A stretch of 64,000 nt of DNA, from positions 668,183-732,182 of the forward strand of contig CAVPRN010000001.1 in assembly GCA_963707935.1 (NCBI GenBank), given 5' to 3'. Position 1 is the stretch's first letter. Each line of letters opens with the position of its first letter. Positions 1 through 64,000 of this stretch are shown one piece after another. The position numbers were made by a program, and so were the translations under genes. The notes beneath the pieces are model-generated. The model was not told where the DNA came from and searched no databases. It worked only from the letters and a program-made list of their open reading frames with translations. The stretch comes from an uncultured Acidobacteriota bacterium. GTDB taxonomy: Bacteria > Acidobacteriota > Thermoanaerobaculia > UBA5066 > Gp7-AA6.

Positions 1-25
1 GTCGCCGGAGCGCCGCCGCTCGTGG

Positions 26-940
26 TCATCGGGCTCCGTCGGTCCCGACGGCCACTTCGACCCGCTGGCCGAGCTTCAGGGGCGTCGGCTCCCGGAGCGC
101 GATCTTGACGAGCAGCACGCGCGTGTCCTCGGGCTTGCCGGGATCCTGCGGCTTCAACTTCCGTCCGGCGACGGCGTCCGGAATCTCCTCGACGACCCCC
201 TGCCAGGACTTCCCGTCGAAGCCTTCCGCCGTGACACGCGCCGGCGCGCCGAGGCGCACCCGCGCGGCGTCGAATTCGTCGAACTCCGCCTCGACGCGCG
301 TGCGCGAGAGGTCCGCAACGGTCACAATGCGGCTGCCCGCCTCGATCGTCTCGCCCGACTCCGCATGCCGCGCAATCACGACCCCGTCGATCGGCGCGAG
401 AATCCGCGTCTTGGCGAGCGTGGCTTCGAGGCGCCGAACGGTGGCGGCCGCCGTTTCGCGGCGCGCGCGGCCGGCTTCGAGGTCCCGCTCGGCGCGGTCG
501 AGGGCCTGCTTGGTTCCGACTTCCCGATCCCAGAGCATCCGGGCCCGCTCGACTTCGGCTTCGAAGAGGCGGATGTCCGCGTCGGCCTCGGTGACGCGCG
601 CTTTCGCCTCGGCGAGCGACGCGCGGTAGTCGTTCGAGCGCAGCTCGGCCAGGAGTTGTCCCTTGCGCACGCTGTCCTTTTCGCGGACCGGGAGATCCAC
701 GATCGTGCCGGGCAGATCCGACCCGACGACGACCTGGGCGCCGGGGTAGGTCACGAGCCGTCCCTCGGCCGCGACGTGCGGGGCCGAGACGGCGCTCGAC
801 GCCGGAGGAGCGTCGCCCGGGTGTGAGGCCGACTTGCGCGGCGCCGTGGCCGCCCGCGCCTGCAGGACGACGGCGGCGAGAACCGCCAGTCCCAGAACCG
901 GCCACAGAAGCTTCTTGCCGATGCTCGACTTGGTGTCCAT
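26..940 (-). CDS. HlyD/MFP periplasmic adaptor subunit of an ABC exporter
   Basis: N-terminal anchor, lipoyl-like half motifs (GTIVDLPVREKDSVRKGQLLAEL; ILAPIDGVV), coiled-coil hairpin; downstream of the ABC genes. Confidence 0.9.
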   Translation of the reverse strand: MDTKSSIGKKLLWPVLGLAVLAAVVLQARAATAPRKSASHPGDAPPASSAVSAPHVAAEGRLVTYPGAQVVVGSDLPGTIVDLPVREKDSVRKGQLLAELRSNDYRASLAEAKARVTEADADIRLFEAEVERARMLWDREVGTKQALDRAERDLEAGRARRETAAATVRRLEATLAKTRILAPIDGVVIARHAESGETIEAGSRIVTVADLSRTRVEAEFDEFDAARVRLGAPARVTAEGFDGKSWQGVVEEIPDAVAGRKLKPQDPGKPEDTRVLLVKIALREPTPLKLGQRVEVAVGTDGAR

Positions 941-961
941 GGCGTGCTCCCTCTTCTTGAT

Positions 962-996
962 CCCCTGGCCCCTAACCCCTAACCCCTGGCCCCTGC
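962..996. repeat. Five tandem heptamers CCCCT(GG/AA/GC), i.e. five GGGG runs on the mRNA strand
   Basis: cccctgg cccctaa cccctaa cccctgg cccctgc in the 941-998 intergenic gap. Confidence 0.9.
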
Positions 997-998
997 GC

Positions 999-1685
999 TC
1001 AAGCCGCCTGACGGGCTTCAGTCAACTGTCCGTCGCGGATCGCCACGACGCGGTCGGCGATCGTGCGCACCTTCGGGTCGTGCGTGACGACGAGGAGCCC
1101 CCGGTTCTCCTTCTTCGCGAGGTCGCGGAAGAGCTCCAGGATCTGGCCGCCGATCTCGGTGTCGAGATTGGCGGTCGGCTCGTCGGCGAGGAGGATCGGG
1201 GCGGACCCGGCGAGGGCGCGGGCGATCGCGACGCGCTGCTTCTGGCCGCCCGAGAGGTCGCGCGGCAGGAAGCGCGCGCGGTCGGCGAGGCCCACGGCCT
1301 CGATCACGCGCTCGGCCTCCCGGCGCGCGGCGCGGCCCTTCTGCCCCTTCACGTTCAAGGCGTACTCGACGTTCTCGAGCGCCGTCAGCGACGGAAAGAG
1401 GTTGAACTGCTGGAAGACGAAACCGATCGATCTCTTTCGGATCGCAGGGAGGCTCCCGGGCCGCTCGGGATCGACGCGCTCGCCGTCCACGACCACCTCG
1501 CCCGAAGTCGGCGTCAGGATGCAGCCCGCGATCGAGAGGAGCGTCGTCTTGCCCGAGCCCGACGGGCCTTCCAGGGCCACGATCTCGCCCCGCTCGAGCG
1601 CCAGAGACACGCCCCGCAGGACTCGCACGACCTCCCGCCCCTCGCGGAACTCCTTGGTGACGTCGTTGGCTTCGAGAATCATCAT
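999..1685 (-). CDS. ABC transporter ATP-binding protein (LolD/MacB/DevA-like)
   Basis: Walker A GPSGSGKT, LSGGQ signature, Walker B LLADEPT, H-loop VTHD. Confidence 0.95.
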   Translation of the reverse strand: MMILEANDVTKEFREGREVVRVLRGVSLALERGEIVALEGPSGSGKTTLLSIAGCILTPTSGEVVVDGERVDPERPGSLPAIRKRSIGFVFQQFNLFPSLTALENVEYALNVKGQKGRAARREAERVIEAVGLADRARFLPRDLSGGQKQRVAIARALAGSAPILLADEPTANLDTEIGGQILELFRDLAKKENRGLLVVTHDPKVRTIADRVVAIRDGQLTEARQAA

Positions 1686-1694
1686 CGCGCCTCT

Positions 1695-2822
1695 CTACGT
1701 CCGGAAAACCAGCGCCGGATCGATCGATGCCACCTTGCGGAACGAGATCATCGCGGCCGCCAGGCACATGGCGACGGCGCCGACGAAGACGACGGCGGCG
1801 AGCGACGGCGGGATGATCAGCTTCAAATCGATCTTCGCAATCGCCGGGCGCATCGCCCACGTCATCGCGGCCCCGAGGAAGAAGCCGGCCACCGCCGCGA
1901 TCGCCGCCTGCTTGCCGAGGATCCGGTAGATGTCGCCGTTGCCGCCGCCGATCGCCTTGACGGTCCCGAATTCCTTGATGTGCTCCATCGTCGAGGTGTA
2001 GAGCGTCTGCGCCACGACGACGATGCCGACGAGGCACCCGAGGAAGACGGTCAGCGACATGTTGAGGCCGAGTCCCGTGGACTCGACCCAGTAGGCGCGC
2101 GACCGCTTCGCCCACTCTTTCTTCGTGTAGACGTCGTTGTAGGGGAGCCGCCGCCGGATCTCGGCCCGCACCCGCTCGAGGTCCGCGGACGGCGCGAGCT
2201 TCACCAGGATGTAGGTCGTCTTGTTGGCGAGCGACTGATACGAGAGCTTCTGCGCGCGCTGGAAGTCCATGAAGGAGATCGGCGTCGTCGAGAAGGAGAG
2301 CGCGTCGCGGCTGCGCCCGATGATCTTCATCCGCTGGCCGAGGTATTCGCGGTATTCCCCGACCCGGAAGGGGCCGAACCGCTTCTCGGCGGAGTTGTCG
2401 AGAAAGACGTACTGCCCGCGCCGCAGGTCCGCGAGGTCCCCCTCAGCGACGTTCCACGGGATGTTCCAGCGCCGGAAGTCCTCGAGCGCGTAGACGAGGG
2501 AGGCCTCCTGCGCGCCCGACGGCAGGGTCAGCGTCATGTACCAGACGATCAGGTTGTCCGCCCGCTCGATCCCGGGAATCGAACGGACCCGCTGCACCGC
2601 CCCCTCGGGAAACGTGTGGGCGAAGTCGACGTTCGGCGTGTTCTTCGACGTGATCCAGAGGTCGGCGTCGGCGTGCTCGATCGTCACCGAGGCGTTGTCG
2701 AGGATCCCGAGGAAGAGGCCGACCTGCACGAACACGAGCGCCACGGCGAACGCGACGCCCGAGACCGTGATCGCGAAGCGCAGCTTGTCGTGGAGCAGGC
2801 TCTTGGTGGCGAGATCGACCAT
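1695..2822 (-). CDS. ABC transporter permease (FtsX/MacB/DevC-like)
   Basis: N-terminal TM, large periplasmic loop, C-terminal TMs with KEFGTVKAIG and DPALVF motifs. Confidence 0.9.
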   Translation of the reverse strand: MVDLATKSLLHDKLRFAITVSGVAFAVALVFVQVGLFLGILDNASVTIEHADADLWITSKNTPNVDFAHTFPEGAVQRVRSIPGIERADNLIVWYMTLTLPSGAQEASLVYALEDFRRWNIPWNVAEGDLADLRRGQYVFLDNSAEKRFGPFRVGEYREYLGQRMKIIGRSRDALSFSTTPISFMDFQRAQKLSYQSLANKTTYILVKLAPSADLERVRAEIRRRLPYNDVYTKKEWAKRSRAYWVESTGLGLNMSLTVFLGCLVGIVVVAQTLYTSTMEHIKEFGTVKAIGGGNGDIYRILGKQAAIAAVAGFFLGAAMTWAMRPAIAKIDLKLIIPPSLAAVVFVGAVAMCLAAAMISFRKVASIDPALVFRT

Positions 2823-2826
2823 GGCG

Positions 2827-3460
2827 TCACCCCGCGTTGCGGGTCAGGCCCCGGATCATGCGCGTCGATGACGAGCTCGGCGCTCTTCGAGACGGGCTGC
2901 CAGGGGACCCAGTCGTCGTTGCACTTGGCGATCTGGAGAGAGATCGCGCCGTGCGTGGCTTCCCAGACCACCTGGGAGAGCAGGTCCGCGTCGGTCAACT
3001 CGGGCCGGAAGCGCCCCTTCGCGATCGCCTCGGCGATCGTCTGCCGCAGGAAGGCGTAGGCGTCCTGCTCGGGATTGCCCCGCTCGAGACGGCTCGTCTC
3101 GGGCGGGACCGACGGATGGGGCGTCATGAACATGAAGCGGTACTGGTTCGGGTGAGAGAGCCCGAAGTCCACGTAGGCGAGGCCGATCTGCCGCAGCCGC
3201 TCGATCGGGTCGGCGATCGCGGCGATCGATCCAAAATGCTTGGCGAGCGCGCCGAAGTCCTCGTCGCAGAGCGCGCGCAGGAGCGTCTGCTTGTCGGCGA
3301 AGTGGAAGTAGATCGCCGTCGGCGAGTACTCGATCCGCTCGGCGATCCGCCGCATGGTGACCGCCTCGTACCCCTGCTCGTTGAAGAGCTCGCGTGCGGC
3401 GTCCAGGATCTTTTCCCGGATTTCCTGCCGCTCCCGCTCGCGCCTTTCGACGACTCCCAT
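2827..3460 (-). CDS. TetR/AcrR family regulator; apparent 1-base frameshift near 2861
   Basis: TetR HTH (ILDAARELF..GYEAVTMRRIA..YSPTAIYFHF); removing one base gives the end ..VIDAMIRGLTRNAG* at 2827, just before the permease ATG. Confidence 0.9.
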
Positions 3461-3474
3461 AACGCTCCTCAGTA

Positions 3475-3491
3475 ACTTAACTACGTTAAGT
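3475..3491. promoter_or_regulatory. Probable TetR operator ACTTAAC-N3-GTTAAGT
   Basis: Perfect 7-bp inverted repeat 14 bp upstream of the tetR ATG in an AT-rich patch; minus-strand TTGACA at 3516-3521. Confidence 0.7.
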
Positions 3492-3609
3492 AATAGATCA
3501 AGGTTTCTAGATCTCTGTCAACAATGCTTTTGGCGCTCCAGCTAAGTACTTACTGCAGTGACATTTATATATCGGAGCACGCATTGGTTCCGTCCTATAA
3601 TTCGGTGAA

Positions 3610-3843
3610 ATGAGTCCGCCGTCGGAACGCGAACGTGAGTGGGCTGCTCAGTGGGCAGGCGCCAGTCAGGCTCTCGCACAGCAGAGACGGCGGGAACTTC
3701 GCGAGCTCTCGCAAGACCGGGCTCTGGCCGCCTCGGAGGCGCTTCTATCACTCGTTGCGACTTTGGCCGGGAGCCTCCCGCCGAGTCGTACATCGGGCCT
3801 GGTCGTACAGCAGGCACTGCTGCACGGGCGCCGGCCGTCTTGA
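3610..3843 (+). CDS. Small helical protein, putative antitoxin/partner of the downstream nucleotidyltransferase
   Basis: 77 aa; TATAAT 8 nt upstream; stop overlaps the TTG of the next gene. Confidence 0.65.
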   Translation: MSPPSEREREWAAQWAGASQALAQQRRRELRELSQDRALAASEALLSLVATLAGSLPPSRTSGLVVQQALLHGRRPS

Positions 3844-4394
3844 ATCCGATCTTCCGAGCGGCCCTGGAGGTTCAAGGCATCTGCGTCTCGGAGGGCTGGC
3901 CCTTCTGCTTCATCGGCGGTCTCGCGGTGCAGAGATGGGGAGAACCTCGAGTGACCGTCGACGTGGACTTGACGATCGTCGCCGGGTTCGGCGGCGAGGC
4001 CGCTTGCGCCGACCTGCTGCTGTCGAAGATGCGGGGCCGGATCCCGGATGCGCGTCCGTTCGCGCTTCGAAATCGCGTGCTCCTGCTCGAGGATTCGGCG
4101 GGCATGCCGATCGATGTGGCTCTCGGAGCCATGCCGTTCGAGCATCGCTGCGTCCAGAGATCGTCGCCCTGGTCGATTGGACCGGACGATACCCTCCGGA
4201 CTTGCAGCGCCGAAGACTTGATCGTCTTGAAGGCCTTTGCCGGGCGGGAACGAGACTGGCTGGACATCGAGGGCATCGTGGCGCGGCAACCGAGCCTGGA
4301 CCGAAAGCTGATCTGGCAGGAGCTCGAGCCGCTCCTGGATCTCAAGGGCGACACGGCCTCCGCGGAAAGACTGAGACAGGCGCTCTCCGACTGA
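3840..4394 (+). CDS. Nucleotidyltransferase-fold protein (AbiEii/DUF6036-like)
   Basis: FIGGLAV..WGEPRVTVDVD and EDLIVLKAFAGRERDWLDI motifs; start taken as TTG 3840 (TTGA overlap). Confidence 0.8.
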   Translation: MNPIFRAALEVQGICVSEGWPFCFIGGLAVQRWGEPRVTVDVDLTIVAGFGGEAACADLLLSKMRGRIPDARPFALRNRVLLLEDSAGMPIDVALGAMPFEHRCVQRSSPWSIGPDDTLRTCSAEDLIVLKAFAGRERDWLDIEGIVARQPSLDRKLIWQELEPLLDLKGDTASAERLRQALSD

Positions 4395-4451
4395 CGGGAT
4401 TCTGTCTCCGGGAGACAACTTTTCCGGAGGCAGGGAAATCGGTGCGCCGAC

Positions 4452-5813
4452 CTAGTGCGACGTCTCCACCCGACGCCTGCGGCCCGGGCCGTGGAACGCC
4501 GGCCGGCCGAGCAGGAAACCCTGGCCGAACGGGATACCGAGGTCCACGAGCGCGTTTCGCTCCTCTTCGCGCTCGATTCCCTCGGCGATGACGATCGCGC
4601 CGATGCGGCTCCCGATCGCCGCGAGACTCGCGATGATCTCGCGCTTGATCGGATCTCCCTCGAGGTTGCGCACGAGCGAGTCCGCCACCTTGATGTAGTC
4701 CGGGCGCAGATTCAGGATCGTCTCGAGGCCCGAGTACCCCGAGCCCGCGTCGTCGATTGCGATCTGCAGCTTCGATCCGCGGATCCGCCGGACGATCTCG
4801 GCGAAGGAGGAGTAGTCGCCGACCATCTCCTTCTCCGAGATCTCGACGACGACGTCGGTGTGGCTGCGGTTGATCGCCTTGAGGTTCCGCTCGTCGAGGA
4901 AAATCGGGTGGCGCAGCAGCTGCGAGGAGGCGTTGACGAAGAGCCGCCCGGAGTTGACCGCGCGCGGCAGGCTCTTGAAGATCGTCTCGAGGCAGAGCGT
5001 CTCGAGCTCGACCCCCATTTCGTTTTCGTGCGCGACGGCGAAGAGGACGCTCGGCCGCTCGAGCGCGCTGCCGTGCGGGCCGCGGATGAGCGCTTCGTAG
5101 CCGTGGATCCTCCCGTCGGGCAGCGACCGGACCGGCTGGAAGGCGGCCGTCAACCGGCGCCGCCCGATGACGCCCTTCAACTGCGCGCAGAGGTCGAGCT
5201 TTTCCCGCGTTTGCCGCTGCGAGACGATCTTGACCGCTTCGGCGAGCGTGCGGATCAGATGCCGGGAGGGGCGCGCCCGCGGGTTGTCGTCGGCCGTCAG
5301 GCTCGAGACGTGGACGCTCATGAGATCGACGGTCGTCCCTCCGAAGGTGTGGCGCAGCCGCCGGATCGCGGAGATCTGGAAATCCAGTGCGACCTGCTCG
5401 ATCGACGGAAACGCCCGGCCTCGCAACGGCGCCGAAGGCAGGTCGAAGAGGATGTAGAAGCCATCGGAGCCGGAGTAGCGCAACGACGCGAAGTACGGCG
5501 CGAGCTTCGAGGCGGCGATGTCGGCGCGGAGCCCGTTCGCCACCGCCAGGAGCACCCGGTCGTAAACTTCCCAGCCGTACAGCTCTTCGAAGCCGAAGAA
5601 CTTTCCGATCTGGACGTAGATCACGCCGAGCTTCTCGATCCGGTCGATCGCGGTCAAACGCTCCGGCTCGTCGAACGGATGGAGCGGCAGGCCCGTCACG
5701 TCGTCGTAGACGAGGCGCTCCTGGCGCAGGCGCTCGACGCTCTTGCCGGCGGGATCGGCGGGGGCCCCGGCCGGCAGCAGGGAAATCGGGCCCGTGCGGC
5801 GCTTCGGGATCAT
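4452..5813 (-). CDS. EAL-domain c-di-GMP phosphodiesterase with degenerate GGDEF-like N-terminus
   Basis: FQP, YEALIRG, LFVN, VVEISE, DDAGSGYS, YIKVA, AEGIE; N-terminal DDVTGLP..RYSGSDGF. Confidence 0.9.
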   Translation of the reverse strand: MIPKRRTGPISLLPAGAPADPAGKSVERLRQERLVYDDVTGLPLHPFDEPERLTAIDRIEKLGVIYVQIGKFFGFEELYGWEVYDRVLLAVANGLRADIAASKLAPYFASLRYSGSDGFYILFDLPSAPLRGRAFPSIEQVALDFQISAIRRLRHTFGGTTVDLMSVHVSSLTADDNPRARPSRHLIRTLAEAVKIVSQRQTREKLDLCAQLKGVIGRRRLTAAFQPVRSLPDGRIHGYEALIRGPHGSALERPSVLFAVAHENEMGVELETLCLETIFKSLPRAVNSGRLFVNASSQLLRHPIFLDERNLKAINRSHTDVVVEISEKEMVGDYSSFAEIVRRIRGSKLQIAIDDAGSGYSGLETILNLRPDYIKVADSLVRNLEGDPIKREIIASLAAIGSRIGAIVIAEGIEREEERNALVDLGIPFGQGFLLGRPAFHGPGRRRRVETSH

Positions 5814-6202
5814 GGCTCCTCTCGTTCTTTCTCCGCCTCCGGCGCGAGGACGGCGGCAATCTTGCGCCGCAGCTCGTCGGCGCCGAACGGCTTGGCCAGG
5901 TAGTCGGACCCGCCGAGCTGCATGGCGGTGATCCGGTCCTTCAACTCCTGACGGCCGGTCAGAAACAGGATCGGGACGCTTCGTGTCGTGGACTGCCGGC
6001 GCAGAATCGCGCAGAGCTCCCAGCCGCTCATGCCCGGCATGTTGACGTCGAGGATGACGAGGTCGGGCGCCGTCCGCAGCAGCTCCGGCAGGGCCGCGCG
6101 GGCATCGCCGGGCGACTCGACCGCAAAGTCATCGGCGGGGAGCAGGTCGCGGATCGCGGCGCCGACTCCGGGCTCGTCGTCCACGACGACGATGCGTCTC
6201 AC
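5810..6202 (-). CDS. Single-domain response regulator (receiver)
   Basis: VVDDE, LVILDVNMPGMSG, FLTG, DYLAKPF. Confidence 0.93.
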   Translation of the reverse strand: MRRIVVVDDEPGVGAAIRDLLPADDFAVESPGDARAALPELLRTAPDLVILDVNMPGMSGWELCAILRRQSTTRSVPILFLTGRQELKDRITAMQLGGSDYLAKPFGADELRRKIAAVLAPEAEKEREEP

Positions 6203-7488
6203 CGCGTCCCCCGAGCGAAGGGGAGGAGGATCGTCACCTCGGAGCCGAATCCCGCTTCGGAGGTCAGGCTGATGCGGCCGCCGTTGGCCTCGAGGATCTC
6301 CTTGGTCACGGCGAGACCGATTCCCTTGCCGCGGGCGCCCGAGGCGACCGCGCCGGTTCCGCGGAAGGAGTAGTCGAAGGCGTGCGTGCGCTCCTCGGGG
6401 GACATGCCGATCCCGGTGTCCTTGAAGACGACGAAGGCGTGCCGGCCCGCCGGCCCGGCGCGGATGCGGATCTCGCCCTCTTCGGGCGTGTACTTGACGG
6501 CGTTTTCGAGCACGTTGCGGAAGGCTCGCTGCAAGGCGACCGGGTCGGCCGCGACGGGCAGCTGCGGCTTCTCGGCAATGAACTCGATCCGGCGGCTCCC
6601 GCCGAGAGAGAGCCGGTAGGCCGTCGCGAGCGAGCCGAGGATCTCGACCAGGTCGGCGGTCGGCGGCGTCGCGTCCGAGGAGAACGTCGGGGCCGCCGGC
6701 GCCGCTCCGCGCGGCTCGGATCGGGGCGGGCTCGGTTCCGACGCCCCGAGCAGCTTCTCGGCGAGCTCGATCTCGCGCGAGAGGTTCGCGAGGTGCTCGG
6801 CGTTCGGGAGCTCCCCGCGCCTGGCGCCTTCGGCGATCAGATCCGCGTAGACGCGCATCACCGAGAGGGGTGACTTGAGATCGTGGAGGATCCCCTCCTC
6901 GCGGCGGGCCGCGGGGACGGCCGTCGCGCCCGGCAACGGCGGTCCGACTTCCATCGCCATCGACGCGAGACGTTCCGGGGCGTCCGGGAGGGCGAGGTCA
7001 GCCGACGCGGCCAGTCGCCGCCGGCCCGTCGCCGCCTCGAGAGCGACGAGGAGCCCGGGCGCCGCGAGAGCCGTCAGCAGGACCGGAAAGAAGCCGGGCC
7101 CGGACGCCGGCAGCGCGCCCCAGGCGACGAGTCCCCCGAGAGTCGCGGCCGACACGACCGCGTAGAAGCGCGCGGCGGGCTTGCCTTCGAGCTGCCAGGC
7201 GAGCGCGACCCCCGCGGGCAGGAGCAGCGCGAAGAGGGCCTGACCGCCCCCGAGCGGTGCGATCGCCGACCAGAGCAGAGCCTGGTCCGCCAGGATCGCG
7301 AGGGGCGAGGCGAAGCCCGCGAGCCCGCCGGCGAAGTCGCGCGTGAAGAGGAAGGCCGCGGCGAGCGAGGACCCCGCGAGGATCGAGAAGAGGCGCGCGT
7401 CTCCGGCGCCGAGAGCGATCGCGAGCAGGCAGAAGAGGGAGAAGAGCGCCGCCGACGCCGCCCGATGCGCGGCGAGCGACGACGTCAA
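6199..7488 (-). CDS. Membrane sensor histidine kinase
   Basis: Multi-TM N-terminus; H-box HDLKSPLS, N-box NVLENAVKYT, G1 DTGIG, G2 GKGIGL. Confidence 0.92.
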   Translation of the reverse strand: MTSSLAAHRAASAALFSLFCLLAIALGAGDARLFSILAGSSLAAAFLFTRDFAGGLAGFASPLAILADQALLWSAIAPLGGGQALFALLLPAGVALAWQLEGKPAARFYAVVSAATLGGLVAWGALPASGPGFFPVLLTALAAPGLLVALEAATGRRRLAASADLALPDAPERLASMAMEVGPPLPGATAVPAARREEGILHDLKSPLSVMRVYADLIAEGARRGELPNAEHLANLSREIELAEKLLGASEPSPPRSEPRGAAPAAPTFSSDATPPTADLVEILGSLATAYRLSLGGSRRIEFIAEKPQLPVAADPVALQRAFRNVLENAVKYTPEEGEIRIRAGPAGRHAFVVFKDTGIGMSPEERTHAFDYSFRGTGAVASGARGKGIGLAVTKEILEANGGRISLTSEAGFGSEVTILLPFARGTR

Positions 7489-7501
7489 ACGCGGGCCTCT
7501 G

Positions 7502-7540
7502 CTCCCTCTCCCCCGCGGGGAGAGGGACGGGGTGAGGGGG
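7502..7540. repeat. REP-like hairpin (CCCTCACCCC..CCCTCTCCCC..GGGGAGAGGG family), copy 1
   Basis: Reverse complement nearly identical to 30508-30545. Confidence 0.8.
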
Positions 7541-7542
7541 CC

Positions 7543-8676
7543 TCAAACATACGCGCACCCGACCCGCACCCCTCCGTCCGGGAGTGGCGCCCAGTTAATC
7601 GCCTTCAGTCGCACGGGATGGCGCTCGGAGTTCAAGCGGCGGAAGATCTCGCCGGTCCAGCGCTTCGGCCACTTCTCCGGCTGCGGAGCGCGAAGCGCCA
7701 CGCCGCCGAAGCTGACGTCCACGACCGGCACGGTCCAGGGGTCGGCCCCCTGCCGAATCAGGCGCACGCTGGTGTCGGCTGGCGAGAAGCGCGGGTAGTT
7801 GCGCCGCTCCATGCCCGGAAAGTTCGCCTGCTCGCGGCACTGGTAGAGGCGCAAGTCCGTCACCTTGAGCAGGAAGTCGACGGTCCTCCCGTCGGTCGGG
7901 TAGGTCGAGATGCCGTAGTGGAGCCCGACTCGGAGCTCCGACCGGTGCGGCAGCGAGAGCGCCGAGACGCGCTTGCGGATGCGCTCGGCGACTTCGACGG
8001 CGTAGAGCAGATTCGTGTTCGGGAGCACGACGACGAACTCGTCCCCGCCCCAGCGGCATCCGGCATCCACCGTCCGGAGCGATTGGCGCACGACGCGCGC
8101 CGTGCGCAGGAGCACGTTGTCTCCGGCCGGGTGCCCGTATCGGTCGTTGACGGCCTTGAAGTCCTTCAGGTCGAGCATCACGACCGAGACGATTCCTTCC
8201 GAGCGCTCGGCGCGCGCGATCTCCCGGGCGAAGTGCTCGAGGAGGAAGCGGCGGTTGTAGAGGCCGGTCAGCGGGTCGGTCAGCGCCGAGAGCCGGAGCT
8301 TCGAGAGCTCGCGCTCCGGCACGAGGCAGGGCTCCTTCAGCTTTCCGCGGCGGCTGTGGAAGTGATGGACGAGCGCGGTCTGGAGCGAGAGGGGGCGGCC
8401 GAGCACGTCCCGCATCCGGGGGAAGAGGTGCTCGATCTCCACCCAGGACGACTCCGCGTCCGAGAGCGAGAGCGTGATGCCGAGCCACTCCGAGAAGAGC
8501 TGTCGGAGGAGCTCCGATCGCTTCGCGTGGCGCGAAGCGAGGAGCAGCGCCCGCTTGAAGCGCGGCAGAGAAAAGTCACGCTGGCGTCCGAGCCGCGCAA
8601 GCGCCCCGACGCGAGGATTCGCCTCCTCCTGGTCCAACCCCACCGCCTCCTGGCCCGGCGCTCGGCCGGGCGCCAT
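7543..8676 (-). CDS. Diguanylate cyclase (GGDEF) with C-terminal PilZ-like domain
   Basis: TDPLTGLYNRR, DLKDFKAVNDRYGHPAGD, I-site RTVD, GGDEF; PilZ motifs RRNYPR and DVSFGG; start uncertain. Confidence 0.9.
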   Translation of the reverse strand: MAPGRAPGQEAVGLDQEEANPRVGALARLGRQRDFSLPRFKRALLLASRHAKRSELLRQLFSEWLGITLSLSDAESSWVEIEHLFPRMRDVLGRPLSLQTALVHHFHSRRGKLKEPCLVPERELSKLRLSALTDPLTGLYNRRFLLEHFAREIARAERSEGIVSVVMLDLKDFKAVNDRYGHPAGDNVLLRTARVVRQSLRTVDAGCRWGGDEFVVVLPNTNLLYAVEVAERIRKRVSALSLPHRSELRVGLHYGISTYPTDGRTVDFLLKVTDLRLYQCREQANFPGMERRNYPRFSPADTSVRLIRQGADPWTVPVVDVSFGGVALRAPQPEKWPKRWTGEIFRRLNSERHPVRLKAINWAPLPDGGVRVGCAYV

Positions 8677-8677
8677 T

Positions 8678-9172
8678 CTACGGGTGCCGGCGGTTCTGCC
8701 GCGCCGCGCGCGCGAGCGGCAGATCCGCGCTCTCGTCTTCCCGTGTCATTTGAGCGACGGCGCCGGCCGCCTCTTCGACGGCGTCGTTCAGCGAGAAGAC
8801 GAGAACCATCTGCCCTTCTTTCAAGAGATCCACCAGCTCCCGATCCGAACGCGCCCAGAGGACGCGGTTACCGACGACGAGCAGACGCGCTTCCGCGAGA
8901 TCCGAGTCGGGGTCGAGCCGCGACAGCGCCTCGGCGCAGCGGCGGATCCTCGCGAGGCCGATTCCCGCCGCGCGCAGCCGCGCCGCGACGCGAAGGCGCA
9001 CGACGTCGGCGAAGGAGTAGCGGCGCGCGGACCCGTAGCCCGTCGCCCGTTCGAGCGACGGCTTCAGGAACCCCTGCCGATCCCAGTGGTCGAGCTGCCT
9101 CGGCGAGAGGCCCGTCAGCCGGGCCGTCTCCGCGGTGGAGAAGCTTTGGCGGAGGACACCGCTGAATTTCAT
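8678..9172 (-). CDS. MerR-family regulator (resembles the Rv1830 type)
   Basis: FSTAETARLTGLSPRQLDHWDRQGFLKPS..GYGSARRYSFADV; C-terminal LVDLLKEGQ. Confidence 0.85.
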   Translation of the reverse strand: MKFSGVLRQSFSTAETARLTGLSPRQLDHWDRQGFLKPSLERATGYGSARRYSFADVVRLRVAARLRAAGIGLARIRRCAEALSRLDPDSDLAEARLLVVGNRVLWARSDRELVDLLKEGQMVLVFSLNDAVEEAAGAVAQMTREDESADLPLARAARQNRRHP

Positions 9173-9305
9173 TGCTGTAGTTTTGCAATTGTAACACGGC
9201 AGGAGGTTTAGCGACCAATTGGACGCGGAAGGCCTTTCGCGATCGAGGTCTCCGCTGTCGGGTCTCCGTCAAACCTCTGCAGCCGCTCCCCGTATGAAAT
9301 ACTGG

Positions 9306-9336
9306 AACTGACCGGTCAGTTTCTAATTGACCGGTC
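9306..9336. promoter_or_regulatory. Probable tandem TetR operator (GACCGGTC core x2)
   Basis: Perfect palindrome AACTGACCGGTCAGTT at 9306-9321 and a second GACCGGTC at 9329-9336, upstream of tetR. Confidence 0.75.
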
Positions 9337-9366
9337 TGGTTCGTCTTTGCCTTCGGAAGGAATGCG

Positions 9367-9954
9367 ATGCCGCGCGTCAAGACGGACGAAAAGCTCGAAG
9401 AGATCCTCACGGCCTCCTCCCGGGTCTTCTCGCAGAAGGACTTCCACGAGGTCCTGATCGACGAGATCGCCGAGGTCGGCGGGATCGGCAAAGGGACGGT
9501 CTACCGCTACTTCCGCACGAAGGAAGACCTCTACTTCGCGACCATCCTGCGCGGGCTCGACCGGGTGGACGGCGTCCTCTCGAAGGCCCTTCCGCAGGAG
9601 GCGTCGCCCACCCGGCGCCTCGAGCGGATCGCGCGGGAGATCCTGACGTTCTTCTGGAACCAGCGTTCGTTGCTGATGCTCGTCTACCGCGACGAGCGCT
9701 CGCTGCGGTCGAGGCGGGGCCCGCTCCGGGAGCGGCACGACCGCCTCGTGCGGCAGGTCCAGGAGGCGATCGTCGAGGGCATCGAGCGGCGTGAGTACCG
9801 CGGGGTGGATGTGTACACCGCCGCCGAGCTCTTTCTGGGAATGATCCGCGGGATCAACATCTTCCGCAGGGACGAAGACACGGTCGAAGCCCTGGTGGCC
9901 GAGATCGTCGGCGTTTTCACGCGCGGGATAACCCGGTCGGAAGGGGAGCGATGA
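9367..9954 (+). CDS. TetR/AcrR family regulator
   Basis: IDEIAEVGGIGKGTVYRYFRTKEDLY HTH; heads the efflux operon. Confidence 0.93.
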   Translation: MPRVKTDEKLEEILTASSRVFSQKDFHEVLIDEIAEVGGIGKGTVYRYFRTKEDLYFATILRGLDRVDGVLSKALPQEASPTRRLERIAREILTFFWNQRSLLMLVYRDERSLRSRRGPLRERHDRLVRQVQEAIVEGIERREYRGVDVYTAAELFLGMIRGINIFRRDEDTVEALVAEIVGVFTRGITRSEGER

Positions 9955-11462
9955 AGGGGAGTCGGGAGAGCTCGAGCCGCGTCCGCTGGCGCCTGGCGAC
10001 GGCGACGGCCGCCGGCGCGCTCTTCGCGGCGGCCTGCGGGCACTTCACCCCCGGAAACACGATCTCGAAATCGGTCGCTCCGTCGCCGGAGATCCCCTGG
10101 ACGCCGCCTCCCGAGGGGCGCACGCCGCAGGAGGCGCCCCAGAAGCTCGAGATTCCCGAGGCGTACACGAAGCCGGGCACGACGCTCTCGCTCGCCCAGC
10201 TCGTGGACGTCGCGCTCCGCAACAACCCGTTGACCCGGCAGGCCTGGCACTTCGCCCGCGCCGCGGCGGCGGAGGTCGGCGTGCAGCGTGCGGAGTTCTA
10301 TCCCGTCGTCGAGCTCGACGGCTCGATCACGAGACAGAAGACGGCCGCGGTCGGAGGGCAGTTTCGCTACCTGCAGACGACCTACGGGCCCGCGGCGTCG
10401 TTGAACTGGCTCCTCTTCGACTTCGGAGGCGGCCGCGCGGCGGACGTCGCGGAAGCGCAGGCCGCGCTCTACGCCGCGGACTGGGTGCACAACGCCGCGA
10501 TCCAGGAAGTGGTCCTGCAGGTCGCGCGGTCCTACTACCTCTACTTGAACGCGAAGTCGCTCGTCGTCGCGCGGCAGTCGAACCTCGAAGAAGCTCAGCG
10601 GAGCCTCGAGGCGGCCGACGAGCGCCACCGGGCGGGCGTCGCGACGATCGCCGACGTCCTCCAGGCCCGCACCTTCGTTTCCCAGGCGCAGCTGAACCTG
10701 CAGGACGCGCAGGGCCAGGTGCAGGTGATCCGCGGCGCCCTCGCGACCGCGGTCGGCGTGCCGGCCACGATCCCGGTGGACGTGGGAGAGCTCCCCGAGG
10801 ATCTCCCGCTCGACCGCGTCGCCGCGAGCGTCGACGAGCTGATCGCCCGGGCCTCGACGGCGCGTCCCGAGCTCGCGGCCCGGCGCTTCGAAGCGGAGGC
10901 GGCGCGCCAGCGGATCCAGTCGGCCCGCTCCGACGGCCTGCCGAAGCTCTTCGCGGTCGGGTCGGCCAATCGGACCTACTACTACCATCCGACCGGCGCG
11001 CCCTATTCGGACAACTACTCCGGCTCCTTTCTCCTGACGATCCCGGTCTTCACGGGTCTCGAGACCGTCTACAGCACGCGCAAGGCGAAGGAAGAGGCGG
11101 AGGAGGCCCGGGCGGCGGCCGATCTGACGGAAGACCAGGTCATCCTCGACGTCTGGACGAGCTACTACGCCGTCCAGACGGCGGCGCAGCGGGTGAAGAC
11201 CTCGCGCGACCTCCTCGCGAGCGCCACGCAATCGGCCGACGTCGCGCAGGGGCGCTACAAGGAAGGGGTCGGCAGCATCCTGGACCTGCTGACCGCGCAG
11301 GCCTCGCTCTCCAACGCGCGCGCACAGGAGGTCGAGGCGAGGTCGCTCTGGTTCCTCGCGATGGCGCAGCTCGCGCACTCGACCGGAGCGCTGCTGCCGC
11401 GCGCGGCGGAGATCACGAATCCCGCGGGCGCGGCGGGCAAGGAGAGCGGGGGGAGTCGATGA
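9951..11462 (+). CDS. TolC-family outer membrane efflux lipoprotein
   Basis: Lipobox-like FAAAC; two OEP repeats (ALRNNP.., RYKEGVGSILDLLTAQ). Confidence 0.9.
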   Translation: MKGSRESSSRVRWRLATATAAGALFAAACGHFTPGNTISKSVAPSPEIPWTPPPEGRTPQEAPQKLEIPEAYTKPGTTLSLAQLVDVALRNNPLTRQAWHFARAAAAEVGVQRAEFYPVVELDGSITRQKTAAVGGQFRYLQTTYGPAASLNWLLFDFGGGRAADVAEAQAALYAADWVHNAAIQEVVLQVARSYYLYLNAKSLVVARQSNLEEAQRSLEAADERHRAGVATIADVLQARTFVSQAQLNLQDAQGQVQVIRGALATAVGVPATIPVDVGELPEDLPLDRVAASVDELIARASTARPELAARRFEAEAARQRIQSARSDGLPKLFAVGSANRTYYYHPTGAPYSDNYSGSFLLTIPVFTGLETVYSTRKAKEEAEEARAAADLTEDQVILDVWTSYYAVQTAAQRVKTSRDLLASATQSADVAQGRYKEGVGSILDLLTAQASLSNARAQEVEARSLWFLAMAQLAHSTGALLPRAAEITNPAGAAGKESGGSR

Positions 11463-12658
11463 CTAGGGCGGCGTTGGGAGGACGGTGGCGCGGCGCCTTT
11501 CTCCTGCCGGCGGCGATCCTCGCCGCGGCGGCGGGCGGGGCCTGCGGGAAGCGAGGGAAATCGGCGCCTCCCGCCGAGACCGTGCCGGTGCTCGCCGCGA
11601 AGGTCGAGCGGCGGGCGGTGCCGCTCGAGGTCCGCGCGATCGGCCACGTGGAGGCGCTCTCGACGGTGGCGGTGAAGACGCGCGTGGGCGGCGAGATCAC
11701 CGAGGTCGCCTTCCGCGAAGGGCAGGACGTCAAACCGGGGGACCTCCTCTTCGCGATCGACCGGCGTCCCTACGAAGCGGCGCTCTCGGAGGTTCGCGCC
11801 CGGCTCGAGCGCGACCGCGCGCTCGCGAAGAACGCCGAGGAGAGCGCGGCGCGCTACGCCGAGCTCGTCAAGAAGGACTTCGTCACGCCGCAGCAGTACG
11901 ACGAGATGAAGGCGAATTCCGCCGCCGCGCAGGCGACGGTGCGCGCGGACGAAGCGGCGATGAGGACGGCGGAGCTGAATCTCGCGTACTGTCGCATCGC
12001 ATCCCCAATCGCGGGACGCACCGGGAGCATCCTCGTCCACGGCGGGAACATCCTGAAGGACAACGACGACCGCGCCCTCGTGACGATCAACCAGATCCGG
12101 CCGATCGCGGTCTCCTTCACCGTCCCGGAGGGCTCGCTCGAAGCGATCCGCTCGCGCTTCCGCGCGGGCGAGAAGCTCGAGGTCCGCGCGATACCGTCCT
12201 CGGGCGCCGCGCCCGAGGTGGCGCCGGCCGGGGCTGCCCCCGCGGAGGAGTCGGCGTCCCCCGCGAAGGACCTGGAGGTGGGCCAGCTCTCGTTCGTGGA
12301 CAACGCGGTGGACAGCGCGACCGGCACGATCCGGCTGAAGGCGAGCTTCGCGAATCCGTCCGGCGCGCTCTGGCCGGGACAGTTCGTCAACGTCGTTCTC
12401 GCCCTCTTGACCGATCCGAACGCGGTCGTGATACCGACACAGGCGCTGCAGAACGGGCAGCAGGGCCAGTTCGTGTTCGTCGTCAAGAGCGACCTGACCG
12501 TCGAGCCGCGGCCGGTGACCGTCGCGCGCACGCAGGGCGCCTACGCGGTCATCGCCAGGGGGCTCGAGCCCGAGGAGCGCGTCGTGACGGACGGGCAGCT
12601 CCGTCTGGCGCCCGGGTCGAAAGTGGAGATCAAGCCGGAGGGGGAGGTGCGCTCGTGA
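11459..12658 (+). CDS. RND efflux periplasmic adaptor (MdtA-like)
   Basis: IASPIAGRTG, FVDNAVDSATGTIRLKA, LWPGQFVNV, VVTDGQLRL. Confidence 0.92.
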   Translation: MTRAALGGRWRGAFLLPAAILAAAAGGACGKRGKSAPPAETVPVLAAKVERRAVPLEVRAIGHVEALSTVAVKTRVGGEITEVAFREGQDVKPGDLLFAIDRRPYEAALSEVRARLERDRALAKNAEESAARYAELVKKDFVTPQQYDEMKANSAAAQATVRADEAAMRTAELNLAYCRIASPIAGRTGSILVHGGNILKDNDDRALVTINQIRPIAVSFTVPEGSLEAIRSRFRAGEKLEVRAIPSSGAAPEVAPAGAAPAEESASPAKDLEVGQLSFVDNAVDSATGTIRLKASFANPSGALWPGQFVNVVLALLTDPNAVVIPTQALQNGQQGQFVFVVKSDLTVEPRPVTVARTQGAYAVIARGLEPEERVVTDGQLRLAPGSKVEIKPEGEVRS

Positions 12659-15600
12659 ATCTGTCGGAGCTCTTCATCCGCCGCCCCGTCGCGACGACCC
12701 TCGTGATGGTCGGGCTCCTCCTGTTCGGCATCATGGCGTACCGGCTGCTCCCGATTTCGGACCTGCCGAACGTGGACTTTCCGACGCTCCAGGTCTCGGC
12801 GACTCTCCCGGGCGCCTCTCCGGAGACGATGGCCGCTTCGGTCGCCACACCGCTCGAGCGCCAGTTCTCGACGATCGCCGGGCTCGACTCGATGACCTCG
12901 ACCTCGATGCTCGGCTCCACACAGATCACGCTGCAGTTCACGCTCTCGCGCAACCTCGACGCCGCGGCGCAGGACGTCCAGTCGGCGATCGCCGCCTCGG
13001 CCAGGCAGCTGCCGCCGAACATGCCGGCGCCCCCCTCCTATCAGAAGGTCAACCCGGCCGATTCCCCGATCCTCTACCTCTCGCTCGTCTCGGACACGCT
13101 GCCGCTCTCGACCCTGGACGAGTACGGCCAGACCATGATGGGCCAGCGCATCTCGACGGTCTCCGGGGTCGCGCAGGTGCTCGTGTACGGATCGCAGAAG
13201 TACGCGGTGCGCATCCAGCTCGACCCGCGCGCGCTCGCCTCGCGCGGGATCGGGATCGACGAAGCCGCCGCGTCCGTCCGCGCCGCGAACGTCAACCTGC
13301 CGACGGGGACCCTCTACGGCCGGCACCAGGCCTTCACCGTCGAGACCAACGGTCAGTTGACGCGCGCCGAGAGCTACGGCCCGCTCGTCGTCGCCTACCG
13401 CAACGGCTCCCCGGTGCGCCTCCAGGACGTCGGCCGGGCGCTCGACTCGGTCGAGAACGACAAGGTCGCGGCGTGGAGCGTGAACAGCAAGGGGTCGTCC
13501 CGCACGATCACGCTCGCGATCCAGAAGCAGCCGGGCACCAACACGGTCGAAGTCGTGGACCGGATCCGGCAGCTCCTCCCCACCTTCGAGAAGCAGCTGC
13601 CCGCCTCGGCGAGGCTTCGGGTCCGGTTCGACCGGTCGGTCTCGATCCGGGAATCGGTCGACGACGTCAAGTTCACGCTCCTGCTGACGCTCTGCCTCGT
13701 CGTGCTCGTGATCTTCCTCTTCCTGCGCAACCTCTCGGCGACGGTGATCCCGAGCCTCGCGCTGCCCCTGTCGCTCGTCGGAACCTTCGCGGTCATGTAC
13801 GGGCTCGGATACAGCCTCGACAACCTGTCGCTCATGGCGCTGACGCTGTGCGTCGGCTTCGTCGTGGACGACGCGATCGTCGTGCTCGAGAACATCGTGC
13901 GCCACATGGAGCTCGGGGAGAAGCCTTTCGAGGCGGCGCTGAAAGGGGCGAAGGAGATCGGCTTCACGATCATCTCGATGACGATCTCGCTCGCGGCGGT
14001 CTTCATCCCGGTTCTCTTCATGGGCGGGATCGTCGGCCGCCTCTTCCGCGAGTTCTCGGTCACGATCGCGGCGGCGATCCTCATCTCGGGGTTCGTGTCG
14101 CTGTCGCTCACGCCCATGCTCTGCAGCCGCTTCCTGCGGCCGGAGCACGATCGCACGCGCGGCCACGGGCGCGTCTACATGGCGCTCGAGCGGGTCTTCG
14201 ACGGCTCGCTCGCTTTCTACGAGAGGACGCTGCGCTGGACGCTCGGACGGAAGCGCGCCGTGATGGTCTTCTCGGCGCTCATCCTGGCGGCGACGGCGTG
14301 GCTCTTCGTCCGGATGCCGAAGGGCTTCCTGCCGAGCGAGGACAACGGCAGCGTCTTCGGGTTCACCGAGGGGGCGCAGGGGATCTCGTATCGAGGCGAT
14401 GGTCGAGAAGCAGAAGCAGGTGGCGGCGATCCTGGGCCAGGACCCGAACGTCCAGACCTTCATGTCCTCGATCGGAATGCGGGGAGGCTCGAATCAAGGG
14501 ATCGTCTTCGCGACGTTGAAGCCGCGGCGCGAGCGCGACCAGTCGCCCGACGACATCATCCAGAAGCTCCGGCCGCAGCTGGCGAAGGTGACGGGCATGC
14601 GGGTCTTCCTCCAGAACCCTCCGCCGATCCGGATCGGCGGCAGCCTGACCAAGAGCCAGTACCAGTTCACGCTGCAGGGAGCCGACACGACGGAGCTCTA
14701 CCGGATCGCTCCCGTCCTCGAGAGCAAGATGCGGGACCTGCCCGGCCTCCAGGACGTCACGAGCGACCTGCAGCTGCAAGAACCCGCAGGTTCGAGTCGA
14801 GATCGACCGGGACCGCGCCGCGGCGTTCGGCGTCACGCCGGAGCGGATCGAGGACGCGCTCTACACGGCCTACGGCTCCCGCCAGATCTCGACGATCTAC
14901 GCCCCCAACAACCAGTACCAGGTCATCATGGAGCTCGCGCCCGAGTACCAGCGCGACCCGTCGGCGCTGTCGCTCCTCTACGTGCGGTCGCGATGTCGGG
15001 CGAGCTCGTGCCGCTCGCGGGCCTGGCGAGGTTCACGCAGAGCACGGGGCCGCTGTCGGTCAAGCACCTCGGCCAGCTCCCCGCGGTCACGATCTCCTTC
15101 AACCTGCGGCCCGGGACGTCGCTCGGCGAGGCGGTGACGGCGGTCGAGAAGGTGGCGAAGCAGACACTGCCGGCCACGATCGCGACGAGCTTCCAGGGGA
15201 CGGCGCAGGCGTTCCAGTCTTCGACGCGCGGCCTCGGGATGCTGCTCCTGATGGCGGTGCTCGTGATCTACCTCGTGCTCGGCGATCCTCTACGAGAGCT
15301 TCATCCACCCGCTGACGATCCTGTCGGCGCTGCCGTTCGCGGGCTTCGGCGCGCTCGTGACGCTCCTGATCTTCGGCGTCGAGGTCTCGATCTACGCGTT
15401 CGTCGGGATCATCCTGCTGGTCGGCCTCGTCAAGAAGAACGGCATCATGATGGTCGACTTCGCGCTCGAGGCGCAGCGCGTCGCACGGCAAGAACGCCGG
15501 AAGACGCGATCTACGAGGCGTGCCTCGTGCGGTTCCGGCCGATCATGATGACGACGATGGCGGCCCTGATGGGCACGCTCCCGATCGCGCTCGGCTTCGG

Positions 15601-15835
15601 CGCGGGCGCCGAGTCGCGGCGGCCGCTGGGCCTCGCGGTCGTCGGCGGCCTTCTCTTCTCCCAGATGCTGACGCTCTACGTGACGCCGGTCTTCTACATC
15701 TACATGGACCGGCTGCAGCAGCGGATCGGCCGCGGGAAGAGGAAGCGGCCGCACGCCGAGCCCGGGCGAATCGACGCCGAGGCCGGCGAGTCCCGCCGGC
15801 CCGCCGCCGCCGCCCTGCGCTCCGTCGAAAGCTAG
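12655..15835 (+). CDS. RND efflux permease (MdtB/C-like), split by about five apparent frameshifts
   Basis: GTG start [14 protein letters not shown]; [33 protein letters not shown]; frame breaks near 14390, 14780, 14990, 15285, 15490. Confidence 0.9.
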
Positions 15836-15855
15836 CGGCGTTCCCCGAGGGTGCG

Positions 15856-16012
15856 GGGGCACGGGGTCAACCGTGCACTCCTGCGCTTTTTGGGGACATC
15901 GGCACTTCCCCGCCACGCCTCGAGACAACTAAGGGGCACGGGGTCAACCGTGCACTCCTGCGCTTTTTGGGGACATCGGCACTCTTCCACTCACCACGCC
16001 TCGAGACAACTA
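15856..16012 (+). repeat. Two tandem ~77-bp units, each carrying the 31-bp end sequence of the RAYT element
   Basis: Units start at 15856 and 15933; GGGGTCAACCGTGCACTCCTGCGCTTTTTGG at 15863 and 15940. Confidence 0.95.
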
Positions 16013-16038
16013 GGGGGTGAGATCCCCGGAGGACTTGC

Positions 16039-16995
16039 TTGCCGCGTCCACTGAGGCTCGAGTTCGAAGGCGCGGTCTATCACGTTGTCGCTCGCGGCAA
16101 CGACCGGCGGACCATCTTTCTCGACGACTGGGACCGCGAGACCTATCTCGACAGGCTGGCGAGCTGTCGGGCCCGCTTCGGCTTCTTCGTCTACGCGTTC
16201 TGCCTCATGGACAACCACGTCCATCTGGTTCTCGAGCGTGGACCCGACACGCTCTCTCGAATCATGCTGACCCTTCAGTCCTTCTACGGCCAGCGCTTCA
16301 ACAGGCGCCACGATCGGGTGGGGCACCTCTTTCAGGGCCGCTACAAGGCCTTTCTGGTCGAGAAGGATCGATACCTCATCGCGCTCTTGCGGTATGTGCA
16401 TTCGAATCCCCTCAAGGCCGGTCTAGTGGCGCGCGCAGAGCACTATCGGTGGTCAAGCGACCGCTTCTATCGAACGGGGAAGGGCCCCCACTGGTTGGAT
16501 CTCGACCGGGCGCTCCGGCTCCTGGGACGGACCAGATCGGAGGCGCTTCGGAGATACCGACAGTTGATGGGAGACGGCTCCGATGACTTCTACGACAAGG
16601 CCCCCGCGGTCGCGAACACGATCAAGGGAGACGACGAGTTTGTGCGCCGAGTTCTGTCCCGGGCGGAAGCGGCTCAGCCGACGTCAACCGGTTGGACGAT
16701 CGAAGCAATCGCCGCGGCGGCCGCTGCCGTCGAAGGACTTTCGATCGATCAACTGAAGCGGCGGGGACAGCGGGCGCGTCCCTCGCGCGCACGTGCGATT
16801 GCCGCGTGTTTCGCCAGACACGAGGCGCGGATTCCGGTGTCGCGGGTCGCGAAGTACTTCGGCAGAGATGAATCGACGCTGATCCGCACGGTCCGGAAGG
16901 TCGAGGATGCGCTGGAGACGGACGAACCGCTCCGAGCGCGCCTGCGGGAGCTGGCGAAGCGGCTGAAGCCAAAAAGCGCAGGAGTGCACGGTTGA
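16039..16995 (+). mobile_element. REP-associated HUH tyrosine transposase (RAYT/Y1_Tnp) with C-terminal HTH extension
   Basis: YHVVARGN, CLMDNHVHLVL (HUH), GHLFQGRYK, RYVHSNPLKAG, YRWSS; C-terminal ARAIAA..SRVAKYFGRDESTL resembles a DnaA-C/TrpR-like HTH; GGAGG RBS. Confidence 0.92.
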
Positions 16996-16999
16996 CCCC
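16969..16999 (-). repeat. Right 31-bp inverted repeat of the RAYT element (contains the stop codon)
   Basis: CCAAAAAGCGCAGGAGTGCACGGTTGACCCC is the exact reverse complement of 15863-15893. Confidence 0.95.
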
Positions 17000-17006
17000 T
17001 AGCGTT

Positions 17007-18390
17007 CTAGCGTTTTCGGACGGCGAGGGCGTAGAAGAGGAGGCCCACGAGGCCGAAACCGGCGGCGCCGCCGCCGACCTGGACGAAGAAGGCGGTCTTG
17101 TCGGGCGTGTCGGCGGGCGGGATGAGCGCGAGCACGATCGCGACGAGCGTCGTCAGGAAGCCCAGGCCGTTCCAGAAGAGGCTCCCCGCGCGCCCGCCCG
17201 GCACCGGGACCGCGCCCGGCGTCGCCGCGATCTGGCGCTCGAGGCGGATCGCCGCCGCGAACATGTAGAGAAACGGGATGAAGTAGACGATCAGCGTGGC
17301 GTTGACGAGCTTCAAGTACGCCGCCTTGACGGTCGAGCCCTGGGTCGCGGCCAGGATGAAGAGGACCGAGAGGACGCCCTGGACGAGGAGGGCCACGTAG
17401 GGGGTCTTCCATCGCGGATGCGTCCGCGCGAAGACGGGCGGCAGGTACTTGTCCAGGCCCCCCACGAAGAGGAGACACGCCGAGCCGACGAGCCACGCCC
17501 CGAGACCTCCGAGGCCCGCGAGTGTGAGGAGGATCGCCGTCGGCGGCCCGAGCCAGGGAAGGCCCACGCGCGCGCCCGCCTTCGTGACCGCCTGCAGGAC
17601 GCCCGAGATGATCGACGTCTCGTTGGGCGGGAGCGCCCACAGCAGCGAGAGGGTGCCCAGGAGATAGCAGGCCGCGATCGTCAGTCCGGAGATCACGATC
17701 GCCCGCGGGAAGGTCTTCTTCGGCTCGACGACCTCATCCGGCGATCGTCGGCGCGAGCTCCAACCCTGCGAAGCCGAAGCAGAGGTTCGCGAAGAAGAGC
17801 ACCGTCGAGAGCCTCCCGAAGTCCGGCAGGAGCGAGGCCGCGGGAATCGGCGTGGCGGAGCCGAACCGCAGTAGCGCCAGGACCCCGACGACGAGCAGGA
17901 CGACCGACGGCACCCACTGCGCGAGGCCGCCGATGTTCTGGACCCAGCGCCCGGTCTTCATGCCGACGATGTTGAAGCCGAGCGCGACGGCGAGGAGCAC
18001 GATCGAGGCGATCCCGGTGAAGGCGGCGCTCTGCTCCAGGGCCGCGAACCGGAGCCCGAAGACGTACAGCGCAAACACGACGGTTGAGAGCGCGAGCGTG
18101 GGGAAGTAGAGGACGTTGTTTGCCCAGTAGAGCCAGCCGGCCAGAAACCCGTGCTTCGGCCCGAAGGCGCGCGTCGTCCAGACGTAGAGGCCGCCCTCCT
18201 CCGGAATCGCGGTCGCGAGCGCGGTGACCGCGAAGCCCTGCGGAATGAAGAACGCGACCGCGGCGAGCACCCAGAGCGAGAGCGAAGACGGGCCGTTGGC
18301 CGCCGCGAGCGCGACCCAGCGCATTCCGACGATCGCCGCGACGTTGAAGAGGACGATGTCGCGGGTCTTGAGAGCGCGCTCGAGGGCCAT
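17007..18390 (-). CDS. APC-family amino acid permease (frameshift near 17740)
   Basis: ALATAIPEEGGLYVW, FGFAGLEL, FARTHPRWKTPYVAL; many TM segments over two ORF pieces. Confidence 0.88.
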
Positions 18391-18405
18391 TACCGACTCC
18401 GCGGC

Positions 18406-20990
<2,585 letters not shown>

Positions 20991-20997
20991 CCGTCGT

Positions 20998-21387
20998 TCA
21001 CCCGAGCTTTGTGGCGACGGCTGGAAAGGACCGCACGAGCTCTTCATCGGAAGTGACAAGCCGCACTCCGAGCTCCTCGGCGAGGACGACGAACTCGCAG
21101 TCGTACGCCGAACAGTCCGAGGCTTCGACGCGCGCCAATACCTGCGCCGAGGGAACCGAGAACTCGCGCCCGCGCATCTGCCCCTCCGCCTCGTCCACGA
21201 TCTGCAGGGCGGTCTCGAGGTTGACGTCGCCGCGGCGAAGGCAGCCGGCGAGCACGTTGCGAAACTCGGAGCGCCACAAAAGGGGCGCGTTCCAGTCCGG
21301 ATCGTTCCGGAGAAGCCGTTCCGCCTGCGCCGTCCGATCCCCGGGCAGCCAGAGATAGGCGAGCACGTTTGTATCCACGACGATCAT
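20998..21387 (-). CDS. vapC: PIN-domain toxin (VapC family)
   Basis: MIVVDTNV, SEFRNVL, CSAYDCEFV, LVTSD acidic residues. Confidence 0.92.
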   Translation of the reverse strand: MIVVDTNVLAYLWLPGDRTAQAERLLRNDPDWNAPLLWRSEFRNVLAGCLRRGDVNLETALQIVDEAEGQMRGREFSVPSAQVLARVEASDCSAYDCEFVVLAEELGVRLVTSDEELVRSFPAVATKLG

Positions 21388-21623
21388 CGGCGGCCGGAGT
21401 TGCGAAAGGCGGAAAGATCCGAATCCGTCAGGCGCCCGCCGACCCGTCCGCGCAACCTTGTGGCCCGGGCGAGCAACGCCTCCGGGTCGAGCTTCTGAGG
21501 AGTCGTGGCGGCCTCCAGAAGCGCAATGATGTGACTGTTCAGGCTGCGGTGCTGCTGCAGCGCTCTCGCCTTGAGTTGGCGGTGGAGCTTGTCGGGGAGA
21601 TCTTTGATGGTGACCGTGGCCAT
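21384..21623 (-). CDS. Ribbon-helix-helix antitoxin (FitA/Arc-like)
   Basis: MATVTIKDLPDKLHRQLKARALQQHRSLN; GGAGG RBS; ATGA overlap with vapC. Confidence 0.88.
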   Translation of the reverse strand: MATVTIKDLPDKLHRQLKARALQQHRSLNSHIIALLEAATTPQKLDPEALLARATRLRGRVGGRLTDSDLSAFRNSGRR

Positions 21624-21780
21624 GGGAGCCTCCAGTGATTTCGAAACGGAATCATAACGCAACCATTGCATTCCTGGCCCTTCACCGCTCCGCGCGGGCC
21701 TTCCGGGGCTCCTGTGGGCGGGCGTGCCGAGAAATCGTGCCGGTGGCCCGTCCGTTCCGTCGCGGGCGAAGCAGGCGAGC

Positions 21781-21831
21781 GACTCCGCGTGGCGCGAGGA
21801 TTTTCACCCAGGCGCCGGCTGCGAGCGTCAT
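21781..21831 (-). pseudogene. Decayed kinase 5'-end stub (MTLAAGAWVKILAPRGV)
   Basis: First 21 nt match the stub at 30488 at 19/21; ILAP-G motif retained after a short deletion. Confidence 0.7.
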
Positions 21832-21843
21832 CGGAACAGGTCT

Positions 21844-21863
21844 CCTCTCCGGGGGAGAGGGAG
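21844..21863. repeat. Partial copy of the CCCTCTCCCC..GGGGAGAGGG hairpin repeat
   Basis: cctctccgggggagagggag. Confidence 0.6.
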
Positions 21864-21896
21864 TTGGAGCCGACTCACTCCAAGCATCATCGATCG

Positions 21897-24611
21897 CTAC
21901 TTCTTCAGATCCGCGGTCCAGCCGAGGACCACGGTCAGAGGCGAAGAAGCGAGCTCGCCGACGTCGGTGTTGACCAGAAAACGCTGGCCATCCGGCGTGA
22001 CGTCGTAGCTGAAGAGGTCGCCCGAAGAGATGTGCTCGCGCCGCTGGACGCGGAAGAGAGGCTTCGCGACGTTGGCCTCGAACGTCGCTCCGAGCTTGAC
22101 GTCGGCCGACATGATCGAGCCGTCGGGAGCGGCGTAGAAGAGCTCCTTGCCGTCCCGCCGCCATCTCGGCTCGGAGCCGCCGGCGGTCGAGACCTTCCAG
22201 TTGCCGCCCGGGCCCGGGAACGGAGCCACGTAGATCTCCCACTTGCCCGTCTCGTTGGAGGAGTACGCCACCCACTTTCCGTCGGGGGAGAACATGCCGT
22301 GGCTGACTCCGAAGACGGGCTTGATGAACGGATCCGACTTGTGCTCGTTGTCCATCGAGACCGTCCAGAGCTCGAAATTCGTCTTCGCATCCACGACGCG
22401 ATAGAGGATCGACCGACCGTCGGGAGACCAGTCGGTCGGATACTTGGTCCGCTGCGAAATGACGACGCCCCCTTCGCTCCCGCCGCCGCTCGAGCTCACC
22501 TCGTAGAGATCGGGAAGGCCGTTTCGCAGCGAAAAGAAGACGATCCGGCTCCCGTCGGGCGACCAGATCGGGTCCGAGTCGAGGGCCGGGTGCGACGTGA
22601 GCCGCCGTCCGACGCCGCCGGAGAACTCGTAGGTCCAGATGTCCATGTTGCCGGTCTGGGGATCGATGATGTCGAGCGCCACGCGCTTCCCGTCCGGGGA
22701 GATGCGCGGGTTGCCCTGATTGGCCGCGGCGCCGAGGGTCCCGAGGCGCGCGCCGGTCCGATCGAACCAGGCGAGCTGGGAGATCCCGGCCCGCGCTCGG
22801 GCCAGGTAGAGAAGCACGCCGTTCTGCGAGGCCGCGAACATGGCGTTGTAGGTCTGCGGGAAGAACTGGATCTCCTCGGCGATCGGAATCGGTTCGCCGT
22901 GGATTTCGAGCTTCTGCGCATCGAAGGCCTGCGCGAGGAGGTTTCGCTCGCGGAAGAAGAGCAGGTATCCCGGGGGCACGTAGTCCATTCTCGAGTTCGC
23001 GTTGACGAGAAGCTTCTCCTCCTTCGAGTCGAGCGACCGCACGTAGATGCCGGTCCCTTCGCGGGGCCCGCCGAAGCTCCCGACGAGATAGAGAAAATGG
23101 CGGCCGTCGGGCAGGAAGAAGGGCCACCGGTGCGTGCTCTCGCGCCGCTTCGGGTCGAGCGCGGTCACGGGCTTCGGGACGCCGCCGGAGGCCGAGACCT
23201 GGTAGATCGGGCCGTCCACGACCGGCGCGAAAAGGATCACGCCGTCCCGATTCCAGGTCCCTCCCCGGTTGATCGGCGCGTCGCAGAGGGTCTGGGCCGG
23301 CCCGCCCGAGGAGGCGATTTTCTTCAACTTTCCGTCGGCGAAGAAGCCGATGAACGCGCCGTCGGGCGACCAGAAGGGGAAAGACGGGCTCTCCGTCCCC
23401 GCGAGCGGCTGCGCCGCGAGCGAATCGAGGGGCCGGATCCAGAGGAGGTTCCGGCCGGAGGAGTCGCGCGCGACGAGAACGGCCTTCGTCCCGTCCGGAG
23501 AAAGGACGGCGGCTCGCACGGCGGAGAGCTCGGGCAGCACGACGGAGAAACGCATCGCGCGGGCCGGTGCGGCCGCCGGGCGCCGATCGCGCAGGAGGAC
23601 CGCGCCGGCGGCGAGGAGCGCCAGCGCGGTCAGAACCCAGGAAAGCCATTCGCGCCTCCGGCGGCGGGCGGAGGCCGGCTGTGCCGCCGCCCCGGCCTGC
23701 GATCCTTCGGCGATCCACCGGAGCTCCCGCCGGACGTCGGCGGCGCTCTGCCAGCGCTCCTCGGGATCCTTGGCGAGGCAGGTGCGAACGATCCGATCGA
23801 GGGCCGGCGGCGTCATCGGCTGGACCGTCGAGATCGCCGCGGGCTCGGTGTGCAGGATCGCGCCGATCAGGGAGGCCTGAGTCGCTCCCGAGAACGCCTT
23901 CTTTCCGGTCGCCATCTCGTAGAGGACCGCACCGAAGGCGAAGATGTCGGTGCGCGCGTCGGCGTCCTTGCCTTCGAGCTGCTCGGGCGCCATGTACTGG
24001 AAGGTGCCGAGGATCGTCCCCGCTGCAGTCAGGTCCGGACTTCCCGCAACGGTCGGGAGAGCCGTCAAGTCCTTTTTCGCCATGGGATGTTGCCCCGCGG
24101 CCGCTTGCTCTCTCCCGGCCGCGTCAAGCGGCCGCTCAAATGCTTTGGCCAGGCCGAAGTCGAGGAGCTTGACTCCCGACTTCGTCAGCATCACGTTGCC
24201 GGGCTTCAGGTCCCGGTGCACGATGCCCTGCCGGTGCGCCTTGTCGAGCGCGTCCGCGATCTCCTGTCCGAGGCGCAGCGTCTGTTCGAGAGGCAGTGCG
24301 CCTTTCGCCAGGCGATCGGTCAGCGTTTCGCCTTCGAGGAGCTCCATGACCAGGTATTCGGTCTCGCCCTCTCGCCCGACGTCGTACAGAGCGCAGATGT
24401 GGGGATGCGAGAGCCGCGAGATCGTTTTCGCCTCACGCTCGAAGCGCTGGCGGACTTCGGCGGAAGAAGAAAGATGCTGTGGCAGAACCTTGATCGCCAC
24501 GGTCCGCTCGAGGCGCGTGTCCCGCGCCCGGTATACCTCTCCCATACCGCCGGCGCCGATGGGTGCGAGGATCTCGTAGGGGCCGAGGCGCGAGCCGGCG
24601 GCGAGAGTCAT
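21897..24611 (-). CDS. Ser/Thr protein kinase K2 with TM and PD40/TolB propellers
   Basis: Start MTLAAGSRLGPY at 24611 (ATGA overlap with the K3 stop); HRDLKPGN, DFGLAK, YMAPEQ; many SPDG repeats. Confidence 0.95.
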   Translation of the reverse strand: MTLAAGSRLGPYEILAPIGAGGMGEVYRARDTRLERTVAIKVLPQHLSSSAEVRQRFEREAKTISRLSHPHICALYDVGREGETEYLVMELLEGETLTDRLAKGALPLEQTLRLGQEIADALDKAHRQGIVHRDLKPGNVMLTKSGVKLLDFGLAKAFERPLDAAGREQAAAGQHPMAKKDLTALPTVAGSPDLTAAGTILGTFQYMAPEQLEGKDADARTDIFAFGAVLYEMATGKKAFSGATQASLIGAILHTEPAAISTVQPMTPPALDRIVRTCLAKDPEERWQSAADVRRELRWIAEGSQAGAAAQPASARRRRREWLSWVLTALALLAAGAVLLRDRRPAAAPARAMRFSVVLPELSAVRAAVLSPDGTKAVLVARDSSGRNLLWIRPLDSLAAQPLAGTESPSFPFWSPDGAFIGFFADGKLKKIASSGGPAQTLCDAPINRGGTWNRDGVILFAPVVDGPIYQVSASGGVPKPVTALDPKRRESTHRWPFFLPDGRHFLYLVGSFGGPREGTGIYVRSLDSKEEKLLVNANSRMDYVPPGYLLFFRERNLLAQAFDAQKLEIHGEPIPIAEEIQFFPQTYNAMFAASQNGVLLYLARARAGISQLAWFDRTGARLGTLGAAANQGNPRISPDGKRVALDIIDPQTGNMDIWTYEFSGGVGRRLTSHPALDSDPIWSPDGSRIVFFSLRNGLPDLYEVSSSGGGSEGGVVISQRTKYPTDWSPDGRSILYRVVDAKTNFELWTVSMDNEHKSDPFIKPVFGVSHGMFSPDGKWVAYSSNETGKWEIYVAPFPGPGGNWKVSTAGGSEPRWRRDGKELFYAAPDGSIMSADVKLGATFEANVAKPLFRVQRREHISSGDLFSYDVTPDGQRFLVNTDVGELASSPLTVVLGWTADLKK

Positions 24612-27265
24612 GGCTTCTTCAACGCCGCGGCCCAGTTGACGAGCACGTTGATCGGCTCCTCCTTCGAGGAGATCAGCTGGTTGACGACGAAGCGTTTGCC
24701 ATCGGGAAAGACGTCGAACTGCGAGTCGGTCGATTCGAAGACAGTGACCTTGAAGAGCGGAGCCGGGGTGCCCGTCTGGAAGGGCGAAGTGCCTGTTACG
24801 AACGCCGCCATGAGCGTGTTGTCGGGCGCGAGGTAGTAGATCTCGCGGCCGTCGCCTCGCCAGGCGGGAGTCCCGCCGCCGCGGTTGGAGACCCTCCACG
24901 TTCCGCCGGATTCGCGGAAGGGCCGAACATAGATCTCGTCCGCGCCGGAGACATCGGAAGTGTAGGCGACGTAGCGGCCGTCGAGAGAGAACCGGGCATT
25001 GCGTTCGTTGAAGGGTGTCGCCAGATACGGCGCCGGCTTCCGATCCCCCTCGAGGGGAAGAAGCCACAGGTCCTGCCGGCTCTGGGGGGTGCTGACCTCG
25101 AAGAGCACGTAGCGGCCGTCCGGCGACCACGAATCGGTGGTCTTCGCGGGCTCGCTCGCGAAAGAAATCTCCTCGCTGCCCGGCTGGTCGGCCCGCATGA
25201 TGTAGAGGTCTCCCGCGGCTCCCTTGCGGCTGGAGCCGAAGACGAGCCGGCTTCCGTCGGGGGACCAGATCGGGTAGTTCTCGTCGCTCGGGTCGAGTGT
25301 CGTGCGGGTCGCGACGTTCCTCTCGACGTCGATCACCCAGATATCGCCGACCGTGTTGCCGGCGGTTGAGCGTGTCGTTGCCAGTCGCCGCCCATCCGGC
25401 GAAAGGCGAGTCAGGTACCAGGGCGCCGGCTCCGCGAGCTTCCCCACTTCGTGCCCCTGGCGGTCGACCAAGACGGGTTGAGTCGTGGACGCCGCCTGCG
25501 TGTGCCAGCCGAGGGTGCCGTCCTGAGACGCCGAGAGGGCTCTTTGACCGCTCGTCGAAATGTTCGACGGGAGCTCCACCCCCAGCGGTGTCGGTTCCCC
25601 GCGAAGCTCCTGTCGGTCGATGTCGAGGGGCTGCGCGACCAGAGTGCTGCCGCGGACGAACACGAGATATCCGGGGGCTGCGTAGACGGGCAGCGAGTTG
25701 GATTCCGTGATGCGCTTCGCTTCGCTCGAACCAAGCTGCGCGAGGAAGATGTCGCCCGGTTCCACTCCGGTCGAGGGGGCGGAGTAATAGAGGAAGTTCC
25801 GTCCGTCCGGGAGAAACCAGGGCCACCGATGTGTCCCCTCGCTTCGCGCCTTGTTCAGAGTCGTGGCCGGTGTGACCTTGCCTCCCGAAGCCGCGACCTG
25901 CAGGAGAGGTCCGGCGAACGCGGGCGCGAAGACGATTCGGTCGTCGGCGCCCCAGGAGGCGCCGCGGACGTCCGTGGTCACGGGAGCAATCGATTGGGGA
26001 GATCCCCCCGAAATCGAGATTCGCTTGAGCTCTCCCCCGGCGAAGAAGCCGACGAACCTGCCGTCTGGCGACCAGAACGGGAGCTCGGCGCCCTCGGTCC
26101 CCGGCAGCTTCTCCGCCTTGGGATCCGCCAGCGGTCGAATCCAGAGCATCACCGCGCCGTCCGGCTCTCGCGCCGTGAAAGCCAGCCGCCTCCCGTCGGG
26201 CGAAAGCGCGAGGGTTCCGACGACGCGATCGTTCTCCGGCGCGGCGACTTCGAAACGAACCGGCTTGGCGTGCGAGACGGCGGGGGATTGTCGCCCGACC
26301 GTCAACCTGGCCGCGATTGCCCCGGAGAGAAGTCCCGCGATCCCCCAAAGAACCGCCTGGGGAATCCGGCGGGTTCGAGGCGCCAGAGCGCCTGGAGTAA
26401 CGATTCCGGAGGTCTCCGAAACGGATTGGAGCGCGAACGCGATGTCGCTCGAGGACTGAAACCTCCTCTCCGGGTTCTTCTCGAGGCAGTGGCGAACGAT
26501 GCGGTCGAGGCCGGGGGAAACGTTCTGATTGGTTGCGGACAGGTCTGGCGGGTCCTCTTTCAGGATCGACGCCATCGTCTCGCCGGCCGAGTCGCCGTGA
26601 AACGCGCGCTTTCCCGAGAGCATCTCGTAGAGGACCGCGCCGAAGGCGAAGATGTCCGATCGGGCGTCGGCCGGCCGGCCCTTGACCTGCTCGGGGGACA
26701 TGTAGCCGAGCGTCCCCATGACCATACCCGGCTCGGTGGCGGCGGCGGCGGTCGGAAGGTTCGTGACCTGGTCGCCCCGCTCGATCTCGGTCAGCTTGGC
26801 CAGCCCGAAGTCGAGGATCTTTATGCGGCCGTCTTTCGTGGCGTAGAGATTCTCCGGCTTCAGGTCGCGGTGGACGATTCCCTTCTCGTGCGCCGCGGCC
26901 AGGCCCTGCGCGATCTGGAGGGCGTATTCGATCGCCTTGCGTGCGGAAAACCGCCCGGCCGCAAGCTCCTCTCGAAGCGTTTCTCCTTCGAGCAGCTCCT
27001 GCACGACGTAGGGTGCGCCGTCGTGCTGGCCGATGTCGTAGACGGCCGTGATGTTGGGGTGGTTCAGGACTCCGGCGGCCCTGGCCTCCTGCTCGAAGCG
27101 GCGCAGGCGGTCGGCATCCTGCGAGAAAGAGGCCGGCAGGACCTTGATCGCGACCTCGCGCCCGAGGCGCGGGTCCTTGGCCCGGTACACCTCCCCCATC
27201 CCGCCCGCGCCGATCTGGCCGAGGATCTCGTAGGGCCCGAGCTTCGATCCGACGGTGAGACTCAA
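24608..27265 (-). CDS. Ser/Thr protein kinase K3 with TM and PD40/TolB propellers
   Basis: TTG start; complete Hanks motifs; SPDG repeats; uninterrupted 885 aa. Confidence 0.95.
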   Translation of the reverse strand: MSLTVGSKLGPYEILGQIGAGGMGEVYRAKDPRLGREVAIKVLPASFSQDADRLRRFEQEARAAGVLNHPNITAVYDIGQHDGAPYVVQELLEGETLREELAAGRFSARKAIEYALQIAQGLAAAHEKGIVHRDLKPENLYATKDGRIKILDFGLAKLTEIERGDQVTNLPTAAAATEPGMVMGTLGYMSPEQVKGRPADARSDIFAFGAVLYEMLSGKRAFHGDSAGETMASILKEDPPDLSATNQNVSPGLDRIVRHCLEKNPERRFQSSSDIAFALQSVSETSGIVTPGALAPRTRRIPQAVLWGIAGLLSGAIAARLTVGRQSPAVSHAKPVRFEVAAPENDRVVGTLALSPDGRRLAFTAREPDGAVMLWIRPLADPKAEKLPGTEGAELPFWSPDGRFVGFFAGGELKRISISGGSPQSIAPVTTDVRGASWGADDRIVFAPAFAGPLLQVAASGGKVTPATTLNKARSEGTHRWPWFLPDGRNFLYYSAPSTGVEPGDIFLAQLGSSEAKRITESNSLPVYAAPGYLVFVRGSTLVAQPLDIDRQELRGEPTPLGVELPSNISTSGQRALSASQDGTLGWHTQAASTTQPVLVDRQGHEVGKLAEPAPWYLTRLSPDGRRLATTRSTAGNTVGDIWVIDVERNVATRTTLDPSDENYPIWSPDGSRLVFGSSRKGAAGDLYIMRADQPGSEEISFASEPAKTTDSWSPDGRYVLFEVSTPQSRQDLWLLPLEGDRKPAPYLATPFNERNARFSLDGRYVAYTSDVSGADEIYVRPFRESGGTWRVSNRGGGTPAWRGDGREIYYLAPDNTLMAAFVTGTSPFQTGTPAPLFKVTVFESTDSQFDVFPDGKRFVVNQLISSKEEPINVLVNWAAALKKP

Positions 27266-27345
27266 TGGGCTCGCGCTCCGAAGCGCACAGGACGAAGGAT
27301 CAACGCGAGGACTTCGTCGGGAGCGAGGCCCGAACCGATCTGCAT
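27262..27345 (-). pseudogene. Decayed kinase 5'-end stub, 27-aa mini-ORF (MQIGSGLAPDEVLALIL...)
   Basis: 31/39 nt identical to the GSRLGPYEVLAPI codons of the 30488 stub; stop overlaps the K3 TTG. Confidence 0.7.
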
Positions 27346-27352
27346 GCGTCGG

Positions 27353-27709
27353 TCAGGCCAGCAGAGCCAGCCGTCCGGCCGCGGCGGCCAGTCGGCGATC
27401 CAGCGTCCAGAGAGAGGCGCCGGTCAGCGCCGCGGAGACGAGAAGGTGGACGTCCACCCAGCCCACGCCGCCGCCAGCGAGGTCGTGGCGGTCGACGAAC
27501 TCGAGGGCCTCGTCGTGGCTGGCGGCCTCCGCCCGCGGCATTTCGCCGAGAAGTCCGAGCACTTCGGCACGCCTCTTCAGCCGGCCGAGCGCCAGCTCAC
27601 CCAGGACGAACGGGTGGACGAGAACGAGCCCGTCGCCCAGAAGCGCCTCCAGCCGCGCGTTGCCTCTGCGCAGGTGATCGACCCAGACCGACGTGTCGAC
27701 GAGGATCAA
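27353..27709 (-). CDS. vapC: PIN-domain toxin (VapC family)
   Basis: MILVDTSVWVDHLR, HPFVLGELALG, GWVDVHLL, LWTLD. Confidence 0.93.
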   Translation of the reverse strand: MILVDTSVWVDHLRRGNARLEALLGDGLVLVHPFVLGELALGRLKRRAEVLGLLGEMPRAEAASHDEALEFVDRHDLAGGGVGWVDVHLLVSAALTGASLWTLDRRLAAAAGRLALLA

Positions 27710-27924
27710 CGAGGCGCCCTCCTCGGGTTTGTCTGGCGCGCGCGCCGCCGGGGCGCGCGGCGCAGCTCCCTCTCCGACCCTCCGAGCGCGGCCAGTCTGC
27801 GCGCACTTTCACGCGCGATCAGCGCCTCGAGGCCGGCGTGGACCATCGCCGTTTTCTCCTTCAGGCCGGTCAGGCTCCGGGCTCTTTCCAGGAGGTCGTC
27901 GTCGAGGATCAGCGTCGTTCTCAT
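27706..27924 (-). CDS. vapB: VapB-family antitoxin
   Basis: MRTTLILDDDLLERARSLTGLKEKT..GLEALIARESARRLAALGG; overlaps the vapC start. Confidence 0.92.
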   Translation of the reverse strand: MRTTLILDDDLLERARSLTGLKEKTAMVHAGLEALIARESARRLAALGGSERELRRAPRRRARQTNPRRAPR

Positions 27925-27952
27925 ATGTATTAGTATGGCTGTTTAATATGCA

Positions 27953-28009
27953 TCAGTCAAACCGTGGCGAGGGCCATCGACTTCGGCGGGCTCCCGCGGC
28001 GAATGTCAT
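27953..28009 (-). pseudogene. Decayed kinase 5'-end stub (MTFAAGARRS...)
   Basis: 24/31 nt identical to the K4 start (ATGACACTCGCCTCGGGCTCCCGCCTCGGTC). Confidence 0.55.
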
Positions 28010-28062
28010 TGGCGAGTCCGGTTGGAGTGTATAGCGGCGCGTGACGCGGAGCCGGACCCATC

Positions 28063-30381
28063 TCAGCTCGCCCGCGCGGTCAGCGGCAGGGTCCACTCGA
28101 CGGGCGCGTCCGGCGCCACGCCGCCGGGGCGCAGACCCGGAGAGGTCTCGAGGTCGGACCAGCGCAGGCGCCCGTGGACGCCCCACGGGAGGAGGCGGAC
28201 GCGGCCCGCCGAGGGCTCGACGCGGACTTCGATGAAGCTCTGGAAGAACGGCGCGACGTTGTAGTCGAACGCGGCCGAGAGCCACTCGGCGGACCAAGGC
28301 CAGCCGCCGAGCCGCCGGGTCCAGAACCAGACCGGGCGCTTCCAGATCGGATTGTTGGCCTCGATCTTGGCGACGAGCGGCGCCGTCGAGGGATAGAACG
28401 CCCAGGCCGGCGCCGGCATGCGCGCCGGGTCGGCGAGCGCCGCGCCGATGCTCAGGTAGGCGCCGCCGCCGCCGTTGACCAGGTGGTGCATCGGCGGGCG
28501 CCCCGCGGCGCCCGGCTCCCGGTAGTACTCGAGATCGTGCGTGTCGCCGGCCATGGCCAGGGGAACGCCGCGCTCACGCAGCAGGCGGTGGAGCCCCGCG
28601 AACTCCTCGTTGGCGGCGCCCTGGAATTGCCCGACGGCGTAGAACGGATGGCCGAGGAGCGCCAGCGTGAACTTGCCGCGCGCCGCGTCGAGCGCCGCTT
28701 CGAGCCACGCGAGCTCGGCGCGGTCGACCGCCCGGCGCACGCCCGTGTCGACCGCGATCAGGGCGAAGTCGGGAGTCTGAATCTGGAAATAGGGCGCCTG
28801 CTGGAAGCCGGTCGGCACGCCGTACTCCGCGCGCAGCCGTGCCGCCTGGCCGACCAGCTCTTCGACCTTTTCGGCGGTGGTCGCGGTCAGACCGTTGTCG
28901 GCCTCCACGCGAGCGCGCAGCGCGGTGCGCGCCGCCTCGGGCGTGAAGAAGGTCGCCACGAAGCCTTCGAGCGCGTCGTACCAGTCGTGGTTGCCGGGGA
29001 TCGCGTAGACCGGCTTCTCGACACCCATGAAGGGCAGCCAGAACTTCCTCTCGTAATCCTTCATCTCGCCCGAGGGGTAGATGACGTCGGAAGAGACGAT
29101 GACGAACTTCACCTCGGCCTGGGCGGCGGCGGCCAGCAGCGAGCGGCGCAGCACGTGCTGGGACGCGTCGCCCTCGCCGGTGTCGCCGACGACGACGAAG
29201 GCGAAGTCGCCTGCGATACCGGGCGGAACGACCGCGAAGTCCGCCGGCCGCCCGGCCGCGCGCTCGCGCTCGGCCACGGCCGAAGTCATCGCCGCGCGCC
29301 AGGCGTCCGTGCGCTCCTCGGCCCACGAGTCCCAGATTCCGGCCGCCCAGTTCTCCGTGTCGAAATACCAGCTCATGCCCCAGACGGGGATGGTGGCGGC
29401 AAAGACCGCCGCGAAGGGCAATCCGATTCGCAGTCCGCGGGAAACGGCGGCGCCGAGCGAATAGCGCGCATCGCGCATTCGGATGTCGAATCGCAGGCGT
29501 CCGGCGAGCCAGCGCTCGACGAGCCGGCTCCGCCAGGATGCCCGCGAGGCGAATCGCCAGTCCCAGGCGCGCCGCTCGAGCGGGCGCGTCACCTTGCGCA
29601 GGACCAGACGCGCCGGCATCACGAGGGCGAAGGCCGCGACGAGGGCGACGACCAGATCACCCACCACGGCGACAACCGGCGCCACGATCCCCACGGCGGT
29701 GCGGTCGAGGCCCATCCGTCCGAGATGGATCGCGAAGAGGGTCAGGATGAGAACACGGACCCAGTGCCGGTCGATCGGCGAGCGGCGGCTCTCCTCGGCC
29801 TCCAGCCGCTCCGCAAGCGCGGCAACCTCGGGCCGCTCCTCGAGGCCGAGGTCGCGGACCACCGTCTCGCCTGCGTCGGCGGAATCGAAGGCCGGCGCCA
29901 TCGCGATGTTCCAGGCGGTCCCGAAGATGCGGAGTGCTCCCGCGATCGGGACCGCCCACGCCCCCTCTCGCACGAGAATGAGCAAAGCGACCACCGCGAA
30001 GTTGCCGAGGGCAGCCCAGCCGAGCGCGCCGAACGGGCGCCCGGCGCTCCGGGCGTGGAGCGCGCGCCTGGCAAAGCGCAAGCCGTCGAGCCCGAACGAG
30101 GCGGCCAGGAAGAGAACCAGGGCCCCCCCGGCGAAGACCGGGGCGTTCAGGAGCAGGAGACCCATGACACCGGTAATGGCGCCGCCGGCCCAGGCGGCGC
30201 GCTGGCCGGCTGCGGTCGAGCACCGGAAGCCGTGCAACAGCTCGAGGGCGGCCGCCACGAGCAGCAACGCGCCGACCCGCGGTTCGGGCGCCGTCGAGGC
30301 GCGCGGCGCCAGGAGCGCGAGGCATCCGACCGCCGCCGTCAGGGCAGCGAGGCCCCAGCGGCGTTCCGGTGTACCGCTCAC
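28063..30381 (-). CDS. Multi-TM (HdeD/DUF308-like N-terminus) calcineurin-like metallophosphoesterase
   Basis: GDTGEG, SSDVIYP, IPGNHDW, LGHP, AGDTHD motifs after many hydrophobic helices. Confidence 0.82.
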   Translation of the reverse strand: MSGTPERRWGLAALTAAVGCLALLAPRASTAPEPRVGALLLVAAALELLHGFRCSTAAGQRAAWAGGAITGVMGLLLLNAPVFAGGALVLFLAASFGLDGLRFARRALHARSAGRPFGALGWAALGNFAVVALLILVREGAWAVPIAGALRIFGTAWNIAMAPAFDSADAGETVVRDLGLEERPEVAALAERLEAEESRRSPIDRHWVRVLILTLFAIHLGRMGLDRTAVGIVAPVVAVVGDLVVALVAAFALVMPARLVLRKVTRPLERRAWDWRFASRASWRSRLVERWLAGRLRFDIRMRDARYSLGAAVSRGLRIGLPFAAVFAATIPVWGMSWYFDTENWAAGIWDSWAEERTDAWRAAMTSAVAERERAAGRPADFAVVPPGIAGDFAFVVVGDTGEGDASQHVLRRSLLAAAAQAEVKFVIVSSDVIYPSGEMKDYERKFWLPFMGVEKPVYAIPGNHDWYDALEGFVATFFTPEAARTALRARVEADNGLTATTAEKVEELVGQAARLRAEYGVPTGFQQAPYFQIQTPDFALIAVDTGVRRAVDRAELAWLEAALDAARGKFTLALLGHPFYAVGQFQGAANEEFAGLHRLLRERGVPLAMAGDTHDLEYYREPGAAGRPPMHHLVNGGGGAYLSIGAALADPARMPAPAWAFYPSTAPLVAKIEANNPIWKRPVWFWTRRLGGWPWSAEWLSAAFDYNVAPFFQSFIEVRVEPSAGRVRLLPWGVHGRLRWSDLETSPGLRPGGVAPDAPVEWTLPLTARAS

Positions 30382-30488
30382 CGCCCCGGCCCGGCGGACC
30401 AGTCGCGATAGACCTCGCCCATGCTGCCGGCGCCGATCGGCGCGAGGACCTCGTAGGGACCGAGGCGGGAGCCGGCCGCGAGCGTCAT
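30378..30488 (-). pseudogene. Kinase 5'-end stub, 36-aa mini-ORF MTLAAGSRLGPYEVLAPIGAGSMGEVYRDWSAGPGR
   Basis: 26/28 aa identical to the K2 N-terminus, then abrupt divergence; stop overlaps the GTG of the phosphoesterase. Confidence 0.9.
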
Positions 30489-30507
30489 CTTCGCGTCACC
30501 GGAGAGT

Positions 30508-30545
30508 CCCCTCACCCCGGCCCTCTCCCCGAGGGGGAGAGGGAG
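30508..30545. repeat. REP-like hairpin (CCCTCACCCCGGCCCTCTCCCC..GGGGAGAGGG), copy 2
   Basis: Matches 7502-7540 in inverted orientation. Confidence 0.8.
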
Positions 30546-30601
30546 AAGTGGCCGATCGGGGCCGATTGGGAGCGGCATCGGTTGGTGCCGCCGGATTCTA
30601 T

Positions 30602-30631
30602 CGGGGGCGGGGCGACTTCGCCCCACCCCCG
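30602..30631. terminator. GC-rich hairpin, possible terminator of the lost S41 gene
   Basis: cgggggcggggcga-ct-tcgccccacccccg; no clear U-tract. Confidence 0.4.
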
Positions 30632-30638
30632 CCGTCGC

Positions 30639-30798
30639 CTACTGGGTCGGCACGAGGGGCCCGCGGGACGATCAGCGGCTTCGGCGCCAGGTCCCGCGGA
30701 TCCTTCGCGATCTTCGCGAGGAGGTCCCGGATCGCCCACTCCAACTGAGCGTCCTTGCCCGAGAGGAATCCTCCGGGGGGGAGGTCGAGCTCGACGGG
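30639..30798 (-). pseudogene. C-terminal remnant of a tricorn-like S41 peptidase
   Basis: Manual translation PVELDLPPGGFLSGKDAQLEWAIRDLLAKIAKDP.. fits the GxDxQLExAI S41 terminus; no upstream gene body. Confidence 0.6.
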
Positions 30799-30813
30799 AC
30801 GACAGCTCGAGAG

Positions 30814-30850
30814 CGCCGGGCGGCCGCACGGGCCACCCCTGCGCAGACGG
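30814..30850. repeat. Degenerate solo copy of the GTAG-REP arm seen at 51.6-52.2 kb
   Basis: cgccgggcggccgcacgggccacccctgcgcagacgg versus cgccgggcggccgcgagggccgcccctacagacgg. Confidence 0.65.
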
Positions 30851-30944
30851 CGGCGATTCGTGGAAGGCGTCTCTCGGCGAGCTCCCGGCCGCGCCGGATT
30901 TCCGTTAGGCTGTCGCGAAATTTGCGCCTCGAGAAGGGAGAGGG

Positions 30945-32940
30945 ATGACCGTCCGAGGACTCCGTCTGCTGGCCTTCTGTGCCGGCCTCGCCGCCGCGAG
31001 CCGGGTCGAGGCCGCCTCCGCCTGGACGCCGTTCGGACCCCCCGGCGGGAGCGTCCGCTGCCTGGTACTCGACGCCGCGTCCGGGACTCTTTACGCCGGC
31101 ACCTACGGAGGTGGGATCTTCCGCTCGACCGATCGCGGGGCGACGTGGGTCTCGATCGCTCCGGAGATCCGAGGCCAGACCGTCCCGGCGGTGGCGATCG
31201 ATCCCGCCCGCCCCCAGACGGTTTTCGCGGGGACCCACAGCGACGGCGTCTGGCGGAGCCTCGACGGCGGCGCCACCTGGAAGCGGGTGCTCCACGGCGG
31301 GCGGGAGTTCGGCGACCAGCAGGCGCCGATCGCCGCGATTTCGTTCGACCCGGGCAACTCGAAAGTCGTGTATGTCGCGACCGACACGGGACCCAACGAC
31401 GGCGTGCACCGGAGCGGAGACGGCGGCGCGACGTGGGCGCGGAACACGGAGGGGCTGCCGCACAACTTCCGCATCAACGCCCTGGCGATCGACCCGAAGA
31501 CCCCCGCGACGCTCTACGTCGGACTGAACGGCGATGGCGTCTTCAAGTCCACGCGACGGCGGGAAGACATGGGCCGCGGCGGGCGAGGCGCTGCGCAAGG
31601 AGTCCGTGCTCTCCCTGGCGGTCGACCCGGCCTCGCCGCAGACGGTGTACGCCGGCGCGAACAACGAAGGGCTCTTCCAGTCGACCGACGGCGGCGCGAG
31701 CTGGAAGCCGCTCGCCTCCGGTCCGATGAAGGACGCGCGCGTCTATTCGATCGCGATCGACCGCGCCGGCCCGGGGACGTTCTGGGCCGGAATTCCGAAC
31801 GGGCTCCTGCGCAGCGCCGACGGCGGAAAGAGCTGGACCGACACGATGCCGGCCGCGAACTACATGAGTGTGCGCGCCGTCGAGCTCGATTCCTCCCGCG
31901 CGGGCTCCCTCTACGCCGCAACGTCGCGCGACGGCGTGCTCGTCTCGAACGACTCGGGGAAGACCTGGGCCCCGGCCGGGAGCGGGCTCTGGAGCCTCGA
32001 CGTCACGGGAGTCGCGACCGATCCGGCCGCGCCGGCGACCGCCTGGGTCTCGACGAGCGGCGGCGGCGTCTTCAAGACGTCCGACGGCGGCGCGACCTGG
32101 ACCCTGAAGAGCGAGGGGATGACCGACCGGTCGGTCGCCTGTCTCCTCTACGAGCCGGCGTCGCGCACCCTCTACGCGGGCACCGACGACGGCGTCTTCG
32201 CGAGCGCCGACGGGGCCGAGAAGTGGGTGGCCGCGAAGTCCGGGATCGGCCGCACGAAAGTGATCGCGCTCGCCGTCGATCCGGCCAATCCGCGGACGCT
32301 CTACGCCCGGGACGCCTTCTTTCTCCATATGAGCTCGGACGGCGGAGCGACGTGGACGAAGTCGAGCTTCGACCTCGACGCCTCCGGCACGATCAACGGG
32401 CTCTTCGCCTTGACGGCCGATCCTGCCGCGCCGGAGACGGTCTTCACGAGCGTGTATCGCCAGCTCTGGAAGAGCGGCGACGGCGGGAAGTCCTTCGCGA
32501 AGGGCGGCACGGGACTCCCTCTCGAGCGCGTTCAGGTGATCCTGGCCGACGCCGGCTCGAAGACGCTCTACGCCGGCACGGAGGGGGAAGGGGTCTATCG
32601 CTCTTCCGACGGCGGCGCGAGCTGGACCGCGAGCTCGACGGGAATGGGGTCCGTCAACGTCCAGGCGCTCGTCCTCGATCCGGCCTCGGGCGCGATCTAC
32701 GCCGCGGCGTGGAAGGAGGGGATCTTCGCGAGCAAGGACGGCGGGAAGAGCTGGACGCCGGTCGGCGGAAGCCCGCCGCATCCCGACGTCATCGCGCTCG
32801 CGCTCGACCGCTCCGGCCCGGGCCGCGTGCTCGTCGGCACGGGCGGGGGGAGCGTCTGGCGGCTCGACACGACCGTTGCGCCACCGCCGGCGGCGGCGCC
32901 GAAGCCGACACCGGCTCCCGTCAAGAAGAAGAAGTCGTAA
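30945..32940 (+). CDS. Secreted BNR/Asp-box (VPS10/YCF48-like) beta-propeller protein (frameshift near 31550)
   Basis: Signal peptide; more than ten S-x-D-G-G-x-[ST]-W Asp boxes. Confidence 0.88.
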
Positions 32941-32956
32941 GGGAGGAGGAACCGCG

Positions 32957-34275
32957 ATGCCCAGGCTCCGCGCGCTCGTTCTCGGGCTCCTGTGGATCGT
33001 CGCCGCGATTCTCGCGGCGGCGCAGTCGGCCGCGCCCGGCCCCGCCACCGTGATCCGCGCCGGCGCGCTCATCGACGGCAAGTCCGCCGCTGTCCACCGC
33101 GGACCAGGTCATCGTGGTCCGCGGCAACCGGATCGAGAGCGTCGCCGACGCCGCCGGCGCGAAGATCCCGGACGGCGCGAAAGTGATCGACCTCTCGCGC
33201 GCGACGGTGCTGCCCGGCCTGATCGACTGCCACACGCACATCTTTCTCCAGGGGGAGGATCCGGCCGAGGGAGGCTACGACGCGCAGCTCCTGAAGCAGG
33301 GTCTCGCGTTCCGCGCGGCGCGCGCGACGGTCGCGGCGCGGCGGGCCCTCGAGCAGGGGTTCACGACGATCCGGGACGTCGAGACGGAGGGCGCCGGATA
33401 CGGCGACGTCGGGATCAAGCAGGCGATCGAGCAGGGCTACATCCCGGGGCCCGCGCATGTTCGTCGTGACGCGCGCGATCTCTTCGACCGGCGGGTACCC
33501 GCTCGAGGACTACGCCCCCGAGGTGAACGTGCCGAAAGGGGCGCAGATCGTGGACGGGCCCGTCGAGGCGCGGAAGGCCGTGCGCGAGCAGCTCGACCAC
33601 GGCGCCGACTGGATCAAGATCTACGTGACGCACCGCTCCTGGGTGGACAGGGCGGGCAACCTCGTGTCGCAGCCGACCTTCACCGTCGAGGAGATCCGGG
33701 CGATCGTGGACGAGGCGCACGGGTGGGGGAAGAAGGTCGCCTGCCACGCCTACAACGGCGTCGGGCTGCACCGCGGCCTCGACGGCGGCTGCGACTCGAT
33801 CGAGCACGGCCTCGAGCTCGACGACGCGGCGGTCGCGCAGATGGTCAAGCAGGGGACCTGGCTCGTGCCGACGATGAGCCCCTACTACGACCACTGGGCC
33901 CCCGAAGGGACGCCGGACGGCGCGCGCGACCGCAAGCGGGTCGCCGTGCACGGGCCCTCGCTCCAGAAGGCCATGAAGGCCGGCGTGAAGATCGCCTTCG
34001 GCACGGACGTGGGCGGGTTTTCGTGGAACGACCGATCGCGCGGGAGTTCTCGCGGCTCATCGAGTTCGGCATGACGCCGATGGCCGCGATCCAGTCGGCG
34101 ACCGTCGCGGGCGGCCGAGCTTCTCGGGATGGCCGGGGAAATCGGCGTCGTCGCGCCCGGCGCCTACGCCGACGTCGTGGCGGTCTCGGGCGATCCCCTC
34201 GCCGACGTCAAGGTCCTCGAGTCGGTCGGTTTCGTGATGAAGGACGGGAAGGTGTACCGGGACGAGATTCGCTAG
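32957..34275 (+). CDS. Secreted amidohydrolase (Xaa-Pro dipeptidase-like), several frameshifts
   Basis: LPGLIDCHTH, GFTTIRD, GADWIK, ACHAY, SIEHG, FGTD, FVMKDG across frames. Confidence 0.88.
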
Positions 34276-34286
34276 CCTCTCCGCTA

Positions 34287-34347
34287 GGGGTCAACCGTGC
34301 ACTCCTGCGCTTCTCTGAAAAAAGCGCAACATTGCACGGTTGACCCC
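34287..34347. repeat. 61-bp palindromic element made of two RAYT end repeats in inverted orientation (REPIN/MITE-like)
   Basis: GGGGTCAACCGTGCACTCCTGCGCTT..AAGCGCAACATTGCACGGTTGACCCC between convergent genes. Confidence 0.92.
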
Positions 34348-34363
34348 GGAGGCACTGCCCGCC

Positions 34364-36938
34364 CTACCGAAGCCCTTCGACGAGGTACAGGTCCGAAGAC
34401 GATGCGCGCGAGGCGGTGTACGCGTACGAGCGGCCGTCGGGTGTGATGGTCACGTTGTTGATGGCGAACAGGCCGGCGCGGTCCGCGGGCGCCAGCTCCT
34501 TCCAGAGCTGCCGGGCGCCGGTCGCGATCTCGACCTTGAAGACGCGCCGGGGCAGCGGAGCTTCCGGGTTGAGGACATAGAGGAAGCGGCCGTCGTCGCT
34601 CCACTGGACGGCCCGCTCTTCCCGTTCCGTGCCCGGCACGACACGCTTCTCGCCGCCCTCGACCGGACAGAGGAAGACGTGTTCCTCTTTGTCGAAGTAG
34701 ATCGCGATCATGCGCCCGTCCGGCGAGGCCACACTGTTTCCCTGCGCGCCCTCCGGTGTGAAGGGCCTTGGGGCGCCGCCCGCGCCGTCCAGGATCCAGT
34801 AGCGTCGGTCGTGCCCTGGCGGGGCGCCGATGAGCCGGATGGTCTTTCCGTCCGGCATGAAAGCAGCGAAGAAAGGCTTGACGTCGCCTGTCGGAACCTG
34901 TCTCGGCTGACCCGGACCCGTCGGATAGAGCATCAATTTGCCGTCGAAGACCGCGAGCACGGACTTGCCGTCCGGCGAAAGGACCGCCGTGTCCCCTCCG
35001 CCGAGGCGCACCGGAGGCGAGCCGTCGGTCTTTCGGAGGTAGACGGCTCCCTTCGAGCCCGAGGAGTCCCCGATCTCGACGAACGCCATCGTCTCGCCGT
35101 CCGGCGACAGCGTGCCGGCGACGCTCCAGTCGAGCCAGGATAGTTCCCGCTCCTGCGGCATCGCGGGGACCGCGAAAGAGAAGCGTGGACTTCAGCGTCC
35201 GCCGCTCCAGCAGAGCAGCGCCGTTCGCCGCGACATCGCAGATGCCGAGAACGTCCGGACTGGCCAGAATCGTCCGGCGCTTCCCCCCGAGCGTGACCGC
35301 GCGAAGAAGCGTCCCGGCCGCCTCCCCGAGTTCGTCATACCAGATCTCCTTTCCCGACGGGTGCCAGGAGAGATCGGTGAGCCCGCTTCCTTTCGCGACG
35401 AGCGTCCGTTTCGCGCCGGTTCGATCCGCCAGAACGATCGAGTCGGAATCGCGCCCCTGGCTGACGTAGGCGACGCTCCGGCCGTCGGGCGACACGCGCG
35501 GAGAGAAGAAGAAGATGGTCGTCGCGTCGAGCGTCTTGCCGGCCGGAAACTCGAGGCGGATCTGTCCTTCGACTTCGTGCACGACGGCGAGCTCCTTGCC
35601 GTCCGGGCTCCAGTCGGCGTCGAAGGCGTTCTCCAGGACCGGGCGCGGCGCTCCGCCGAGCAGAGGGACCTGTGCGAGCGTCCCCTTCGTGAACCAGCGC
35701 AGCGTCGGCTCCTTGCGCAGGCTCAGGGCGATCTCACCGTCGCGGGAGACGGCGAGGACACGACTGTTCGAGATGCCGAGCGACCTGGGCTCACCGCCGT
35801 CCGCCCTCGCCAGGAAGAGCTCGCTCGGCTTTCCGTCGTAGGAGGCGTTGTAGACGATCGTCTTGCCGTCCGGCGCGAACCGCGCGCCGATGATCAGGCC
35901 GCTGCGGAAAGTCAGGCGGCGGAAGCTCGGCGACCCCATGTCCTCCTGTCGCGACCCGCCCCTGCCGATCCAGTACGCCGCGGCGAGAGCTCCCGCCGCC
36001 GCGAGAAGCACGGCCCCGGCGAGAATCGGCCGACGCGCGCGACGGGCATTCCCGGCCGCCGGCGCCGCCGACGGCGCGGAGAGGCCCGACAGGGCCTCGA
36101 GGTCGAAGGCGAGGTCGTGCGCGGAGTGGAACCTCTGTTCGGGGTTCTTCTCGAGGCAGTGGCGGACGATACGCTCGAGCCCGGGGGAGACGTTCTGATT
36201 GGTCGCCGAGAGATCGGGCGGGTCCTCTTTGAGGATCGCCGACATCGTGTCGGCCGCCGAGTCGCCCTGGAAGGCGCGCCGGCCTGCGAGCATCTCGTAG
36301 AGGATGGCGCCGAAGGAGAAGAGGTCGGAACGGTGGTCGGCCGGCCGTCCCCGCACCTGCTCGGGCGACATGTATCCGAGCGTCCCCAGGACGACGCCCG
36401 GCTCCGTTCCGGCCGACGCGGTCGGGAGATTCGTCGCCTGGCTTCCTTCGATCTCGGGCTGGATCAGCTTGGCCAGGCCGAAGTCGAGGATCTTGACCCG
36501 CCCGTCTCGGGTCACGAACAGGTTCTCGGGCTTCAGGTCCCGGTGGACGATCCCCTTCTCGTGCGCCGCGGCGAGTCCGTGGGCGACTTGGAGGGCGTAG
36601 TCGGTCGCCTTGCGCGCGGAGAGTCGTCCGCCCGCCAGCGTGGAACGGAGCGTTTCGCCTTCGAGCAATTCCTCGACGACGTACGGAGCTCCTTCATGCT
36701 GGCCGATGTCGTAGACGGCGGTGATGTTGGGATGGTTCAGGAGGCCGGCTGCGCGCGCCTCCTGCTCGAAGCGGCGCAGGCGGTCGGCATCCTGCGAGAG
36801 GGATGCGGGCAGCACCTTGACCGCGACCTCGCGGCCGAGGCGCGGGTCCTTCGCGCGGTAGACCTCGCCCATCCCTCCCGCGCCGAGAGGCGCCAGGATC
36901 TCGTAGGGACCGAGGCGGGAGCCCGAGGCGAGTGTCAT
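34364..36938 (-). CDS. Ser/Thr protein kinase K4 with TM and TolB/PD40 domain (frameshift near 35165)
   Basis: Full Hanks motifs; ends DLYLVEGLR*; paralogue of K1. Confidence 0.92.
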
Positions 36939-37003
36939 CGGAGTGGCGCGCGAATTCTAACGCTCGCAGGGAGCGCGTCTCCCGAAACCGCAGGGAGGCG
37001 GGA

Positions 37004-39795
37004 TTACTTCGCCGGAGAGTCTGCGGGCGATTTCTTCGCGAAGTCTCCGGCCTTCACGACCGTGAACTGCGCCGGGTCGAGGTGCTTGCGCATGGCGGCG
37101 GCGACGTCGGCCGGCGTCAGCGCCGCGATCTTCTTCTCGAAGTCCTCGTCCCAGGCGAGCGTTCGTTTCAAGTACATCGAGCCCGCGAGCGCGCGGGCGA
37201 GGCTCGAGTCCTGGGCCCGGCCTACCTGCTGCGCCTGCAGGTACCCCTTCTTCGCCTCCGCCACTTCCGAATCGGTGAAACCGTCCTTCAGGACCCGGTC
37301 CATCTCCTCCCGCATCGCGGTCTCGAGCCGGCCGGCGTTCTGCGGCGCGTAGAGGGCGTAGCTGACGAAGCTCCCGGAGGAATCGAGGGGGGAGGCGGAG
37401 AGCTCGGATCCGACTCCGTAGCTCAAGCCTTCCTTCTGGCGGATTCGCGTCGCGAAGCGGGAGTTCAGGAACCCGCCTCCCAGCATGTAGTCCCCGAGCA
37501 CGAGAGCCGGGTAGTCGGGATCGTCGTCCCGGAGCCGAAGGTTCTGTCCCGCGATGTAGAAGGCGTTCGCCTTGTCGGGGGTCTCGACGCTCTCTTTCGA
37601 CAGCGCGATCGCCTGATACGGGTGAGGGATCCGCTCGAAGGCGCGCGGGCTCTTCCAGTCTCCGAAGAGGCGCGTCACGTTCTCGACCGTTTCCTTCGGA
37701 TCGAAGTCGCCGACGAGCGCGAGCTCGCCCACGCTCGCGCCGTAGAAGTCGCCGTGGAACTTCTTCGCGTCGTCGAGGGTCGCGGCCGTGTAGCTCGCGA
37801 GCGCCTCGTCCGGCGTCTCGACGTAGCGGACGTCCCCTTTCGGGTAGGCATTCATGCGCCGCGAGTAGAGGTTGATCGCGCGGGCATCCGGCTCGCTCTT
37901 CTGCTGCTCGATCGCGGCGTAGGTCTGCTGCTTCAACTGCTCGAACTCGCTCGACGGCCAGGCGGGCTCGCGCAGGACCTCGGCGACGAGCACCAGGACG
38001 GCGGGCAGGTTCGCCCGGAGGGTCTCGACGCCGACGGAGACCTGGGTCGGCCCGCCGGAGACCCCGACGCGCGCCTTCAGGCGGTCGAACTCGTCCTTCA
38101 ACTGCTGCCGGGTGTGCTTCGCCGTCCCGCGCGCCAGCATGTCGGCGGCGAGGTCGGCCGCAGCGGCCTTGTCCGACGAGGCTCTTCTCGTCGCCGAAGC
38201 GAAGCGTCATCGACAGCGACGACGGTGCTGCCGCGCGTCTTCTTCGGCAGCAAGCGCGAGCTGCAGGCCGTTCGGGAGCTTCGTGCGCGTGGTTCTCGCC
38301 TCGATGTTGGCGGGAGAGGCGTCGAACGCCTCGCCCTGTGCGACGGCCGCCTCGCCCTTGTAGTCCTTGAGGATCGCGGCGACGTCCGGCGTCGCCGGCA
38401 TCTCGGCGCGGTCGGGCTTGCCCGTCGGGAGGAAGAGGCCGACGGTCCGGTTCGAGGGCTTCAGGTACTCGAGGGCCACGCGCTGAACGTCTTCCGCGGT
38501 GAGCGCCTTCACGCGGTCGCGGTTCAGGAAGAAGAGGCGCCAGTCGCCCGCGCCGATCCACTCGGACATCTCGATGCCGACGCCGTCGGCCGAGTTCAAC
38601 GTCAGCTCGATGTTCTTCAGAAGCTTCGTCCGGGCGCGCTCGACCTCCTCCGCGGTGATCGGGGTCGCAACGATCCCGTCGAGGGTCGCGAGCATCGTCT
38701 TCTCGGCGTCGTCGAGCGAAGACTCCCTGCCGCACCTGCGCCTGGAGCATCAGGAACGCCGGGATCGTGCAGGAAGAGGAAGAAGTCGGAGACCGCGACG
38801 GCCTTCTTCGACTCGACGAGCGCTTTGTAGAGGCGCCCGGACGGCGCGTCGGTCAGGACTGAGGCCGAGCACGTCCACGGCGGCGGAGTCGGGGTGCGGG
38901 CCGGACGGGACGTGGTAGGCGACGGCGAGCGCCTGCACGTCGCCCACGCGCTGGAGGACGACGCGCCGCTCGCCGTCCTGCGCCGGCTCGGCCGTGTAGG
39001 TCTTCGGGAGCGCGCGCTTCGGGCGCGGAATGCTTGCCGAAGATCCGGTTGACCTTCGCGAGCGTCTTCGCCTCGTCGAACCGGCCGGCGATCAACAGAT
39101 ACGCGTTGTCCGGCTGGTAGTAGGTCCGCCAGAACGCCTGGAGCCGCTCGATCGGAACGTTCTCGATGTCGGCGCGCGAGCCGATCGTGTCCTTGCCGTA
39201 GTTGTGCCAGAGGTACGCCGTCGAGAGGATGCGCTCGGCGAGCACGGTGTCGGGATCGTTCTCGCCGGATTCGAACTCGTTGCGCACGACGGTCATCTCG
39301 CTGTCGAGGTCCTTCTTCGCGATGAAGGAGTTGACCATCCGGTCGGCCTCGAGCTCGAGCGCCCATCGCAGGTTCTCGTCGGTCGCCGGATAGTCTCGAA
39401 GTAGTTCGTGCGGTCGTACCAGGTCGCTCGCGTTGGCGACGCGCGCCGTGCGCCGTCGAGCTCCTGTAGATGTTCGCGTGCTTCGGCGTCCCCTTGAACA
39501 TCAGGTGCTCGAGCAGGTGCGCCATCCCCGTCTCGCCGTAGTTCTCGTGGCGCGAGCCGACGAGGTAGGTCAGGTTGACCGTGACGGTCGGCTTCGTCGG
39601 ATCGGGGAAGAGGAGGACGTGGAGGCCGTTGCCGAGGACGTACTCGGTGATTCCTTCGACGGAAGTGACCTTCGCCGGAGCGGCCGGCGGCGCCGGCTTC
39701 GGTTTGGGCGCCGCCGCCGGCGCCTGGGCCGAGAGGCGGGCGGCGAGGGCGAGCGCGGCGAGCAGGGACAGGAAGAGCCTGTGCGATCGGTTCAT
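37004..39795 (-). CDS. M16 (pitrilysin-family) zinc protease, heavily frameshifted in this assembly
   Basis: Signal peptide; [14 protein letters not shown] (HxxEH); YYQPDNA; [11 protein letters not shown]. Confidence 0.88.
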
Positions 39796-39931
39796 CGGGT
39801 GATCGGAACATCGAATCATCGTCGTGTCATTCCCCTTCGATCTCCCGATCCTCCGATCTTCCGATCCTTCGATCGCCCGATCTCCCGATTCCCCGATGAC
39901 CCGATCTCCCGATGATCCGATTTCCCGATTC
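39785..39931. repeat. Two oppositely oriented blocks of 8-bp tandem repeats (about 5 ATCG-core and 12 CGAT-core units)
   Basis: gatcggtt catcgggt gatcggaa catcgaat.. and ttcgatct cccgatcc tccgatct ... cccgattc (39836-39931). Confidence 0.85.
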
Positions 39932-39934
39932 CTC

Positions 39935-41027
39935 CTACCGGCTGATCCGGTAGATCGCGCCCGCGTAGTCGTCGGAGACGAGGAGCGCGCCGTCCGGCAT
40001 GACCAGGACGTCCACCGGACGGCCCCAGGCGCTTCCCGCCCTGGAGCCACCCCTCGGCGAAGGTCTCGTAGCGACACGGCCTTCCCGCCTTCCAGGCGCA
40101 CGAGGCTCACGCGATAGCCGATCTTGCTCGACGCGGTTCCAGGAGCCGTGCTCGGCGATGAAGATCTGATTGCGGTACTCGGGCGGAAACATCGTCCCCG
40201 TGTAGAAGCGCATGCCGAGCGCCGCGACGTGGGGGCCGAGCTCGCGTCCGGAGGGGTGAAATCCGCGCACGGCCGCTTCTTGCCGAACTCCGGGTCGGAG
40301 ATGTCGCGCCCGTGGCAGTACGGGAAGCCGAAGTGCATCCCCGCCCGCGGCGCGTGATCGAGCTCGTCGGGCGGCAGGTCGTCCCCCAGCCAGTCCCGGC
40401 CGTTGTCGGTGAACCAGAGCTCCTTCGTCCCCGGGTCCCAGTCGAAGCCGACGGTGTTGCGGACTCCCGAGGCGTAGAGCTCGACGGCCGAGCCGTCCGC
40501 CTTCATGCGGTGGATCGCGGCATAGACCGGGTCCTTCGGCTCGCAGATGTTGCACGGGGCTCCGACCGGCACGTAGAGCCAGCCCGTCGGGCCCGAACGC
40601 GATGAACTTCCAGCCGTGGTGCCCGTCCTTCGGGAAGTCGTCGCGGACGACGACGGGCGCGCCCGGTTTCGTCGAGGTGCGCGTCGATGTCGTCGTAGCG
40701 CAGGATGCGCGAGATCTCGGCGACGTAGAGCGCCCCGTCGCGGAAGGCGACTCCGTTGGGCGTCTTCAACCCCTGCGCGATCGTCCGGACTTCGCCCCCT
40801 TGCTCCGCGGTCCCGCGCCGGACCGCGTACACCTCGCTCTCCCGCGTACCGACGAAGAGCGTGCCGGCGGGCGAGATCGCCATCGAGCGGGCGTGCGGCA
40901 CGCGCGCGTAGAGACCGATCCGAAATCCGGCCGGGAGCCGGATCCGGTCGAGCGGCAGGGAATCCTTGTTGGCGGCCGCGCACGTCGCGGCCGCGAGGGC
41001 GGCGAGAGTCAGCGCGAACCGCCGCAC
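39935..41027 (-). CDS. PQQ-dependent glucose/sorbosone dehydrogenase family protein (frameshifted)
   Basis: [54 protein letters not shown]. Confidence 0.88.
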
Positions 41028-41037
41028 AATTCTCCGG

Positions 41038-43161
41038 CTACGAAGTGATGCCGAGCAGCGACAGGATGAACGCGTAGTCGAACGCGGTCTCCCGCAGCCG
41101 GTCGTAGCGGCCGGAGGAGCCGCCGTGCCCGCCGGCCATGTTGATCTTGAAGATGAGCGGGTTCTTGTCGGTCTTCGTGGCCCGCAGCTTCGCGACGTAC
41201 TTGGCCGGCTCCCAGTACATGACCTGGCTGTCGTCGAAGGACGTCTTGACGAGCATCGCCGGGTAGTCCTTCGCGGCGAGGTTGTCGTAGGGGCTGTAGC
41301 TCTTCATGTAGTCGTACTGCTCGGGGATCTTCGGGATTGCCCCACTCCTCGAACTCGCCCACGGTCAGCGGCAGCGACTCGTCGAGCATCGTGTTGATGA
41401 CGTCCACGAACGGCACGTGGTTGACGACGGCCTGGAAGAGGTCGGGGCGCATGTTGGTGACCGCGCCCATGAGGAGGCCGCCGGCGCTGCCGCCCTCGAT
41501 GACGAGGCGGTCCTTCGAGGTGTACTTGTCGGCGATCAGGGGCTCGGCGCACGCGATGAAGTCGGTGAACGTGTTCTTCTTCGACATCATCCGGCCCTGG
41601 TCGTGCCACTTCTTGCCCATCTCGCCGCCGCCGCGGATGTGCGCGATGGCGTAGACGAAGCCCCGGTCGAGCAGGCTGACGCGGTTCGAGCTGAAAGTCG
41701 GGAAGGTCGAGGAGCCGTAGGAGCCGTAGCCGTAGAGGAGCGCCGGGTTCTTTCCGTTCTTCTCGAGCCCTTCCGGTAGACGAGCGAGATCGGGATCTTC
41801 GTGCCGTCGGAGGCGGTCGCGTAGCGCCGCTCCGACTCGTAGCGGTCGGGGTCGTAGCCGCCGAGCACCTCGGTGCGCTTCAGGAGCGTGCTCCGGCGCG
41901 TCGCGATGTCGTAGTCGTAGACGCGACGACGGCGTCGTCAACGACTGGTAGTTGTAGCGGAAAGTCGAGGTGTCGAACTCCACGTTGTCCTGCGGGTAAG
42001 CCGAGTAGACCGGCTCGGGGAAGGCGATGCGGTGGGACTGGCCCGACGCGAGGTCGGTGATGCGGATCTGCTGCAGGCCGTCCTCGCGCTCCATCAGGAC
42101 CATGTGCGTCGGCGAAGAGATCGAGCCCCGAGACCATCACGTCCTCGCGGCAGGGCACGAGCTCCTTCCAGTTCTCGCGCCTCGGATCGGCGACAGGCGC
42201 GGTGACGACGCGGAAGTTGCGGCAGCCGCCGCTGTTCGTCCGGATGTAGAGCAGGTCGCCGCGGTGGTCGACGCCGTACTCGTGCTCCTTCTCGCGCGGG
42301 GCGATCATCTTCCATGTCCCGCCGGCTCGTCGGCCGGGAGGCATCCGCCACTCGTCGGCCGTGTGGGAGCCGGAGGCGAGGAAGAGGTACTTGCGGCTGC
42401 CCGAGCGCGAGACGCCGACCCGGAACATCTCGTCCTTCTCCTCGTAGACGAGCGCGTCGGACTTCGGATCGGCGCCGAGGGCGTGGCGGTAGAGACGGTA
42501 CGGGCGCTTGGCCGCGTCGTCCGCCGTGTAGAAGAGCGTCTTGTTGTCGGCGGCCCAGGCGATGCTCGAGACCTTCGGGACGGTCTCCGAGAAGATCTTG
42601 CCCGTCGCGAGGTCCTTGACGTGGAGCGTGTAGTCGCGGAAGCCCGTGTTGTCGGTCGTGTAGGCGAGCACGTTGCCGTCGTCGGTCACGTCCCAGTCGC
42701 CGACCGACATGAAGCGCTCGCCTTTCGCCATCTCGTTCAAGTCGAGGAGCACCTGCTCGGGCGCCTCGAGGGTCCCCTTCTTGCGGCAGTAGATCGGGTA
42801 CTGCTTCCCGGTCTCGGTGCGCGTGTAGTAGTAGAAGCCGCGCATCCGCTAGGGCACGGTCAGGTCGGTCTGTTTGATGCGGCCGAGCATCTCCTGCGTA
42901 GAGCTTTTCCTGGAGCGCTTCGGTCCCCTTCATGAACTCGTCGGCGTACTTGTTCTCGGCCTCGAGATACGCCCGGACCTCGGGATTCGAGCGTTCGCGC
43001 AGCCAGAAGTAGTCGTCCTGGAGCCTGTCGCCGTGGATGTCGAGGGTCTTCGTGTCCTTCTTGGCCATGGGCGGATTCGATGCGGGAGCGGCGATGCCCG
43101 CCGTGGACAGGGTGAGCGCGGTGGCCGCCAGCCCTGCCGCGAGTCTCGTCGTTCGCCTCAT
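41038..43161 (-). CDS. ptrB: Oligopeptidase B (S9A), secreted, frameshifted
   Basis: DDYFWLR, LLYGYGSYG, AHIRGGGEMG, GGSAGG nucleophile, PFVDV, GGHGG. Confidence 0.9.
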
Positions 43162-43262
43162 GCGATCTCCTTTCAGAGCGAGGCGCGATTCTAGCAGCCG
43201 GAGTCGGTCCGGCGGGCCGCGAGGGCCGTAGAATCGGGGCCCTCGAAAGTCGGAGGACCTCG

Positions 43263-44916
43263 ATGAAACGTCGGATTCTCGCTTCATTCGCTGCTTCGCT
43301 CGCCGCCTCGGCGACACTCCTCGCCCAGCACGACCATGGCGCCACCGCGGCTCCCGCGGAAAAGCCCGCCCCGCTCTTTCCCGAGATGGGGACGCACCGG
43401 CACCCGATCTCGACGACGAGCCCCGAAGCGCAGAAGTACTTCGATCAGGGGGTGGTGCTCCTCTTCGGCTTCAACCACGAAGAAGCGATCCGGTCGTTCG
43501 CGCGCGCGGCGGATTTCGATCCGAAAGCGGCGATGCCGCACTGGGGCATGGCCCTCGCGCTCGGCACCAACTACAACGACCCCGCTCCGCCGGAAGAACG
43601 CCTGAAGAAGGCGCGGGTCGAAGTCGAGAAGGCCCTCGCGCTCTCGACCTCCTCTCCCGCCAACGAGCGGGCCTACATCGAGGCCCTCTCGGTCCGCTAC
43701 TCCGCCGATCCGGCCGCCGACAAGGCGAAGCTCGCGCGCGACTACCACGCGGCGATGAAAGCGCTCTCCGAGAGGTATCCGGACGATCTCGACGCGGCGA
43801 CGCTGTACGCCGAGTCGGGCATGAACTTGCGCCCCTGGAAGCTCTGGAAGCCGGACGGGTCGCCGGCCGAGGGCACGCCCGAGATCGTGGCGACGCTCGA
43901 GTCGGTCCTGAAGCGCGACCCGATGCACCCCGGCGCCAACCACTACTACATCCACGCCGTCGAGGCCTCGCGGCAGCCCGAGAGGGCGCTCCCGTCGGCG
44001 GCTCGTCTCGAGACACTGGTTCCCATGGCGGGTCATCTGGTGCACATGCCCGCGCACATCCAGATTCGCACGGGCGACTATCTCGGGGCGGAGAAGATCC
44101 AACGCCAGGGCTGCGGACGTGGACCGTGCCTACATCCAGGCGACGGGCGCTTCGGGGCTCTATCCGGTCATGTACTACTGCCACAACGTCCACTTTCAGT
44201 CATGGGCCGCCGCCATGGCCGGGCGCTACGCCGAAGCGAAGAAGGCAGCCGACCGGCTCTACGCCGACGCGCTTCCGAACGTCTCGATGGATCCGATGGT
44301 CGAGGGATATCTCATTCAGCCCCTGGTCGTGGCAGTTCGCTTCCGCAAGTGGGACGAGATTCGCAAGACTCCCGATCCCGGCGCGCTCTCCACCGTGCGC
44401 GCGTTCTGGAACTACGCCCGCGGCGTCGCGGCCGCCGAGTCGGGCGATGTCGGGGCGGCACAGAAGGAGAGGACGGCCTTTCAGGCCGCGCTCGCGGCGA
44501 TGCCCTCGGAGCGGCTGATTGGACCGCAGAACACGGTCCGGGCGACGCTCGCCGTTGCGGATCACGACCTGGACGCCCGGATCGCCGAGGCCCGGAAGGA
44601 TCGGCCGGGAGCGATTGCGAGCTGGCGACAGGCCGTCGCCGCGGAGGACCTGCTGGCCTACGACGAGCCGGCGGCGTGGCAGCACCCGATGCGCGAGTCG
44701 CTCGGCGCGGCGCTCCTGGCCGACGGCCGGGCCGCGGAGGCCGAGAAGGTCTTCCGCGAGGACCTGGAGATGCATCCGCGCAACCCGCGCTCCCTCTTCG
44801 GCCTCGCCGAGAGCCTGAAGGCGCAGGGGAAGACTGCCGACGCGGCCTGGGTCCAGACGCAGTTCGACGCCGCCTGGAAGGACGCGGACACGAAGCTGAC
44901 CCTCGAGGGAATGTGA
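43263..44916 (+). CDS. Secreted TPR-repeat protein (frameshift near 44100)
   Basis: Signal peptide; FDQG..FGFNHEEA, HPGANHYYIH, GHLVHMPAHI; TPR-like helices. Confidence 0.82.
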
Positions 44917-45040
44917 GGCGTTGAAGAGAACTCGCGAGGATTGGGAGTAACATAACCCGCGATCCTTCTTCGATTTGGCCGAGAGTCTCACGCCACCTGC
45001 CCGGGACCTTCCCGCCCCTTCGGACGCCTTGCGGAGGCCG

Positions 45041-45056
45041 TGGCATGGGAGTAGCT
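45041..45056 (+). promoter_or_regulatory. Putative sigma-54 promoter
   Basis: TGGCATGGGAGTAGCT has GG-N10-GC spacing, upstream of an AGGAGG RBS. Confidence 0.5.
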
Positions 45057-45079
45057 AGGGACCGGTACAGGAGGTCACC

Positions 45080-45631
45080 ATGAAAGCCACGGTCCGTTTC
45101 CTTGCGATTGGAATCCTGGCGATCGCGCTCACCGGCGTTTCGGCGTGCTCGAGCTCCGGGGGTGGCACCACGGGCTCGACGACCACGGCGACCGCCTCGG
45201 CGGCTCCCGCCTCGACGACGGCGAGATCCGGCGAGACGGGAACCATGGCCGCGACGACGGGGGGCGTCGCCTCCGCCGCGAGCGCCGCGGGTCTGACGAG
45301 CTCGCTCGGCTCGACCCTCGGGCTCACGGGCGACCAGGCTTCGGGCGCCGTCGGGTCGGTGCTCTCGCTCGCGCAGACGAAGCTCCCGGCCTCCGACTAC
45401 ACGAAGGTCGCCAACGCCCTTCCGGGCGCCGACACGTACGTGCAGAAGGCGAAGGACCTGGGCGCGGTCTCGTCCGGCGGCATCACCGACATGAACGGAT
45501 TGAACGCGGCTTATTCGAAGCTCGGGATCAGCCCGGAGATCGGCTCGCAGGTCACCCCGCTCGTCGTGAACTACGTCGGCAAGGCGGCGGGCCCCACGGT
45601 CGGCGGACTCCTCTCGAGCGTCCTGAAGTAG
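45080..45631 (+). CDS. Lipoprotein, DUF2780-like
   Basis: Lipobox VSAC, Ser/Thr-rich linker, LGLTGDQASGAVGSVL, LNAAYSKLGI. Confidence 0.75.
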   Translation: MKATVRFLAIGILAIALTGVSACSSSGGGTTGSTTTATASAAPASTTARSGETGTMAATTGGVASAASAAGLTSSLGSTLGLTGDQASGAVGSVLSLAQTKLPASDYTKVANALPGADTYVQKAKDLGAVSSGGITDMNGLNAAYSKLGISPEIGSQVTPLVVNYVGKAAGPTVGGLLSSVLK

Positions 45632-45895
45632 AAGCCGAATCTCCGAGGCGAGGCGGGACGGTCGCCGGATCGTCTCGCCTCGCGGAGCTGCGGCTCACTT
45701 CCCAAGCCTCGCGGCGCATGTCCGCGAGCGAGCCTCGCGCGCGGATCGCCCCGCCGATCCTCTCTTCGTGCAACGGGCCCGCGGGCCCGGCGTATTCCCT
45801 CTCTCGCCCGCCGCGTTCCCGGCCGCCTCTGTAATCCCGGCGTCGGCTGGAGTCGTTAGCGAAGGTGAGGGAGGAATGGCGAAAAGGAGGCTCCC

Positions 45896-46432
45896 ATGAG
45901 ATTCCCGAAGAGGCTCGCCGCCGTCCTGCCGCTCGCTTTCGCCGTCGCCGGTCTGACCGCCTGCGCGACGCTCCGGACCACGACCGACTACGACCCGCGA
46001 GCGGATCTGACCCGGTATCGCACGTTCGACGTCGAGAAGGTCTCCTCGCGCCGAGACGATCTGCTCGCGCGCCGGATCGAGGGCGCGCTCGTGGCGGAGC
46101 TGTCGGGCAAGGGCCTGCACGAGTCCGATCGAGACGCGGACCTGGTCGTCGTGGCCTATACGCGTCTCGATCACCAGACCCGGATCTACACCTACGGCAG
46201 CGGGTGGGGCTACGGCTGGCGCTGGCGGGGCGGGCCCGCCATGTCGATCTCGACCGTCGAGAAGATCCCGGTCGGGATGTTGATCGTCGATCTCGTGGAC
46301 GCGAAGAGCCACGAGCTCGTCTGGCGCAGTACCGCGAGCGACGCGCTCGACCCGGGCGCGACTCCGGAGAAGCGCGAGAGAGAGATCGCGCAGGCGGTCT
46401 CGAAGATGTTCGAGACCTATCCGCGGATCTGA
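45896..46432 (+). CDS. DUF4136-like lipoprotein
   Basis: Lipobox LTAC; TDYDP, GMLIVDLVDAKSHELVWR. Confidence 0.82.
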   Translation: MRFPKRLAAVLPLAFAVAGLTACATLRTTTDYDPRADLTRYRTFDVEKVSSRRDDLLARRIEGALVAELSGKGLHESDRDADLVVVAYTRLDHQTRIYTYGSGWGYGWRWRGGPAMSISTVEKIPVGMLIVDLVDAKSHELVWRSTASDALDPGATPEKREREIAQAVSKMFETYPRI

Positions 46433-46523
46433 GAACGCGGCCCCGGAAAGGGCCGACCCGTCACCCAGCGCTTCGACACGCCGTTTCGTACCAACCATTC
46501 GGCAGATCAGGAAGGAGCCCGCC

Positions 46524-47528
46524 ATGCCCGCGACACATCCGCAAGTTCCGAGATCCCCCGCCGACGCGCTCGAGGCCGCCGGGCCGAGGGGCGAGATCGC
46601 CTTCGACCACGGCGCGCAAGTGCTGATCCTGGCCGGAGGAGACGGGGTCCGCCTCCGGCCGCTCACGCGCGAGCTCGCCGGCGACGATCGCCCGAAGCAG
46701 TTCGTGCCGGTCGTCGGCGAGCGGCCCCTGCTCGGAGAGGCGCGGCGGCGCGCGGCGCTCCTCGTCCCGCCGTCGCGGATCCAGATCGTCCTGACGCGGG
46801 CGCACGAAGCGTACTTCCGGCCGATGCTGGAAGACGCGCCGCCGTCCGCGCTCGCGGTCCAGCCGTCGAATCGGGGGACGGGCGTCGCGGTGCTCTATGC
46901 GCTGCTGCGCGCCGCCAAACGCGGGTCGGATTCCTCGGTCGTGATCCTGCCGTCGGACCACTGGGTCTCCGACGACCGCGCTTTCATGGCCCACGTTGCG
47001 GCGGCGGTCGGCGTCGTCGAGGCGCACTCGGACGCCATCGTCCTCCTCGCTCTCTCGCCGACGCGGGCCGAGCCCGAATACGGATGGATCGAGGCCGCCG
47101 AGCCGATCTTCGGCTGGCGATCGGATCTGCGCCGCGTCCGCCGCTTCGTCGAGAAGCCGGGGCCGGAGCGGGCGCGCGAGCTCCGGGCGCGGGGGCTCCT
47201 CTGGAACAGCTTCGTCGTCGTCGGACGGATCTCGAGGCTGCTCCTGCTGTACGCCCTGACCCTGCCGGCGCTCGTGGATGCGTTCGTTCCGGTCTGGAAC
47301 GCGATCGACTCTTCCTCCGAGGCCTCGGCGCTCGAGACGCTCTATGCCGGTGTGGCCGCCGCCGATCTCTCGGCCGACGTCCTCACCCGCCGGCCCGACA
47401 TGCTCTCGGTGCTCCAGGTCTCGGGGGTCCTCTGGGAGGACCTCGGCGACCCGCGGCGCGCGCGCGAGGCCCGCAGGCTCGCAGCGAGCGGCGCCTCCGC
47501 GGCGAGAGCGCGGGCGCTCCCGGCCTAG
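46524..47528 (+). CDS. Sugar-phosphate nucleotidyltransferase (mannose-1-P guanylyltransferase-like)
   Basis: ILAGGDGVRL, PKQF, QPSNRGT, LPSDH, YGWI, FVEKP, WEDLG. Confidence 0.87.
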   Translation: MPATHPQVPRSPADALEAAGPRGEIAFDHGAQVLILAGGDGVRLRPLTRELAGDDRPKQFVPVVGERPLLGEARRRAALLVPPSRIQIVLTRAHEAYFRPMLEDAPPSALAVQPSNRGTGVAVLYALLRAAKRGSDSSVVILPSDHWVSDDRAFMAHVAAAVGVVEAHSDAIVLLALSPTRAEPEYGWIEAAEPIFGWRSDLRRVRRFVEKPGPERARELRARGLLWNSFVVVGRISRLLLLYALTLPALVDAFVPVWNAIDSSSEASALETLYAGVAAADLSADVLTRRPDMLSVLQVSGVLWEDLGDPRRAREARRLAASGASAARARALPA

Positions 47529-47529
47529 T

Positions 47530-48579
47530 TCAGACGCCGAGCGCCTTCGAGGCCATCGCGGTCCCCTCGATCCGCGCGCGGACCTTCGCGAAGGCCGTGT
47601 CGCGCGAGGTCGACGTGTCGTCGCCGAAGGGGGAGAAACCGCAGTCGTCGGTCGTCCCGAGGCGCGCGGGATCGATGAACTTCGCGGCCTCGAGCACGCG
47701 GTCGCGCACCTCTTCGGCGGTCTCGACGCGCGGGTCGATCGGGTCGGTCACGCCGACAAAGATCCGCCGGTCTCCGGTCGCGTGCTTTCCGAGAATCGCG
47801 AGAACCCGCGGCCGGTCCTTCTCGCTCGCGAGCTGCACGAAGAAGCTCCCGACGTTCAGCCGGAAGAGGGCCGGCAGCAGCTCGGCGTAGTCCACGTCCG
47901 CCGAGTGCGTCGAGTCCCGGTCGCCGCCGGGGCAGGTGTGCACGCCGATCTTCTTCCGCTCGGCCGGCGAGAAGCGGTCGAGGACGCGGTTGTTCAGGGC
48001 GACGAACGAATCGAGCAGGCCCTTGGAGGGATCGAGCTTGACCGCGAGGCGCCCCTCGGTGAAGTCGATTTGGACCGTAGCGCCGCGGTCCAGGCACTGC
48101 CGGATGTCCTTCTCCGCCTCGCCGACGAGGTCTTCGAGGAAGGCGTCGCGCGAATAGCCGGGAATGCCGCCCGGCGGGTAGAGGAGCGAGAGGGCCGAGG
48201 CCGAGATGACCGCTTCCTTCATCGGCATCCGGGCGTGCTTCTTCGCGGCATCGAGATAGCTCGAAGCGTAGGTCGCATAGCGAAACGGGCCGGCCGTGAG
48301 GACCGGGAGCTGTCGCTCGTGCCCGTCTTTGAACTTGATCGCGACCCCGCCCGGCGCCAGATTCTTCGCGCCGTGAATCGGGTACGTCGCGAAGGAGGGC
48401 TTGCGCTGCTCGCCGTCGGTGATGACGGGGGAGCCCGTCTCCTCGAAGCGGCCGATCGTGTCGCGCACCGCGTCCTCGAAGAGGGCCTCGAGCTTCTCGG
48501 GCGCGGCGCCCGACGTCATGGCGTCGATGAGAGTCTTCGGTCTCGGAATGCTTCCGACGGGCTCGGTGGGTAGCGTCAT
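47530..48579 (-). CDS. Cobalamin-independent methionine synthase II family protein (catalytic domain only)
   Basis: VGSIPRP, ITDGEQRK, Zn ligands HTC and DCGF. Confidence 0.88.
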   Translation of the reverse strand: MTLPTEPVGSIPRPKTLIDAMTSGAAPEKLEALFEDAVRDTIGRFEETGSPVITDGEQRKPSFATYPIHGAKNLAPGGVAIKFKDGHERQLPVLTAGPFRYATYASSYLDAAKKHARMPMKEAVISASALSLLYPPGGIPGYSRDAFLEDLVGEAEKDIRQCLDRGATVQIDFTEGRLAVKLDPSKGLLDSFVALNNRVLDRFSPAERKKIGVHTCPGGDRDSTHSADVDYAELLPALFRLNVGSFFVQLASEKDRPRVLAILGKHATGDRRIFVGVTDPIDPRVETAEEVRDRVLEAAKFIDPARLGTTDDCGFSPFGDDTSTSRDTAFAKVRARIEGTAMASKALGV

Positions 48580-48697
48580 GGGCGGAATCTAGCACTCGGC
48601 CGGCCACGCTCGTCCCTCCGTTCGTCCCGGCAATGTTCTTGACTCGGGCTCGTGCGGCCGCGATAGTTCCGGAAACGGCTCACGGGGGAGGTGCCCG

Positions 48698-50218
48698 ATG
48701 CCGAATCCCAAAACCGCTCCCTCGCCTCCGGTTCCGAAGTCCACGAACGGCTGGGTCCGCAAGTGCGACGTGGACGACTTCCTCGACCGCCACCTGCCGA
48801 TCCCGACCCACATCGTCTCCAACGAGGAGTTCGAGCCGCTCCCGCAGACGCCCGAGCAGCGGCGGGTCGAGCGGCTGCTCCTGGAGACTGCGGAGCGACA
48901 TTCCCGCCGCCTCGGAATGGGCCGCCGGGAGTTTCTGCGCACCTCCTGCGGAATGGCGGCGGCCTTCGCCGCCATGAACGCCGTCTTCGGCCGGTACTTC
49001 CGGGTCGAAGCCGCCGAGCTGCTCGAGCCCCTCGCCGGGAGCGGACCGGCGTACTTCGTCTTCGACGTCCAGACTCATCACGTGGATCCCCGGCGCAACG
49101 CGCCCACACCGGACCAGCAAGCGCTCGAGTTTCTGGTCGGCTTACGCAAAGCGGGGGAGGAGTGGAACCCGAAGCTTGCCGGCCGGGAGCACACGATCGA
49201 GGAGCTCTACCGGTTGAACTACATCAAGGAGATCTTCCTCGACAGCGAGACGGCGGTCGCGGTCGTGAGCGGCCTGCCCCAGCTGACGCCGGATACCTAT
49301 CTGATCACGCCGGACGAGATGGTCAAGACGCGCTCGTGGGTCAACGAGCTCACGGGCTCGCGCCGCGTGGTCAGCCACGGCACGATGTCGCCCGAGCTCG
49401 GCGCGCGAGGGCTCGACGCCATGCGGGCGCAGGCCGAGAAGCTGAAGATCGATGCGTGGAAGGGGTATCCGGGCCAGCCGCTCGGGCCGAACGGCCAGGG
49501 GTGGTGGATGGACGACGAAACGATCGCGTACCCGGCGCTCGAGCTCTCGCGAAAGCTCGGCATCAAGAACATCTGCTCGCACAAGGGGCTGCCGCTCCCC
49601 GTGTTCTCCGCGGAGCACTGCCATCCCAAAGACATCATGAAGGCGGCGCTCGACTTCCCGGACCTGAATTTCCTCGTCTACCACGCCGGGTTCCGCGGGG
49701 TCGACAAGGAGATGGCCGAGGCCGCGCGCTCCGACTTCGCGACGACCGCCTCGGTGCCGTGGGTCTCGGATCTTTGCGACTGGAAGAAGAAGCACCCGAA
49801 CGTCCGAAACGTCTACATGGAGATCGGCTCGACGTTCGGGATGACCGTGATCTCGTTCCCCTCCCTCTGCGCGCACATGCTCGGCATGATGATCGACGCA
49901 TACGGCGAAGATCACGTCCTCTGGGGCACGGACTCGATCTGGTGGGGCTCGCCGCAGTGGCAGATCGAGGCGTTCAAGCGGCTCGAGATGCCGGAGCCGC
50001 TCGCGAAGCGATTCGGCTACAAGCCGCTGACGGTCGAGACGAAGCGGAAGATCCTCGGGCTGAACGCGGCGCGCGTCTACGGAGTCGATCCGTCGGCGAA
50101 GGTCAAGCCGATGCCGGAGGACTACATCGACCGACTGCGCAAGAAGTACAAGGACTCCGGCCTGGCCGCGCCGAGCAACACGCAGTACGGCTGGGTGCGC
50201 CCTCAGACGGCCGTTTGA
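48698..50218 (+). CDS. Amidohydrolase family protein (amidohydro_2-like)
   Basis: DVQTHH, WKGYP, CSHKG, VYHAG, VLWGTDSIW, KILGLNAA. Confidence 0.82.
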   Translation: MPNPKTAPSPPVPKSTNGWVRKCDVDDFLDRHLPIPTHIVSNEEFEPLPQTPEQRRVERLLLETAERHSRRLGMGRREFLRTSCGMAAAFAAMNAVFGRYFRVEAAELLEPLAGSGPAYFVFDVQTHHVDPRRNAPTPDQQALEFLVGLRKAGEEWNPKLAGREHTIEELYRLNYIKEIFLDSETAVAVVSGLPQLTPDTYLITPDEMVKTRSWVNELTGSRRVVSHGTMSPELGARGLDAMRAQAEKLKIDAWKGYPGQPLGPNGQGWWMDDETIAYPALELSRKLGIKNICSHKGLPLPVFSAEHCHPKDIMKAALDFPDLNFLVYHAGFRGVDKEMAEAARSDFATTASVPWVSDLCDWKKKHPNVRNVYMEIGSTFGMTVISFPSLCAHMLGMMIDAYGEDHVLWGTDSIWWGSPQWQIEAFKRLEMPEPLAKRFGYKPLTVETKRKILGLNAARVYGVDPSAKVKPMPEDYIDRLRKKYKDSGLAAPSNTQYGWVRPQTAV

Positions 50219-51592
50219 GATTCCGGGCGATCGCGCCGGCCGCGCTCCTCCTGGCGGCGCCCGCGTTCGCCGCGCCGCCGGCGGCCCCGGCGCCGGCCGT
50301 CTCTCCTGCCTTCGATCGCGCGAAGTGGGCCGCCCGGGTCCGGGAGGAAATGCTCCACGCCTGGCGCGGCTACGAGCGCTCCGCGTGGGGCCACGACGAG
50401 CTCCAACCGGTGAGCCGGACGGCTCGGGACTGGTACGGGCCGTCTCTGCTGATGACGCCGGTGGACGCCCTGGACACGCTCATCCTCATGGGGCTCGACG
50501 CCGAGGCCGAGAAAGCGAAGTCCCTGATCGTCACGAGGCTCTCCTTCGACGAGGACGTCTCGGTCAAGAACTTCGAGGTGACGATCCGTCTCCTCGGAGG
50601 GTTGCTCTCCGGCTACGAGCGGACGCGGGACCGTCGCCTCCTGGTACTCGCCGAGGACCTCGGCAACCGCCTCCTGCCGGCCTTCGAATCGCCGACCGGA
50701 ATGCCCTACATGTTCGTGAACCTGAAGACCGGCAAGGTGAACGGCCGGCGCTCGAACCCGGCCGAGATCGGCACGCTCGTCCTCGAGTTCGGCACGCTCG
50801 CGCGGCACACCGGCCGGCCCGTCTTCTTCGAGAAGGCGAAGCGCGCGTTGACGCGGCTCTTCGATAGGCGCTCGAAGATCGGCCTGCCGGGCGAGGAGAT
50901 CGACGTCGAGACGGGCGAGTGGGTCGGCCGCGCGAGCCACGTCGGCGGCGGAATCGACTCCTACTTACGAGTACCTCTGGAAGTGCGCGCGGCTCTTCGG
51001 CGACGCGGACTGCGCGCGGATGTGGGGCGAGAGCCTCACGGCCTTGAACGAGCACCTGGCCGACGAAGCGCCGACCGGCCTCTGGTACGGGCAAGTGGAC
51101 ATGGAGACGGGGGCCCGCACCGCCTCCGAGTTCGGTGCGCTCCACGCGTTCCTGCCGGCCGTGCTCGCCTTCGGGGGCGACCTCCCGCGGGCGCGACGCC
51201 TCCAGGACTCCTGTTTCAAGATGTGGGCGCTCCGCGGGATCGAGCCCGAGGTCCTCGACTATCGGGCGATGAGAGTCGTCGCGGGCGGCTATCCGCTGCG
51301 CCCCGAGATCATGGAGTCGGCCTACGTCCTCCATCGGGCGACGAAGGATCCCCGCTACCTCGAGATGGGCCGCGTGTTCTTCGAGGCGCTCGTCCGGCAT
51401 TGCCGGGTCGAGTCGGGGTACACGGTTCTGAAGGACGTCCGGACGATGGAGAAGGGCGACCTGATGCCGAGCTACTTCCTCGCCGAGACGCTCAAGTATC
51501 TCTACCTGCTCTTCGCGCCGGACGACGCGCTCGATTTCGACGGAATGGTGCTCAACACCGAGGCCCACCCGTTTGCGCGGGCGGACCGGTAA
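50215..51592 (+). CDS. GH47 alpha-1,2-mannosidase, secreted (frameshift near 50965)
   Basis: AWGHDEL, FEVTIRLLGGLLS, AEIGTLVLEF, YPLRPEIMES, LAETLKYLYLLF, NTEAHP; TTG start overlaps the upstream stop. Confidence 0.9.
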
Positions 51593-51620
51593 GGCCGGGC
51601 GGCGCAGACACCGGCCGCGT

Positions 51621-52240
51621 GCGAATGTCGGGCCCTCGGGTGTAGGGGCGCCCCGCCCGCCCGAATTGAACAGACCGGCTGCTGTTCCGCCGGGCGGCCG
51701 CGAGGGCCGCCCCTACAGACGGTGACGCAATGTCGGCAGCCTGCGAATGTCGGGTCCTCGGTGTAGGGGCGGGGCTTGTCCCCGCCCGCCCGAATTGAAC
51801 AGGCCGGCTGCTGTTCCGCCGGGCGGCCGCGAGGGCCGCCCCTACAGACGGTGACGCAATGTCGGCAGCCTGCGAATGTCGGGTCCTCGGTGTAGGGGCG
51901 GGGCTTGTCCCCGCCCGCCCGAATTGAACAGGCCGGCTGCTGTTCCGCCGGGCGGCCGCGAGGGCCGCCCCGACAGACGGTGACGCAATGTCGGCAGTTT
52001 GCGAATGTCGGGTCCTCGGTGTAGGGGCGGGGCTTGTCCCCGCCCGCCCGAATTGAACAGGCCGGCTGCTGTTCCGCCGGGCGGCCGCGAGGGCCGCCCC
52101 GACAGACGGTGACGCAATGTCGGCAGTTTGCGAATGTCGGGTCCTCGGTGTAGGGGCGGGGCTTGTCCCCGCCCGCCCGAATTGAACAGGCCGGCTGCTG
52201 TTCCGCCGGGCGGCCGCGAGGGCCGCCCCGACACAGACGG
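51621..52240. repeat. Five tandem ~129-bp units, each an inverted pair of GTAG-type REP hairpins (BIME/REPIN-like)
   Basis: Units start at 51621, 51743, 51872, 52001, 52130; GTAGGGGCGGGGCTTGTCCCCGCCC ... GGGCGGCCGCGAGGGCCGCCCCTAC. Confidence 0.93.
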
Positions 52241-52257
52241 CCCGATCGCCTTCGCCC

Positions 52258-52830
52258 CTACGCCTCCTTGCGCCGGATCATCGCGAGGCGATCGCTCCCC
52301 GGGAACGTCGCGACGTAGCCCTGGCCCGACTTCCGGAGCACGCTCGTCCGGATCCGGTCCGGCCCGGAGGCTTTGAAGGTCTGCCGGAAGTGCCCGATCG
52401 TGCCGGTCGACCCGCTCCCGGCGACGCCCGCCGAATAGGCGGTGATCTCACGCACGACGGTTCCGTCGGCCCCGATCGAAACCGTGCCCTGCTCCTGCAT
52501 CCGGCCTCCGCCCTCGAGGTCGAGCGTCAGAAGCATGTCCAGGTTCTTTCGCAAGGGGTTCCAGACGAGCATGCCTTCGAAGTGGGGCGTCTCGGTTTCG
52601 CCTTGCATCAGGCTCGTTTCGTACCAGATGTAGGACCGTTTCGGCCCCCAGCGGAGCACCGACCGCGCCACGGCGGGTCCTCCGCTCTCGGGCACGACGT
52701 CCCACTGGCCGATCAGGAAGGCGTAGGGGGCGTAGGGGCCCTGGTCGGAGGGCTCGGCGGCGCCCGCCGTGCCCGAGGCGAGGAGGGCGGCGAGGAGAAG
52801 CGACGGGACTGTGGTTCGACGTTCGATCAT
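52258..52830 (-). CDS. Hypothetical secreted protein
   Basis: Signal peptide from MIERRTTVPSLLLAALL; beta-rich body (FLIGQW, FEGMLVWNP). Confidence 0.65.
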   Translation of the reverse strand: MIERRTTVPSLLLAALLASGTAGAAEPSDQGPYAPYAFLIGQWDVVPESGGPAVARSVLRWGPKRSYIWYETSLMQGETETPHFEGMLVWNPLRKNLDMLLTLDLEGGGRMQEQGTVSIGADGTVVREITAYSAGVAGSGSTGTIGHFRQTFKASGPDRIRTSVLRKSGQGYVATFPGSDRLAMIRRKEA

Positions 52831-53067
52831 GCTCTCGAGATACGGGGCGCTCGCGGACTTGTTTGATCCGCGGCGGACGAAAGCGGACAAGCCGGTGACG
52901 AATTTCCTGCAGATCCGGTGTTCCACGAGTGGCAAGACGATTCCCGTGCGCGCGTCCCGCCCAGCGCGCGACTCGTCCCCGGAAGGCTTGAGTCGAAAGG
53001 GGGATTGGTCATAGGCTCGGATCCGGCCGAAGGAGCGAGGCGAAACCGATCGACGAAGAGGACTTCC

Positions 53068-54162
53068 ATGAACCGCCGCACCTTTCTGCAAACCGCCGGC
53101 GCCGTCTCCGCGGGCCTCGCGCTTCCCGGGAGCAGGCGCCTCCTGGCGCTCGCCGGGACGTCGGAGGGCTGGCGCACGTTCGAGGTGACGACACGCGTCG
53201 AGGTCCTGAAACCCTCCGGGGCGACCTTCGTGTGGCTCCCGGCCGCCATCCTGCGCGACACCCCGTTCCAGAAGACGCTCGCCAACGACTTCCGCGCCGA
53301 AGGGGGCTCGGCCGAGCTCGTCCAGAACAAGGGGGACGCGCTCGGAATCGTCACGGCGAAGTTCCCGGAGGGCGTTCCGCCGGTCGTGACCCTCACGTGC
53401 CGGGTCTCGACGAAGGGCTACGCGGTCGATCTCTCGAAGCCGGGTAAGGCGCCGAAGGTGGATCGGGCGGAGCTCGACTACTTCCTGAAGCCGACGAAGG
53501 TGATTCCCGTCGACGGCGTCGTGAAGATCACGGCGCTCGAGGCGACGCAGGGGGCGACGACGGACGTCCAGAAGGCGCGCGCCATCTACGAGTGGATCGT
53601 CGAGAACACCTACCGCAACCCGAAGACGCGCGGCTGCGGTGTGGGCGACATCCGATTCATGCTGGAGTCGAAGGACCTGGGAGGCAAGTGCGCCGATCTG
53701 AACGCGCTCTACGTCGGGCTCGCGCGCGCGGCGGGCGTTCCGGCGCGCCACATCTACGGGCTGCGCGTCGCGCCTTCGCAGCTCGGATTCAAGAGCCTCG
53801 GGCTCGCGACGGACAAGGCGACCAGCGGACAGCACTGCCGGGTCGAGGTCTGGCTGAAGGACTACGGCTGGGTGCCTGTCGATCCCGCCGACGTGCGCAA
53901 GGTCATGCTCGAGGAGCCGCCGGGAAACCTCCCGATCGACAGCGACCCGGTGAAGAAGGCGCGCGAGCGCCTCTTCGGCGCCTGGGAGATGAACTGGATG
54001 GCCTACAACTACGGGCACGACGTCGTCCTGCCCGGCTCGAAGGGCGCGCCCTGCAACTATTTCATGTACCCGCAGGGCGAGACGGCCGAAGGCCGGCTCG
54101 ACCCGTTCGACGCGGACGCCTTCCGGTACGAGATCACGTCGAAGGAGCTCACGGCGGCCTGA
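53068..54162 (+). CDS. Tat-exported transglutaminase-like protein
   Basis: MNRRTFL Tat signal; catalytic GKCADLN, QHCRVE, WVPVDP. Confidence 0.88.
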   Translation: MNRRTFLQTAGAVSAGLALPGSRRLLALAGTSEGWRTFEVTTRVEVLKPSGATFVWLPAAILRDTPFQKTLANDFRAEGGSAELVQNKGDALGIVTAKFPEGVPPVVTLTCRVSTKGYAVDLSKPGKAPKVDRAELDYFLKPTKVIPVDGVVKITALEATQGATTDVQKARAIYEWIVENTYRNPKTRGCGVGDIRFMLESKDLGGKCADLNALYVGLARAAGVPARHIYGLRVAPSQLGFKSLGLATDKATSGQHCRVEVWLKDYGWVPVDPADVRKVMLEEPPGNLPIDSDPVKKARERLFGAWEMNWMAYNYGHDVVLPGSKGAPCNYFMYPQGETAEGRLDPFDADAFRYEITSKELTAA

Positions 54163-54193
54163 GGCGGGCCGCGCGGATTCGTTCGTTCCGCGT

Positions 54194-54688
54194 CTACCTT
54201 GTGCCGATCGCTTTGGTCATCTGCTCGAGCCGGAGCCGGTCCAGGCTCTCGAGCGGGAGCGAGATGAAGAGTCCGAGGCGGCGGTAGATCTCGACACCCA
54301 CGTTCTTGATCGCCTTTCGCTGCTCCGCTTCGCCCACGGCGGCGTCGGGGTCCTCCGATCCCCAGTGGGCGATGACCGGCTGCCCCGGCCAGACGGGACA
54401 GGTCTCGCGGGCCTTGTCGCAGACGGTGATCACGAAATCGAACTTCACGTCCCGGAACTCCTCCCACGACTTGCTGCGCGCGGCGCTCGCGTCGATGTGG
54501 TACCCGTCCCGGAGAAGATCGAGGACGTACGGGTTGACGCGGCCCTTCGGGTTCGCCCCGGCGCTGAAGGCTTCGAAGCGGTTAGGGTCGAGCCGCCGCA
54601 GGAAGAACTCCGCCAGGATGCTTCTGGCCGAGTTGCCCGTGCAGAGGAAGAGAATCTTGAACTTGCGTTCAGGCGCTTTCGGTTTCAA
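54194..54688 (-). CDS. arsC: Arsenate reductase (LMW-PTPase type)
   Basis: CTGNSARS P-loop; ITVCD..ETCPVWPG; HWGSEDP. Confidence 0.92.
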   Translation of the reverse strand: MKPKAPERKFKILFLCTGNSARSILAEFFLRRLDPNRFEAFSAGANPKGRVNPYVLDLLRDGYHIDASAARSKSWEEFRDVKFDFVITVCDKARETCPVWPGQPVIAHWGSEDPDAAVGEAEQRKAIKNVGVEIYRRLGLFISLPLESLDRLRLEQMTKAIGTR

Positions 54689-55430
54689 GGGGCTCTCCTT
54701 TCCTTCGGGGGGGAGCGGGCCGGGATGGCATTAGCCACTTCCCAAGGACGAACGCGGCGGCGCCCCCGGCGGCCTGGCCGGCGAGAAACCCGGGAACGTC
54801 CCGGGGACGGATGCCGACAAAGGTGTCGGACAGCGCCCGGCCGAGCGTCACGGCGGGATTGGCGAATGACGTCGAGGACGTGAACCAGTACGCCGCCGCG
54901 ATGTAACAGCCGACGGCGGCGGCGGAGGCCGGGAGGCCCAGGCGCGACGACCCGAGGACGACCAGGACCAGACCGAGCGTCGCCACGAGCTCCGCGAAGA
55001 CCTGAGACGGGCCCGATCGGCTCCTCGTCGCGATCGAGAGGATCGGCAGTCCGAACATGGCGTGCGCGGCCGCGACGCCGGCAAGCGCGCCGGCCGCCTG
55101 CGCTGCGAGATACGCCGGCGCGTCGGCCCAGGCCAGGGCGCCCCTCCCGGCTTGCACGAGCGTCACGATCGGGTTCAGGTGGGCGCCGGAGACCGCGCCG
55201 AACGTCAGGATGATCGCGACGAGACCGGCGCCCGTCGCGATGCTGTTCGCCAGGAGCGCCAGGGCGAGGCTCCCGCCGGCGAGCCTCTCGCCCATCACGC
55301 CCGAGCCGACGATCGTCGCGAGCAGGAACGCGGTGCCGAGGCCGTCGAGAGCGGCGCGGCGCGCGAGTCCTCCTGCCGGAGCCGCGGTCGGCACGGCGCG
55401 GTCCGATCGCAGCGTGACGACACGGGTCAT
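54669..55430 (-). CDS. MIP/aquaporin, ars-associated (AqpS-like)
   Basis: SGAHLNPIVT and AYWFTSSTSFANPAVT. Confidence 0.88.
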   Translation of the reverse strand: MTRVVTLRSDRAVPTAAPAGGLARRAALDGLGTAFLLATIVGSGVMGERLAGGSLALALLANSIATGAGLVAIILTFGAVSGAHLNPIVTLVQAGRGALAWADAPAYLAAQAAGALAGVAAAHAMFGLPILSIATRSRSGPSQVFAELVATLGLVLVVLGSSRLGLPASAAAVGCYIAAAYWFTSSTSFANPAVTLGRALSDTFVGIRPRDVPGFLAGQAAGGAAAFVLGKWLMPSRPAPPRRKGEPLETESA

Positions 55431-55440
55431 CGACCGGGTC

Positions 55441-55866
55441 TCACGCCGTGCAGCAATCCGTGGCGCAGCAGGCGCTCGCCTCGGCGTTGGGCTGCTCGAT
55501 GTCCTCGAGCACCGTGTAGACCTCCCAGCGGTTGCCGTCGGGATCCGCGAGCCAGAACTTGTCCTGCACGGCGTAGCAGCACGACTCCGTCTTTTCTTCC
55601 TCGGTCGCCACACCGCGCCGTTCGAGCGCCGCCCTCCACTTGCGGACTTCGTCGACCGATTCGACCCGAATGCCGAGATGCGAGAGGGCGCCTGCTCCGG
55701 CCGCCCGCGGCGCGGGTTGCAGAGCCAGATGGATTTCGGGCTCGGCCGTGACGAACTTCGCGTAGTCGCTCTTGAGCTTGGCGGGCTCGCCCAGGAAGCG
55801 GCGGTAGAAGTCGACCGAGCGATCCAGATCGGAGACGTTCAGGGAAATGTGGACGGAAGCGGGCAT
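55441..55866 (-). CDS. ArsI/CadI-family VOC metalloenzyme
   Basis: HISLNV, DYAKF, SHLGI, CCYAVQDKFW..DPDGNRWEVY, Cys-rich tail. Confidence 0.88.
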   Translation of the reverse strand: MPASVHISLNVSDLDRSVDFYRRFLGEPAKLKSDYAKFVTAEPEIHLALQPAPRAAGAGALSHLGIRVESVDEVRKWRAALERRGVATEEEKTESCCYAVQDKFWLADPDGNRWEVYTVLEDIEQPNAEASACCATDCCTA

Positions 55867-55879
55867 GATCGGGCTCCTT

Positions 55880-55908
55880 TCATCAATAGATCGAAAACAA
55901 TCGAACTC
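55880..55908 (-). promoter_or_regulatory. Putative ArsR operator, copy 2
   Basis: 21/29 identical to 56681-56709; TCGA-containing imperfect palindrome upstream of the ArsI/CadI gene. Confidence 0.6.
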
Positions 55909-55926
55909 TCACGGCAAAAAACCCCG

Positions 55927-56232
55927 TCAGACGGCCTTCGCGATCTGTTCCGCCAGGCGCGCGATCGCGGCTTCGTTGCGGCGGTAGTACATCCACCGGC
56001 CGCGCTTCTCCGCGTCCACGAGCCCCGCCCGCCGGAGCAGCCCCATGTGGTGCGAGACCGCGGCCTGCGACAGGCCGACGGCCTGCTCGATGTCGCAGGC
56101 GCACAATCCGGGCTCGTTGCGCGAAATGAGGTCGCAGCACGACCGCCCTCGGGCACGCAGCAGGGCGAGGATCTTGAGCCGAGTGGGATCGGCCAGCGCC
56201 TTGAAAGCGGTCACCGCGAGGTCCTCCGTCAC
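55927..56232 (-). CDS. arsR: ArsR/SmtB metalloregulator
   Basis: FKALADPTRLKIL, LCACDI, SQAAVSHH, RGRWMYY; GTG start overlaps the upstream stop. Confidence 0.9.
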   Translation of the reverse strand: MTEDLAVTAFKALADPTRLKILALLRARGRSCCDLISRNEPGLCACDIEQAVGLSQAAVSHHMGLLRRAGLVDAEKRGRWMYYRRNEAAIARLAEQIAKAV

Positions 56233-56688
56233 GGCTTGACCCGCGCGTGCATCATCCGCGCGCTCTTCGGGCACGCCGACCGAAACTCGACGGAACCTTG
56301 CAGGCTCGCGGGAGCGCTCGACCGCTCCTCCGCGGTGAAACCGAAGCGCGGGAAGAAGTCGCCGGCCGTCTCCGTCAGGAGGTAGACGTCGCGCGCGCCG
56401 AGCCCTTCGGCCATCCGCAGGGCCCTTCGCGGTCAGGTCGCCGCCGAGGCCGCGTCCGCGCTCGCTCGAGGACACCGCGAGCGAGCGGAGCAGCGCGGTC
56501 CCGCCGTAGGGCTCGATCGCGACGAATCCGACGAGCCGGCCGCCGCGAGAAGCGATCAGGGCATGGGCGAGCGCCTCCCGCAGGCCGTCGAGAGGAAGGT
56601 GGCACTCCCGCAGCAGCGCTTCGACCTGGTCGAAGTCGGACTCCGTCGCGCGGCGCACGGAGACATCGGCGATCCCCGGCTCATTCAT
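56229..56688 (-). CDS. GNAT N-acetyltransferase (ArsN2-like), frameshift near 56425
   Basis: ALLRSLAV..RGRGLG, VYLLTETAGDFFPRFGF, EFRSACPKSA. Confidence 0.85.
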
Positions 56689-56726
56689 ACATCGATAAAC
56701 ATAGAACTGTCCACGGAGCCTGTCAA
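56681..56726 (-). promoter_or_regulatory. Sigma-70 promoter overlapped by putative ArsR operator copy 1
   Basis: TTGACA-N17-TATGTT on the minus strand, 9 nt before the ATG. Confidence 0.75.
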
Positions 56727-56767
56727 GCCCCGCCGCCGCCTTGCGCTCCCAACGGTAAGCTCCGCCG

Positions 56768-58031
56768 ATGAGCGGACCGGCCCGCACGCCGCCGCCTGAG
56801 GTTCCCGGCCAACGGCCCTCGGGCTGGCTCAACCGCTCGACCGTCGGCCTCGCTCTCGCGAGCCTCTTCTCCGACGTCTCGCACGAGCTCGCGACCGCCG
56901 TGCTTCCGGCGTTCCTCCTGTCCCTCGGGGCGGGCCCCGCCACGCTCGGCTGGATCGAAGGCAGCGCCGACGGGCTGGCAGCGGTCGCCAAGCTCTGGGG
57001 CGGCGTGATGGCCGATCGCACCCGGAAGCGCAAGCCGCTCGCCTCGATCGGATACCTCGTCACGGCGGTCGGCATCGCGGCCATCGGGCTTTGCTCGCGG
57101 TGGTGGCAGGTGCTTCTCTGCCGGGCCGGGGCCTGGATGGGAAGGGGGAGCCGCTCGGCTCCGCGCGACGTGCTGGTGGCCGAGGCGACGGGTCCCGAGT
57201 CCATCGGAAAGGCGTTTGGCCTGGAGCGGGCCGGCGACGCTCTCGGAGCCGTCGTGGGTCCGCTCCTCGCGCTCGCGCTCCTCGCCCACGGCGTCGGAGT
57301 GCGAAGCGTCTTCCTGGCATCCCTGGCTCCGGGCCTCCTCGCGTTTCTTTCGATCGTGGTCCTCGTCGTCGAGCGCCGCCAGGTCGCCCCGAGCGCGTCG
57401 TCGCCTCTCCGGCTGAGGATCGCGTCGACGGGAAGAGGATTCCGGCGGTTCCTCGGCGGCATCTTCCTCTTCGGATGCGGCGATTTCTCGCGGACGTTGC
57501 TGATTCTGTACGCGACAGAGCACGCGACCGGCACGCTCTTCTCCTGGCCCGCCGCAGCTTTCGCGATCGCGCTCTACGTCCTGCACAACGCCGTCAGCTC
57601 GGCGATGGCGCTCCCGCTCGGAGCCCTGAGCGACCGGCTGGGCGTGCGGCGTGTCGTCGTCGGAGGATACGTTCTCGCCGCCGTCGTCACCGCCGCCTTC
57701 GGGCTGTTGCCCGCCACGCCACTTCTTCTGACGGTCCTCTTCGTCGGGTCGGGCGTTTCCATCGCGTCGGAGGAAGTCGGCGAGAAGGCGTACGCCGCCG
57801 AGCTCCTGCCGGCGGACGCTCCGGGGAACGGGAATGGGCCTCCTCGCCGCGACCAACGGCGTCGGTGATCTGGCCTCGAGCGCGCTGGTCGGCACGCTCT
57901 GGGCGATCGCCCCCGATCGGCCCTGGATCGGATTCCTGGCGGCGGCGACCCTGCAGCTCTCGGGCGCCGGGTTACTGGCGCGGCTGCCGAAGCCGGTGGA
58001 CCGAACCGGGTTGCGCGGGACTTCGATCTAG
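56768..58031 (+). CDS. MFS transporter (frameshift near 57825)
   Basis: SLFSDVSHE, GWIEG, ADRTRKRK, GRGSRSAPRD, GALSDRLG. Confidence 0.85.
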
Positions 58032-58073
58032 GGCAAAGGCGACGCTGCCCGGTATTGGAGAACAAGGCGGGTT

Positions 58074-60515
58074 CTAGTCGGAGAGCCCCCTCTTGAAGGC
58101 CCCTTGTCTTTGCGCCTCCTGCGCCTCGACCGCGGCTGCGGCCGTCATCTCCTTCAGATCGATCGTCACCTTGCCGATCTTGCCGGTGAACTCGAACGGC
58201 ACCTTGTAGGCCTCGGTGACCGCCGTGCCTTCATCCGCGCCGACGTCGGCGCCCTCGTCCGCCGAGAACGCCATGCCCTGGGTTTGGTCGATGCGACCCT
58301 TGGCAACGCTCTTCCCGTTGACGGAAATCGTGGCCGCGCCGCCCTTGCCGACGCCACCGCCGTCGTAGGCGAACTCGTAACGGATGGTCGCCTTCCCGGC
58401 CGGCAACGCCTGCGTGGCGGCGATCGTGTACTCGTGCAGACCGAGCCAGTTGTACGTGTACGTCGGCCTGCCGTCCTTCAGGTACAGACTCCAACCGCCG
58501 AATCGGCCGGCCTGAGCCAGGATAACGCCGTTGGCTCCTCCGCTGGGGATCTCGACTTCGGCGGTGATCGTGTGCGACCGGTTCTTGATGTTGATGAAGA
58601 CGTTCTCGGACATCCCGATCATCCCCTGAAATACCGTCAGGGTGGTGCGTCCAGCCATCAGATCGGGCCGCCCGGCCGTGGCCGCATTCATGCGCTCGAG
58701 GGTTCGGTCATCGAGCGGCAGCACGTGGTACTTGACCGCTTCGGACAGGAAGAGGTCCTGCAGCTCTTTGAGCTTGGCCGGGTTCTTCGCCGCGAGGTCG
58801 TTCGCCAGGCTGAAGTCGGTGCGGGTGTCGTACAGCTCCCAGACGTCCTCTTCGAGCGCCCTCCGAGGCTTGAACTCCCACGCCGCGCGGTGAACCGTGC
58901 CGGCCAGCCAGCCGTCGTGGTACATGGCGCGGTTGCCGAAGATCTCGAAGTACTGCTGCGTGTGGCGGTCCGGAGCTTTCCCGTCCGCGAAGGTGTAGAG
59001 CAGGCTCACGCCTTCGATGGGCGTCTGCACTGTTCCGTTCACGCTCTTCGGCTCGGGCAGTCCCGCCGCTTCCAGGATCGTCGGCGCGACGTCGATGACG
59101 TGGTGCCACTGTGAGCGGACCTCGTTCTTCGCCTTGATGCCCTTGGGCCAGTGGACCACCATCCCGTTGCGGGTCCCGCCGTAGCTTGAGGCGACCTGCT
59201 TCGTCCACGTGAAGGGACAATCCCCCGCCACGGCCCAGCCGGCTGCGAAGTGCGGGTAGGTCGAGGGGTCGCCGAGCTCGTCGTAATGCTTCAGGATGTC
59301 CGCGACGGTCTCGAGCTGACCGTTGAAATAAGTCATCTCGTTGTAGAGCCCGTTCATGCCGCCTTCCGCGCTCGTCCCGTTGTCACCGACGATGTAGAAG
59401 ATCAGCGTATTGTCGAGCTCGCCCGTATCGCCGATGGCGTCGAGGAGCCGCCCGATCTCGGTGTCGGCATACTCGCCGAAGCCCGCGTAGATTTCCATCT
59501 GGCGAGCGAAGAGCCTCTTTTCGTCTGCTGTCAGCGCGCTCCAGTCCTTGATCGCTTCCGGCTTCCGAGCGAGCTTCGTGCCGGCGGGCACGACGCCGAG
59601 CTGAATCTGCCGCGCGAGCGTTTCCTCGCGCATCTTGTCCCAGCCCTGGTCAAACTTCCCCTTGTACTTGGCGATCCAATTCTTGGGAACGTGATGCGGC
59701 GCGTGGGTCGCGCCGGGCGCGAAGTAGAGAAAGAACGGCTTGTCCGGCGTGAGCGACTTCTGGTACCGCACCCACTCGACGGCATGGTTCGTCATGTCGG
59801 TCATCAAGTGGTAGTTCGGGTCGTTCGGCAGCTCGACCTGCGTCATTCCGTCGTAGAGGAGCGGCGCCCACTGGTTGGTCTCGCCGCCCATGAATCCGTA
59901 GAACTTGTCGAAGCCCGCGCGGGTCGGCCACCGATCGGTCGGGCCGGAGGGACTGACCTCCCAGGCGGCGGTCTCGTGGTTCTTTCCGAAGTGCGCGGTG
60001 CTGTAGCCGTTCAGCCGCAACATCTCGGGCAGATACGCGACGCTGTCGGGGCGCTTTCCCGTCTGTCCGGGGAAAGCCGTGGCGGACTCGGCGATCGAGC
60101 CGAAGTTGGTCATGTGATGGTTGCGGCCGCTGAGCAGCGCCGCGCGGGTCGGCGAGCAGAGCGCGGTGGTGTGGAACTCGTTGTAGCGAAGCCCGCCGCT
60201 GGCTAGGCGCGTGACGGTCGGCATGTGGATCGGCCCGCCGAAGGCTTCGGACATGCCGAAGCCCATGTCATCGATGAGCACGATGAGGACATTGGGCGCG
60301 CCCGCCGGCGCCTTGACCTCGAACCGCGGCGGGGGCGTGGCGTTCCGGGCATTGAACTCCGTGATGTCCGGAATCTTGGGCTCGGGGATCGGCAGCACGG
60401 TGCGGTCGGTCGGCCCGATGACCCGGGTTTGCGCCGCCGCCGGCACCATCGTCCAAGGGGCCAGCAGCGTGACCAGGGTCAGCACGCGGGCCATCCCGAC
60501 AGCAATTCTCTTCAT
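58074..60515 (-). CDS. Arylsulfatase (formylglycine-dependent), secreted
   Basis: PNVLIVLIDD, LCSPTRAALLSG (CxPxR), GKNH, HAPHH, GDNG; C-terminal beta-sandwich extension. Confidence 0.93.
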   Translation of the reverse strand: MKRIAVGMARVLTLVTLLAPWTMVPAAAQTRVIGPTDRTVLPIPEPKIPDITEFNARNATPPPRFEVKAPAGAPNVLIVLIDDMGFGMSEAFGGPIHMPTVTRLASGGLRYNEFHTTALCSPTRAALLSGRNHHMTNFGSIAESATAFPGQTGKRPDSVAYLPEMLRLNGYSTAHFGKNHETAAWEVSPSGPTDRWPTRAGFDKFYGFMGGETNQWAPLLYDGMTQVELPNDPNYHLMTDMTNHAVEWVRYQKSLTPDKPFFLYFAPGATHAPHHVPKNWIAKYKGKFDQGWDKMREETLARQIQLGVVPAGTKLARKPEAIKDWSALTADEKRLFARQMEIYAGFGEYADTEIGRLLDAIGDTGELDNTLIFYIVGDNGTSAEGGMNGLYNEMTYFNGQLETVADILKHYDELGDPSTYPHFAAGWAVAGDCPFTWTKQVASSYGGTRNGMVVHWPKGIKAKNEVRSQWHHVIDVAPTILEAAGLPEPKSVNGTVQTPIEGVSLLYTFADGKAPDRHTQQYFEIFGNRAMYHDGWLAGTVHRAAWEFKPRRALEEDVWELYDTRTDFSLANDLAAKNPAKLKELQDLFLSEAVKYHVLPLDDRTLERMNAATAGRPDLMAGRTTLTVFQGMIGMSENVFINIKNRSHTITAEVEIPSGGANGVILAQAGRFGGWSLYLKDGRPTYTYNWLGLHEYTIAATQALPAGKATIRYEFAYDGGGVGKGGAATISVNGKSVAKGRIDQTQGMAFSADEGADVGADEGTAVTEAYKVPFEFTGKIGKVTIDLKEMTAAAAVEAQEAQRQGAFKRGLSD

Positions 60516-61026
60516 GACTTCCGGGTCTCCTTCGTCGTTGAATCACCTTCCGACAGCGGCAAGCCGCGAGCCGCGGATCGCTCGTAGCGGAATCCGCGCC
60601 GATCATGTCAGTCCGGGGTACCGAGCCGCCAGCCGTTTTTGGGGAGGGTCGCCGCCGGCCGGACGTCGACGATCCGGGTTCGCGACCGCTCGGGGCGGCC
60701 TGTCCGGGCGGATATGCGCCGGCCGGAGGCCTCAGCCTCAAGAAGCATGCAGTCTGGATCTCGCGGACCAGGAGCCTCCCGGAGCCCTCTTGGGGGCGCA
60801 AGAGGAATTTCCTGACACGATTTTCTTCGCACTTGCGCTCCTGGTTGTTAGAGGCGACACCACGTTCATCCTTTGGAAAGCGCGTGAAATGGGATTCATG
60901 CAGTTTCTTGAATGTCCGTCCGCAAGACACTCAAAGCGCACACTCGGGCGCGGAACCGCGCAGAGCTCCGTCGCCCCGCAGAGTCTGCGCGATCCGGGAG
61001 GAGGGGTTAGGCGAAGACTTGCAACC

Positions 61027-62442
61027 TTGACACTCTCTCTCGCGTTGGTGTCCGTCCGGGTGCTCGCGCAGGACGAAGCCCAAACCACGGGGGATGAACC
61101 CACGATCGACCAACTGCAGGAGATGAAGCACACGCTGGAGCTGCAGCGGCAGAAGATCGAGAAGCTCAAGCAGGAAGCTCAGCAGGCCGAAGAGGAGCTG
61201 AGGCAAATGCAGCGACAGATCCAGGAGAAGCGGAATCGGGCCGCGGCTCCAGCGGTGCAACCCGGAAAGCCCGACCTCCCGCCACCCTCCCTCGCCAAGT
61301 CGATGCCCCCTCCGGAAAATCCGCAGGACCCCAACGCGGTCTTGCCCCGCTGGGCGGTGCTCAAGATCAGTGACACGATGAGCTTTCGGTTCGGAGTACA
61401 GGTGCAGGCGGCCTTGGAGTTGCTCCAGGATCCCAACACCAACGGCTATTCGCAGAACCTCTACCTGCGTCGGGCTCGCGTCGGAATTCTCGGGGATCTG
61501 GGCGGCGGCGTGACGATGCTCTTCCAGACGGCGGCGGTGCGCCTCGGTTACGCCGGGAACACCGGCGCCAAGAACACGAATTCGGGATTCCAGGTGCTGG
61601 ACGCATGGGCTCAGTGGGCCTTCCTGGGCAAGGCAGCGAGGCTGCAGGCGGGCCTCTTTCGAGTGCCGACGGTCCGGCAGGCCATGACCTTTTCCGCGAC
61701 GTTCCTGACCCTCGATTTGCCGACGTGGACGTTTCAGGAGGGGGCGGTCGAGGAGTCCACCCTCCTGCGGGACTATGGCGTCGGCTTCAACGGCGCGCTC
61801 CTTGCCAACGAGCACCTGTCATACCGGATCGGGATCTTCTCGGGATACCGCCACCCGAGCTCGCCCCAGCCGCTGCCGCTCGGGCCGGCGGCGGGCTCGC
61901 GCAACCCGCCGCGGATCGCCGGCCGCATCATGTACGACTTCTTCGAGCCGGAGGGCGGCACTCCCAACTACATCGGCACGTATCTTGGAAAGAGGAAGGT
62001 CCTTGCCATCGGGCTCGTCGGGGACGGTCAGGGCGCCTACAAAGGCTATGGCGGCGACGTGTTCTTCGATTGGCCGATTGGGCCGGGCGCGGTCACCGCG
62101 GAGCTGGACTACATCCACTTCGATGGCCATCACTTCCTCTACGATATCGGCGGCACGCCGACGACTCTTCCGGAACAGCAGACCTTCTACACGAACGAGG
62201 GCTACTACTTCGCCTGCCTGAACCTTCAGCCGTTTTTCCGATACGAGACGCTCACGTACGCGGACCCCGTCAACGCAGCCAGGGAACAGACCCGCGTCGG
62301 CGGCGGATTCAACTACTACGTCTACGGGCGCAACTTGAAGGCGACGGCAGCCTACGAGAGGATCATGCCTAGGGTGAAGCCGGCCACCGCGGTAATCCGG
62401 GACTTCAATCGATTCGTCCTGCAGTTGCAGGGCTTCTTCTAA
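61027..62442 (+). CDS. Outer-membrane porin-like protein with N-terminal coiled coil (start uncertain)
   Basis: Signal peptide ending VLAQ; LRRARV, DAW, GTYLGK, terminal Phe (LQLQGFF). Confidence 0.75.
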   Translation: MTLSLALVSVRVLAQDEAQTTGDEPTIDQLQEMKHTLELQRQKIEKLKQEAQQAEEELRQMQRQIQEKRNRAAAPAVQPGKPDLPPPSLAKSMPPPENPQDPNAVLPRWAVLKISDTMSFRFGVQVQAALELLQDPNTNGYSQNLYLRRARVGILGDLGGGVTMLFQTAAVRLGYAGNTGAKNTNSGFQVLDAWAQWAFLGKAARLQAGLFRVPTVRQAMTFSATFLTLDLPTWTFQEGAVEESTLLRDYGVGFNGALLANEHLSYRIGIFSGYRHPSSPQPLPLGPAAGSRNPPRIAGRIMYDFFEPEGGTPNYIGTYLGKRKVLAIGLVGDGQGAYKGYGGDVFFDWPIGPGAVTAELDYIHFDGHHFLYDIGGTPTTLPEQQTFYTNEGYYFACLNLQPFFRYETLTYADPVNAAREQTRVGGGFNYYVYGRNLKATAAYERIMPRVKPATAVIRDFNRFVLQLQGFF

Positions 62443-62461
62443 AGAGCTCGCGGTTCCGGCA

Positions 62462-64000
62462 TCAGGACGCGAGGTGGAGCCGCCGCACCAGGTCGCCGAA
62501 GCGGGGGTCCGATCGCAGCGGATCCCACAGGGGATTCACCCTGAGAAAGACGAGATCCCAGGTGTGGTCGACATATGCCTTTTCGAGCCACTCCAGAGCC
62601 CTGTCGGCGTCGCCAAACATGGCGTGAACCTGTGCGACATAAATGGGCGACACATATCGCTGCGCCGCGAGCGCCTCCAGCTTCTCGATTGTCTGATGCG
62701 CCTCCGACCGATGGCCGATCGCGGCCTGGCCCATCGCGAGGTCCCAGAGTCCCTGCGGATTGCTTCCTTGCAGCGCCGCCGCCTTCTCGTATTCCGCGCG
62801 GGCTTGCTCCGGCATCCTCTTCGCCACGAGAGCCTGGCCCAGGAAGCGATGCCTCATTGGCAGTTCCTCCGGTGCCTTGCGGACCTCCTCGATCGCGCGG
62901 TCGTTCTGGCGCGCATAGAGATAGGCCCTGGCGAGATTGGCTTGAAGGGTCCCCTCGAGTGGTGCGATTTCAAGTGCGCGCTGCAGCTGCGCGACCGCCT
63001 CGTCCGTGCGGCCGAGGGAAACCAGAAGCAGACCGTACCAGGAATGTGACGTCACATCCCGCGGATCGAGCGACTGGGCCTTCCGAAACTCCTCCTCCGC
63101 GGCCGGATAGTTCCAGTCGTAGCTCCAAAGGGAATACCCGAAGACGGCATGCGCTTGCGCGAGACTGTCGTCGATCTCGAGCGCCCTCTCCGCGGCCGCC
63201 CTGCTCTTCGGGATCGCGTCTCGAGGCGATATCGAGCTGTACGCAGTCGATCGCGCATAAGCGGCCGCGAGCCCCGCGTAGGCCTTGGCATAGGTCGGGT
63301 CTTTGTCGATCGCTTGATTGAAGTATTCGATGCTCTTCTTCAGCGGCTCTTCGGTTCTCTTCTCCCAGAAGTAGCGTCCCTTCAGATAGAGCTGGTAGGC
63401 TTCCGGATTCTGCGTGTAGCGCGTCGCCATGCGTTTCTTCGTTTCTCCGGCGAGCTGCCCCCGCAGCCTGGACGCGATCTGCCCGGCGATTTCCTCCTGG
63501 ACCGCCTGGAGGTCCGCGAGTTTCCGGTGGAACTGACCACCCCAGAGATGGCTGTTATCGCGAACATTCACGAGCTCCGCGGAGATTGAGAGGTCTTCCG
63601 CGTGCTGTACAAATTGTCCCTTGAGCACCGCCTGGACGTTGAGCTCGCGGCCGGCTGCTTGTGCAGTCGTCTGCCGGCCCCTGTACTGGGACACCGAGTC
63701 GCGCGACATGACGGTGAGGTGCGGCAGCTGGCCGAGGCTATTGATGAGTGCGTCGGTAATGCCGTCGCTCAGATAATCGACACCGGGATCGGCGCTGGCG
63801 TTAGCCAGGGGCAGGACGGCTAACGAGTCGATTGCTCTACTCGGGGCCCTGAGGAGGATCGCCGCGCCCGCGACGATGATCAGACCAACGACCACAGCGA
63901 CGATAACCCGAAGCCGGCGCGCGCGCGGCTCGGCGGCGGCCGGCACTCTGGTCTCTCGTAAGCCGGTTGGCGATACTGGAACCGACGACTGCTCCGCGAG
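62462..64000 (-). CDS. TM + TolB-N-like + TPR protein; 5' part (possibly a kinase) lies outside the window
   Basis: SLAVLPLAN..DYLSDGITDALINSL, NPEAYQLYLKGR, TPRs, DPLRSDPRF; frame open to the window edge. Confidence 0.85.
   Translation of the reverse strand, partial: LAEQSSVPVSPTGLRETRVPAAAEPRARRLRVIVAVVVGLIIVAGAAILLRAPSRAIDSLAVLPLANASADPGVDYLSDGITDALINSLGQLPHLTVMSRDSVSQYRGRQTTAQAAGRELNVQAVLKGQFVQHAEDLSISAELVNVRDNSHLWGGQFHRKLADLQAVQEEIAGQIASRLRGQLAGETKKRMATRYTQNPEAYQLYLKGRYFWEKRTEEPLKKSIEYFNQAIDKDPTYAKAYAGLAAAYARSTAYSSISPRDAIPKSRAAAERALEIDDSLAQAHAVFGYSLWSYDWNYPAAEEEFRKAQSLDPRDVTSHSWYGLLLVSLGRTDEAVAQLQRALEIAPLEGTLQANLARAYLYARQNDRAIEEVRKAPEELPMRHRFLGQALVAKRMPEQARAEYEKAAALQGSNPQGLWDLAMGQAAIGHRSEAHQTIEKLEALAAQRYVSPIYVAQVHAMFGDADRALEWLEKAYVDHTWDLVFLRVNPLWDPLRSDPRFGDLVRRLHLAS

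Follow-up and report, generated by a model that had tools for sequence, protein, structure and literature searches.

The locus examined here occupies positions 15856-16999 of a 64,000-nt stretch of DNA that is referred to below as the window. Its gene, an ORF of 318 aa (16039..16995, + strand), has a TTG start codon, a TGA stop codon, and a GGAGG sequence (16028-16032, +) located 6 nt 5' of the start. A 31-mer, GGGGTCAACCGTGCACTCCTGCGCTTTTTGG, occurs in the window with 0 mismatches at 15863-15893 (+), 15940-15970 (+), and 16969-16999 (-), and a fourth copy with 3 mismatches is found at 34287-34317; the mean chance expectation for this sequence in the window is 0.00 (100 dinucleotide shuffles). 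A repeat search matched both inverted pairs over 31/31 nt with 100% complementarity. The sequence-only reading that preceded this analysis had described a perfect 31-bp inverted repeat bracketing the gene, which is correct, but it missed the second upstream copy at 15940-15970. The left end is tandemly duplicated, which accounts for this second copy: 15856-15906 and 15933-15983 are 100% identical and 15913-15936 and 15994-16017 are 96% identical, with a spacing of 77/81 nt between the units. The first unit (15856..15932, +, 77 nt) contains the inverted-repeat copy at 15863-15893, while its tandem duplicate (15933..16017, +) contains the copy at 15940-15970. The right repeat (16969..16999, -) extends over the final eight codons of the ORF and its TGA stop (...PKSAGVHG*), just as the earlier reading had observed, and its TGACCCC thus supplies the stop codon. 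That reading had also stated that the 31-mer is not a hairpin and has no GTAG. Indeed, GTAG is absent from the 31-mer, which folds weakly at best as single-stranded DNA (-2.4 kcal/mol), and the element ends plus flanks are no more stably folded than shuffled sequence (z -0.4 to -1.2). No Rfam matches were found in 15000-18000 and no sites were returned by a sigma-70-type promoter scan.

The encoded protein matches Y1_Tnp in Pfam (PF01797, E 1.2e-14) over a nuclease domain at residues 12-123 (16072..16407, +), with the HUH motif at H60-V-H62 and the catalytic tyrosine at Y119. When the window protein is aligned with 43 homologues (44 sequences in total), H60, H62, Y119, N123, P124, W138, and S139 are all invariant. 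This alignment was also used to build an AlphaFold2 model with a mean pLDDT of 89.2. Its best PDB match is the E. coli TnpA-REP protein bound to the REP hairpin (4er8_A, E 4.5e-6, target-normalised TM 0.74), followed by the ISDra2, IS200, and IS608 transposases (2xma, 2vjv, and others) at E 5e-5 to 2e-3. Among the NCBIfam families, REP_Tyr_transpos scored 79.7 bits against a cut-off of 80, just 0.3 bits short, and transpos_IS200 scored 21.3 bits against a cut-off of 55. The C-terminal tail (residues 223-313; 16705..16977, +) matches Bac_DnaA_C (PF08299) at E 1.1e-6 and 29 bits, which is under the 31.5-bit cut-off, and HTH_23 at E 0.089. In the model, residues ~223-313 superpose on DnaA domain IV (3pvp_B, TM 0.86, rmsd 2.0; 1j1v_A, TM 0.85, rmsd 1.7), and a separate structure search with residues 223-313 retrieved 3pvp_A at E 8.3e-4. 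As judged from its sequence and predicted structure, the protein is a RAYT-like single-tyrosine HUH nuclease with a C-terminal DnaA-domain-IV-like HTH, which agrees with the RAYT-like HUH transposase and extra C-terminal HTH recognized earlier from the letters of the sequence. Homodimer prediction with two copies of the protein gave no answer (score 0.00) and is evidence in neither direction. The gene is intact, though the assembly appears to have frame breaks elsewhere.

Relation to TIRtrons and other Y1 transposase systems

IS200/IS605 elements have subterminal hairpins at unlike ends and do not have inverted repeats. Their transposases are described as obligate dimers that read these subterminal hairpins (PMC3479197). 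The window protein shares the fold of the IS608 and ISDra2 TnpA proteins (E 5e-5 to 2e-3) and, as in IS200/IS605, there is no visible target-site duplication around the repeat doublets described below, whereas end hairpins are lacking here and the transpos_IS200 score is far from its cut-off. The E. coli TnpA-REP protein (PDB 4er8; Messing et al. 2012, PMC3479197), to which the N-terminal domain is structurally most similar, has the same HUH and tyrosine. TnpA-REP is reported to be a monomer that binds the REP hairpin together with a 5' GTAG in single-stranded DNA and that ends in a 25-aa autoinhibitory tail, in place of which the window protein has a ~60-residue linker and a 90-residue DnaA-like domain.

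A much closer counterpart was described by Di Nocera, De Gregorio, and Rocco (2013, PMC3733652), who introduced the name "TIRtrons" for RAYT-like genes between long inverted repeats and the name "TIRYT" for the proteins they encode. According to the available portion of that text, the repeats start with a GGGGWSAS motif, in the main group, and overlap the 5' or 3' end of the gene, the repeat families are moderately abundant and occur as singles, dimers, and groups, and there is a sharply defined Acidobacteria group. The locus in the window likewise combines a RAYT-like Y1 HUH protein that is longer than RAYTs and has a Bac_DnaA_C-like tail with non-palindromic GGGGWSAS-type inverted repeats, the right one overlapping the 3' end of the gene, and with a moderately abundant repeat family found as singles, dimers, and groups; the published Acidobacteria group is a further point of agreement. 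The sequence GGGGTCAA agrees with the published motif at 7/8 positions, the sole difference being position 8, which is A here (as in 25/94 of the aligned arms considered below) rather than the S of the consensus. Quentin et al. (2018, PMC6006769) subsequently placed 20/26 TIRtron examples in TnpA subclass 2.1, and the tails of subgroup 2.1.2 were assigned to Bac_DnaA_C, HTH_23, or HTH_28. The C-terminal extension of the window protein is of this same Bac_DnaA_C/HTH_23-like type (PF08299 below cut-off; TM 0.85-0.86 to DnaA domain IV). The parts of that paper available to us report that no REP-like repeats were found near subclass 2.1 genes, whereas the repeat is dispersed ~30 times in the present genome. 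The box structure, empty sites, and asymmetric doublets presented below do not appear in the available text of either TIRtron description (PMC3733652, PMC6006769). In the literature searched, the name TIRYT is found in 3 papers that correspond to 2 works, and there was no experimental or biochemical study of any TIRYT and no later functional study.

We consider it highly probable that 15856-16999 is a TIRtron, i.e. a 1.1-kb mobile unit with one TIRYT gene between 31-nt inverted repeats headed GGGGTCA. Because the class was named in 2013, the discovery is an ordinary one, and the present copy is a further, ordinary member with an intact gene and perfect ends. The sequence-only reading had instead proposed a distinct new class of HUH element. 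The layout is indeed unlike that of IS200/IS605 and the characterized RAYTs (as far as described in PMC3479197), but layout, motif, and domain make-up are all already in print for the TIRYTs and TIRtrons of 2013 (PMC3733652) and the TnpA subclass 2.1 of 2018 (PMC6006769), which leaves next to no chance that the class had gone unrecognized.

Homologues, repeat ends, and empty sites

TIRYTs are widespread, with matches in 32/41 related genomes (a count that includes the source genome, G000, and three unpublished genomes) at 1-12 divergent copies each, and a best same-genus identity of 55%. The nearest named public homologues come from Thermoanaerobaculia and other Acidobacteriota MAGs, while related genes are also present in other phyla. 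We surveyed the flanking repeats of 117 loci from published genomes (L011-L130 minus L018, L023, and L026), taking as full-length any match that spans from residue <=15 to residue >=285. There were 51 such loci, two of which had too little flank, leaving 49 that include the window's own locus; the 66 loci dropped from the survey were mostly shorter RAYT-like genes without the tail. The best flanking inverted repeat starts with GGGGTCA in 48/49 full-length loci, with L046 as the exception, and the check suggested earlier, whether each homologue has its own GGGGTC..GACCCC inverted repeat, thus comes out positive. The right-end TGACCCC provides the gene's stop codon (TGA) in 25/49 loci. Among 94 anchored arms, there is almost no variation at positions 1-7, R is found at position 8 and C at position 10, and TG is present both at positions 12-13 (90 and 78 arms) and at positions 20-21 (69 and 71 arms), while the remaining positions vary between elements. 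From this alignment, TIRYT repeats look bipartite, with an invariant head followed by two TG-anchored boxes ~8 nt apart. Boxes 1 and 2 of the same repeat are more alike than boxes of different families (2.84/5 vs 2.31/5; permutation p ~0.002, 25 families), a modest signal from families that are kin of one another and not independent. By inspection, recognition-helix residues covary with the box sequence within clades only, which is not separable from descent.

In the window, 1186 nt separate the convergent RND-pump and permease genes between which the element sits. The corresponding gap is just 65, 72, and 291 nt in the same-genus genomes G007, G004, and G002, respectively, and the G007 flanks are ~86% identical to those of the window; at the other six same-genus loci compared, the permease side alone aligned. 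As judged from these alignments, the three genomes have empty sites at the element's position, which is what the sequence-only reading had suggested looking for in relatives. The GC3 of the TIRYT gene is 0.77, compared to 0.94 for the adjacent permease gene and 0.94 for the genome's sole paralogue, which suggests a fairly recent arrival of the TIRYT gene in this genome. In addition, the G024 genome has two copies that are 88.9% identical over 1014 nt at different places, with homology ending at the outer ends of the repeats; one of them has a 194-nt tandem duplicate of its left end.

These results also bear upon whether the inverted repeats might be operator or terminator sites for autoregulation by the HTH protein, rather than transposition ends. 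A terminator-like scan found four sites, three of which are the repeat itself (shuffle mean 0.9), and what it detects is a weak 5-bp stem followed by TTTTT inside each repeat; furthermore, DnaA domain IV binds duplex DNA. On the other hand, the outer edge of the repeats is exactly where element copies cease to be homologous, the empty sites lack the unit in its entirety, the repeat also occurs far from any such gene as head-out doublets, and the catalytic HUH and tyrosine residues are invariant. We regard regulatory sites as a very improbable explanation and favor transposition ends.

Several other features of these loci were observed as well. Tandem duplication of the left end (or its head) is present in ~7/49 homologue loci besides 15856-16017 of the window (L112:256-448, as well as L022, L025, L114, L117, L030, and L056), and may be a by-product of transposition chemistry. 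A cluster of TIRYT genes and fragments lies at G024:C1:742210-746019 (L118, L111), where a fragment of residues 38-101 is found directly upstream of the left end of an intact element, which suggests insertion into or beside older copies. At G010:C2:810526-815189 and G008:C12:164326-168882, a different TIRYT (53% identity, different repeat) is located ~3 kb from the same permease orthologue, which may reflect a regional hot spot or a coincidence. It should be noted that the RND-pump (window 11485-15835) and permease (17007-18390) genes are each split over more than one reading frame, and that the permease open frame is 316 aa here vs 473-589 aa in relatives. The assembly has 6 contigs and a marker completeness of 66%, and the split frames suggest assembly indel errors or pseudogenes.

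Dispersed arms and doublets

The genome assembly (G000) comprises 4.29 Mb in 6 contigs (C1-C6) at 69% G+C and contains two Y1_Tnp genes, namely the TIRYT gene of the window and a paralogue at 35% identity with degenerate ends. The paralogue (G000:C1:416432-417394, -) is TIRYT-like with a host-like GC3 of 0.94, and only a short, degenerate GGGGTC(T/A)GACCC is left of its ends; the right-end remnant is just 3' of the stop codon and resembles the inner part of the window repeat. The sequence-only reading had proposed a genome-wide search with the 31-mer. Here, a search of the whole genome with the 16-mer repeat head yielded 32 matches at <=2 mismatches, while the same 16-mer reversed, as a control, yielded 2. 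Some matches with 2 mismatches are doubtful, and the genome holds ~30 arms. These include 10 doublets of 61-71 nt, all of which are head-out (GGGGTCA...TGACCCC) and none tail-out. One of them is located in the window itself (34287..34347, 61 nt), just 3' of a gene's stop codon, and forms a hairpin of -25.6 kcal/mol (z -9.3). As single strands, the doublets form hairpins with energies of -15.4 to -28.9 kcal/mol and z-scores of -3.5 to -9.3, in which 13-16 bp of perfect outer stem are followed by an internal loop and then by a short inner stem that pairs poorly. In 8/10 doublets, one arm is canonical, with a GTGC(A/G)CTCC box and then TG, while the other has a substitution cluster at positions 14-20; of the remaining two, one has a single-base difference between its arms and the other has no canonical arm. 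Since the full element has two canonical (perfect) arms, the doublets are not simple internal deletions of it. A search for compensatory changes between the arms of the doublets found the same change in both arms in one doublet and uncompensated head mismatches in three, and pairing is therefore unsupported by covariation.

At <=1 mismatch, the 16-mer has 26 matches in this genome, 0 in 7/11 same-genus genomes including G007, and 1-4 in G002, G004, and G006, with some also in the unpublished genome G005; the closest relative compared has none of the repeat arms. Where one doublet is found next to an array of GTAG-tagged REPs, G007 has 19 nt in place of 404. In the search for empty sites of other doublets, homology with G007 at the window doublet ends at the stop codon of the upstream gene and the downstream flank is not adjacent in G007; for the C4 doublet, the right flank is a multi-copy family and the left-flank match ends ~140 nt short. 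Direct reading was applied to four sites, and the element, the window doublet, and the pair of doublets at C2:91223 and C2:91992 are all intergenic; a spanning-ORF test of arm position is uninformative at 69% G+C, where long spurious ORFs abound. Repeat orientation relative to GC skew was concordant in 8 cases and discordant in 6, indicating no bias.

Such doublets raise the question of whether the locus is a domesticated system of the REPIN-RAYT type (Bertels and Rainey 2011, PMC3116915; Bertels et al. 2017, PMC5581495), in which a single-copy, vertically inherited host gene would maintain hairpin doublets without being a mobile element. As in those systems, an HUH/Tyr enzyme is flanked by a repeat that it presumably disperses, and the dispersed doublets of two inverted units form long hairpins (10 here). 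One cognate gene and one paralogue of 35% identity account for both Y1_Tnp matches in the genome, the repeat has spread mostly as hairpin-forming, REPIN-like doublets, and the REP_Tyr_transpos score is within 0.3 bits of its cut-off. What sets the locus apart, at least from the systems as described in the portions of those papers available, is that it has neither a GTAG nor a self-palindromic REP, a single unit being no palindrome, that it has an extra HTH domain, and that its copy numbers are in the tens rather than the hundreds. Moreover, neither synteny nor vertical inheritance applies to the gene here: empty sites are present in three same-genus genomes, relatives have 1-12 divergent copies with a best same-genus identity of 55%, one genome (G024) has two 89%-identical copies at different places, and GC3 is 0.77 vs 0.94 in a host gene. 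Overall, we view domestication as unlikely, though less so than the regulatory explanation considered above, and retain the mobile TIRtron as our reading of the locus.

A classical GTAG-tagged REP family is present in the same genome as well, with GTAGGGGCGGCC occurring 81 times in arrays (for example L131:1320-1460 and C6 just right of 75336), and these REPs flank neither of the two Y1_Tnp genes. At G000:C2:91223-92052 (L131:1224-2053), one doublet lies on either side of a gene that has a long leader and encodes a small RRM-type RNA-binding protein, and the second of these doublets is directly 3' of a terminator-like hairpin plus T-run. Three arms lie at C2:368898-368996, a place that in G007 and G003 is taken up by a segment of ~900-925 nt bearing a gene. 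The G007 segment contains an open frame for what by eye is a small secreted protein, and the arms may mark a deletion junction at repeats.

Proposed mode of end recognition

HUH Y1 enzymes cut single-stranded DNA, and DnaA domain IV is a duplex-binding domain. In the mechanism that we propose, the HUH/Tyr domain would nick and rejoin single-stranded DNA either at the invariant GGGGTCA/TGACCCC termini or beside them, and the element-specific inner repeat, with its two TG-anchored boxes ~8 nt apart, would be read as a duplex by the DnaA-like HTH. Inverted repeats place the repeat itself and its complementary sequence at opposite ends of any one strand, and it is thus only on a duplex that both ends could be read by a single recognition surface. 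This duplex would be either ordinary double-stranded DNA or a stem that arises from pairing of the two ends of one strand, which would give a panhandle for the full element and a hairpin for the doublets. With the ends paired, the two junctions between element and flank would be next to each other at the base of the stem, where the invariant head is likely the cutting site, and the two boxes are likely the sites of the DnaA-like tail. The doublets would then be non-autonomous, REPIN-like passengers of the TIRYT enzyme. Pairing of the ends, or duplex binding by the HTH, had already been put forward from the sequence as the means of end recognition; this seems reasonable to us, and the hairpin-forming doublets would be compatible with it. 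The data presented here fit single-strand pairing and duplex binding alike.

We are quite confident of the TIRYT identity and general mode. A more specific version is far more tentative, and we think it rather doubtful as a whole: the ends would be bipartite, with a GGGGTCA head at the HUH cut and two ~8-nt boxes read by the HTH on a paired-ends duplex; the 61-63-nt doublets would be the minimal natural substrate and the equivalent of a REPIN; and the regular asymmetry (8/10) would mark the active strand or protect the palindrome from cleavage. The asymmetric doublets (8/10) and the poorly paired inner stem count against the proposed explanation, as do the Bac_DnaA_C match below cut-off and the published statement that the repeat is unlike DnaA boxes (PMC6006769, available portion). 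The absent orientation bias counts against it as well, as a lagging-strand single-strand mechanism might have produced one. If true, the paired-ends two-box model would explain the use of inverted repeats by an HUH single-strand nuclease. The locus provides a clean natural test set, with an intact gene and perfect ends, ten hairpin doublets, single arms, and empty sites in relatives, that bears on how such a nuclease uses inverted repeats and on what the DnaA-like domain reads.

The sequences just outside the repeats were inspected as well. The flanks of the full element have AACGCTAG-like repeats that are too imperfect to call a target-site duplication, and no target-site duplication was visible by eye in the flanks of 6 doublets. 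CTAG abuts the head in 3/32 genome arms by script, with a fourth by eye; its genome-wide frequency is only 2.4e-4 per position. Across the 49 homologue loci, 4/93 arms have CTAG next to the head, including the right arm of the window element. This CTAG may be a target or part of one end. Lastly, the 7 nt outside the head, GGGGCAC, are common to the left end of the element (15856-15862) and the canonical arm of a distant doublet (C2:91285-91291), and the mobilized unit may accordingly reach a few bases past the inverted repeat on one side.
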